Made by a program: the position numbers and the translations under genes. A DNA stretch of 64,000 nucleotides from Klebsormidium nitens (lineage: Eukaryota > Plantae > Klebsormidiophyceae), in contig DF237209.1 of NCBI GenBank assembly GCA_000708835.1, positions 1 through 64,000 of the forward strand, written 5' to 3'. How positions within the stretch are numbered: the first letter of the stretch is position 1; each line of letters begins with the position of its first letter. A model generated the notes under the pieces. It did no database searches. It was given only the letters and a program-made list of their open reading frames with translations, and was not told where the DNA came from. Shown here one piece after another: positions 1 through 64,000 of this stretch.

Positions 1-73
1 TTAAACAGGTAAAGACTGGTTTCAGTGTATCAACGGTAAAAAGTTGATCTAACTCGAAATGGCAGGAGAAAAC

Positions 74-651
74 AATATTACATTCAAATTTTTATAGAAG
101 CCTGTCCCTAATTAGCGGCTAAGTATGGTCTCCCGTATCCAAGACTTAAGCCGCGGTATCCTTTGAGGCTCGCGCACGGATGACGCGTGCCTGAGAAAAC
201 TCCCGTTCGAAACCTGTGCAGAGTGAAATAGCGGTTTGTTTGAAGCTTTGCGCGTCTTATAAGAGAAAATATATGGTTAATTGTGGATATTTTTCATACG
301 TTTTTATGCATTGGGGCGTGATCAAAAACAATAATGCCTGCCCTACGCCTTACCCCTTTCAGAAATTCAAATTTTTTTGCGCAAAAAAGTTTGAGAGGCG
401 TGACGTCATATATGGTTAAAATATCCATTAGTAAAAACTTTTTATTTTAACCATGGGTTAGCCACAGTTGAGACCATTCTCAGTCTTGTTCGAGACCGTC
501 CAAACCATGCTGGTTCGCCTTGGCGATCAAGACCTCGCGGGGGTTTTTGCGTGCCTGACCAAAGGATACCGCGGCTTAAGTCTTGGATACGGGAGACCAT
601 ACTTAGCCGCTAATTAGGGACAGGCTTCTATAAAAATTTGAATGTAATATT
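74..651. mobile_element. MITE / non-autonomous TIR DNA transposon (578 bp, 92-bp perfect terminal inverted repeats)
   Basis: 74-165 (AATATTACATTCAAATTTTTATAGAAGCCTGTCCC...GGTATCCTTTG) is the exact reverse complement of 560-651. The interior is AT-rich with no recognisable protein. If the TIR begins at CATTCAAA, the flanks are CAATATTA / TAATATTA (7/8 match, possible 8-bp TSD). Superfamily not determinable. Confidence 0.8.
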
Positions 652-1156
652 ATAGCATATTATAGCATATAGCCGCCCCCGCGATGCATGCGACCTATAT
701 ATATCGTGCCGCCGACTCAGTCTGATGAACATCGGGGCAGGCCATGCCTGCATATGCAGTGGGGCATTATGGCAATGATCATATTGGCCCGCAGGTCGAC
801 CTATGCATATGGATCTCACCAGTGTCACATGCACATGCACTAACATGGGCCGCCGCAAGGTGGTGGCTTAGTACCAAGGTCACTCACTCGTAATGATACA
901 CCGGTACTTTACCTTCAAAGAGCAATCATAGGTTGTATACTAATAAAAGTTTGGCAATTTTACAGGCAGGCTCGTTCAGTCGTCATTCCGAATAACTCAA
1001 GTCAATCGTCAGTATGCAGTAAGACAGTGACGGTAACTGCATCTGATGCACAACGCTGCGGCCGAGGACTTATGGCCGGCGTTTACGCAATCTAGGAGCT
1101 AAGTTACAACACGCACTCGATTCTGTCCTCCTTTGGAGCGGCCCAGTGACTCAAGT

Positions 1157-2869
1157 CTACTTGCTGACATCAAACGAGTCCAAAACCTGGTGCAACGCGT
1201 CAGCGAGGGGCAAAGGCGCTGGCTTCTCTGGGCTGTCCGGGTACGTGATGTTCAAGATGAACAACTTTTTCCTTACCACCGTAACCGCTGTTAGAGTTCG
1301 TTTCCCTCCTCTAGAACTGTCGAGCGCGTATTCAAGAGTGTATAGAGGAGCGCCTGCCGTACGGGCAGTCTTTCGGTCTATTCTAAGCATTGTGGCACTG
1401 TTCGTACTGCCCTGCAAACGGGACACGACACAGATGGGACTCTAGTCTCAGCTGGAAGAGAAATCATGTCAAAATGCATCGCTTCAGATTTGACGTATTA
1501 AACGTATCGAATTCGCTGTGTATAAGAGGAGATACTTCCTATTGGCGATTCGTGTGGAGGGTCAAGGGCCCATCGAAAAGAACAGCGTTTCGAACTCCAG
1601 TCGTTTTGGACTTGCATTCAAGAATAGAGCCTCCTGGAGAAGAAGCGTTACAGAGTGGCATCCTCCGTTTTGTCCCTCCGCTTCCGCCCTGCAAATCCAC
1701 TTATACAAGAGAGACCAGTCTCAGCAAGAAACATTTGGAAGCAAGACCTCACCTTTTTGCGTTCTGCCACCAAGACATTCTCCCCTACAGTCTCCGCGTC
1801 CCCAAACTCGGTGAGGCTGTCGATTCGAACAGGATTCACCACAACTCCGATGCTGTTCTTGCGGTTTCTGGGGTCCTCTATAAGGAGTGTGGCTCCTGCT
1901 TTTTCAACGATCTCCCAGCCTTGTGGCCGGGACACACTGAATCCTTCTTTCTTGTCCTCGTACGGTACCAACACAAGCTCCGAATCAGTGGTAGCGGGGG
2001 TTTCTGCAGGTCGGTAAAGTAGCGAGTCAAATGAACGAATTCCTCCAAAGACAGCTGACTCTCAGAACGTGCACTTGGACATCTTTTTTGAAACCCTTTC
2101 CTCGCATCCTGGGTGCTTGAGACTGCAAAGGCTTCTGACCCCCTCCACAAGTACTGCAGGATTGAGAACCGGTTCTACCCGTTCTGAGATGCACCAAGTT
2201 GTTGATCGGTTCGCTGATGAGCGCCTTTTGCAACGCTACAACTTCTAGGCAGCCCCATCAATCAAAAAGCGGGTGAAAACCATCAGGGCTGCGGCAGCGG
2301 CTGCGGTCGAAAGTGATGTGCAGTGGTCAGAACTACAAACGCAGGAAAAGCAGCCATGGATTGGGTCTGAAAAAGAAAAGCAAATCACATAAGCTTGAGC
2401 TGAGCTTACCCTCTGCAAGTGCCGTCCCACTACCACTCAGCAGAAGCGGAATTGCAAGGCCAAGCAGACCGGCCGTCCGCCTCGTCAGTGCTGGCAGTGC
2501 GGACACATCTGCTTTTGGCTGCTGCGATTCAGAAGAACTAGCTACATACTGATGCTGATCAGCAGCGTTGATCCTCTTAGGAGATTCTGAGCTCACAATC
2601 TCCTTGTGCAATCCTACATTCTGGACGGCGGTATGACGAAGATCAGGCATGTCTGAATGTGATGGCATTGCTTTAGGTGCTCTGCATCTTGCTTGTCTGC
2701 CATTGGCCAAGTCTCTCAAACAGCGTGCGCTTCCAATTTCGCCTACTCTGGGAATTGCAATGCTGGTTTCAAAAGAGCTTTTCCTTGGCGCCGCACCGGT
2801 TTGGAGCTCGAGCTGGTGGCAGCAAGGGGCGAGGCGGTGCCACGATTGGTGGCAGAGTGCGGAGCTCAT
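1157..2869 (-). CDS. PPD2: PsbP domain-containing protein 2 (thylakoid lumen), 3 exons, ~321 aa
   Basis: complement(join(1157..1411,1753..2003,2410..2869)); GT-AG introns with consistent phase. Contains KAGATLLIEDP..NSIGVVVNPVRIDSLTEFG and YTLEYALDSSRGGKR..LFILNI, which match plant PPD2. RRTAGLLGLAIPLLLSGSGTALA is a twin-arginine lumen signal with an AxA site. Start codon is the least certain part. Confidence 0.85.
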
Positions 2870-3680
2870 TCTCTTGGAACATAAGGATGGATAACCTGTC
2901 TCGACGTTGCAGACACCGCCTCTTGTGAAACACTGACAGTGACAGAGGCGCTTCGATTATCAGAGCGCAAATTCCATGGAGCCAATGCGAGGAGAACAGC
3001 TATCAAAGTTAGAGCCTAGCGTCCAAGGCGTGGCAACTCGCAGAGCTTTGATACCGTCGATCCAGAGGTTCCAGCCAATCCAACAGTCAGATTCTGTCCA
3101 CGTGGAAAAGGTGCCCAGAAAAGCTTGCATGCACAATGTGCTGATTCAGCCTGATTAGATCTGCTTGCAAGTTGCCAGGCCCCTGCAAAAGCTTTTGAGT
3201 ATCATTTTGCTAGCTATGTAGCTGATGAATGGTGGTGGCGATTTGAGGATCAGGAGGCGCAGGAGGGCAGAAATTTGAGGTGCTCTTAATTCTTCAGCTG
3301 CGGCTTGTCTTGTATGTTGATCCTTAATGGCTCCTCAAAATCAATCAAGCAGCATTGGCGGTCGGTGAGCTACTCGCTTGCGGCGGACCAGACAACAGCT
3401 GAGCTAAGGCCATTAGTTGCATGTTGAAAGAACGCCAGCCAAACGGTGTTGGGTTAGCACCTTGATTAAATCTCTTACCATCAGCATCAGGTGTTGCGCT
3501 CTCTCTCCCTCCTTCTCCGGCGTTGCTTACATCAAGATCCATGAGTAGAGGGTAAAGTGAGTCAATGTGTTGATGGGTCAGAACTCTGAGACCAGGGTCT
3601 AAAACAGTACACTGGTCGCCGGAGGTGTTGTGGTTGATTGAACTACAGAGGTGTCAAAGAACTTTTTTTGTCAGTTGAGG

Positions 3681-6552
3681 ATGGGGCGCAGGAAGACAAA
3701 GTTGCCAGTCGGTGGCATTCAGTTTGTATCTAATCAGATAGGCTCGCTTGTCACCCTTGAGTCGCCGCATAGTGTTGTTGATGTTGACAAGCTGCACAGC
3801 CTGGACAGCAAGGATTTTGGCGCTGGTCAGCTGATGGGGGACCACTCAACAATCAGGTTTCAAGGCGGTGCTCAAGGCTCAAAAGCAAGGGCACAGATTC
3901 AGCGGTTGGATTCATTGTGGCACAGGAACACGAAGCTGATAGATGATAGCCAAAGGCTAATGCTAGAGTGAGTACCACGAACCATGAGATATTTTGATCT
4001 GGCTTTGGATTGCTTTAAACAGCTCTTGAAGTGAAGGACTGAACACATATGTTCTGCATGTTCGATACATTGATGCCTTCGATGATGGTGATGGCAATTG
4101 TATCACTATACCTGTGCTGTTTTGTCAGAAAGTTTGTTCCACCGACAGTAATTATGCATCTTCCAGAAGTGGCGCATTGCTTCTAGTGTTCTGGAGTAGG
4201 CCTTTCGCCTGGACCTTGCTTTCAACCCCATTCTGAGGAGTGCACCCTATCTTTGAAGTGCAAACAAGAATAGCAGTGACACTTCGCCGATTGCTGTACA
4301 GATTGCAGTCCCTCCCAGCCCCATCCACTTCAGAGGAGACCACCGAGGTTGCAACCATCACTACACTGAAAGAGATATTGCCTGCCCCGCTTCCTGTCGT
4401 CATTGATGCCTGGGATCAGAGGCCCTCCTTTCTCAAGTTTGGAGACAACGTAGGCACCGGTAAGTCTCTGCTAAGCAGGCGTAACCACAAGCTTCTGCAG
4501 GGACCCACCATTCATCATGCTTCTTCTGAGCAGTCACTTGGTATGCTTCGAGTTCTTGTTGATCTCGGCGTTGGGAAGTCTTCCTTACTGTATTGGCCAC
4601 TCAATGTTTAGTACGCTTTATGGCATCATCTTTCAGTTTCTTGTCGCAGTTTTTTCACTTTTGGCTTGGGTGTGTTTGGTGAAGAAAGTATAAACAGTTA
4701 CATGGATCACAAAATGTTACAAACAATGTTTAAACAATGTTTAAAAAGAGGCTAATCGGAAGGGTCTCAGGCGAAACAGTATCTGAACTCAACGACCTCG
4801 GTCTATGGCCGTCTGGCAACCGGCAGCGTTGGGTTGGCTTGATGCATCCGCCGATTGTCTCCAGGCGACTCTACAATACGCGAATCTCTGGCAAACGTCG
4901 CTACATCCGCCCCCTTCCTGTACATAGGCCTCAACACGCCACGGTGACTTCTCATTTTTGGGCTTTACCTCTTTTGTAACTCGAGCACTTCGAGATCTCG
5001 GGAGCTGCAGCAAGCAATGCCGCGCAGAACATGTAGAACATGGTCTGTTCGAATTGGCTTGGTCAAATCAGCGGCGATGCTCACTCTTGCTTCCTCTGAA
5101 GTTGGTCTCACCGAAAGATGTTTCATTTCTTAATTGTTGACAAGAAGCCGAAGCTTCGAAGCATCAAAACTGGTAGCTCTACACAAAGTCACGAGACTAC
5201 CAAGACAAGTCGACTGGGGAATTATTTCGGGCAGCTGATTTAGTGAGCTGCAGAGAGGTTCTCAGCCCGCAATCTTTGATCAGCCATTGGTCCGTCACGA
5301 AGTTCTATACGTCCCCCATCTCGTTTGCCAGGAACAACACATACAATCGAATATACGCCCAATCGCTTATGGGGGTGGGGGTTGCGTCATCAATGTACCA
5401 CACCTCTCGAGGCGCCACCCGCCCGTTCTTCAGGTGGTGTGACTACGCAATGATTGGTGCTTCGTCCATGGTGAGTATATCCGACCTATCCTTCTCCGGT
5501 GCATGAACGTTTGGACTCCGGGAACTTCGCATACTCATCTAGCCAGGTTGGAAGGTTCCGGAGCTCCTCGAAGAGGAGTCTTTTTTTTGCGGTTGATTAC
5601 TCATTAAGCGAACGTGAACCAGATCTGTCGTGGAATTGTCAACCTAGTCTCACTCCGAGTTTGCAGGGGTTTGGCTTGGGAACACCAGACTCACCACCTT
5701 CTTTCTGGCAAACGTTCACAACTCGATGGCTTTCCTCCTGACTGACGGCCTATCTTTGCAGTGTATGAGTAAAGCCCTGAACCCGGGTCTTTCAAACTGG
5801 TGGCTGCTGCTGTCGGCGAGCCTGCTGCCAGTTCAGCCCATGCTAGTTACTGCCGTGCACGCGGCTGCCATGGAGGTAAGTTTACGGGGTGTCGGATTTG
5901 GCCTTGAATCGTGTACAGAAACTTCGGGATCACGACGTTCGCATCAGGTTAATGTGGCCTTGGCGAGGGCTCGATTGCAAGCATCGTACCAGGACCTTGA
6001 TATTTCAGGATTTTAAGAGTCGCTACTTCGACCGACACTTCCTTATTCCTGTAACTGATCCATGGAAAGTCTCAAAGTTGCCAGCGGCGTGTAATGAAAG
6101 TTCGACCGTGGCCGACTGTTGGAATGCCTTAAAAGTTTAGTGTGTTTCATTCCAAGTTGGAAGGGTATTTCGGATCGTTCATACGAGGCCCATTTTAGGC
6201 TGGTTAGAAGAACTGACGGTGTGTTCTATGGTTAATTGACCCTCTCAATCCCCTTGAGCCTTGATGTCAATTGAGGTTTTCGGTTAGAGAAAGAGGAGTC
6301 TTGGCTTCGCTCCGGCGTGCACCTTCCTGTTTCGTTGACAGAGGCTAGTGTTTGCAGGTGAAATTTGCTAGGCGGAGTCTTGCACAACCTGACCGCTACC
6401 AGAAAGCCCATCGCATGCATGCAGCCTCGACGTTCTTAGGGTGTGTCTGCTTCCTTGCGGAAGAGGTGTACCCTGATGTACCATTCATTCATGCTGCTTG
6501 GCATGTTGCAGCTGCCTTAGCGATTCACACGAGCAATGCTTTGTTGAAGTGA
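3681..6552 (+). CDS. Conserved green-lineage membrane protein, CREST-like (ceramidase/HlyIII-type) superfamily, 6 exons, ~323 aa
   Basis: join(3681..3967,4302..4459,4865..4943,5332..5470,5762..5875,6358..6552); phases consistent. Motifs LANVATSAPF, SLMGVGVASSMYHTSRG, RWCDYAMI and IHAAWH give the SxxxH / D / HxxWH pattern typical of CREST proteins. First exon and start codon less certain. Confidence 0.75.
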
Positions 6553-8282
6553 AGTATCGAGTCCTCGGATCGTGTTGATAAGAACACGCGCACTTAGTCT
6601 GCTACGAATCAAGAATTCGCGCAAGCAAGCCAGACCTCATTAGATGCCTCCAAATATCGCAACGGCCTGTTCAACGCCTGTTAGTGCTTGCAGTATAGGA
6701 AAACGATCTGGCCAGCCGGTAAAGATAATAAGAAAGTGGAACGCTGTCACAATCAATCTTCTCTTTCTTTCAGACTTTTAAGCTATTACAATGAATCGGT
6801 AGTGGTCGGACGCGTTCTTACATACCAATTGCTTATATGATGGCTAGGTCACTTTATGATTACAATCAGCTCAATTGTAATTGGTATGTAAATACCCAAC
6901 GTGAACCTGGCAGTGGCTGCAAGGCTCTTTGAGGTGCACCGTGTCATTCTGACGCTATCCAAATGAATTTTGGTGCAAGACTTTGTAAGCCCAAAGCTTG
7001 GACCGTCGGACGGTAACTGAATTTCGTATAGGTTTTGTATGGTCTCGCCCTGATTGCAAGCTGAAAGATTTCTATGCGAATGCAGCTCTTAAACACACAT
7101 GATGATCGTCGGAATCGTCCAAATCAATTCAAACTAATCAATCGAACCAAATTTGAATTGTTCATGTTTCGCCGGGCCATCGACCTCAGGGGCAACTGCT
7201 TTCCTAGTAACCAGTCAGCGCGGGCGGTTTTCATGATCGACTACCATGCAGGCGCGGGCCGGGGTCTCAAGTTTCGTCTTTGAAGTTTGAAGACGCTTTT
7301 CGAAGCCTTCAAAGAGCTCTAGGCTTCATTGAAAGATAGGAAGACGCCGGACGGCCCACGCCACGCGCTCAGTGGTTAGTATCGTACGCGCGGCGCGCGC
7401 GTGGTGATGGGCTAGGGCCCGGGCCACTGAAAGTCGTCGGATAGAACTCTGGTGAATGAATGGCTGGATGGCTTGCCATGAATACCTACGATGAACTTGC
7501 CATCGGGCGGTAGGCCGTACTTGCCGCTGCTGACGCCAGGCTCTGTGGCGCTGAATGATGTCACACAAAATAAAGTGCTCAATCGGTGTGAATCTGTCCA
7601 GATCTATGTAGACCTCTCATCCGCACTCTGCGGAAAAGTGCATGCTCGAGCACGGCACTGCTTGAGACCTATTCGAACGAGATAAAGGACCGCTTGCGGA
7701 ATATGAGGAAAACCTTAAACAAATATCTCGTGCGCTTTTTGAAAGGTTTCACACAGCCTGCGCTAATCGGCCCCGCCTCTGGAGGTTTTGCGCAGGCATT
7801 GCCTGTCTCAGGCGGGGGCTTTTTGGCCGGCCCGAAGAGGACTGCAATTAAAGGTCGTACCACAGGAAGATCTCTCATCATTGAAAAGATCTCCCGTATC
7901 TGGAGACGCAATCTCAGGCGTCGATTTGCCTACAAGGTCGACGTGGCCGCGCAGCATACTGCCAAAAGGAATGGCCAAGAAGCTACCAGAAGAGAGTGCA
8001 GATTCCATTTCTTCCTCAAAAGCCACATCACAGCACGAGCGAAGCTTGGAAGGATCCGATCGCGATGCATGAGGGATGATCTTTCGGCTGGTTTGGCTGC
8101 AGGAAGGGCGGATCTTTTCGCCGCCCTGACTCTGGCAGCACCTTCTTCTGTTTGTGGAAGGAAGGTGACGCCTGGGCCCTGGAGTCCTCCGTTTAAAAGC
8201 CTTTTGAAGGAGTTGGGAAGCCTTCTCTGGTCAATTCTTTGTACGGTTGCTTGGAAGAGGCCTCTGTGTTTGGAAAAGGAGC

Positions 8283-8303
8283 ATGTGGTGGTGTTGTTGG
8301 TGA
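8283..8303 (+). promoter_or_regulatory. Short upstream ORF (MWWCCW*) 63 nt before the HsfB start codon
   Basis: ATG TGG TGG TGT TGT TGG TGA read directly at 8283-8303. Whether it lies inside the transcript leader is inferred. Confidence 0.45.
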
Positions 8304-8366
8304 ATCTTGTCGCAGCGCTTGGCGACTCCCCCTTTCTGCACCCTCTGCTTCAATTCTGGTGCAGCA

Positions 8367-10038
8367 ATGGCTAAGCTTAGCATATCCATTGCTGATACCA
8401 GCGAGGCCCCCTTGGCTTCTCTGGAAACACAGCGCTCCAGTGGTCCAGCTCCCTTCTTGAGCAAGACGTTTCAGCTGGTCGATGATGTCAGCACAGACGA
8501 CATTGTCTCGTGGGGGAAGCATGACACCAGCTTCATTGTGTGGAAACCGATGGAGTTTGCCAGGGACCTCCTCCCAAATTACTTCAAGCACAACAATTTC
8601 TCCAGCTTTGTCCGGCAATTGAACACCTACGTGAGTTCCCGAACTATGCTGAATTGAGCGGGAGAGTGCCTAGCAAACAGCCACTCTTGTTCTGAGGATC
8701 CTCCTCCTCAAATGAGGCAAGGCCACACGAGAAAGCACAGTCATTTGGAGGACATTAGGCTATTCCTATTTAGATGCACTGGAGCATATGGTTCACATTC
8801 AATGTGCACTAATCTGCTGTTTTGGCAAGGTGTTTGCTGGTTTGCTCGCAGAATGTGGAACTCGCTGGTTGACAGAAGTTTGCAATTGGAGCTAAGCTCC
8901 ACACAGCAGCATTCTAGGTGGTCAGCTAATGATGAGAAAGCGCTTAGTGCAGAGTTGGATTCTTCACCTGGTTTGCTGCCAAGCTTTGTCGCCGTTGGTT
9001 TGCCAGTGAATAGAAGGGCCTCCTTGGCACATCTGGGTGTAAGCAGATTCTTTTCAAAGGGTTCAGCTTTCTTCTCTACTGACTTGACAGGCCAGCAAGT
9101 GTCTCCACCAGACTGCCACATCACATCAAATCCGATTGTTGTTCTGCATTGCGAAGCTCGCTCTTTGCTGACCTCTCCTTCCCTCTCTCCAGGGCTTCCG
9201 CAAAGTCGTCCCTGACCGGTGGGAGTTTGCCAATGAGTCATTCAAGCGCGGCGAGCCTCATCTGCTCTCTGAGATCCACCGCCGCAAGTCGTCCGCCATC
9301 TCTCCTTCCAGCAGCGGCGGCGGCGCCGCCTCCCTCCCCTCCCCAGACATCTGCCCCCCCGACTCCCCTGACAGCATCATTTGCGACCAGTTTGAACCTC
9401 CTGGGGGAGAGGCCAGCCCACCTGCACAGCCCGGCAATGCCCCCTTAGGACAGATCCCCGGGCAGTCTTTGTCGGTGGAGAACGAGCGGTTGACTCGCGA
9501 CAATGTGCTGTTGCTCAACGAGTTGACGCGGGTGAGAAAGATGTACGATGATGCGGTGGTGTTCATCCAGTACCAGGCGCGGGTGGCGATGCAGATGCGG
9601 GGGGGTCCGTTCTTGCATCCTGGTGCGCATATGCAGAACCCAATGGCGGCATATGCCACCCTGATGCAGCACATGCCGGGTTGTGTCAATCCCGCTATGT
9701 CGGGATTCTCTACCGTGGACTATGATGGGAAGGGGAAGGAGATGTTTCCTGGGTATGCTGCCCAGGCGGGGGGAGTGCCGAATCTGAACAGGTCAAAGTC
9801 CGAGGGGGCACCGGTGGAAGGTCACGCAGAGGGCTCTGCACAGCGATTTGCGAGCCCCTGTGTGGGTTACCCTGGGTTTCCTCAGGGATTTCAGCACTAC
9901 CGGAGTACTGAGGGCTCAAGGGATGAGCGGGGCCCGAAGTTGTTTGGGGTTTGTCTCGATGCAGAGGGGACGAGACGAAGGGAGGGGGAGGAGCTTGCTA
10001 GGGGGGGAGAGAAGAGAGTAAAGCGGGAGGCTGCCTAA
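8367..10038 (+). CDS. HSFB: Class B heat shock transcription factor, 2 exons, 369 aa
   Basis: join(8367..8630,9193..10038). HSF DNA-binding domain [30 protein letters not shown]|[15 protein letters not shown] with the conserved plant intron after NTY. Compact HR-A/B ([21 protein letters not shown]), class-B repressor motif KLFGV, basic C-terminal KRVKRE. Confidence 0.95.
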
Positions 10039-11358
10039 AGTATTGGTTCGATGCATTGATTGGCATAGATCATGGGGGTGGGGTTGAATCTAGGTTGTCT
10101 TGTATATTAGAAGTCAGCGACTGGTAGAGCCACTAGATCTGGTGGATATTTTTTGGCGGAGGAGAGGGCCTGGTCGCCCTCATGCTTCGCTCATTGGCAA
10201 GCATAGCTGAAATGTCTGCACATCGCTTTGAGCAGATGTGATTGCCCTGAAGTTGGTTTAGTTAGGGTCGCAGGGCAGGTTTCATTGACAAGCCACATAA
10301 ACGTCCACTCTTTTAAAAGAACAAGACAGCCCACATTGGGCTTTAGACGCTATGAACAGTAGCCAGTGCCCGAGACCAACGGCTCGACCTATGCTTTTCC
10401 ACACCAGCCTGTACAAAATTCTTTCCACAGCGAGGCAGAAAAGACTCGCTGTGTGGCTTAGGATCGAGACTGGCTAAGGACACGGTAGAAAGACATATGT
10501 CCCTATTGTGCACGTACAGGACAAATGGCCTCAGGCCAAATTTTGATTGCAAGCAGTTTGCATTGACCAATAAATTCAATTTTAGCACAATTCTCGAACT
10601 TAAGCAGGTCACCGCCTCTTCAGAATTTGCCATGATCTGATCTGATCTGTTTCAACTTCAGTGCAATCCATGCTTGAAGCTCTTCATTATGCAGATGGAT
10701 CCGACTTCATGTTATGAGTCTGAGGTCAGGCTAGATATACTTTGCCTTGCGTGCGGGAGTGCATGCCACGCTAAGTGGCAATTGAACTTATAATGAGTGC
10801 CTGTAGGCCCGTCAATGAATATTCTCATGACTCAGATTTGACTACAACCTCTTGAGGAAACTGATTGCATGGACCGTGGACCCAATGCAATGCAACTAGC
10901 ATCATAAATTTTCTGTATTAAAGTTGTAATTGATTGACTGACACGGAATTCAATGAGCTTGTCTTCTAAATGAAATAATTACTCCTGAAAGTCGCCGATC
11001 GCGAACGTGGCAGTCAGCTCAGTCTACATGGCAATCATTGTGTGCGAAAAGATGCATGCACATTGCAGACTCACCAGCATACCCAATTTGCAGATGGTAT
11101 AACGTCATGCTGGCATGCACGAATGATCGAATGACTTGCAATTTATGGAGGGAGTGTGATACAGGCAGCATATCGAAACAGTAGTGAAAGACGGCAGCAG
11201 TTCAATTTGTCGCCTTCTACAAAGTAAGACGTACATTGAGTCCCTTCTTTCTTGAGATCTCTACCCGCCTTTCACTTACGACTATTACCTTGCTCGGAAG
11301 CAGAATTCTGTCTCCTTTTGATGAAGTAAGGAACGAGGCGGTTATGTCTGATAGTTGG

Positions 11359-14300
11359 TCAGCATATGATTTTAATGGCCATCCCCACAACCGCAGCCGA
11401 TGCCACGTGCCTAGCCATCACGCCCATTAGGGACACCCCTGAACGAGAGACTTTCTTCTCCACACCTTTTCTAAGTCTTGAATGAATGGCTGCGTCACTT
11501 TGGGATATAGTTCGGCTTGTTTCTACGGTGAAACTTTGGATAACATCAGCCCCGCTTTGCCCGGCTACACTGGGGCTGTCTCTAGAAGCAGCCGAGGAAT
11601 GGTTCCTAGAAAGTAACGAGGAGTCTAGATCCGAATGCGATGGCAGCACTTCTTGATCCGCAGGTTCTCGAGAACTACCTATCGACACCGCATTCAACCC
11701 ATCGTTGACGGAGCAATGGGCCTCGGTCCGTTCTCCCAATCTCGTCACAGGCACCCCCCGAACATTTTGCATTGCGCTTCCGACCCTCGCAAATGCGCCC
11801 ACACTCAGGAAGTCTACCGGCGCAGGCGTCTCACCCCCCCGGGGTGAACTTTCCGGCAGCTCGACCACGCTAGGGCCGGCTGCAAAAGACGCCATGAGGC
11901 CCGCGGGCTGGGGGTCCGATTCAGCGCCCATTTCAGCCCCCCGTTCCGGGAGTGCTAGATCGTACCACATCAATCTTGCCCTCTGGAAAGGAAGGGCTTC
12001 GAGTGTCAAGACGGCGGCATCGGCGACTGCGGGCCGGACTTCTCGAATCTTCGCCCCGGAGAGCGATCCCTGCAGAAACGCACGCCCAAATCAAACGAGG
12101 AAAAGATCTCGAGCTAAGTGGAAATTGCGGTTGCCGCGCTAAATCTACTAACTGCGAACCATCGGTTGTAAGGTGGTCTCGGAGGATGACGTTAAACTCG
12201 GTGCGTTTCGATGGCAGATGGCCTGGAACGGCAACTATCAGGTTTTTCATAGTAGCCTTGGAGCGCACTAAAATGTTCTTAACAGCTGACATCAGAAGGC
12301 CTGTTTGACCTTGTCATATCAAGGCGCGCAGGAAAAGAATCTGGATGACAAAGACCTCTATTCCGCTTTCGAAGAACTACAGCAGCCTGTGGTGCAGGCA
12401 CAACCCCTCGACTCTTCGAAGTTCTCAATTTCTGCCGTTCCGGGGCCTTTAGCGGGTTTTGAGGACTCGCCGGACGCCTCAATATATTAAAAAGTTCTGA
12501 CGAATCCGAACCCTGGGTGTTGAAGGATTAGGGGTTTCACGGAACGACCTGGACGGCCGCCCGCGCCCAACGCCAGAGCGCGAGCAGAGAACGGAGCCTC
12601 ACAGCGCTCGGGTGCACCGCGTTTGTCAGCAGCGCCACGAAAACGTTGCGCTCCGGGTCGATCCACAGGGACGTGCCTGCGGGGTGTGGAACGACTTTCA
12701 GATTTTTACGAGATCCCTTCTCTTTATCTGTCGCCATTGCCACGAACACTTCGGGATCCGGGTCGATTCACAGCGATGTGCCTGCGGGGTTTGGAACGAC
12801 TTTCGAGTTTTTATGCGATCTCTATTCTTATGTGGCTCCGTCTGTCGTCATGGCCACAAACACTTCGTGATCCGGGGTCGATCCACAGGGACGTGCCTGC
12901 ACGGGTGTCGCAATATATGGGCTTAGCGGTTGTCGCTATCTGAATCTGGAATAAGGGTGGTTTGCTTGGTTCTGGGTCGTTCTATCAGCAGTCCACAAAA
13001 GGGTTGCGGTCCGGGTCGATTCAACGGGACGTGCCTGCACGGGTGTCAGAGCGATGAAGACTTCAATTTACCACGGTGACCCCACCACTGCCCAACTATC
13101 TCAACATGGTTGATGTGTGGACTACAAATCATCAATCTTTTCATGGCTGGCTGAAGGAAAGCACAACATTTTTGTCTTACTGGCGCCGTCTGTCAGCAGC
13201 GCTGCAATGACGTCGTGCTCCGGATCGATTCGCAGAACGTGTCTGATCGGGTGCCGGAGAGTGTGACAGTTAGAAAATCCTCAAGTGATTTTGCGGGTCT
13301 GCCCCGACCGAAGCTTGCGATCCGCCCAGAATCACGGAACGTCACAGGGCTAGACGGGTTCGACGTGAGATAACGGCCGGTCCACGCCTCGCCTGAGTTC
13401 GACAGGTTCGGTCCGAAGCGAAGCTCACAAACTAGACGCAAGATGCATTTGCGCCATCGAAACTTTCAACATCAATATGCAGGATTTCCGGTGTGTTCGA
13501 GACAAGGCGGGAGACTTGGTGAGATTTGGCTCACCTGTAAATCCGGTATGCCCAAAGGCTCTTCGGCCCAGAAAGCTCCCCCCTGACGTGTAGTTGTCCA
13601 GGGCCCGCCGCGTCGTCGTGTCAAAGCTGCAAACAGGACGAGCACTCTCGGTCACATAACACAGTCTTGCGCATCTTGCACATCTTGAAAATGTGTGTCG
13701 ATACTGTGTTGCTTGTGTCAATGCTTCATTCCACTTCAATTGACCCGACCAGTTTAAGCGGAACGCGGCTGGAATTGCATTCCGCTTTCCAAGCCGTTTG
13801 AAATATGGCTCCTTCCTTCTTACAAATCCGAGAGAGAAGCAGATGAGGAGGAGCGACAAGGAGGCCAGAAGTAGGAGCACGGGCGCTTGCTTGACCTTAT
13901 GGTGACGATGTTTGGGCCCAGTCGCATTTCCGGGGATGCAAAATTCCCTCTTTTCAGACCCTTGGACACCATTCTAAGCCTGTCATCTACTCGCGCATGA
14001 CAAACAAACGAAAATGAACGGTTGAAAAAGTTGCAGACAGCCCTCCATACCAGTAAGTCGACAGTACGGACAAGGCAAAGCGCCTGTTTTCCAACACTTT
14101 GGCGGACATAAGGCGCCCGTCCACCTCACCCCAGTGCGAAGGGCCGCGGGCTGAGCTCCGTCGGCGGCTGCTGCCGTGTGAATAATCGCAGCGTGCTCTC
14201 CTCGAAGAAGCGCCGCCCGCTGGCCGGGTCTACGCCGCCCGCCAGCAGCATCCGGGCGTACTGCATGACGTCAGCACGGCGTCAGCGATCGACTCGGTGC

Positions 14301-17300
14301 ATGAAGTCAGCCGAGAAGCAGAGGTCTGGAGAAGGTCTAAGTTCCTGAGGAATCGAAGAACAGAGCGTATCCGGGCAAGCGTGATACGTTCAAAGTAGAA
14401 CACGCGGAATCTGTTCGGAAAAGCACTGGTGGCTTCGTTACTAAATGCTCGATTGATTTCTCCGAGGCCTGCACTGTGGAATTCCGAACGGGTATACCGC
14501 TGTCAAACCTATCTGTAGTGGCTTTCGAGAAGCCGTTTTGAGAGGCCGTGGAGCGAGGATATCTTCTTACGACCACCCATCTTTGCTGGACCACACAAGC
14601 TTCAACTCTTCCATCCGCCTAGAAACGACTTTCGAGAAGCCGTTTTGAGAGGCCGTGGAGCGAGGATATCTTCTTACGACCACCCATCTTTGCTGGACCA
14701 CACAAGCTTCAACTCTTCCCTCCGCCTAGAAACGACTTCACACTGGATTGGCGTTGGCATGAACGACCGTCAACCGAAAGTATGATGCTCCTAGCGGTAC
14801 TGAGCGAATCGTTTCCGTCAATTGATGTCAAAGGACTCACCCGAGCGATGTCTTTGGCGGTGGAAAATAGTCCCGCATGTCCAGCGACGCCGCCCAACAG
14901 GTACGCCGTAGGGTCGTGCACTGAAAGCACAGAGTTGTTTTTCAATTCACGATTCTTTAGAGTTCTGAGCCTTCCTAGAAAGCCAGTCAGATAATCGAGT
15001 TTCGTCAGCGGTTCTGTTTGTTAAACGGGTGACGCATTGTGCTTCAGTATGAGCAGACTTTTGAGTAAAGGTGGCTCAGCAACCAGCGTGGCCAACCGGC
15101 CCCTAATGAAAGACGCTGCGAGGGATTCGCTGGTGTCGTTCCTTCCAGCGACCAAATGATATTTTTCGAAGCAGTCGGGTCGCCGTCAACCTCACACCGG
15201 ACAAGTCTGCTGATAGAAGAAGTCGTCTATTGCCTTAATTGGCAACGCAAAACGCAAAACCGGTTCTTCCAGTGGTGCATACACCCCAGCTCGCTCCAAC
15301 GTTTACGTGGCGGTCAGTCTCACTGCAGCGGCGAAGCAATTTTCAAAACTCAGCGCGCTCACCTTCTCCCCAGAGCAGCCGCTTGCGGAACCCTTGGTCG
15401 ACCTCGGTTGGAATAACCCGAATGTCGAAGTCGGTTTCGCCCACTGGTCGGAAATGGGTGTCGTGCATGCCCAGCTACAGACGGGTTAACCTAGGGTTAG
15501 TAGCAGATAGTGGGGCACTCTATGCACCGCACCAATTTAGAGCGACCGGGTCAGACTTCTAGTTAAGCATCCGTTCATTTCGACTTGCGGTTTAACACCC
15601 GCCTTACTACGAATCATCGGGTGTTGAGAAAAGCAGAACAGGGCTTTGCCGCAGTGCTGAGGAAACCTTAAATGGCTCTGCTCCGCAACTGTGACCTGTT
15701 TGCACATTGTTGTACTTCGACAAGCGAGGACTTCCAAACAGATTCGGACTTTCTAGCATATACAACAACGCACGCTTGACTAGTGTGCACCTCAAAACAA
15801 ACCTCTCGCATGAAAAGCGACCAGTAAAATGGCTCCGACGACTAGGCCGCTAGAAGCGCACGGTGCTGATAACACTTCCATCTGTTCAGCGGCAGATCGC
15901 TGTGGATATGCGCATACAACCGCTGGTCCCTCACCGGTTGGTGCAGCTCCTTCTTAACGAAGGCCTCCAGCGGCTGCCCGGTGATCTCCTCGACGATCCA
16001 ACCGAGCACGATCATGGAGAGGTCGCTGTACTTGGTGGTGCCCGGGGGATACCAGCACTTGTCGGCCAGGATGAACTTCCGAATCTGCGGGGTACGTTTG
16101 AACGCTTCGATTGGCGCAACAACTTAACGGCATGCATGCTTGGCAAGAGATCGTTTTCGTGGGGTAAGTGAAGACGAGCGTCGAAGGAGAAGGGAGTGTT
16201 GTTTCGTAAAGGCAATTCTTACGAGGGTGGCATTGTACTGGTCCAATCACGACATCACCGTGGACCAGGGTTTGGAGCCGAGATATACCCTTTGACGGTT
16301 TCGATATAGAGTCAAGTCCACTCTTATCTGAACGAAGTCAGAACCCGTGTCGTTGTCTCAAAAGTGGCCAGTTAAGTGTCGCCAGTGGCTTTAGGACTTG
16401 TCATCAAGTCAGATTGACTTTCTTCGATACCGTGCTGATTGTATCAAGGCAGCAGGCCAGAGACGACAGACAGGGAGCCCACAACCCGTCCGAAAAGATT
16501 CCTGTCCGAAAAGATCCTGTCCGAAAAGCCGACGAGCCGGAGAGCAAGAGATTGATGCACAACAACATAAGGCCCGCAAGTTCCTTACTCGGGTAATCTG
16601 AGATGAAGCCCGCACAGAAGTATCTCAACAGACCCCCGAGTCCGCAGCCAAACCCACAGGTCCAAGTTCTGCGGCCAAATGAAGAAAGTTTGGAGCAGCA
16701 TCGTTCAAAGGCGAGTTCGTCCGGAGCATCATTTTTCTCGACAGCAGAGGACGACGAGCACACTACGCACCTGTTCTCGCGTCGTCAGGCCCATGTCGTA
16801 AAACGGGTAGAACTCGCGCAGGCCTGCCGTGTGCGTCAGCAGCTGACGCACAGTCACGTGGCCCTTCTTGTGCTGGCCGAAGGCGGGGAGGTAGCGCGCG
16901 GCCGGAGCGTCCAACTCTGTCAGAGAAAGCCACAGCTTTCAGAAAAGATTCGGACGTCTTCGTTTTACCAGCTGCAGTTATTGGGAGTATTTTTGGTGGT
17001 GGGAGGCCAGTTGTCAGAGTTGTTGGATCTATGATGATGCCGGGAGACGCTAAGACAAAGTTGGCCGGGCGGGCTAACAAGTAGTTCAGTCACTTACAAA
17101 TGCCGAACTGATCGATTCCTTGTAGGGGAATATTTCAGTCGGGGCGCCCAGCCTTTGAGGGAATATATCTGGTCTCGTGTTTATGGGCGAACAGAGAGAG
17201 GTGCGCCAGGCAATCTCGGGTGTTGAATTGTGCAAGAGCATGTCCCTGACGACAAAGGATCCCACTTCTGGTTCAGAATTGAGCAACCGTGGGCTAAGAG

Positions 17301-19577
17301 TTTGGAGTATGAGCAGGAGTTCCTTACCAATCAAATCACGCTCGTAGAGGATCATGATAGCGGGGACTGTCACCATAATCTGCATACGAAAGCAGGAATC
17401 GGCGAATGTCTGGGCCCACAATCTTCAGTCGTCTTAGATTCCACATGATACAGCCTCATCTTGTCAACCGTAGTTGAAATATCAAGCAAGCACCCAGAAA
17501 AGCAGCGGTTCCTGATCGAACGGGGGTTCACCTCACCTTTGTCAATGATGCAACATCCCACAGCGACTGCTCGGAGGCCTTCAGGTTCGACTCGCTGAAA
17601 AAGAAACGGCTTAAAATCAGTTGATGGCAGTACACTCAACATGTGCGCTTTGAGAGTCCTCTCTTTACAGTCCAAGGACAGCGGGGGAAGCATGACAGAA
17701 GTCAGTTCGTTTTGTCAAGACTCCTGCAGATTGTTGTTGTGATGCTTAATGTGAAACAGTTCCTATTCGTTTGCTTCTATCTCCGGAGCTTGTTGCACCT
17801 TCGAAGAGTGTGGAAGGCCACAGTCTTGAACTTGCTCGAACCAGACTGTTTCGATTTTCAAGTATCTCTTATTTGAATCACCAGATGATAAAGAAGGGGT
17901 GTATTTGGGGACTCACAATGTGTAGGTACCATAGCCTGCACGGGCAGAGGATTTCCCTAGATCAGTCACCCTTAACATACTGCTGCAAGCATTGTGGCCA
18001 CATGCAATATTCAAAGCGCCGATCTTTACAGTTTGCCTTTTCATGGTGCCTAATACTCAGGTCTTGAAATGTTTCACCTCAGAGACAGAGGAAGCACTAA
18101 GAACTTCAATTGGCGCACCCTACTCCATTATTCTCGTTGTGTGTTGATCAAGAGCAGAGAAGTTGGCAAAGCAAAAAGCTCTCAGGTATTCAGCTTGGAA
18201 CTCGCAGTCTATACAGAAACCTCTTTTTCCATAAAACTCTTTCTAAGACAATTGCAGGCTTTTGCTTGATTACGCATCTTTCATCCCCGTACAGAAGCAC
18301 GCCAAGCGACGGCAACATACAGATGTAATGGGTGATACAGGATGTTGGTCACGTTGGTAGGACGCTTTTCCAAACACAAGGCAGGAAAAGCTGCGGCAAG
18401 CATGACCAAGCATCACTGTCCGCTCCGCATACGGCCAGAGAGGGGATGGGAAGCCCCTTCTGGCCACCAAAGGAGCGGAAAGATCACACTCTTTTCACTT
18501 CTGTCAAGTTGTTTCCTTTTGTTCAATGTCATCTGACAAGCAAGTGCTCTTTCCGAAGTTGATAGGATTCTCTACTATTTGACCTGGCTTGACTGCTTCA
18601 AGGGATAAAGGCAACGCTTTCCCTTGCTAATCAAGCCCGAGTCTGAACAGATGGCCACTGCCACAACACAGCTTAGACAGGCAGAACACTTACTCCGTTG
18701 AAATATATTGCATTGGTTTGCATTCAGAATGTAAGAAGACAAGAGTGCTCCCGCACTCTGTTGATGGCCAGATGTTTTGGTTTGATCACAAGCGCATTCT
18801 TCTCTCAAACCCAGAACACAGTGCATCTAGTTTTTCTCGCGATCTAGTTTCTTAGGTTGCCAGTCCAAGGGCCAGGGCTCGCACCGTGAGAAAAGCACAT
18901 TTCTCCGCAGTCCCCATATGCAACAGCCGCTCCAGGGAACACACGCTCATTGATAGCCTGCAGCCAGACAAGAGTGTTTGACAGTGGGAAAAGCTTGGAC
19001 TCGTTGATTTACCCTTCGCTGTTGCAACTGCATTTGTCTGGTGGCCAGGATTGCCTGCTGATTGAATAGAATTTATATTCCAAGCAGCCAACAGCCGTTT
19101 GGGGGATTGTCATGTAAGTGCAGTGCTTGAATGGGATTATCTGTATCAGACAATCACTTGGAACTCAATAGTGATTCAAAGGATTATTTGAGAGTCAAGG
19201 CTTGGAAGGAGATTGGCTCCAACCAGGAAGGAAAGAGGGGAATGATGCAATCCAACCTCTGAGGCTTTGATGATCAAACATCACATGATCCTGAATGCTA
19301 GTGGTGCAAGTATCCTAGAAATCCAAGAGATTGAAGCTTTTGTGCAAGACAATCCTCTCCTTTTCCAACAATCATGCTTTGAAAGATGCTCAAGCTGGTA
19401 TTGAATGCAATTTCTAAGAGAAAAACCAGGTTGCTCAGAATCCTGCGGGACTACCAGTCAATTGTCTGAACAAGCCTTCAGCACTAGGAACTATCAAGAA
19501 GATCCTTGGGCGAGCTTCACCTTGTGCAGAATCTCTGAGATGCTTGGCACAGGGCCACCGTATTCCAGCGCCGCCAT
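11359..19577 (-). CDS. Beta-lactamase-family (class C / AmiE-PBP4B-like) serine hydrolase with a ~210-aa low-complexity C-terminal tail, 13 exons, 584 aa
   Basis: complement(join(11359..12069,12603..12676,13535..13626,14130..14260,14841..14920,15363..15474,15935..16084,16771..16916,17328..17379,17537..17594,17917..17935,18885..18957,19521..19577)); all introns GT-AG, 1755 nt, frame intact. Motifs VFPGAAVAYG, DVASLTK (SxxK), LLTHTAGL, YSD, GEVHDPTAYLLGGVAGHAGLFST, FGHTGFTG, LLTNAVHP. Confidence 0.9.
12728..13242 (-). pseudogene. Four decayed tandem copies of the serine-hydrolase exon 12603..12676 inside one intron
   Basis: Copies start at 12781, 12896, 13034 and 13242. Each keeps a CAG acceptor followed by GTSLWIDP..VFVA-like coding sequence, broken by TGG>TGA or a frameshift. 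Confidence 0.8.
14522..14739. repeat. 107-bp tandem duplication (2 copies) in a serine-hydrolase intron
   Basis: GAGAAGCCGTTTTGAGAGGCC... starts at 14527 and again at 14634. The copies differ at one position I could see (TTCCATCC vs TTCCCTCC). Confidence 0.9.
16487..16528. repeat. Short tandem repeat, ~3 x GTCCGAAAAGAT(T)CCT
   Basis: Three consecutive GTCCGAAAAG cores, intronic. Confidence 0.7.
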
Positions 19578-19880
19578 CTCCTACGGCTCACTACGCAGTA
19601 GAGATTCCTCAATTCTGCAGCTACCTGTTGCCAGATCGCGTCCACCCTTTGTTCAGATGAGCACCTGAAGCCAACATGAGGGCAACCCACATTGGGACAG
19701 AAATGGTGCAACTCTGCAACGTTCACTTTCTTTTCTTGGGCGCAGGTGAGCTTCTGAACAGAAGCTGGCTGCTGTTGGGTGCAAAACGCGGGATCATCCT
19801 GCGTTCTTGAGAGCTTTCAAACGAAGCCGCTAACGGTAACCCGTTTTCCTGCGGTATCTTATGATTGGCCCCTTCCAACA

Positions 19881-20062
19881 GGGTTATCGCTAACAGCTCT
19901 TTTTTTTTTTTTTGGAAAATACCGTCTTGCACGTGCGGCTCATCAGCTGGAACTCGCAGACTAGCGTACGCCTCTAGGGCAGACAAACGGTGGGAAAAGC
20001 CCACCTACAAACACAAATCAGGTGGTCAGTGTATCGATGCGGCGGGTTATCGCTAACAGCTC
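19881..20062 (-). mobile_element. 144-bp retroposed insertion (SINE or 5'-truncated LINE 3' end) with poly(A) tail and 19-bp target-site duplication
   Basis: GGGTTATCGCTAACAGCTC occurs at 19881-19899 and 20044-20062. T14 at 19900-19913 directly abuts the first copy (A14 tail on the minus strand). Internal hairpin GTGGG-AAAAG-CCCAC. Confidence 0.8.
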
Positions 20063-20132
20063 GGTTACGTATCTTTTCAACTTTCATGGCAGCCAGAAAG
20101 TCTCGATTTCAATTTGAATTGCATTGCGAGCA

Positions 20133-22415
20133 ATGGCGGACAAGGGAGCTGTGAGACACGTTGGGAGCCTCCCAAGGGCTCTGCTGTTCAACATAGCCAG
20201 TCTGCTGGAGAGCCCTGACATTCAGGGTCACTCTGATCTGAAGAGCTTCATGCAAGTCTGCAAAGAATGGTGCCTGATTGGAAGAGAGGCTGCTAAGCAC
20301 CTGGTACTCAGGTGTCAGCACCGTGGGAACAACATTGAGGGGCTGAGCACGGCGCTGCACATTTTCCGCAATCCTGACAGGAAGCTCAACGTGGTCTTTT
20401 GTCGCCGCGTCAGCATGGACGAGGTTGCAAGGGTCGTGGCTTCCAGTGGTCTCAAACATCTGGAGCTCCGGTTCCCTCCAATGTACTCTCGAACTGCGCT
20501 ACCTCTCCCTGCAGCCTTTGCACAAATGAACGAGCTAGAAAGCTTTGTTCTTCATCCAAGCCAGGGGATACGTTTTCTGCCCTTTGAGGTGAAGTCGCTC
20601 CCTCCGGAGGTTGTCAGAAGCTGGGTCAATATTCGGACCGTCAGCATAAATGGTCTCGGCAGTGTGGACCTGTCCGGGATCGGGCGATGGGAACTGCTGG
20701 AAGAGCTGACCCTGAGGGATGCGAAGATTGAGGCTCTTCCCGAGGAGGTCGGCGCGTGGAGAAAGCTGCGAAAGCTGTGCCTCGCAGGATGCTCAAACTT
20801 GACCGCGTTGCCTGGAGCCGTCCAGAGTTGGGCCATGTTGACAGAAGTCGACTTCCAGGATTGCACCGCGCTCGCCGATCTTCCAGCTGGGGTGGCTGCT
20901 TGGTTAAACCTCTGCAAAGTCTCGTTTGAGAATTGTTACCGTCTGGCGGCCTTGCCCGAGGCAACGTCAGCATGGAGGTCTGTGGAGGTGGCGTCTTTCA
21001 AGGGTTGTTATCATCTGGTCAGTTTGTCTGCATTGGGAGGGTGGTGCGACCTAACAAGTCTCGACTTGGAAGGTGTCCCTTGTGGGGACCTTCCAAATGG
21101 AGCTCAAACGTGGCGGAGGCTTGCGGACCTAAGGGTTGACAATGTCCAAGAGACCTTGCCCGAATTTGTAGGAAATTGGGGGTGTCTGAGGCGCATTAAG
21201 CTGGCACTCTATGGTGCGGCTGCAACGCTGCCGGAGGCCATCGGGGGGTGGGAGAACCTAACGACTTTGACGTTGAGTGGGGAGCTAGAAACCTTGCCCG
21301 ATAGAGTGGCCGGCTGGACTCGGCTTCAAATGGTTGACCTCAGCGGTTGTAACACACTGAGATATCTTCCAGAGGAAGTTGAGAACTGGACCTCGCTTGA
21401 GAGGATCACGCTGCACGGTTCGGACAACCCTCGGTTGCTAAATAGCGGGGTTCGCGGGTGGACAAGCTTAAAGGCCCTCTCGTTTGGGGAGAACTCTTTG
21501 ACCTGGCACGATTGCAACCCCATACCAATCCACCTGTTCGATGGAAAGAGTCCGGACTTGCTTCCTCGAATTGAACTTCCATTTGAAGTTGGAGCGTGGG
21601 CAAGGCTAGAAACCCTTGTACTCGGACGAGTAATGTCCTTACCAGAGGCCGTGGAGGAGTGGAGAGCTTTACGAACCCTTTACATCCACGAGTACGAGAG
21701 TGAGCAGCTTCCCGAGGGCATTGGTTCGTGGTCAAAGCTCACGTCCCTTCAAATGGCGAGCTCCCACCTACAACGGTTTCCCAGCAGCGTCGGGGCTTGG
21801 GAGGCGCTCAAAACTCTGGATTTGCGCGGCTGTGCGCAGCTGACGGGTTTTCCTGTGGAAGCAAAAGGGTGGAGGTCTTTGAGAGTGCTTAAGCTAGCAG
21901 GCTGCATAGAGTTCTTGGCTTTGCCTGAGGGTGTCGGGAGTTGGGAGAACCTCGAGGAGCTTGACTTGGGCGAGTGTATGGAATCCATCACTAGTCATCA
22001 CGTGTTTGAGCTGTCTCTTGAGGCCTGTGCGATGGTGGCCTCTTTACCGCACGCAGTGAGTGCATGGAGGAAACTCCGCACCATCAATCTTGGGGGTTGT
22101 AGGCTCTTGCGCGAGTTACCAATAGGAGTTGGTAGTTGGCGACAGGTTAAGGATGTCGACTTGTCCGGCTGTGAGATGCTGATAAGCCTTCCTGAATGCG
22201 TAAAGGAGTGGCCCCTTCATGATTCCCGATTTCATATTGCTCTAGAAGGATGCCAGCCAGGTGTTCACAAGTCCGAGCACTTGGAGACCTATAGAGATAG
22301 AATGGCTGCAAGAGTGCCCTTGGACTCCCATCATCGACAAGAGGCCTTTCAAGGAGGTTCAATCACTGATGACTCAGACAGCGACTCGTCAATGGAATTT
22401 TCACTGTTCGATTAG
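20133..22415 (+). CDS. F-box-like N-terminus + NLR-type LRR protein, CDS has no intron, 760 aa
   Basis: Single ORF. N-terminal LPRALLFNIASLL..DLKSFMQVCKEW resembles an F-box. About 22 repeats of LPxxVxxWxxLxxLxLxGCxxL follow. A probable 5'UTR intron starts at the CAG|GTGAG donor at 19745. Confidence 0.85.
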   Translation: MADKGAVRHVGSLPRALLFNIASLLESPDIQGHSDLKSFMQVCKEWCLIGREAAKHLVLRCQHRGNNIEGLSTALHIFRNPDRKLNVVFCRRVSMDEVARVVASSGLKHLELRFPPMYSRTALPLPAAFAQMNELESFVLHPSQGIRFLPFEVKSLPPEVVRSWVNIRTVSINGLGSVDLSGIGRWELLEELTLRDAKIEALPEEVGAWRKLRKLCLAGCSNLTALPGAVQSWAMLTEVDFQDCTALADLPAGVAAWLNLCKVSFENCYRLAALPEATSAWRSVEVASFKGCYHLVSLSALGGWCDLTSLDLEGVPCGDLPNGAQTWRRLADLRVDNVQETLPEFVGNWGCLRRIKLALYGAAATLPEAIGGWENLTTLTLSGELETLPDRVAGWTRLQMVDLSGCNTLRYLPEEVENWTSLERITLHGSDNPRLLNSGVRGWTSLKALSFGENSLTWHDCNPIPIHLFDGKSPDLLPRIELPFEVGAWARLETLVLGRVMSLPEAVEEWRALRTLYIHEYESEQLPEGIGSWSKLTSLQMASSHLQRFPSSVGAWEALKTLDLRGCAQLTGFPVEAKGWRSLRVLKLAGCIEFLALPEGVGSWENLEELDLGECMESITSHHVFELSLEACAMVASLPHAVSAWRKLRTINLGGCRLLRELPIGVGSWRQVKDVDLSGCEMLISLPECVKEWPLHDSRFHIALEGCQPGVHKSEHLETYRDRMAARVPLDSHHRQEAFQGGSITDDSDSDSSMEFSLFD

Positions 22416-23585
22416 AGGTATAGGTATTAAGCTAGCCTAGAACAAGTGTTTGGATGCAACGTTGAACGATTGGATGCAACGCTTCCAATGATGAGGTGGT
22501 CATCGATTGTGATCCAAGTCACTGGGCCCGTTTTGTAGCAGCGATGTGGGCAAATCAGTTAAAACTCTGGCAATTGTTTAACTACCCGGCTAGCCTAGTG
22601 TACCCGGCATGGTGCAATCCACCGTCATGATGCAGCAACCGTCAACATGCATCATGATAAACTAGCCTTCGGCAACCAATAAGCTAGGCTTCGGTTGCCG
22701 AACTAAACTCATGCCATGGCACCCTCTTAGTTGCTTGCAGCATGCGCCCGCTTGTGCGCCCAGCCCGGCCATCATAAACATATCACATGATCGTTTCAAC
22801 CTAGCTTAGTAGGGCATGATCGAGTGAATTATATAGTATACATTCACTAAATCGTACATTCACTGCGTTGCATGCCCCCTGCGGCCGGCGCGCGCGTGAC
22901 GCGCCGCCCGGCTAAGTTTGGAATCCCAGCTAGTCACTATTGTCGAGTAGCTCTAGAACTTTTAGACGATTGCCAGATCGATCATGCTTGGCCAACTTTT
23001 AGTATTCACTATAAATCATGACATGACGTCTGTTATACGTTGCCATCACTACGGTATATGTGCGCGTCGACTCAAGTAATCTTATAGCTGGCCGGCATAT
23101 ATGATCTCCGCCGGACAATGATTTGTACCGGCGGCTCTCAGTCAAGTAGTCTAGCTATCCGTTTTCGATGATTAAGATTTCCACCTTAACGCTTATACGC
23201 CATGCCGGCCCAGAACCTGCGCAACCGCGGTGCCTTCATTACTCAACCCGGCCTAGGGATCATTGACACACTGAGTGACTCAGCTCGCTTCCGACTAACT
23301 GCAATTCGGATCCATGCGCAAATCATCTCTCGACAAGCGTTCTCTCTTTCTTATTGGAACCTTGGACGTGCAAGCGTGAGATGACATCCATTTCAGCATC
23401 AGGATCGATCGCCACCGGTATACCCGCCAAACTCACTCCCTTTTCAAGTTTTCGTTAAGCCGCATAGCAAAAATAAGCGCACACAAACACAGTCATGTGC
23501 TTCATACGCCCTCCAGTTATGAGAATCAATTATTCATGCCGAACTCGATATAGACACAAATAGCTACGCAACCGCCGATTTCGCT

Positions 23586-35834
<12,249 letters not shown>

Positions 35835-36114
35835 CACAAAAAACTACTTCTCTATCGAGTAAAGGCAAAGATCCGTGTGCTGATCCATCAATTGCGCACC
35901 GAAATGCGCATATACACTGTGAAACTCAGCACGGCGGGGCAGAAACTTCTAGATCAGCGTCTTTTGCTTTATCAGCCTGCTCCAAAGAATTGTCAAGTGG
36001 ACAACAGGCTTTCAGCAGAAGACTGGTCGCGCCACCCCAAAGCGTTTCACAAATTACATTCATTAGTGACGTCGGGTGGTGATCAGGAAGAGAAGGGAGT
36101 GAACTGGTAAGGGG

Positions 36115-37026
36115 NNNNNNNNNNNNNNNNNNNNNNNNNNNNNNNNNNNNNNNNNNNNNNNNNNNNNNNNNNNNNNNNNNNNNNNNNNNNNNNNNNNNNN
36201 NNNNNNNNNNNNNNNNNNNNNNNNNNNNNNNNNNNNNNNNNNNNNNNNNNNNNNNNNNNNNNNNNNNNNNNNNNNNNNNNNNNNNNNNNNNNNNNNNNNN
36301 NNNNNNNNNNNNNNNNNNNNNNNNNNNNNNNNNNNNNNNNNNNNNNNNNNNNNNNNNNNNNNNNNNNNNNNNNNNNNNNNNNNNNNNNNNNNNNNNNNNN
36401 NNNNNNNNNNNNNNNNNNNNNNNNNNNNNNNNNNNNNNNNNNNNNNNNNNNNNNNNNNNNNNNNNNNNNNNNNNNNNNNNNNNNNNNNNNNNNNNNNNNN
36501 NNNNNNNNNNNNNNNNNNNNNNNNNNNNNNNNNNNNNNNNNNNNNNNNNNNNNNNNNNNNNNNNNNNNNNNNNNNNNNNNNNNNNNNNNNNNNNNNNNNN
36601 NNNNNNNNNNNNNNNNNNNNNNNNNNNNNNNNNNNNNNNNNNNNNNNNNNNNNNNNNNNNNNNNNNNNNNNNNNNNNNNNNNNNNNNNNNNNNNNNNNNN
36701 NNNNNNNNNNNNNNNNNNNNNNNNNNNNNNNNNNNNNNNNNNNNNNNNNNNNNNNNNNNNNNNNNNNNNNNNNNNNNNNNNNNNNNNNNNNNNNNNNNNN
36801 NNNNNNNNNNNNNNNNNNNNNNNNNNNNNNNNNNNNNNNNNNNNNNNNNNNNNNNNNNNNNNNNNNNNNNNNNNNNNNNNNNNNNNNNNNNNNNNNNNNN
36901 NNNNNNNNNNNNNNNNNNNNNNNNNNNNNNNNNNNNNNNNNNNNNNNNNNNNNNNNNNNNNNNNNNNNNNNNNNNNNNNNNNNNNNNNNNNNNNNNNNNN
37001 NNNNNNNNNNNNNNNNNNNNNNNNNN
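36115..37026. other. Assembly gap (912 N)
   Basis: Run of N. The three long X-filled ORFs here are artefacts. Confidence 1.
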
Positions 37027-37678
37027 CAGCAAGTCTGGACGGCAAATAAAGTATTGGGCTGAAAAGCGCAGGCGGCAGGGGCTCTGGGAGCTGGGAGAAA
37101 CGTTTGACTGTGCGACGGACCGAGGAAAATCTCCTCGGTGTCAGATCCAACCAAGGCTCTCAGCCTGTTCCACTGCCCTTGAAAACTCGGCCGGTGGATC
37201 TTACCAGTCCCTCCACTAGAAACAATCGAAACCAATGTCGAACCTGGGCAGTTGACAGTGTTAGAAGAAGTGGGCGTTGCAACGAGAATGAGGCACTTAT
37301 TTGAGGTAGAGCACAAGCCAAACCATTTTGAGGCCGTCCGCTTCCAGAACGACCTACGGTGTCGATTGTCTCAAATTGAGCCTGTTGTGAGATGTTCAAG
37401 CGTCCGATACCCGTATCTTCTCATCCAACGGACCAGATTAGTCCCTCTTCCGCCACAAAGTTTGAAGTTTGAACACCCCATTGCACATGCTGTGTTTCTT
37501 CAAACTTCATCGGTCTTCCGTTGTTGTTTCGAAGTTTCGTCCTGGCCCGCTTGTTGGTGATAGGGTGGTGATAGGATGAGGCCCAGACTCACTGAGAGCT
37601 AGCCGGCTGTAGCATGAGACTGGCCTGCTAGAAGCAGCGCAAGCTCTGAACCGCAGAGGATAAAAATCTGAGGGTGGC

Positions 37679-38610
37679 ATGAGCAAAGCCAGTGGCGGAA
37701 AGTTTCGGTGCACGCAATGTGCCTTGGAGGTTCCTTTTGAGCACTTTGGGCGGAGGCCACCGTTTGGCGAAGGAGTGGTGTAAGTTGCGAGCTATCGTTG
37801 CACCTCCTGTGTTGCATGCCAATATGTTCTTGATTGGTTGCTTTCATCCTCTGATTGTGAAGAGGTGAAAGGATTTCTTGGATGCTACTCTTCCGCCAGC
37901 ACCAGTCTAAAAGTGGGCGATGTATGCTGCTTTGTGCAGTTGTCAAGCAAATGCCGCTGATAAATTCAGAATGTTGATTAGAAGCAAGTTGATTCCAAGT
38001 CTTGTTTGAGTCTCGGGCTTTATTCATAAAGTTTGGCAGTAATTGTGCAATGCCTGCTTAGACAAAGCGGCACCTTATTTTGCCCGATACATGCTTGGAA
38101 GTCAGGCGCCATGTCGTCGTTCAAAGCATGATTGGTGTAATTTAGGAAAATTCTTTACGATCAGAAGTCTGGCGCGAATAAGTAGGCACTCCTTTGGCAT
38201 CTTTTCAGTCCCTTCTTTGGGGCTCCTTTGACAATGAGCCCGTCAATTCTCAATCTCACTTTTTAAGGTACGTCCTGATCTACACACGCGGATACTGATT
38301 GTTGAACACACCTTTGTTTGAAGGCTGTGCTTGAGCTTAGAGGTTTGGTGGCCCGGTTTGCCTATGTATCTTGACGTCTCTTCTCAAATACAGTTTCCTT
38401 GAAGATGCATACACTCGACGGGACCCTTTCTCCAGCAAGGCGACGCCTCTTTTCTTAGGAGGGGTCTGCAAAATTTGTTCCAAAACCGTGTGCCGTATGC
38501 AGTCCTGTAGTATCTTCTACTCTTCTCGATTTTGTGTAGAGTGTGCATCTCAAAACATTGAAGCGTTCCCCGCTGAAGTTCAGAAGGATGTCGTCATTCC
38601 GGCTCCATAA
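37679..38610 (+). CDS. CDPF1: Cysteine-rich DPF motif domain-containing protein, 2 exons, 105 aa
   Basis: join(37679..37779,38394..38610): FRCTQC..FGRRPP..FLEDAYTRRDPF..LFLGGVCKICSKTVC...CSIFYSSRFCVEC..AFPAEVQ. Confidence 0.85.
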
Positions 38611-39718
38611 GCGACGACCCAGTCTAAAACCGTAGCCCATTCTGGTAGGGCTTGAAGCATTCATGAAAGAGCACACGACCCAATACTTGATGAAACATTT
38701 GTGTTCAGATCGTCAACGCAACAGAGACGTCCAGGAAGAGCAGTTTTGTCGAATGCAAAAGTCGGTCAGCCAGCACGTCCGGTTTGGATCTCTCAACAGC
38801 AATATGTGCCAGCTGAATTGGCTTCATTCATACATTGCTTGCGCATGAGTCAAGGGATAGAATGGACATTGGATTTTATACTTGGGCACAGGCCGCGCTG
38901 GCTTGGCGGCGCCCCTTATCGAGCCATGAGTTGACCATATGATCATCTGAATCTTTCAAGTTTAGCCGCGGCTCTCAGATTGGGTGTGGGCAGGCTCATA
39001 AGTGCCTGTTGGTAGCCAGACGGTATAATGATCAATGTTGGCCACAAGCACCGGTGAAGCTCGTATGCACCCGGTGTTGATCTCGACCAGCTATGTATCG
39101 TGTACGGTAAATGTCACACACGCGGCTGCGTGTTCAAGGCCAAAGTTCCATTTTAGTAGAAAATTGACATCATTGCAGACATATGGCTAGATGCGTCTGT
39201 GCAGCCAGCATAGCTTTGTAGGATCATGCAGTGCCATGCGATCAAAGAGAAAAGAGCTAGGCTCGAAAAGACTCGCACCGTAGATACCTCGTGTATAGCA
39301 CATGATGCAGATGCCCGGGGCCGGCGCAAGCAATACGCGGTTGATGCTTATAATTAAGTTCGAACGCGTCGGACAGGTGCATTTAAGCAGGCTCCATACA
39401 AGCTAGTATACTAGCATGCGTATATCTGATCGATCAAATTCCGGTGTTTGGCATATGGCAACCCGAGGGCCGCCGTCTTGACAAGTAACAGGACGTAGGT
39501 GTACGGTAGGCACCCATGTACGTCACAATTCGATTGACAATTCAAATCAATCGCATTGTTTGGTGCTACAGTAGACTCGTCTATCCTATGCATGCCATCG
39601 GAAGCAGAAATTCAGCTATCATGTACATGCACAGGACGCACAGAGGAGACACAAAAGCGGGGGTTGGCGCTGTGACAAGTATGCCTTTGACGCCGTGATA
39701 TGAAGACCTTGTCAATAG

Positions 39719-41982
39719 CTACATGTCATCGTAATCATCATCCACCCCGTCTAGAGTTTGAGCACCCGCAGCAGGCGCCCTTTGGTGCTCCTGTATCGCC
39801 TTTTCGAGAAGCTGATTTTGCAGATCTGACTCAGCCGCACTTCTTGCTGCAGAACCATTCCCCTCTACTTCGTCTCGGGCAGTATCTACAGGCTGTGAGT
39901 TAAGATCAAAAGAGTTTTGCACCTCGACTCGTCGCTCCCCTTCAACCTGGCCGTCCTTCTTCTTTTTTCTGCTCGTTTGTCGTTTGAGCGCACCTGAGCC
40001 GTCTGCTTTGCCTCTACGTGGTAGCTTCTGCAGAAAAACCGCCTGTAGTCAACACCTTTCCAACCCTTGAAGGGTGAACACACATCGTTGGAACGAACAA
40101 GCCTGAATATCTGCACTTGAAGCCTCGAGAACTGCCAGAAACTCTTGGAAGCCTCCAGTGATTGCGACGTACACAGCACTTGCCAACAATCAACGAATGC
40201 TCCCAAGTTACGTCGACTTACACAAGCTTTCCCCTCGTTCGAAGCACCCGCCTCTTCGTCCGCCCCCTCTTCCTCATCTTTCCTGCAACATAAAATCAAA
40301 GCGTTTGATGTTCTGGCCCATGAGGAGTATCAAACACCTCTAGCGGACCACTTTTTTGGTAACATTTCGGGATCTATACCCGTAGGCGCTCAGCATCATG
40401 GTCCACATGAGAAAGTTCAAGGTTCTGACTCAGATAATGAGAGAGAGTTGCCTGCAGATTATCTTTGCCGGTTTTGGTCAAGGGTAATCGAAGTTCAGGA
40501 AGCAGGTCGGCCTGACCAGACTCTTGACCCCAAATAAGACATCACATCTCTTTGCACTCAGTGCATTGCAAATGTCTCTGACAAGACTCTCAAAAGGTCA
40601 GGATAGGGTCTGATGCTGCTGCGTTGCCTGGAAAATCACCTTTTCCGAGGTCGGCCCGGACCCTTCTCCTCCTTCAGCTCATTCCCCAGATCTGGAACTT
40701 GCGCCACTACCTCTCGCAGGAAATCGAAGTCGCTGTTCGCCTCGATGCATGCCTTTCTGCAGGAATGAATAAGAAACCGTGGTAAGAGAAAAGCAGAACC
40801 AATGTCGACAAAATCATCTACAGCTTGGCCAGGTGAATCTCAAAAAAGTTTGTTGGGTTGGGGAGAAAAGAAGGGGCACAAGATTGACACGGAGCAGACG
40901 GTAACTAAACATGAGCCTCAGGGTGTCCTCTCTATCGGTAAAGTGTTGTCAAACCAAAGACTGGCAAATCGTTTGAAAACCTGACTGGCCTGATGACTTT
41001 CTGGAATGAGCTACACCTTACTTGGAGGCATCAAGAAGCTTAAGTCCACAAAGCAGAGAAAGCTTCCTTACAAGTGACTGCCGGTGACGGTCTTCGCGTT
41101 CCGTGCGATGGTGACTTTGTAGGTCTCGTCCACAAGCTTCTGAAGAAATAGCTCAAGGGCCCTGGCTGCAAACCAAGGTCGTGCTCAGTTAGTCAGGCCT
41201 AGGCGCCTTTAAGATTGAGAAAGGGCACCTTGGCAAAGAATTGAACCTTGGGACGGAACTTCTATCATCCTTAGCCGCTTGCTGGGGGGCACTTTTGGCC
41301 AAAATTGGAAAAAGTGTGAGATGCTCCGACCGGGTATACTTTCTGCAAGAACTGTCTGATTGCAGAACAGACACAAGTAAGAGTACCAGTTTATGTCGTT
41401 GAAGACCACCAGCCCACAGTGTAGAGTAATACAAAGGGGGGGCTAGCCTTTTCCAGAAATATGTTGATGTATGGGAACCACCACCATCCACCACCATCAA
41501 GCTATCAACATAAGATACATCCTTAATGAAAAAATCAATACAGTTTCTATCTATCTGTATGGAAGCAATTGCCATTCAACAAAGGCATAGCAGCTATAGG
41601 CAACTCACAAATGAGTACAGGAGACGCCACAGCAACCTTCCCAACTTCATCGTCCGCCTGCATAACCTTCTTTATTCTGCCCTGCACATCGAACCAATGG
41701 AAGCATGATTAGGCGACCCAAAATTCACCCACCAGCCAGGCAATGCTACGCTACACTTTGTCTCCAAAGGTGCACAGAGATATCCAGGAGTAACCCAAAA
41801 GTTACACAAGTTGTCCTTTCAAGCAAAAGTAAAAAGTGGCAAATATCAAGGTGAGCCCTCAGAGAAGAACAGCTGATTCTGGAGTATGTTCCGCAAGCAA
41901 TATTTATCTACCCAAAGATGGGTAAAACTTGTCCTCAATGCCTTACCGTAGGGAAACGGGTCTCCAGAGGCTTTGGCTTCAT
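39719..41982 (-). CDS. DRAP1: Dr1-associated corepressor / NC2-alpha (histone fold), 6 exons, 229 aa
   Basis: complement(join(39719..40027,40222..40282,40640..40756,41072..41165,41609..41681,41947..41982)): TRFPTGRIKKVMQADDEVGKVA..PVLISRALELFLQKL..AKTVTGSHLKACIE...FDFLREVV. C-terminal FDLN motif and acidic end. Confidence 0.9.
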
Positions 41983-42940
41983 ACTGGGCTAGCAAGAACA
42001 CCTTGCAGCTCAATTGCGGCTACTGATACTTCCTCAGAATAGAAGAATTATTTGTATTACAGACTCGCAAACAAAGAAATGGAACCTCGACTTGGTAACC
42101 TTGTAAAATAGCAAAGGTGGGCCTGGGCGCTCGCTCTACTTTTGGCAGCTGGACTTAAAGTTGGAATTGAGTAATTTGACAGCCCTAGATTTTACCATGG
42201 CACCTACAACTGCTGTAGCCTCTTCAGGCACTAGCTCCCGCAAGCAAGCTGGCCTCCTTCAGGCTTCTGCAGAATGTTCAGAAATGCAGAGAGAAAGCTA
42301 GAAGGCACTGCATGAGCTGCCCTTCTTCTTTGAACTTCAAGCCTGCTTCTTCAAAGTCCTCTAGGCAAAGTCCTCAGCTGGACCTTGCTGAGTGCATTTC
42401 TGTCACACACTAGCCTGCAGTATGACTCGCAGGACTCGCAAGCTTGCAAGGAACCTTAGAGATTCACGGAATTATGGTAAAAGTAGCAGAAGCTTTCAAC
42501 TCGCTTGCGGTGTTATAGAGGCGGTTTCAAGGGTCTCTCCAGCTCTCAAGTTTCAATCAGGCTTCACAAGTCACTCTCACTCACACACTCGTGACTCGGG
42601 AAGAGGGTACCGGTATCCTGGACCTCAGGCTCAGGATAGAGAGCGCGCGTTGTCAGTGTCACAACTGTTGTGAGGCCACCTCGGGAACGACGGAAAGGGT
42701 GCTAGACGAAGGGAAGCGGCCTATTCAGGACTTTGGTGCTAGGATTATAAAGATTTAGGAGCCGATCGATGCTGCCCTTTGATTAAGCTCGCTCTTCAGT
42801 CGCCCGCTGACTGGGAATCTGGCCGATCGGTTTGCGTGACCTTGTAAAGGACGCCCATTGCCTGCGTCTGTACCCTTTCTCAAATCTGATACATCCAAAC
42901 CTCCGGGCGTCTTGCTCTTGGGGCGGCAGGGCAAGAAACC

Positions 42941-45900
42941 ATGTTGCGGTCTTTGTTGTCCAAGGGCTCGGCATTTGGTCTGCTGAAGCAGGCCATCGCC
43001 CAGGCAAGCTCCCCCGTGGAAGCGGTCGCACCAGCATTAGCACTGCAGGTATGTTGCATTAAATGGCTTTTTTTTAGTGTTACATTGTTATTAGTGTGTA
43101 GCTCGGCTGTTGCTCGATGCAGATGCCTAAATGCCCTCGCAGATCACCAGAAATTAGCTGGATTGTGTGGTTGCAGTGCAGGAGCATGCAGATATTTTCT
43201 TCTTGGGATCTGTTTTCAAACTTCCAGGTTCAAACCGTCTATTAGGCCAATTGGTATCCTGTTGCTTGCTTCTAAAATAAATATGTAGCGAGAAAATATT
43301 GCTGCTCTTTTCCTTAGTAGTTGAGCCCTGTTCCAAATGTGCTCTTTTGTATTGCTGAATCGTGGCAGCAAGCTTCCGTACACTGACAAAGACTAAGACT
43401 GCCTTTAATGGATGATGCAATCAATGAGATGTGATTGCATCTTAGGAAGTCCTAATGTAGAACTCTAACGAGCTCGACTGCGTGGTTGTGAATCTTGCAG
43501 AGCATCCGCCCTCTCTCAGCAGCTGCACAAGCCTCAAAGGCTGAAGACATCATTGTGAGCATCCCCATCCCACCTCCCGCTCCTTACATGTCTCAGGACC
43601 GCTCAGGTCTATCAAACAGATGCCAAACTTCTAGGGCGCGACTGTTCACGAGGTTTCAAGCTTACCGCTAAAGCTAATCGGTCTTCAATCTGACGTATAG
43701 GCAAGGGTGCTGCGCAGGTAGTGGTTGGTTGTTCAATTGTCCCGTTCTACCGATCGGACTGACTAATAAAAGGGTCGGATTTTTCAAACACCCTTTCAAA
43801 TGTTCCCTTGCTCTAGAACATATTTGACCAGAGACTGAAATCAAAATGAGGTAGATGGTGCTACTTGGATAGTTCCAAAAGATCAGGGCTTGTTCTGGTT
43901 GACGTCGCAGCCTGTTCTGCATTCAGCACTTCAGTTGCTAGTCTTTGGTATCTGCGAACGCTAAATCAGTCCAAAGAGGTTGGTTTGTGAGCGCCTCTGT
44001 GCAGCTGCGAACAAGTTGCACGCCTAAATGGAAAGGAAAGTGGCCGTTGAAAGCCAGCTCCCCACTTGTGCAACTAGCAAGAACAATCCTTTATCAACCT
44101 CCAGCCCCGCATGCCGTATAGACTCCTGTTCGGTTCCCCCTCCAGTTGACACACATCAGCAGTATGCAGCAACCCCTGATTGGTTCTCTCTCGTTGCAGC
44201 CCCCAAAGAACCTCTTCAGCGTGCACGGCAAGTATGCGTCAGCGCTGTTTGTCGCAGCCGCCAAGGCGAAGAAACTAGACGTGGTTGGGAAGGAGCTCGA
44301 GCAGCTGGAAGAGGTGATCAAGGGCAACGCCGAGTTCCGCGCCTTTCTTAAGGACCCCATCATTTCGCCCGCTGTCAAGCAGAAGGGCCTCGAGGAGTTC
44401 TTCAAGGCGGCCGGCGCCTCTGACATCACCGTCAACTTCTTTGGTGAGACTACAATGGTTGCCTTTTCCTATGTCAGACCTTCTTATGCAACTTGAGTCC
44501 AACGTCTAGGTCCTGGTTGGGACAACTCATGTGCCATTTTTTACCAGGTTATGATGTCGATTCAAAGTTCAACCAGTGGTGCTGATACGCAGTGCTTACA
44601 GTTGGTTTCTCGGTGTTTCGACAACCATCCTCTTGTTCTTCAGAAGATTTTGTCGTCATAGATCGTTATCATTGCTTCGTGTCCAGGGAGAAGACACACG
44701 TCTCTGTAAACAAAAGTCGGAACTGCAAATCGACGACACGGCAAGGACAACGACTCATTGAAGTTGCAGCATTCATTGTCGGGTCCGGCGGAGAGACTTG
44801 TCTTCTGACCTATATTGCAACCTGAGATTCGCAGATTCAAGTTACCACGTCCATGTGCCTTCCTAACAATCAGCAAGGTGCGTGGGCCCTTGCTTTCGCA
44901 TGTTGATCGCCGCATTCTCTCAATATACTTCACGTAAATGTTCGCTTTCACGCTGTGGCCCTTACATGGTTTGCTTTCTTGCAGCGGTCCTGAACGAGAA
45001 CGGTCGGCTCGGGAGGGCCGAGAAGGTGATTGAGGCGTTTGAGGATCTCTACCACGAGTACAAGGGCGAGGTCAAGGCTGTCGTCACCGTTCCTTATGTG
45101 AGTTTTATCGGGATTGAAGAGGGTTGAAAGTTCGGTCCGTAGATCAGAACGCGTCGATGCTGGATTCTGCTTCACCACCATGGGCATCTTGTTTGCGCAT
45201 GCGCCCCTGCTCGATCAGTGCCAGCCCCAGAATCCGTTTGGGATGCACAACCGGAGAAGGTGACGGACATCCCACGAGCAAGTCTTTCACTTAGTCGAGG
45301 TTACATGTCTTGTTTGTATGGATAGTGACTTTGACTGGCAATCACGTTTGTAAGGCCGCTGTTCTTTTAAAGCCCTACACCTCGCTGCCGAGAAGTCCCA
45401 TTTTGACCGTCCGCTTCCGTGGGAGCTTCTTAATACTGGGGCTTGGTGCACTTTTTGCATAGAGCCACCCTTGTCCCAGAGTGGCTTCCCGCCAATCTTG
45501 AGTGGACGTTGAAACCCTCGAGATCCCTTTTTGCAGCCGCTCACCGACGATCAGCGAACAGAGCTCAAGCAGTCGCTCCAGGGCTTCCTTGAACCAGGCC
45601 AGACACTGACGATCAAAGAAAAGGTAACTCCAATCGCTTCCTCTTTTGCCTGAACCGTGTCCTTTGTTCTCTTCTTGGACCCGCTTGTCGACAGTATGCT
45701 CTAAAGACGATATGCAGTCTCGCATCTTGGTCTTTGACCACAGCCGGGGTCGTCCCATGTGCATGGTGGTACCTCGTGTCGGTTGCCAGAGTGATGCTCA
45801 GGAGTAATTCTCACCTAGGGTTGAAAGTAGTACGATACTGATCGATTCAACGGGCTTTTGTCTGACGAACGGTTTTACCGGAGCCTAAGCTCTTCCGCCT

Positions 45901-46030
45901 TATCCTGCAGATCAAGCGCAGCATCATGGGCGGTCTTACTGTTGACATTGGCGAGAAGTACATTGACTTGTCAATTGCTACGAGGATCAAGAAGATTGAA
46001 GCAATGCTGAAGGATGCAACATTAGAGTGA
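42941..46030 (+). CDS. ATP5O: Mitochondrial ATP synthase OSCP (delta/O) subunit, 6 exons
   Basis: join(42941..43048,43501..43554,44200..44443,44985..45097,45537..45623,45911..46030): GKYASALFVAA, FRAFLKDP, NFFAVLNENGRL, IMGGLTVDIGEKYIDLSI. Confidence 0.92.
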
Positions 46031-47349
46031 AGGCAACCAAGCAAAGGGTGGATCGAAGTTGAAACTTAAAACCGACCGCTCACAGTCGCTGGTTTCAATA
46101 AACAGAAGGTAAAGAAGTGTGTACTACTGCGATTGGGAGTGCAGAAGATCATGCGAAGGCATCAAGGGAGCGTGGTGATCATGCGATGTATGCATGTGGC
46201 CGGCTGTACTCCCACTAACTGATATAGCGAATTGCATTGCACTACAGAAGTCGCTGTATGTAAACAATTGCATGATATTTTGCATGCAATGATGCAAGAC
46301 AGGGCTGGCACGTTACAAACCGTATATCTGCAGATGCCTAGAAAGTTTGACGTACGTTGGCGGCCGTTGCTAGTCCGCAAACGAATTATGTTGATCGACT
46401 TGCATCCTGTGATCTACAACGTCCGATCCGGTCATCGTATATATTGACAAATGGCGGCCATGCTGGCACGCGACGGAGCCCAATAGTAATGTGCGCAACT
46501 GGACACTGGCTGGCCAGGCCGGGGCCGTGCATGTGGCTGCCACATGCTTAAGTACCGTCGTCGGAGCAGCTAGTCTACATATAGGGCTGCTAGCAGTACC
46601 AAATTACATATGTCACTGATATACACTACTATAGCACATTTCTTCTTCATTTGCTAGGCGGCGCGCGCCAGCTTCCACACCACACTGACAGTGGCCTGGC
46701 ACGTGCATTAGTGCATGCCGCCTCCCCGCCGGTCGAGGCCGCCCAAAGTACCATCAAATATATATGGAAGTACATACATGGCCTAGGTCCACTGAGCCGG
46801 AGCCGGCCGTCCTCTTTGGAGCTTGCCAGACGTACATGTCATTTCGAGTATTCCTTGCAGCCGCTCAGGCCACATTCGACGACTGCGGTACTAAGCATAT
46901 ACGGTACTCAGCATATTCTCAGCTTATCATTCAATACAGTGCCGTTGCATTAAATACGCAAATTACTCTTATGAAGTGCACGCGATCTGCCGTGTGCCAA
47001 GAGGTGCCAGGCGCCGCGGCTGTCTAGATAAAGGAGCTGGAGGTCGGTGTAGAATCGACCAAACAGGTGCAGTACGCTACGTTCAGGACGGTGGCATGTT
47101 GGACAAGCACCATGCCAGGCAGACTTTCAAATGGCGCAGCCACTCAACAACCCATATGAGGTTAGCTTTCAGCCCGGGGCAGTTGAACGAAATACAATAA
47201 CTGTCGCTGGCTGATTCATCATAGGGACAGGGCAGCTCCCTGCCATGCTATTGGCATAGTATCCGTATGCTGCCAGAAGGCGCTTGATCGCCTGGCAGCA
47301 TTCGAGACTGTCGGACTTCCCCAGTATTTTGGGTTCAAATATGTACACT

Positions 47350-49951
47350 CTATTCTTGCATAGCTTCTGCCTGGCCCCCCGTTTGTACCCGGACCTTGAG
47401 CTTCTCCGGAGCCTTCGGCAAGGTAAGCGACGAGTCGAGCTGGAGAGCGACCGGCGCTTTGACGAGGTGGATGTTCTGCTCGAGCTCCTTGGCCGCCTCC
47501 TTCCTTTCTCTGGCCTTCTTCCCGCTCATCCTGCAACATCAGAGCGCGACAAATTAACGCAAGCTTCGAATCGATACCGCTAAATTGCTAGTCATCACCA
47601 GAAATGCTACCAAGCACATTGGGACGCCCCCGGATTTCATAAGACGACCACCGCTGATCCGTTCCCTAGAAAAGTCAAGAAGATCGTAGAGTGGAGCGGA
47701 TGTTATCTTTTCTCGACTGAAATACATACAAGCGACTTCCTAATGGTGTCAACAGGATAAAGAAGTTGCGCCTTCTTTGCATCCCAAGAAGTAGAGGCAA
47801 ATACCTCCCTACAGAGTCCCTTTATCCGAACAGGGCATAGAACACAACATATTGCTTTTGAGTAAAAGGCGGAAGGACGCACCTCTTCTCCCAGAATCGC
47901 GACTCCCGCTTCTCCCTCACTTCTGCAATCTTCTTCATTGCCTTCACTGTCTGCTCCACCACATTCCGATCATACCGCTCCGGCCGATTTCTCTTCCGTT
48001 CTAGTTCGAAGGTCGCGTCCTGAGAAGAAACCAGTATCAGCAACATGGTGCCAACTCGTGGAAGGAAGTAGCCCCGCCACGGATAGGGCGGTCACGTATG
48101 AACATTTTCGGGACGCACCGTCCCTCAGGGGACGAATTTCCGTCCCTTAGGGACCGAAAACCGGTGATTTCGTTCCCCAAAATTTTTGACCCGATATTCT
48201 GGGCGACGGTGCGCTCCTTAGGGACGCCAGTAAAACTACTGGGGGACGGTCGGCGATCACTCAGTAAACAGTCTGCCTGACCACATAATCGAGGAACCTT
48301 TTAGCATTTGCGCGATCTGTCCTTGGCAATATGACCAAAGCAGGTTCTTGGGGAGCATACACTCCCTCAGGGAACACTCGCCACTTTCCTGAGAACTCAA
48401 ATGTGACCGCCCTATGAGGGCACCACAGATGCCACACTCAGACTCCAGTCACGAAGTTAGGCGTTTAAGAAAACATTGGCGCTTTGACCCACTTTGAGAC
48501 GCCAGAGGGTTTGTCCACATGACAGCATTCGCGGATGGTAGTGCAGTGAAGATGCTCAACACCCAGGTTACCCAATCTGGCCCCTAACCTACGACCAACT
48601 TGCAAGCATGCCCCCTCCCCCAAAAGGAATGTCCAGCTACTGTAAAGCGTCCCCGAAAAAACTGTATATTGGCTCGACGTCTGACAGGATTGTCTGGTGA
48701 TCAACGGTTTAGACACTACCTGATAGATTGCATAATCTGGACTTGCATTCCCTAAAACCTTGTCTGATACCCCCACGATCAGTCACAGCAGATTGCTTGA
48801 TGCCTCTGGTCTTATTAATGCCCTAGAAACCTAAGTTTTGCGAACCACAATTCAATGTGGTACTAGGTTGATGACCAGTTCCAACTCAAAATCTTGATGA
48901 TAACCATCTTAGAACTGACAAAGTAGATAGAAGCAGCTATCATATTAAAAATTCCAGTCCCAAAGAGGGCAAAAGCAACCCCCTTGAGCCGATGGGGGTG
49001 GTGGTACAGCAGAGGGTATCATTGAAAGAAAGCAGAACCGGTCTTGAGCTCGCCCTTTATCAAGTTACTCACAACATCAACAATCTGAGAACAAGCATAT
49101 AAAACAATTGAATTAATTCGCAGTGGAGTAGTCATGAAAGCTTACCACCGCAAGCTCCTTCCCATGGAGTTTCCTATAGGCCTTCGTCCACTTGACCTTT
49201 CTAGGGTTCCGCTTCATCCTGAAGTTCTTGTGGCATTTTGACCGGCAAAACCGGAAGATCTGCACCAACCAAGTCACCAGAGGTCAGACACGCGAATCAT
49301 ATGGAACAGCAACATCTGATTGTCCACAGCCAAACCAGGCCACAGGTAGCTCTAGCAGATCGCCGAACGTTCATCAGGATCCAAGAAAGTCCTTGCCAGC
49401 TTCTTGTGAATCCTTCGGATGTGATAGTGGTACCTTCCATGCTGTCCTCAACACAAGCAGCAACCATGCTTCACGTTTCCATATTACAGAAAATGCCACT
49501 TCGATGAAAACTTGACTACCAGCATGGGTGGCACAAACCCTAAAATTGAACTTGATCTGAAAGACTTCTCATGCTCCTCCGCTCTGCTTAAAGGAGACCG
49601 TTATGCAGATATTGTGGGTTAGAGTCGTGAGATGCATCAGCTGACCCGGTAATGATCCACCTGACGCCTACCATTACCACACATCAGCAACCCAAACCCA
49701 TGCAGACTGGTTTGTTTGTCTCAGGCGCTCAGAATTTGATGTGCTTATGAGCAAAGAAGCCGGCAGCTAACCTCCTGCAAAATGCCTGCTAAAACTCGAG
49801 CCAATGCCACCCACTCTCCAATTGCCCAGTTGGCTGCATTGAATGATGGTATATTGAAAGCACAACTCACCTTTGCATCGTTCCGGACAAATTGTATCCC
49901 ATGCCCCGGGTATATCGTCGACGAACAGAACCAGCACTTTTCTAACCGCAT
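47350..49951 (-). CDS. RLP24: Ribosome biogenesis protein RLP24 (L24e family), 4 exons, 170 aa
   Basis: complement(join(47350..47530,47883..48019,49146..49259,49871..49951)): [71 protein letters not shown]. Confidence 0.95.
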
Positions 49952-51294
49952 GGCGCCTGATTATTGAAAAACACAGAGCTCCAAAAGGTGTCTACGAGAG
50001 AGCGGATGCAAAGCTGGGCTTTGTAGTCAGAGAATGACACGAATCAGCAATGGGAGCAACTCTTCGACTTGGCACCCGAAGCAAGGAGGAAGGTGGAGGC
50101 AGGGGAGGAAAGGCGCCTGAAATGGAATGCAACTCGCGTAAGTGAGAAGCTCGAGCCTCAGACTCAGAGTCAGGGGAGACTGAGACAGATCGCTAGGTGA
50201 AACGGGTACGCACCGCCAGACCCTGGTACATACTTCATAAGCCACGTGTAAAGCCACATGTTAATATTTCAGCTTCCGATTGGTTCAAAGCACCGGCACA
50301 ATCTGTGGCAAGGGGCAAATACTTATTAGCCCTCTGACAAGTAGTATGTCACTTCATTTTTGACAATTGTAATATTCGGTGACAGCATCATGCGGTCTAC
50401 ATCCCTACCAAGATCGGATTGTTGCCCGCTGATTAGTGCGAATCCTAGTTCCAACAGATTGCCCGGAGGCGACAAGTAGCTAGCGGAGTCACGGTTGCTT
50501 TGACTAGCACGCCACTGGCAAGTTTAGTTGTAATCCGGTAAGCTGTTGTTAGACTAGGTTCGGTGACTAATTCAGTGTACGCACTTTGATTTGGTTAGGT
50601 AGCTAGACGTTCAAGACCCAAACAATTCCCATGTATGCCATGGAAGCCTATGGCCCATGTGGCTACGGCGTTTGAAAAGATCGAACATCATTTGCAGGTC
50701 TACCTATAAGAAGGGTTGGCCCTTATCATGACTCATGTACCGGAGCACTCGCACAGGAAGAAATCCCCGGCCTTATGGTTCTAGCAAGCTTTGAAGCGTC
50801 GACGCTGACAGGATCCAATTTGATGACAGTAATCATAATCAACTATCTGTCCCTGGCCCGCCTGGACCGTCATCGATATACGCATGGACAATTTCATAAG
50901 CCGCGTGCCGAGTCCAGATGTGTGGACCGTTTGGGCTCTTGCACAGTATGATGTATCTTTGACATGCATGGAATGTGCACGCAATGCAGACCTCAATAGG
51001 TACCAGTAGAATGAATCATGATCTGGTCGAGGGTACCCACAAAGCCTTTAGGTGAGAAGAGCGGCCTGGAACGCCCCTGATTCCTTGGACGTTGCAGATG
51101 ATTGCATGATAAAGGACGAATGACTTTCTGCGAAGCAGCATACTACAACGACTGACGACTTTTGATACAGTCGTAACGAAGTGCATGATCAGTGGACTAG
51201 AGGAGCCTTTGTACACGTTTACCGGGGCCAACGGCCTAACAACCGAGCTTCTACTGTAGCAAGCTCGTCCTGCACTACCTCCGTCCTCGTATAC

Positions 51295-54200
51295 CTACAG
51301 ATGCACCTGCTTGCACTGTCCTACCGTCGCCTCTTGGGGGCAGTAGGGGCACTTAAACGCCCGCGAGTTCCCCTTTGCTAACTTCTGTATTGATATCTTG
51401 CACAGCACGTGCCCGCACGGCAGCAGCATGGGCGGGTTCTCCGCCGTGCTCTGCTCCCTCGAAACCGGGCACGCAAATATCGAGTGAAACTGTAACTCCC
51501 GCCCCATCTCTATCTCGACCGGCAAGTGCTTCCCCACGTTCAAGTCCAGCTTATTCTCGGCAAGTAGCGTCGCCCATTTCAGCAGCGTCGGCAGCGCCTG
51601 CGCCCCGGCCGAGATCGTCACCTTCAGTGGGCTCTCCAAACTCTGCCCTAACTCGCAACAGCACTCCCGTCGGAACTCCGCGGCGATCGCATCCCAATGC
51701 GACTCCGCTAATAAGTCCGCGTACGGCGACGCGGGGAGCTTCCCGACCCAGAGCATGCACCCCATAAGCCGCTGGATGTCCGCCATGTGCGTGCTCGCAA
51801 AGGGGCCGAAGTGCGCGCGCGCGTAGAGGAGCGCGGGCGCGCGTCCCTGCGCGTGGAGAAGGTGCACGAAGTGCAGCTGGTGTAGCCGGAACTCGAAGTC
51901 GGAGCGGTGGCGAGCGCGCAGCGCGGGACCGTGCGCGCGCGCCCACTCGAGCGCAGGCTCGAGGTTGTGTTGCCTGGAAAGACATCGGATTGAAGGAGTT
52001 GAGCAGACTGGCCGGTGCTTAGAAAACGCGATGCTGAGTTGACGGAAGGAACCTGCGTACTTTGACACGATGCAGGCGGAAACTCTAGACCAAGCTTGGC
52101 GGCTAAAACAGTGCTTGTCCTTTATCGGTAGGCTCGCTTCCATTCCAAATTCAACTTCCGAACTATAAATCCGGTATTGACTCGTCTGGCTAACCGAACC
52201 TCAGAAGAGGACCGGGTTTCTTTAACACGACTAGGTATTCGCTGTCAGATATTAGTGTACCATGTACAGCCGACAGGATGTACAGTCGACTCAGATGAAT
52301 GAATGTAAACAAAACGATTTTGTGCACTTGATGCAGAAACTTTCAACACTCAGAGCAGTAAAGGATAAAAACCGGCACTCTCAGCAACTCGCAGCAACTA
52401 TAGTCTACGAAGGCGCCATACACTTACGTTCGGACAGGGTTCAATCTGCATACGATTGTGGTTTAGGGGAGTAGGAAACAAAATCGTCTCGAGTGATTGC
52501 ACAGTTTACTACATGAAAACGTTCAGCTGTATAGAACGTTCCGCTCTACAAAAGAATGGAAGCTGTATTTGTAGCAGCTATATGTCGGGAAAGGATCACC
52601 AGCAGACTGGCCGGGTAGCCGAAGAAAGCAATAGTGGTTCTAGGCTGCCGTAATAACTAGGATTGGTCGAGTCTCAGAAGTGAATGTTCGAGTCGTTTGG
52701 TCAGATTGAAAGAGGTCGCAAGACAAGGTTCCACAATCGACTTTCGTTCTTACTGCAATATTTCCTTCCAGTTGACGGAGAATCCCCGATCAGGACTGAA
52801 TTATGCGCACCTTATTTGCTCCAGGATCTGGTACATCTCCAAGAACGGCTGCCGCATGTTGTCGGGGATTGTGATGTCCGCCTCCTGAAGGAAACTTTCG
52901 CCCAGCTCGAAGTGCCCCTCCCGAAACAAGTGCTGCGCAATGACCTGTGATTGACAGAAAACCCTTTTCAGAATGTATAGACGGTGTTGCCTGCCACTGC
53001 CACTGCTACATATGGCTCGGAGGCATTGTATTGGCAGCCCAATACGAAGGACTGCGAACGAGAATCAGACGCGTTGGGCGACAAAGAATGCAGATCTGGA
53101 GAGGCCCCACAGGCTCTGCGTCATCGAAGGCTGCCGAATGAAAAAGCCGAACTCACGTCTTCTTCCATTGGCTAACGCTTATGGGGCACCAAAGGGTGAA
53201 CTACAAAATATCCATCTCAGAAGGAGCCTTTGCTATCAGAGCGGGGTCAAGGAGAATCAGTAACTTTGGGACCGGGGCCGGGGATGCTGTTGGAAGGGCT
53301 GACGTGGCAGGATTTAGGGGCGAAAGCCTGGGCTAGGCCTTCTTTCGACCAATCGTTGATCTTGAAGCCCCGGGAAAAAACTCCAAACCTCGCCACGTCA
53401 GCCCTTCCAACAGGGTCCCCAGCCCCGGACCCCAAATTACTGATCTCCTTGACCCCGCTCGATCAGCAATCTCCAATCTTTCTTAAGAACCATGCAACCA
53501 CAGCTAATGGATAGCGAACCCTCAGAACGGTTGTGATTGCAGATACTGATACTCATAAGAGATAGCGCACCTCATTGAGCAGGTCTTGGCGGAGGTCCTC
53601 CTCCTGGCAGGACTTGAAGATGTTCCTGCACGCCCTCGACACGTCCGTCGTGAAGCTCTTGTCCAGCAGCTTCCCATACTTGCTCAGAGCACCCGCAAGC
53701 TCCTTCTGCAGAACGAGACACAAACTGTTCGATCAACTGATCCTGTGCGGTCTTCATGTTCAGGAGCATTTCACTGTCTCTGGTCGTTGCTGAGTCGCTT
53801 ACTGCTGTACAATGAGAACAACACCTGCACCTCAAGGGGAAGATTGGCCAGTGATGCTGAGTAGGCTTCCATAACTTGCTTCCCATGCCTCAAGCCAGCA
53901 TCCTTCTGCATAAGAAAGACATGTAATGCAACTCTTCTGGAGCCCGGCGAGCAAGCTCCACAGTTCCACCATGGAGCTGGTTGCATCTCTGGACTCTCAA
54001 TCTGCAGTCAGTGTTGCTGTGCTTCCTCAAGTCAGTGCTGAACATACGAATTCACGGTCTCACTTTTGTTGATATGTCAGTTAACCGTCTCCAAGGAATA
54101 ACGATGGATGATTTTCACTACTCGCAGAAATCTAAAATACCACTCCAACTACAGAATTTTAAAAGCGCTGCAGTCCTGCTCAGGGATGACGCTTTCAATG

Positions 54201-54850
54201 CTTGTTTTGTCCACTACCTATGATTTGCCCAACCGTGAATCAAACTCCATTGCTGAGGGGCACACCAACGATACCAGCATTCTAAGCTTGAGCCCTGTGC
54301 TTGCACTACGAAAGCTGGCTACATCATTCGAGGTGCACTGAAAGTGGACGCCGCAGACCTTCCCATATGACATTGATACACCCATTGAAAGTCCAGTGTT
54401 CAAAACGTTTTGAAGAGCACTCCACTCAACTGAAGCATCAGTTTGTGCACTGCCTCCTCTATTTGCTTCTCAATGCACCCGAAGAATGACAATACAGCCC
54501 CCTGCAGTGGGTGCGCTCCTTTCTTGTTGCTTCGGGATAGGAACACAAAACATCCTCATAAGATAGATACATTGCAGGATATATTGGAGAGATGCACCAG
54601 TCCTGGAGAAGCCAAGGAATGGAACTACTCTTACCTGCGCCCCTGCTATTTGACCTTGCGGTCCAAGCTCATTGACCTTTGCTTGGAGGCCCCCGAGAAT
54701 CTCCCCAGTAGCAGGGCTTGACCCAGCTAGCTGCTCCGCTTGCTTAATATTTTCTAACAACTTCTCAATGACTTCGTTTGTCTTTGCGTAGGTTGTCTTC
54801 TGCTTCTTTGCGACCCTCTCAAACGCGTCGTCCATTCCTTGGATGTCCAT
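51295..54850 (-). CDS. RMND5: RMND5/GID2 RING subunit of the CTLH/GID E3 ligase, 4 exons, 387 aa
   Basis: complement(join(51295..51973,52811..52944,53571..53705,54635..54850)): LisH-like VIAQHLFREGHFELG, CTLH/CRA region, degenerate RING FHSIFACPVSREQST..NPPMLLPCGHVLC....FKCPYCP. Confidence 0.92.
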
Positions 54851-55434
54851 CTTTACATGTACCCTTGGAGAGGGAACATGCAGCACCGCTTCCTGAAAGA
54901 GATACAACTCCAGCAGCTAGTGCCTATGCCTCAACACATCCAGCGCCCCTGCAGTCTGGCCGCTGCAGCCTCAAGCTGCACTCCCAATTCTGAAAAGGAG
55001 GCAATTCTGAACAAGCCTTTCTTCAGAATTTCAACGCAGAAGAGGCGAGCTAGGCCGACGACTGAATTGCTCGAGTGTAAACCCGGTCTCCAGCTAAGGA
55101 TTGGGTGCGCCGGAGGGGCGAAAGGAGCCACTTTACATGGGGCCCGAAGAAGGCGCTAGCGTTCTCGTCTCCTTTCACCAGCCCACTTGTGCAGGAGACA
55201 CCACCACTGTTGGAGACACCTTGTACTGTGGTTCTGTGCGCTCATGCAGGACAGCATTGCCTTGTCATTGTCCAATTCAGGGCCACTTGAACAGCGCCTG
55301 CTTTGGGATTGTCCATGTACATGTTCCAGAGTGGCATTGCAGCGTCACTCCTTAAAGCCTGCCAGGAAATGAAGGGTGTCTATTCATCCTGCATTCATTT
55401 CGGCGGCCCAGCTGATGTTGCCGCTATCTTGAGA

Positions 55435-58400
55435 ATGGCGTCTCCAATCGAGCTGAGAGGTAGCGTGAGACAGGATTTGAAGAGTACGCAAAGACTGGAG
55501 AAAAGCTCAGCAAGGGTTTTCAAAGGAAGTCATTGGCCCACATTAGGGTTTGCAGGATGCAGACAGCTTGCTTCCGCAGAACGGCTTCCGAAACGCTCAA
55601 CTTTGGAGTGGTGCACTAGGACAAGCCATCATACGACCACTCATTTAGAATCTGATAAAGAAGGGAGGATCAAGGGGCCTCCTCTGCAAACTCCTCCTCA
55701 CCTGCAGAGCAGAGCAAAGCGAGGAACCGTCCAAGCTATGGCCACCTCCTTACAAAGTATTGGTTCGGAGACTGCCTGTAAATCAGATCAAACGGAGATA
55801 GCATTGATCCGCCCACTATTTGAAAGGCCGGCAGTGCATGAAGCGAATGTGGCGTCCATCCGCCATTTCAATGAGTGGGCCTGCGAAAAGGTTGCTGCGG
55901 TTGGGGACCGCTTCTCAGAAGAAGACAACGGGCCCACCTCCGGAGAACTGACGGTACGTGAATCCACAGAAAAACATCTTTAACTGGTTAAGCAGTCAGT
56001 ATCTGCTAGTCTGCCAGTCTAGGTAACTTTGAATCTTCTCAGAAGTCATAGACCAGTCTTGGTTAAGGTGCAGAAACGCTGCCTTAGGTTGTGGTCAACG
56101 TTCTAGCATTGCTCAGCTGCAAGTACAAAAACAGTACAACTTGCAGCTTGTCATGATTGTATTCAGTTCTCATCTAGTGACATCCTCCTTGACATCAGCC
56201 AGGACAGCAGATCATGACCAATCCCAGTCCATGTACAGTACAAAATCCTGTTCCCAACAACGGTGTTCAACCTGTGCAGCGAGAAGTAGACTGGCTCCTG
56301 GATGATGCTGTTGCTGCCATGGACACGGACGACGAGCCTAAGACTCCTGCCACCTGGAGAGCGCTCAGCCGGCGCATACGAGACGGCTCTGCCAAGGTCA
56401 GATATTGTCACAAGGTCTTATTACTCATCTCAAAGTACATTTTGCAAACATTCGCCATTATGTCGTCTGGGAGCCCGGAATGTGCTTCGGAGTAAACTTT
56501 TTGACCTGTAATTCCATCTTTCTTTGCTGCTTGGTTTGGGAAGAGTTATGAGGGGGTGGTCACTTGTGCTGGTCTTACAGAAGATAAAGCTCAGTCATCT
56601 TGTTACTTCCAAACAGCCCAATCACTCCGGTCACTCTCCGAGAGAGGCTTGTAAGTACGATTGGAAGGACACCTTTTTCCTTTCTTATTTGATGTCTCTT
56701 TTCCCAGAAGTTGGAAGTCCTCCTTCAAAGTCGCTTAAGCATCCTTGTCACTTCCTTCAGCAGGTTCTCAAGTCCTTCATACCTTCAGAACCGAGTCTTG
56801 CCGTCATTCCAAGGAGGCATATGCATCCGCCTTCTCTTTCAAAACCAAGGCTCACGGCTTCGGCAACAAGTGCCCCTCGACTAGATGATTCCCAAGTTGC
56901 TTTGGATGCAAAGTTTTGTCTTTCTATGGTGGCTTTTGTCGTCCTGTGGTTCAGTAGGACTCTCTGTAAACCTAATCGGCCAAGTCACCTAATTCCTTAA
57001 TCACTGAAGTTTCCATTATAGTTTCAGCGAGGGTTTTGTTTTGTGTCTTCCTGCAAGACCGCCGTCACGAATCCAGCGCCGTTGCGGGGTGTACGGCAGA
57101 CGCCCTTCCAGATTCTGAACCCTGTGAAAGCAGTCGACAACTCTGCATGACCTTGTACCACTCAAACGTTTTGCACAGAAAGAAATGCACTACAGGTCAA
57201 CAAGATTTTGAAATCTTATCGAGATTGTACGCGAGTGTAACTCCTTACAGTCTATTGTCAGTGTTCTGGAAACGGGAACCAGCCACTGTTCTCCCGCAAG
57301 CCACCTTGCTCGAATTGGGGCTCTGAATGCCTCGTGCCAGAGTATTGCATGCTGATCCAAATGCCTGATTGGGTCCGCTCAGATCAAACTTCTGCAAACA
57401 AGGTCTCGACTGTTGAAGGATTCAATCGACGCCATGCCCTCCAATTCGTGATTTCGAAGCAAAAACCTCAGGTAGATCGCCGCGATTTGGGACTGCCTGT
57501 GGCACGCAAACTATCATTTCCCGGCCGTTCATTGGCGTGGTCACCACTTTTGAGCCATTCCGGATCGTCGATGACTCCAAACCCGGTAAAAGCGGAGCAG
57601 AACCTTGTCCAAAGTAAAATCGGGCTAAACTGTGCAGACTGGAGGCACTCGGTGAAATTCAGCCAATGGGAAATGAAGACCCAGTGCGACAAAACGCGGC
57701 GATCTACCTGCCTTACCTCGTCTGACCATACGGATTTCTTGTTATCTGTGCGACCATCCCTTTAACTGCAGATCTCTTCGTCGGTCTTTTGCGGGCTAGC
57801 ATCAGCGGAACTAAAGCGGCTGTGGTCTACCCGCCTGGTCAGTGCATATGCCGTTTCCTTCACCCGATTCGATAGAAAAGGAAAGTCACAAAAAGTCCTC
57901 ATCGACTTGCAACTCACCTATCTTTTCCAACTGCAGCCGTCGACAACGATCTTTTTGAGGGCCAGCATCAGCGAACTAGAGCGGCTGTGGTCTTCGCGCC
58001 TGGAGCAGCGGGTTCCGTTCCAGTACCTCGTCGCGTCGGCGCACTGGCGGGACCTGGTGCTGGCGGTTCAGCCCGGAGTGCTCATTCCGCGCCCGGAAAC
58101 GGAACTGCTGGTGAGGCGTCGAATTGGATGGCACGAAACTCTACGAAGGCATATTCGCTCGGCTGAAGCAAGGCGTCAAAGCCCGAGCCAAGGTTTGGCG
58201 ACTGGTTCAGGTTCTGTACTTTGTGCTCGAACCGCGTCGGGAGGCGAAATTGCTGGCACCTCTTTGACTCGTTGAAGGCTCGATCTTGGAGAGCGTTTGG
58301 AGCAGTCGCTTGCGGACGAGACACGAAGCTTTTCCTTTTCTGGCATTTCAGATCAAGGCTGCGCTTCGATTGTGGCAGCTCGGCTCTCGGAGTCACAATC

Positions 58401-59540
58401 TCACGTTCCGTCAGTTGAGACGAATTTGAGTTGCAGAAATTTTCCTGCCGTATGCGGCTGCCCGTGTCAGATCCTACCACGCCCGCATAGACCCCAAGAG
58501 CGTTGCTACCATCTTCTAAATCTGATCATGAATCCAAGGCAGCTTCGACCTCCTCTGAAGTCGATAAGTGCGCTTCCTTGTGTGTGGTGTGGTCCTGCCA
58601 CCAGTCGAGTCTGACTGTTTTGGCCCTGTCGAGCGTCGCATCATAAGTTCCTTGCCAAATCCGCGACGCCTGTTTCTGCTGATTCCCCCGTTCGTTGTTC
58701 TTCCGAAATCTGGCAGCTCCCCTTTTCCAATTCGAAGCAGATTTCGAGCTGTCCGTTGGAAGCACTTCGCAAAAATATCACAGCCACAAAAGAGAATCGG
58801 GCAGCACAAATGGAGATTCTGCGTTACGTCAAACATTCAATCGAAAACAACATACGGTCTTGTTCTCTACAGTAGCAACCCTTGCTGTGGGAGTGTCGAG
58901 TCGCTGAGTTTGTTTCTATCGCAACGCTCAGGCTACGCACAAAACGAAAAGGCCCTGCTCCTTGCAGATTGACTTCGCCGAAGAGGCCCTAAAAGCCGAC
59001 CCCAGCCTCGGACAGGGCCCCTGGGCCGACCTCGGCACTGGGAGCGGCGCGCTCGCCATTGCACTCGCGCGCTCTTTCCCCGCGAGCGCGATTTATGCCG
59101 TCGACAAAAGCCCCACTGCAATCGCCGTTTCCCGTCACAACGTTCAGAGGTACGGGCTGCAGGCCAGGGTGCACGTCAGGCCTGGCAGCTGGTTTGAACC
59201 CCTAGCGGATGTCTCGGGAAGATACGCTGGGGTGCTCAGTAACCCGCCGTACATCCCGGCGGAGAACTTGGCGCGGCTGCAGAAAGAGGTGGGCGCGCAC
59301 GAGCCGCGGCTGGCGCTAGACGGCGGCGCGGGCGAGGGTTTGGAGGCTTTTGCCGCGATCTGCCGCGGCGCCGGGGGGGCGCTGCGGCCGGGGGGGTTTT
59401 TGGGGCTGGAAACGAATGGCTGGGGGCAGGCGGAGCGGGTCGCGAGCATGATCGAACGGTCGGGGGGCTTCGGGGAGGTGCGCGTGCGGCCGGACTTTGC
59501 CGGGGTGCAGCGGTTTGTGACGGCGAGGCGAGAAAACTGA
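55435..59540 (+). CDS. PRMC: HemK/PrmC release-factor glutamine methyltransferase (organellar), 4 exons
   Basis: join(55435..55953,56280..56396,57937..58110,58968..59540): VPFQYL..HWRDLVLAV.PGVLIPRPETE, WADLGTGSGALA, SNPPY, HEPRLALDGG. Start codon uncertain because there are earlier in-frame ATGs. Confidence 0.88.
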
Positions 59541-59856
59541 GGGGGCGAAGTCAGTAGTTGCCCTTTGAAAGCACTCGGCCCGGGGACGTTTCTCGAAAAC
59601 AGACAAGCGGAAGCGACCTCATAAGAAAGCCTAAGGACTGCGAGGCGAGCTGAGTCGACGGGCTCATCGGTGTTGTTCCAGAAGCGAGGAGTAGCGGAGG
59701 CAAAGCAAGGCGGATTGAGAATAGCGCAGTGACGTGGCCGTGCTTGTCGCATCCTGGGCCTGGTGATGTGAGCAACCGAACCAAAGGAAGCCCTGGCCAG
59801 CCCCAGAAACCATCCGGCGTTAGAAACTCGACGATCTCAAAAGCGCAGTTGTTTTC

Positions 59857-59937
59857 GTACCGGCGGCTGTGGTCGGGACAAGAGTACCGGCGGCTGCGGT
59901 CGGGACAAGAGTACCGGCGGCTGCGGTCGGGAAAAGT
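59857..59937. repeat. 27-bp tandem repeat x3
   Basis: GTACCGGCGGCTG(T/C)GGTCGGGACAAGA three times, last copy slightly diverged; downstream of the PrmC stop. Confidence 0.85.
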
Positions 59938-61787
59938 GGCGAGCACCAGCTGGAATGAGACCAAGCTCTGCCCGCTGCCCGTGGCGTCTTCAAGCGAAGG
60001 GCAGCCACGAACAGCCCGTAGCTGCAGCCTCCGTTTCGGATCGTTTTCGAAACGTCGAGGTGAGGAAGCCGTTCTCCTAATCCCTTCTGCTTCTGCATAT
60101 TGACTTTCAAGGTATCTATGCACATGTTGCGGGGCGTTGGCTAGCTGGTCCAATATATTGTAAGCGTCCGCGAGGACGCCGTGGGACGTGTCTCACATTA
60201 TCACATGCGTCCGAAGCCTCGGACTCCACTTCCAAGCTGCTTGCGAAAGCCACGTGGGCCAGTTCCACAAGAAGATTGGCTTCCTTGCTTCTTTGCTTCT
60301 TCAAAGATCACTTCACGGCATCCAGAGATCTTCGGCATGACGGCGTCTCTTGAAGAGCTTTGCTTCTTTCTGAAACGCAGCTATCGTTTTGCAGACTTGT
60401 CGTTGCCAGTGGAATTCCGAAGCAGCCTCGTGAATCCGACTCTGTCTATGTTATGTTGCTCAAGTTCGGCCGAAGCAAACTGATGTTTATGACGGTTCGA
60501 GGGGTCGAGACGTCAAGAAGCAACAGTTGCTGAGCTCTCGGTTTCCGTCCGAATCCATAAACAAGGTCTGATGCTCTGTAAGACGTGCTTGACGCCAGTC
60601 TGTGCTGCCGCAACCCGGTTGTGACCAAATTCCATGCCAGTGAGCCTGATACTTGTACAACATTTGCAAACACACGAGAGTTGAGCGGTGATCAATCTGA
60701 TCTGATAGGATATCCTCCAGATTATGTTTCGCCCGGCCGGCAAACCCCAGCTAGAGCCGGCGACTTCAACGTGGGGTCTAGCTTTAGGTTGTAAGAAGAG
60801 TCACTCTCTCACATAACGTCCGCGGTACATGTTCCAATCCGGAATGTGCACGGACGGGCACAGGCTGTGCATGACCGCGTTGGACGGTCGCTCTGACCAT
60901 GTCGATCGGTCGCTCTGACCATGCCGATCTGTGCACATTTATTAACTGCACCGCATGAGACAGGGCGGCAGGCTCTAGCTTGGGCATCATTCAGTGCGGG
61001 CCGCGTCCATGTTATGTGCCGCGAGCCTAGGGCCATGTTTATGTGGCGGATAAGTTGCATTGATGCAGATATTGGTCATGCAAGCTGATTTGACTTGATC
61101 AGATTGACTTACAGATCCCATTGGAATGTCGCCGAGCTATATACATTTGGCATGATGCAGTGCAATGCAGCTGGCCCCCGTCCCCGGCCGCCTATGGGCT
61201 ATGCATGCACATGTGCGCATCTGCTGGCATGCCTAGGATCAGCTAGATTGCAACAATTTGCATTCTGGATTGCGTGAGACGTTATACGCATGGTTGGCTG
61301 CCAGTTAAACATGGGCTGCACAGCGGCGCGCCGCATGTGCATGTATGAAGTACCAGGCTGCGTCACATGCAACTTAGCCTGATGCCATTAGTACAACTTC
61401 AATCCAGTAAGGATGATCACGGTACAGTGCGCGGTGGTGTCCTTAGGACCATTATGGATCAACAATTGGTGGTATAAGCATGCTTTAGTAGTTCCGCCCG
61501 CTGGATGCTTTCTTATCATGTATCTTAATTTGCGTCCAACCACGTTCTGCTTGCACTAGCCTGGCCTTTAAAGGCTGCTAGAGCTCTGCACCCACATTCC
61601 AAATGACTACCAATAATTGTGCCAGACTGTACACAAACAATGTAGAATCCTGGCCGAATCTATCTTAGAGTGGCCTGGCCATTAGCTGACCACAAAGTTG
61701 CGCGCTGCAAATTGTTAGAGCAAATTCAAGCCCCCCGTTTCAATGCTACCAATCCGAATACTTTCTATAAATCAACCTCGCAACACG

Positions 61788-63371
61788 TCAAGGATCAACG
61801 GGCTCCTTCGGTTGGAACCCGTCCCCAAGAGCTGCCTTTGACGGATCCTTGAGGAACTGGTTTTCTGCTGTTTCGCTGTGGTATATACAGTTAACTTCGG
61901 GCGACTTCCGAAGGTCGCCGACAAACCCAAACGTGTTCATGTTTTTCTTGCAGTCCTGCACCTCACCCCGTGTGACCAGCCCTCGACTTTCCAACACCTG
62001 CCAGTTGCTCTGCCTCAGGACACAGCCGGGCTTCACCTCCGCTTGAGACACGTACACGTTGAACCTGTACAGAGAATTGCCAGCCAAGACTGTCAGAATG
62101 TTGGCTTCTCGGCAAGAAACACGTGTCCCTCTTTCTGCACAAAAGAAGAATTGAACCAGGCAAAACATCGAGGCACTCCTTGAAGGGGAGCACAGGCCAG
62201 AACTCGACCTCCGATCTTTCGAAAACGTTCAGGCTTGAAGTAATGCTTCTTCCGACAGGGATACTTTCAATCCTGGGCTGTCCAAGGAGAATATGGACAA
62301 AAGTACAAGCCTTTGTCTTCAAGCCTTGCGTACTATGACTCAAACTAAACAGAAAGAAGAAGTTATTGCAAACACTCTCATTGATTGTGGGCAAGGGGCA
62401 CAAATGGGCAGCGAGATAAAGGGACAATACTGCTCCGTGCTTTATTGGCAATCGCTGGCTTTCCCCATGAAAGACAAATCATGCAAAGTCTTGATGGAAG
62501 TTTTCACAGCACCTTCCTGTCCCTCAAAGGTACTTATGGACTTGTATTAAAACAACAGCACACAATTGGCAAGTCACTCATTTATTGATGGCGCCAAAGA
62601 CTTCCCGGACTTCCACTCCAAACAACTGTAGGTTGCCTAAAATCCACCGCCCACACCAAAGCAAAATGCAAGGACTTACGGGTTGAATGACACGAACAAC
62701 CGCTGGTCAAGCACCAGCGCGCTCATCCCGTTGGCCAGGCAGATGTCCGGATTCGGCGTCTGCCTATCAATAACTTCTCTTGACGCCACGTTGTTTGGTT
62801 CGAGGTTGATCACACTGTCTAAAGCAATCCCCGCTGCAATCCCCAGAATGAACATGCCCCCAAGCAGATAGCGCGTGTAGGGACTTTTGAGAATCCAATT
62901 GTCCTGTGTCGCAATCTGCCGGACGCGAGGGGTCTTCGCCTGCCGGCCCCCGGAGGCCAGATAGTCTAGGTCGATGTCAGACCCTTCGGAGTCGCTATAG
63001 TCTTCAGGAAACTGTGGTTGATTGTTGTCAGGAGGGTAGTCTGGCGGCCGTCGCCTGAGCTCTGTCCGCCGTCGAGAGGGGGGCCCATTGGTGGCCATTA
63101 TTCTGAAACTCTTTTCTTTGTGGATATTTGACCTTCCTGCGTTAGTGTTACCCAATTCAACATTACAGAGAGGGGCTGCCAGCCAGCGTGGTTGACAGAG
63201 CCTTGAAGAGCCAAAGATCTGTCTAGGTTTAAATTGCCCTGCCCCCTCGACCTGGCAGCATTTGGTAAAACCACCAGGCTTTGAGCTGCTAGCAAGACGG
63301 GAAGAGGTGACGCGGGCTGCCTGCAAGGGCTGCCAGCCTATTGAGAAGGACTCGCAAACCGTGCGTTCCAT
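61788..63371 (-). CDS. Plastid single-pass membrane protein of cyanobacterial type (DUF3172-like), 2 exons, ~322 aa
   Basis: complement(join(61788..62064,62680..63371)): Ser/Arg-rich transit-like N-terminus, TM LLGGMFILGIAAGI, then NVASREVIDRQTPNPDIC..G.SA.VLDQRLFVSFNPFNVYVSQ.EVKPGCVLRQSNW..LE..CKKNMNTFGFVGDL. Family name recalled from motifs; unverified. Confidence 0.75.
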
Positions 63372-63920
63372 CTTGAGCAGGGACAACACAAATTTGCTCT
63401 CACTGTTGCTAATCAGCAATACAAGGAGTAGAGAAAAAATTATATCCCGAACTTGCCCCTGGGAAATGCAGTAGACTCCTCCGCTGAAGCCCAAAGACAA
63501 CTTTGGGAAAGTGTTCCTGCGCTGCTGCTCGCATACAACTGTCTTCCCCCTTTCCTAATAAAACCCAATGCAGTGGCGCTCTGGACAAGAACTTGGAACT
63601 CCGGAGGTAGAAGAGCAGAGACGGGGGATCTATGGGACGTCTAGAAAGAAAACGGTTCGTCAATGAGCTTGCGTTTCGGAGTCTAGTGATAACCCTCGGA
63701 AGACCGGTAATGCATCTAACCAGGTTTTTGAACCCGCTTCTGTGGAACATTTAATATTCCTTTTTGAAGCTCAATCAGCTTCGAAGTGTTGTCTTCATTC
63801 GGAAGAAAGTCGCCTAGGAAATTAGGTAGCTTGTCCACTAGCTCTGTCTGGGCGGGGCTGGTTGCTGCTCAGGCACTTTGCCCTCAGCGCTTCAACATTG
63901 CCTCCGCTTCTGCACCCGCC

Positions 63921-64000
63921 ATGGACGTTGCAAATGCCAGCCCCGATGGCAGCATGGTCGACGCGCCTCCGTCCATCATTCCAGCCGCGAAGAAGCCCCC
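63921..64000 (+). CDS. Probable 5' end of next gene (truncated by window edge), product unknown
   Basis: CCCGCCATGG strong Kozak-like context. MDVANASPDGSMVDAPPSIIPAAKKP is open to the window end and lies divergent to the DUF3172-like gene. Confidence 0.4.
   Translation, partial: MDVANASPDGSMVDAPPSIIPAAKKP

Follow-up and report, generated by a model that had tools for sequence, protein, structure and literature searches.

In Bacillus subtilis, NagZ, AmiE and NamZ break down peptidoglycan one after another (PMC8054146). AmiE (YbbE) is an exo-N-acetylmuramoyl-L-alanine amidase encoded in the operon murQ-murR-murP-amiE-nagZ-namZ. The related PBP4B (YfeW) of Escherichia coli has been described (reference 19 of PMC5061867) as a low-affinity penicillin-binding DD-carboxypeptidase and not as an amidase. 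For RmNag3 of Rhodothermus marinus, a GH3 (NagZ) fusion protein, the GH3 part alone has been characterised (PMC6987092). The literature found on plastid peptidoglycan covers the synthesis genes and one hydrolase study (DipM), and nothing relevant was found there on the AmiE/PBP4B-type family in plants or algae; the remodelling and removal of the peptidoglycan layer that encloses plastids in charophytes, bryophytes and some vascular plants have barely been studied. The algal protein described here is a candidate, open to experimental test, for the degradation of fragments of the bacterial-type wall still present around some chloroplasts.

An expressed, intron-rich nuclear gene

The gene for GAQ85896.1 (A0A1Y1IB23 is the same 584-aa Klebsormidium nitens protein) lies on the minus strand, at 19577-11359 of the 64-kb window, the whole stretch of DNA that was analysed, and its public annotation reads only ‘beta-lactamase'. 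Tracing the public protein codon by codon along the minus strand accounts for 584 codons in 13 exons, separated by 12 introns that are all GT-AG. Single-exon searches of Pfam and the PDB give weak generic PF00144 or esterase matches only; a HMMER search with exon 7 recovered the full public protein, which was used in place of a self-joined model. The features are as follows.

11359..19577, minus strand: whole gene, ATG to TGA, GAQ85896.1 / A0A1Y1IB23, 584 aa (codon-wise trace of the public protein)
19521..19577, minus strand: exon 1, aa 1-19 (protein trace)
18885..18957, minus strand: exon 2, aa 20-44 (protein trace; its 3' end corresponds to the loose end at 17936)
17917..17935, minus strand: exon 3, a 19-nt micro-exon, aa 44-50 (trace and spliced contigs)
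17537..17594, minus strand: exon 4, aa 50-69, ending with catalytic S66-L-T-K69 at 17548-17537 (trace, spliced contigs and alignment)
17328..17379, minus strand: exon 5, aa 70-87 (trace and spliced contigs)
16771..16916, minus strand: exon 6, aa 87-135 (trace and spliced contigs)
15935..16084, minus strand: exon 7, aa 136-185, with Y154-S-D156 at 16030-16022 (trace and spliced contigs)
15363..15474, minus strand: exon 8, aa 186-223, with subfamily motifs TEVD and R215 (trace, spliced contigs and alignment)
14841..14920, minus strand: exon 9, aa 223-249, with VHD..GGVAGHAGLFS (trace, spliced contigs and alignment)
14130..14260, minus strand: exon 10, aa 250-293 (trace and spliced contigs)
13535..13626, minus strand: exon 11, aa 293-324, with H319-T-G321 at 13550-13542 (trace and spliced contigs)
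12603..12676, minus strand: exon 12, aa 324-348 (trace and spliced contigs)
11362..12069, minus strand: exon 13, aa 349-584, with the last domain helix, linker and tail (trace and spliced contigs)
11431..11940, minus strand: predicted disordered, non-conserved linker, aa 392-561 (pLDDT <50; no Pfam domain)
11365..11430, minus strand: C-terminal hydrophobic helix, putative tail anchor, aa 562-583 of 584 (pLDDT 67-90; equivalent tails in orthologues)

The initial annotation had reported a complete 584-aa ORF with 12 introns. The codon count and the introns stand, but the coding sequence, which runs from the ATG at 19577 to the TGA stop at 11361-11359, is spliced and forms no single contiguous ORF, its longest open stretch being the last exon (236 codons). 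Spliced contigs from four runs in four studies join every modelled boundary of introns 3-12; at the exon 2/3 junction, a loose contig end matches, at 17936. The gene is thus an expressed nuclear gene of K. nitens. High sequence likeness to bacterial proteins (54%) might instead point to bacterial contamination of the assembly, or to a dead gene, but the chance of either is negligible: twelve spliceosomal introns, spliced transcripts in four studies and orthologues in more than 10 green-lineage genomes that branch in species order rule both out, the gene is carried on a 120-kb contig, and the intact catalytic residues argue against a dead gene.

Catalytic domain and family assignment

The catalytic domain (aa 5-373) is a PF00144 domain in which SLTK, YSD and HTG are all intact. 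The Pfam match (aa 21-347; 213 bits, E = 8e-63) lies far above chance, given a cut-off of 27. PBP4B is the top NCBIfam model at 141.5 bits, below its equivalog cut-off of 385, and the next model scores 62 bits; the class C beta-lactamase model bla_class_C gives 58.6 bits against a cut-off of 415. The motifs named in the initial annotation are all in place, at aa 66-69 (SLTK), 154-156 (YSD), 319-321 (HTG) and, across the exon 8/9 junction, 221-242 (GEVHD..GGVAGHAGLFS). In alignments A1 and A2, residues S66, K69, Y154, D156, H319 and G321 do not vary and T320 hardly does, and the catalytic and subfamily residues are all invariant among 39 aligned eukaryotic and bacterial sequences. The signature TE.D, R, G[EQ]VHD, GG.[AS]GHAGLFS is common to the algal protein, PBP4B and the bacterial members, T208, E209, R215, G221, V223, H224, D225, G233 and G236-S242 being invariant with these.

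The AF2 model is confident over aa 5-373, and Foldseek gives probability 1.0 to EstG, EstB, AmpC and R61. Among solved structures, those nearest to it belong to esterases with 19-24% identity, and structure therefore does not reveal substrate specificity. The protein has the PF00144 (SxxK, class C beta-lactamase / DD-peptidase; MEROPS S12) fold and belongs to the AmiE/PBP4B branch, in agreement with the earlier family assignment: PBP4B is its best NCBIfam model, and the proteins nearest to it are beta-lactamase-like modules joined to GH3 N-acetylglucosaminidases. The Cymbomonas orthologue carries an added LysM domain (Pfam).

Gene context of the bacterial relatives

The best bacterial relatives are C-terminal modules of GH3 (NagZ)-fused Rhodothermota proteins (52-54% identity). 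Among the bacterial genome loci considered (the best 80 of at least 595), 62 have NagZ, NamZ or MurQ either fused to the module or at most 6 kb away. The module is fused to the exo-muramidase NamZ in about 25 of the 80 and to GH3 NagZ in 17; as nearby genes, NamZ occurs at about 17 further loci, NagZ at 12 and the MurQ etherase at 14. Eighteen of the 80 loci have none of the three, several of these being on short contigs. Bacillaceae members show the gene order amiE-nagZ-namZ, the PF00144-NagZ-NamZ order of Peribacillus being that of the B. subtilis operon, and E. coli yfeW sits after murQ-murP. These fusions with NagZ and NamZ make the bacterial pedigree clear and, together with the MurQ neighbours, strengthen the case for a role in muropeptide breakdown. 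No NagZ, NamZ or MurQ gene lies within the 64-kb window; gene clustering is not expected in eukaryotes.

Phylogeny and origin

The careful tree was rooted, by assumption, on PBP4B. In it the proteins of the green lineage make up a single clade (support 100/99) that joins Rhodothermota-type fusions (99/96), and the streptophyte sequences branch in species-tree order. The algal protein groups with the nagZ/namZ/murQ-linked bacterial proteins. No grouping with a vertically inherited pan-eukaryotic family, the outcome against which the initial annotation had set its proposal, is seen; bacterial ancestry is upheld, and LACTB is a distant fold relative, matching weakly and over the N-terminal half only (E = 5e-12). 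A cyanobacterial (endosymbiont) origin is not supported either, no named cyanobacterium being present in the best 120 proteins or in the best 80 of at least 595 loci. A ‘Pavlova lutheri' match was set aside as evidence for a haptophyte copy, since it hardly differs from the Picocystis protein (zero branch length); one of the two is probably mislabelled through contamination.

This topology suggests that the gene was taken up from bacteria once, long ago and no later than the base of the green lineage. The donor would have been akin to present-day Rhodothermota/Bacteroidota proteins with the module behind a GH3 N-acetylglucosaminidase. The amidase-like module alone would have been retained, and in eukaryotes a disordered linker and a hydrophobic tail at the C terminus would have been added to it. 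The gene offers a clean case of one domain lifted from a bacterial multi-domain enzyme, given a putative eukaryotic targeting device, and then vertically inherited across the sampled streptophytes, with no angiosperm copy among the matches.

C-terminal tail and predicted topology

Homology to the bacterial domain starts at residue 13 and an in-frame stop lies immediately 5' of the ATG, which leaves no space for a presequence and bears out the earlier remark that there is no obvious transit or signal peptide. The conserved C-terminal tail had been overlooked. The orthologues of Sphagnum, Marchantia, Riccia, Diphasiastrum, Ginkgo, Spirogloea, Mesostigma, Cymbomonas, Chloropicon and Picocystis end in a hydrophobic stretch with basic residues ahead of it. 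Compared with these, the tail in Klebsormidium has a lower hydrophobicity (mean hydropathy 1.6, with one Arg and one His inside).

A single hydrophobic helix at the extreme C terminus, combined with the lack of an N-terminal signal or transit peptide, is the layout of a tail-anchored protein, which would be inserted post-translationally, and predicts a cytosol-facing enzyme. From this layout we infer that the catalytic domain faces the cytosol from an organelle membrane or from the ER. The putative conserved anchor argues against a place inside the plastid envelope. The predicted topology also counts against the muropeptide explanation, since from the cytosol the outer envelope would keep the enzyme from acting directly on the plastid wall.

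Distribution and plastid peptidoglycan

Matches fall mainly in lineages reported to keep plastid peptidoglycan (PMC10784329), namely charophytes, bryophytes, a lycophyte, Ginkgo and Chloropicon, and no angiosperm protein is among the matches listed (best 120 proteins). The proposed link to plastid peptidoglycan is borne out in part only: neither Physcomitrium nor Selaginella has an orthologue among the matches listed in the protein searches, although both respond to peptidoglycan-targeting antibiotics and their chloroplast division is ampicillin-responsive (PMC3398972). In Closterium and Marchantia, ampicillin blocks chloroplast division (PMC3398972), and both have orthologues (Mp5g10020 in Marchantia). 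Since these carriers remain ampicillin-sensitive, a protective role for the beta-lactam activity first suggested is unlikely.

Proposed function and alternatives

By analogy with its bacterial relatives, the protein would most likely be a MurNAc-L-alanine amidase of the AmiE type, with muropeptides as its substrates. Lys69 and Tyr154 would activate Ser66 for attack on the lactyl-L-alanine amide in MurNAc-peptides, His319-Thr-Gly would line the active site, the reaction would pass through an acyl-enzyme intermediate, and the stem peptide would be freed from MurNAc as by B. subtilis AmiE. Likely substrates would be muropeptides that reach the cytosol, from plastid peptidoglycan turnover or from bacteria, and the reaction would be akin to the cytoplasmic step of bacterial wall recycling. 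Taken as a whole, an expressed AmiE/PBP4B-branch hydrolase, acquired once from bacteria, tail-anchored and acting on muropeptides, is the best explanation, and we give it an even chance of being right in full.

The cytosol-facing layout, ill-suited to a wall-bound substrate, could also belong to a membrane-anchored esterase or amidase of the family VIII type that works at the ER or on the surface of an organelle and acts on something other than peptidoglycan (a lipid, a secondary metabolite or a peptide with D-amino acids), the peptidoglycan link of the bacterial cousins having been lost after transfer. Substrate change is frequent among PF00144 enzymes, the closest solved structures are the carboxylesterases EstG, EstU1, EstB and Est-Y29, and Physcomitrium and Selaginella lack the gene among the matches despite ampicillin-responsive chloroplast division (PMC3398972). 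However, the algal protein shares only 19-24% identity with those esterases but 52-54% with the NagZ-fused modules, all eukaryotic members retain every PBP4B/AmiE-type subfamily residue, one orthologue has added a LysM domain and angiosperm proteins are absent among the matches listed; this reading is rather unlikely.

Further down the scale stand two penicillin-related activities. A DD-carboxypeptidase or penicillin-binding protein trimming the D-Ala-D-Ala ends of peptidoglycan precursors or fragments appears improbable. SxxK, YSD and HTG would equally fit DD-peptidases, and the top NCBIfam model, PBP4B, has been described as a DD-carboxypeptidase (reference 19 of PMC5061867), yet the score is under that model's equivalog cut-off and the algal protein falls with the NagZ/NamZ-linked group, PBP4B, the assumed outgroup, being on its own long branch. 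Moreover, the bacterial module is fused to exo-glycosidases whose steps precede and follow that of an amidase (PMC8054146), and no D-Ala-D-Ala substrate is known on the predicted cytosolic face. A true beta-lactam hydrolase shielding plastid penicillin-binding proteins from environmental beta-lactams is very improbable: the public annotation, the fold common to class C enzymes and the beta-lactam sensitivity of plastid division in these lineages (PMC3398972) favour it, but the class C model gives 59 bits against 415, and ampicillin still blocks chloroplast division in orthologue-bearing Closterium and Marchantia (PMC3398972).

A eukaryotic muropeptide-salvage route may persist in streptophyte algae and in early-diverging land plants, in which plastid-wall fragments would exit the envelope and the cytosol-facing amidase would strip off their peptides. 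Such a route, doubtful but a serious possibility, would parallel the cytoplasmic arm of wall recycling in bacteria and be the first pathway of this kind to be described for the wall of an organelle. The membrane layout, unexpected as it is, predicts a reaction on the cytosolic side, and the Klebsormidium gene is an expressed candidate with orthologues in tractable models such as Marchantia.

Comparison with known systems

LACTB, the eukaryotic mitochondrial PF00144 protein, shares only the superfamily with the algal protein. Family VIII carboxylesterases and EstG (PDB 4IVI, 1CI8, 7U1C) have the same fold (Foldseek probability 1.0, TM ~0.7 by target) but are 19-24% identical and lack the GEVHD and GHAGLFS signature. 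E. coli PBP4B, 31% identical, has the subfamily motifs; it is long-branched, served as the tree outgroup, and is a periplasmic protein with reported weak DD-carboxypeptidase activity. In the PF00144-NamZ fusions of Acidobacteriota, Verrucomicrobiota and Acidithiobacillus, the catalytic module is 37-42% identical and precedes the exo-beta-N-acetylmuramidase, on a separate tree branch from the algal protein. The Rhodothermota/Bacteroidota GH3 (NagZ) fusions (RmNag3; Rhodothermus profundi P0063) are 52-54% identical over the whole domain and form a joint clade with the eukaryotic sequences (99/96); they are proteins of about 970 aa with a signal peptide and GH3 domains in front, whereas eukaryotes kept the C-terminal module only.

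The likeness to AmiE lies in the PF00144 serine hydrolase subfamily, with SxxK, YSD, HTG and GHAGLFS common to both. It is drawn through the synteny of Peribacillus and Neobacillus and not through the B. subtilis sequence itself, the Bacillaceae proteins with the AmiE gene order being 36-39% identical to the algal protein and in the same family tree. AmiE is operon-encoded and secreted by a signal peptide, whereas the algal protein has no signal peptide, is encoded by an intron-rich nuclear gene, and adds a disordered linker and a putative C-terminal tail anchor.

Gene structure and splicing

The gene region has a GC content of 47-58% and lacks a long ORF. On the minus strand, reading from stop to stop yields a series of short open segments encoding beta-lactamase-family peptides, and single exons already match PF00144 in a Pfam search. 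Used as a query on its own, exon 7 (window:15935-16084:-) retrieves the public protein P0001 (584 aa) with 100% identity across the exon. P0001 (GAQ85896.1 / A0A1Y1IB23) is encoded on a 120-kb contig and is public under an automatic name only, 'beta-lactamase [Klebsormidium nitens]'. Tracing it codon by codon on the window DNA gives 584 codons in 13 exons separated by 12 GT-AG introns of 157-949 nt, exactly the length and the exon/intron count of the initial annotation. An in-frame stop lies just ahead of the ATG. The codon walk places the ends of the gene as follows:

19577, minus strand: start codon ATG
11361-11359, minus strand: stop codon TGA

Assembled contigs from four runs in four studies were compared with window 12000-17999. 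No library type is recorded for these runs, but their spliced contigs and thin intron coverage match the pattern of an RNA assembly and indicate that the gene is expressed. Contig joints fall on all predicted boundaries of introns 3-12, where the contigs skip 322, 157, 411, 686, 460, 442, 580, 503, 858 and 533 nt; read on the plus strand, the skipped segments are bounded by CT..AC. A loose contig end at 17936 coincides with the end of exon 2. Two minor alternative joints are also present. The joint 12068 to 12548, found in three of the four runs at about one-fifth of the depth of the main joint, draws on a donor that lies 54 nt downstream of the exon 12 end (window 12549-12602) and keeps the reading frame, so that 18 extra residues would separate aa 348 from aa 349, immediately ahead of the final domain helix. 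The joint 16084 to 16589, found in two runs, uses an alternative acceptor in intron 6 that adds 182 nt (window 16589-16770) and breaks the frame, and is probably unproductive splicing or a retained intron.

Exon 12 has four degenerate copies in tandem within intron 11, with 74-82% identity to it:

12729-12789, minus strand: exon 12 copy
12839-12900, minus strand: exon 12 copy
12978-13038, minus strand: exon 12 copy
13187-13251, minus strand: exon 12 copy

Each copy keeps AG at the acceptor position, yet all are disabled, two by TGA in place of a Trp codon and two by a frameshift. All four are bypassed by the main joint in the transcripts (12675 to 13534) and have the appearance of remnants from exon duplication, not of alternative exons. 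Intron 9 holds a further repeat, a 107-bp unit in two tandem copies of 99% identity (window 14522-14738) that bears no coding relation to the gene.

Catalytic domain and C-terminal tail

P0001 matches PF00144 over aa 21-347 (213 bits), and a Pfam search of the whole protein finds no second domain. Among NCBIfam models PBP4B ranks first with 141 bits, below its equivalog cut-off of 385 yet far ahead of the second model at 62 bits; the class C beta-lactamase model reaches 59 bits, its cut-off being 415. E. coli PBP4B, whose gene yfeW lies immediately downstream of murQ-murP, is 31% identical to P0001. The match to LACTB is confined to the N-terminal half. Alignments show S66/K69, Y154/S155/D156 and H319/T320/G321 to be invariant or nearly so, as is a subfamily signature comprising T208-E209, R215, G221-x-V-H-D225 and G233..G-H-A-G-L-F-S242. 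A search for PDB relatives found no subfamily member among solved structures; the best matches, at 19-24% identity, are family VIII esterases, EstG and a Pyrococcus PBP homologue.

An AlphaFold2 model built from a 39-sequence alignment shows a confident domain at aa 5-373, a linker with pLDDT <50 at aa 392-561 and a helix at aa 562-583 that stops one residue short of the C terminus. The linker is conserved neither in length nor in sequence among orthologues (whole proteins span 494-914 aa), most of which lack an N-terminal extension. Nearly all full-length orthologues end in about 18 hydrophobic residues with Arg, Lys or Trp just before, as seen in Sphagnum, Diphasiastrum, Marchantia, Riccia, Ginkgo, Spirogloea, Mesostigma, Cymbomonas, Chloropicon and Picocystis; among the tails compared, that of Klebsormidium has the lowest hydrophobicity. 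The predicted layout of P0001 and its orthologues is that of tail-anchored proteins, which are inserted post-translationally and leave their N-terminal domain in the cytosol. Candidate host membranes for the predicted anchor are the plastid outer envelope, the ER and the mitochondrial outer membrane. The initial annotation had recognized the catalytic domain and missed this linker-plus-tail layout.

Distribution and phylogeny

A word-index search with P0001 aa 1-352 returns orthologues at 58-64% identity in Spirogloea, Sphagnum, Diphasiastrum, Marchantia, Riccia, Mesostigma, Closterium, Mesotaenium and Ginkgo, and at 42-50% in Cymbomonas, Chloropicon and Picocystis; the Marchantia gene is Mp5g10020. 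The Cymbomonas protein carries a LysM domain between catalytic domain and tail (Pfam). A second proteome search, started from the land-plant protein P0051, which shares 80% identity with that of Ginkgo, recovers the same short set of plants, with no angiosperm, Physcomitrium or Selaginella protein among the matches listed. At the proteome level these absences are probably real, because orthologues at the 55-70% identity typical of other land plants would rank at the top. The gene-bearing lineages are mostly those reported to retain plastid peptidoglycan (PMC10784329, PMC12681378). The EukProt protein P0066, labelled as the haptophyte 'Pavlova lutheri', is essentially identical to P0123 of the green alga Picocystis sp. 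ML; one of the two data sets probably contains the other organism, and P0066 was discounted as a haptophyte record.

Bacterial proteins of ~970 aa, mostly from Rhodothermales, rank directly behind the streptophytes; in them, GH3 N- and C-domains precede a PF00144 domain 52-54% identical to P0001 across its whole length. Trees were built with FastTree (194 domains) and IQ-TREE (72 rows, LG+C20+F+G4, PBP4B outgroup; three incomplete eukaryotic rows and any redundant isoforms omitted), with concordant results. In the IQ-TREE analysis, the eukaryotic sequences form one clade (100/99), which includes the unlabelled environmental sequences P0138 and P0152 and groups with GH3 fusions of the Rhodothermota type (99/96). 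Most of these fusions are its sister group (92/85), one fusion protein falling outside (88/32). Within the eukaryotic clade, streptophytes are monophyletic (99/92) and branch in species order (Mesostigma, Klebsormidium, Zygnematophyceae, land plants), prasinophyte and chlorophyte sequences lying outside them. A separate part of the tree holds the AmiE-syntenic proteins of Bacillaceae together with the NamZ fusions. The bacterial ancestry proposed initially is therefore borne out, since the eukaryotes join Rhodothermota-type fusions and the tree does not fit a pan-eukaryotic family. The sequence data fit a single transfer from a Rhodothermota/Bacteroidota-like donor, no later than the base of Viridiplantae, after which the gene was passed on vertically and lost in some lineages.

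Bacterial fusions and neighbours

A scan of one bacterial genome per species gave at least 595 relatives. The best 80 belong to Rhodothermota, Bacteroidota, Balneolota, Ignavibacteriota, Gemmatimonadota, Acidobacteriota, Verrucomicrobiota, Planctomycetota, a few Pseudomonadota and Bacillaceae, with no cyanobacterial relative among these 80 of at least 595 loci. Three architectures occur: GH3(NagZ)-PF00144 (~970 aa), PF00144-NamZ (PF07075 + PF20732; ~800 aa) and stand-alone PF00144 (~400 aa).

Partner enzymes at the best 80 of at least 595 loci (tblastn; nearby, within 6 kb; raw counts)
NamZ: 26 fused, 16 nearby
NagZ: 17 fused, 12 nearby
MurQ: 0 fused, 14 nearby

The NamZ counts become ~25 fused and 17 nearby on correction, the apparent fusion at locus L040 being an opposite-strand overlap. 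No partner is present at 18 of the 80 loci, several of which are short contigs. Two NamZ-type loci have longer frames: L035:4342-8328 encodes 1329 aa with a sodium:solute symporter domain ahead of PF00144 and NamZ, and L079:3883-8217 encodes 1445 aa with ~700 residues lacking a domain assignment ahead of PF00144-NamZ. Genuine transporter-enzyme fusions are one possible reading of these frames, false start codons from ORF extension another. The AmiE-type proteins of Bacillaceae (L023:5707-7446, L073:5773-7476) bear an extra C-terminal InhA-like MAM domain (PF20773) absent from other members.

In Peribacillus the gene order is PF00144, GH3 NagZ, NamZ, the same as amiE-nagZ-namZ in the B. subtilis operon for MurNAc recycling, whose three secreted products successively strip GlcNAc, stem peptide and MurNAc from peptidoglycan chain ends (PMC8054146, PMC5061867). 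For the Rhodothermus protein RmNag3, the measured activity is that of GH3 only (PMC6987092).

Functional implications

P0001 is most likely an AmiE-type MurNAc-L-alanine amidase that would meet its substrate on the cytosolic side. The main argument for this function is that the module is repeatedly fused to the enzymes that immediately precede and follow the amidase step. Its substrate would be muropeptides, set free from the plastid wall or derived from bacteria. As Physcomitrium and Selaginella, judged from proteomes, probably lack the gene, it would be dispensable for peptidoglycan-dependent plastid division as such. The family could alternatively act as a protective beta-lactamase, but this is unlikely because Closterium and Marchantia, which carry the gene, remain ampicillin-sensitive (PMC3398972).

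The literature searched contains no paper on this family in plants or algae. Transfer of pbp4b, NamZ, anmK and murQ into bacterivorous ciliates has been reported (PMC13198582), indicating that eukaryotes do acquire the peptidoglycan-recycling toolkit. In the green lineage, the module appears to have been excised from a bacterial fusion, to have gained a linker and a predicted tail anchor, and then to have been inherited vertically across the sampled streptophytes. P0001 is a known kind of enzyme in a new setting and with a new architecture.
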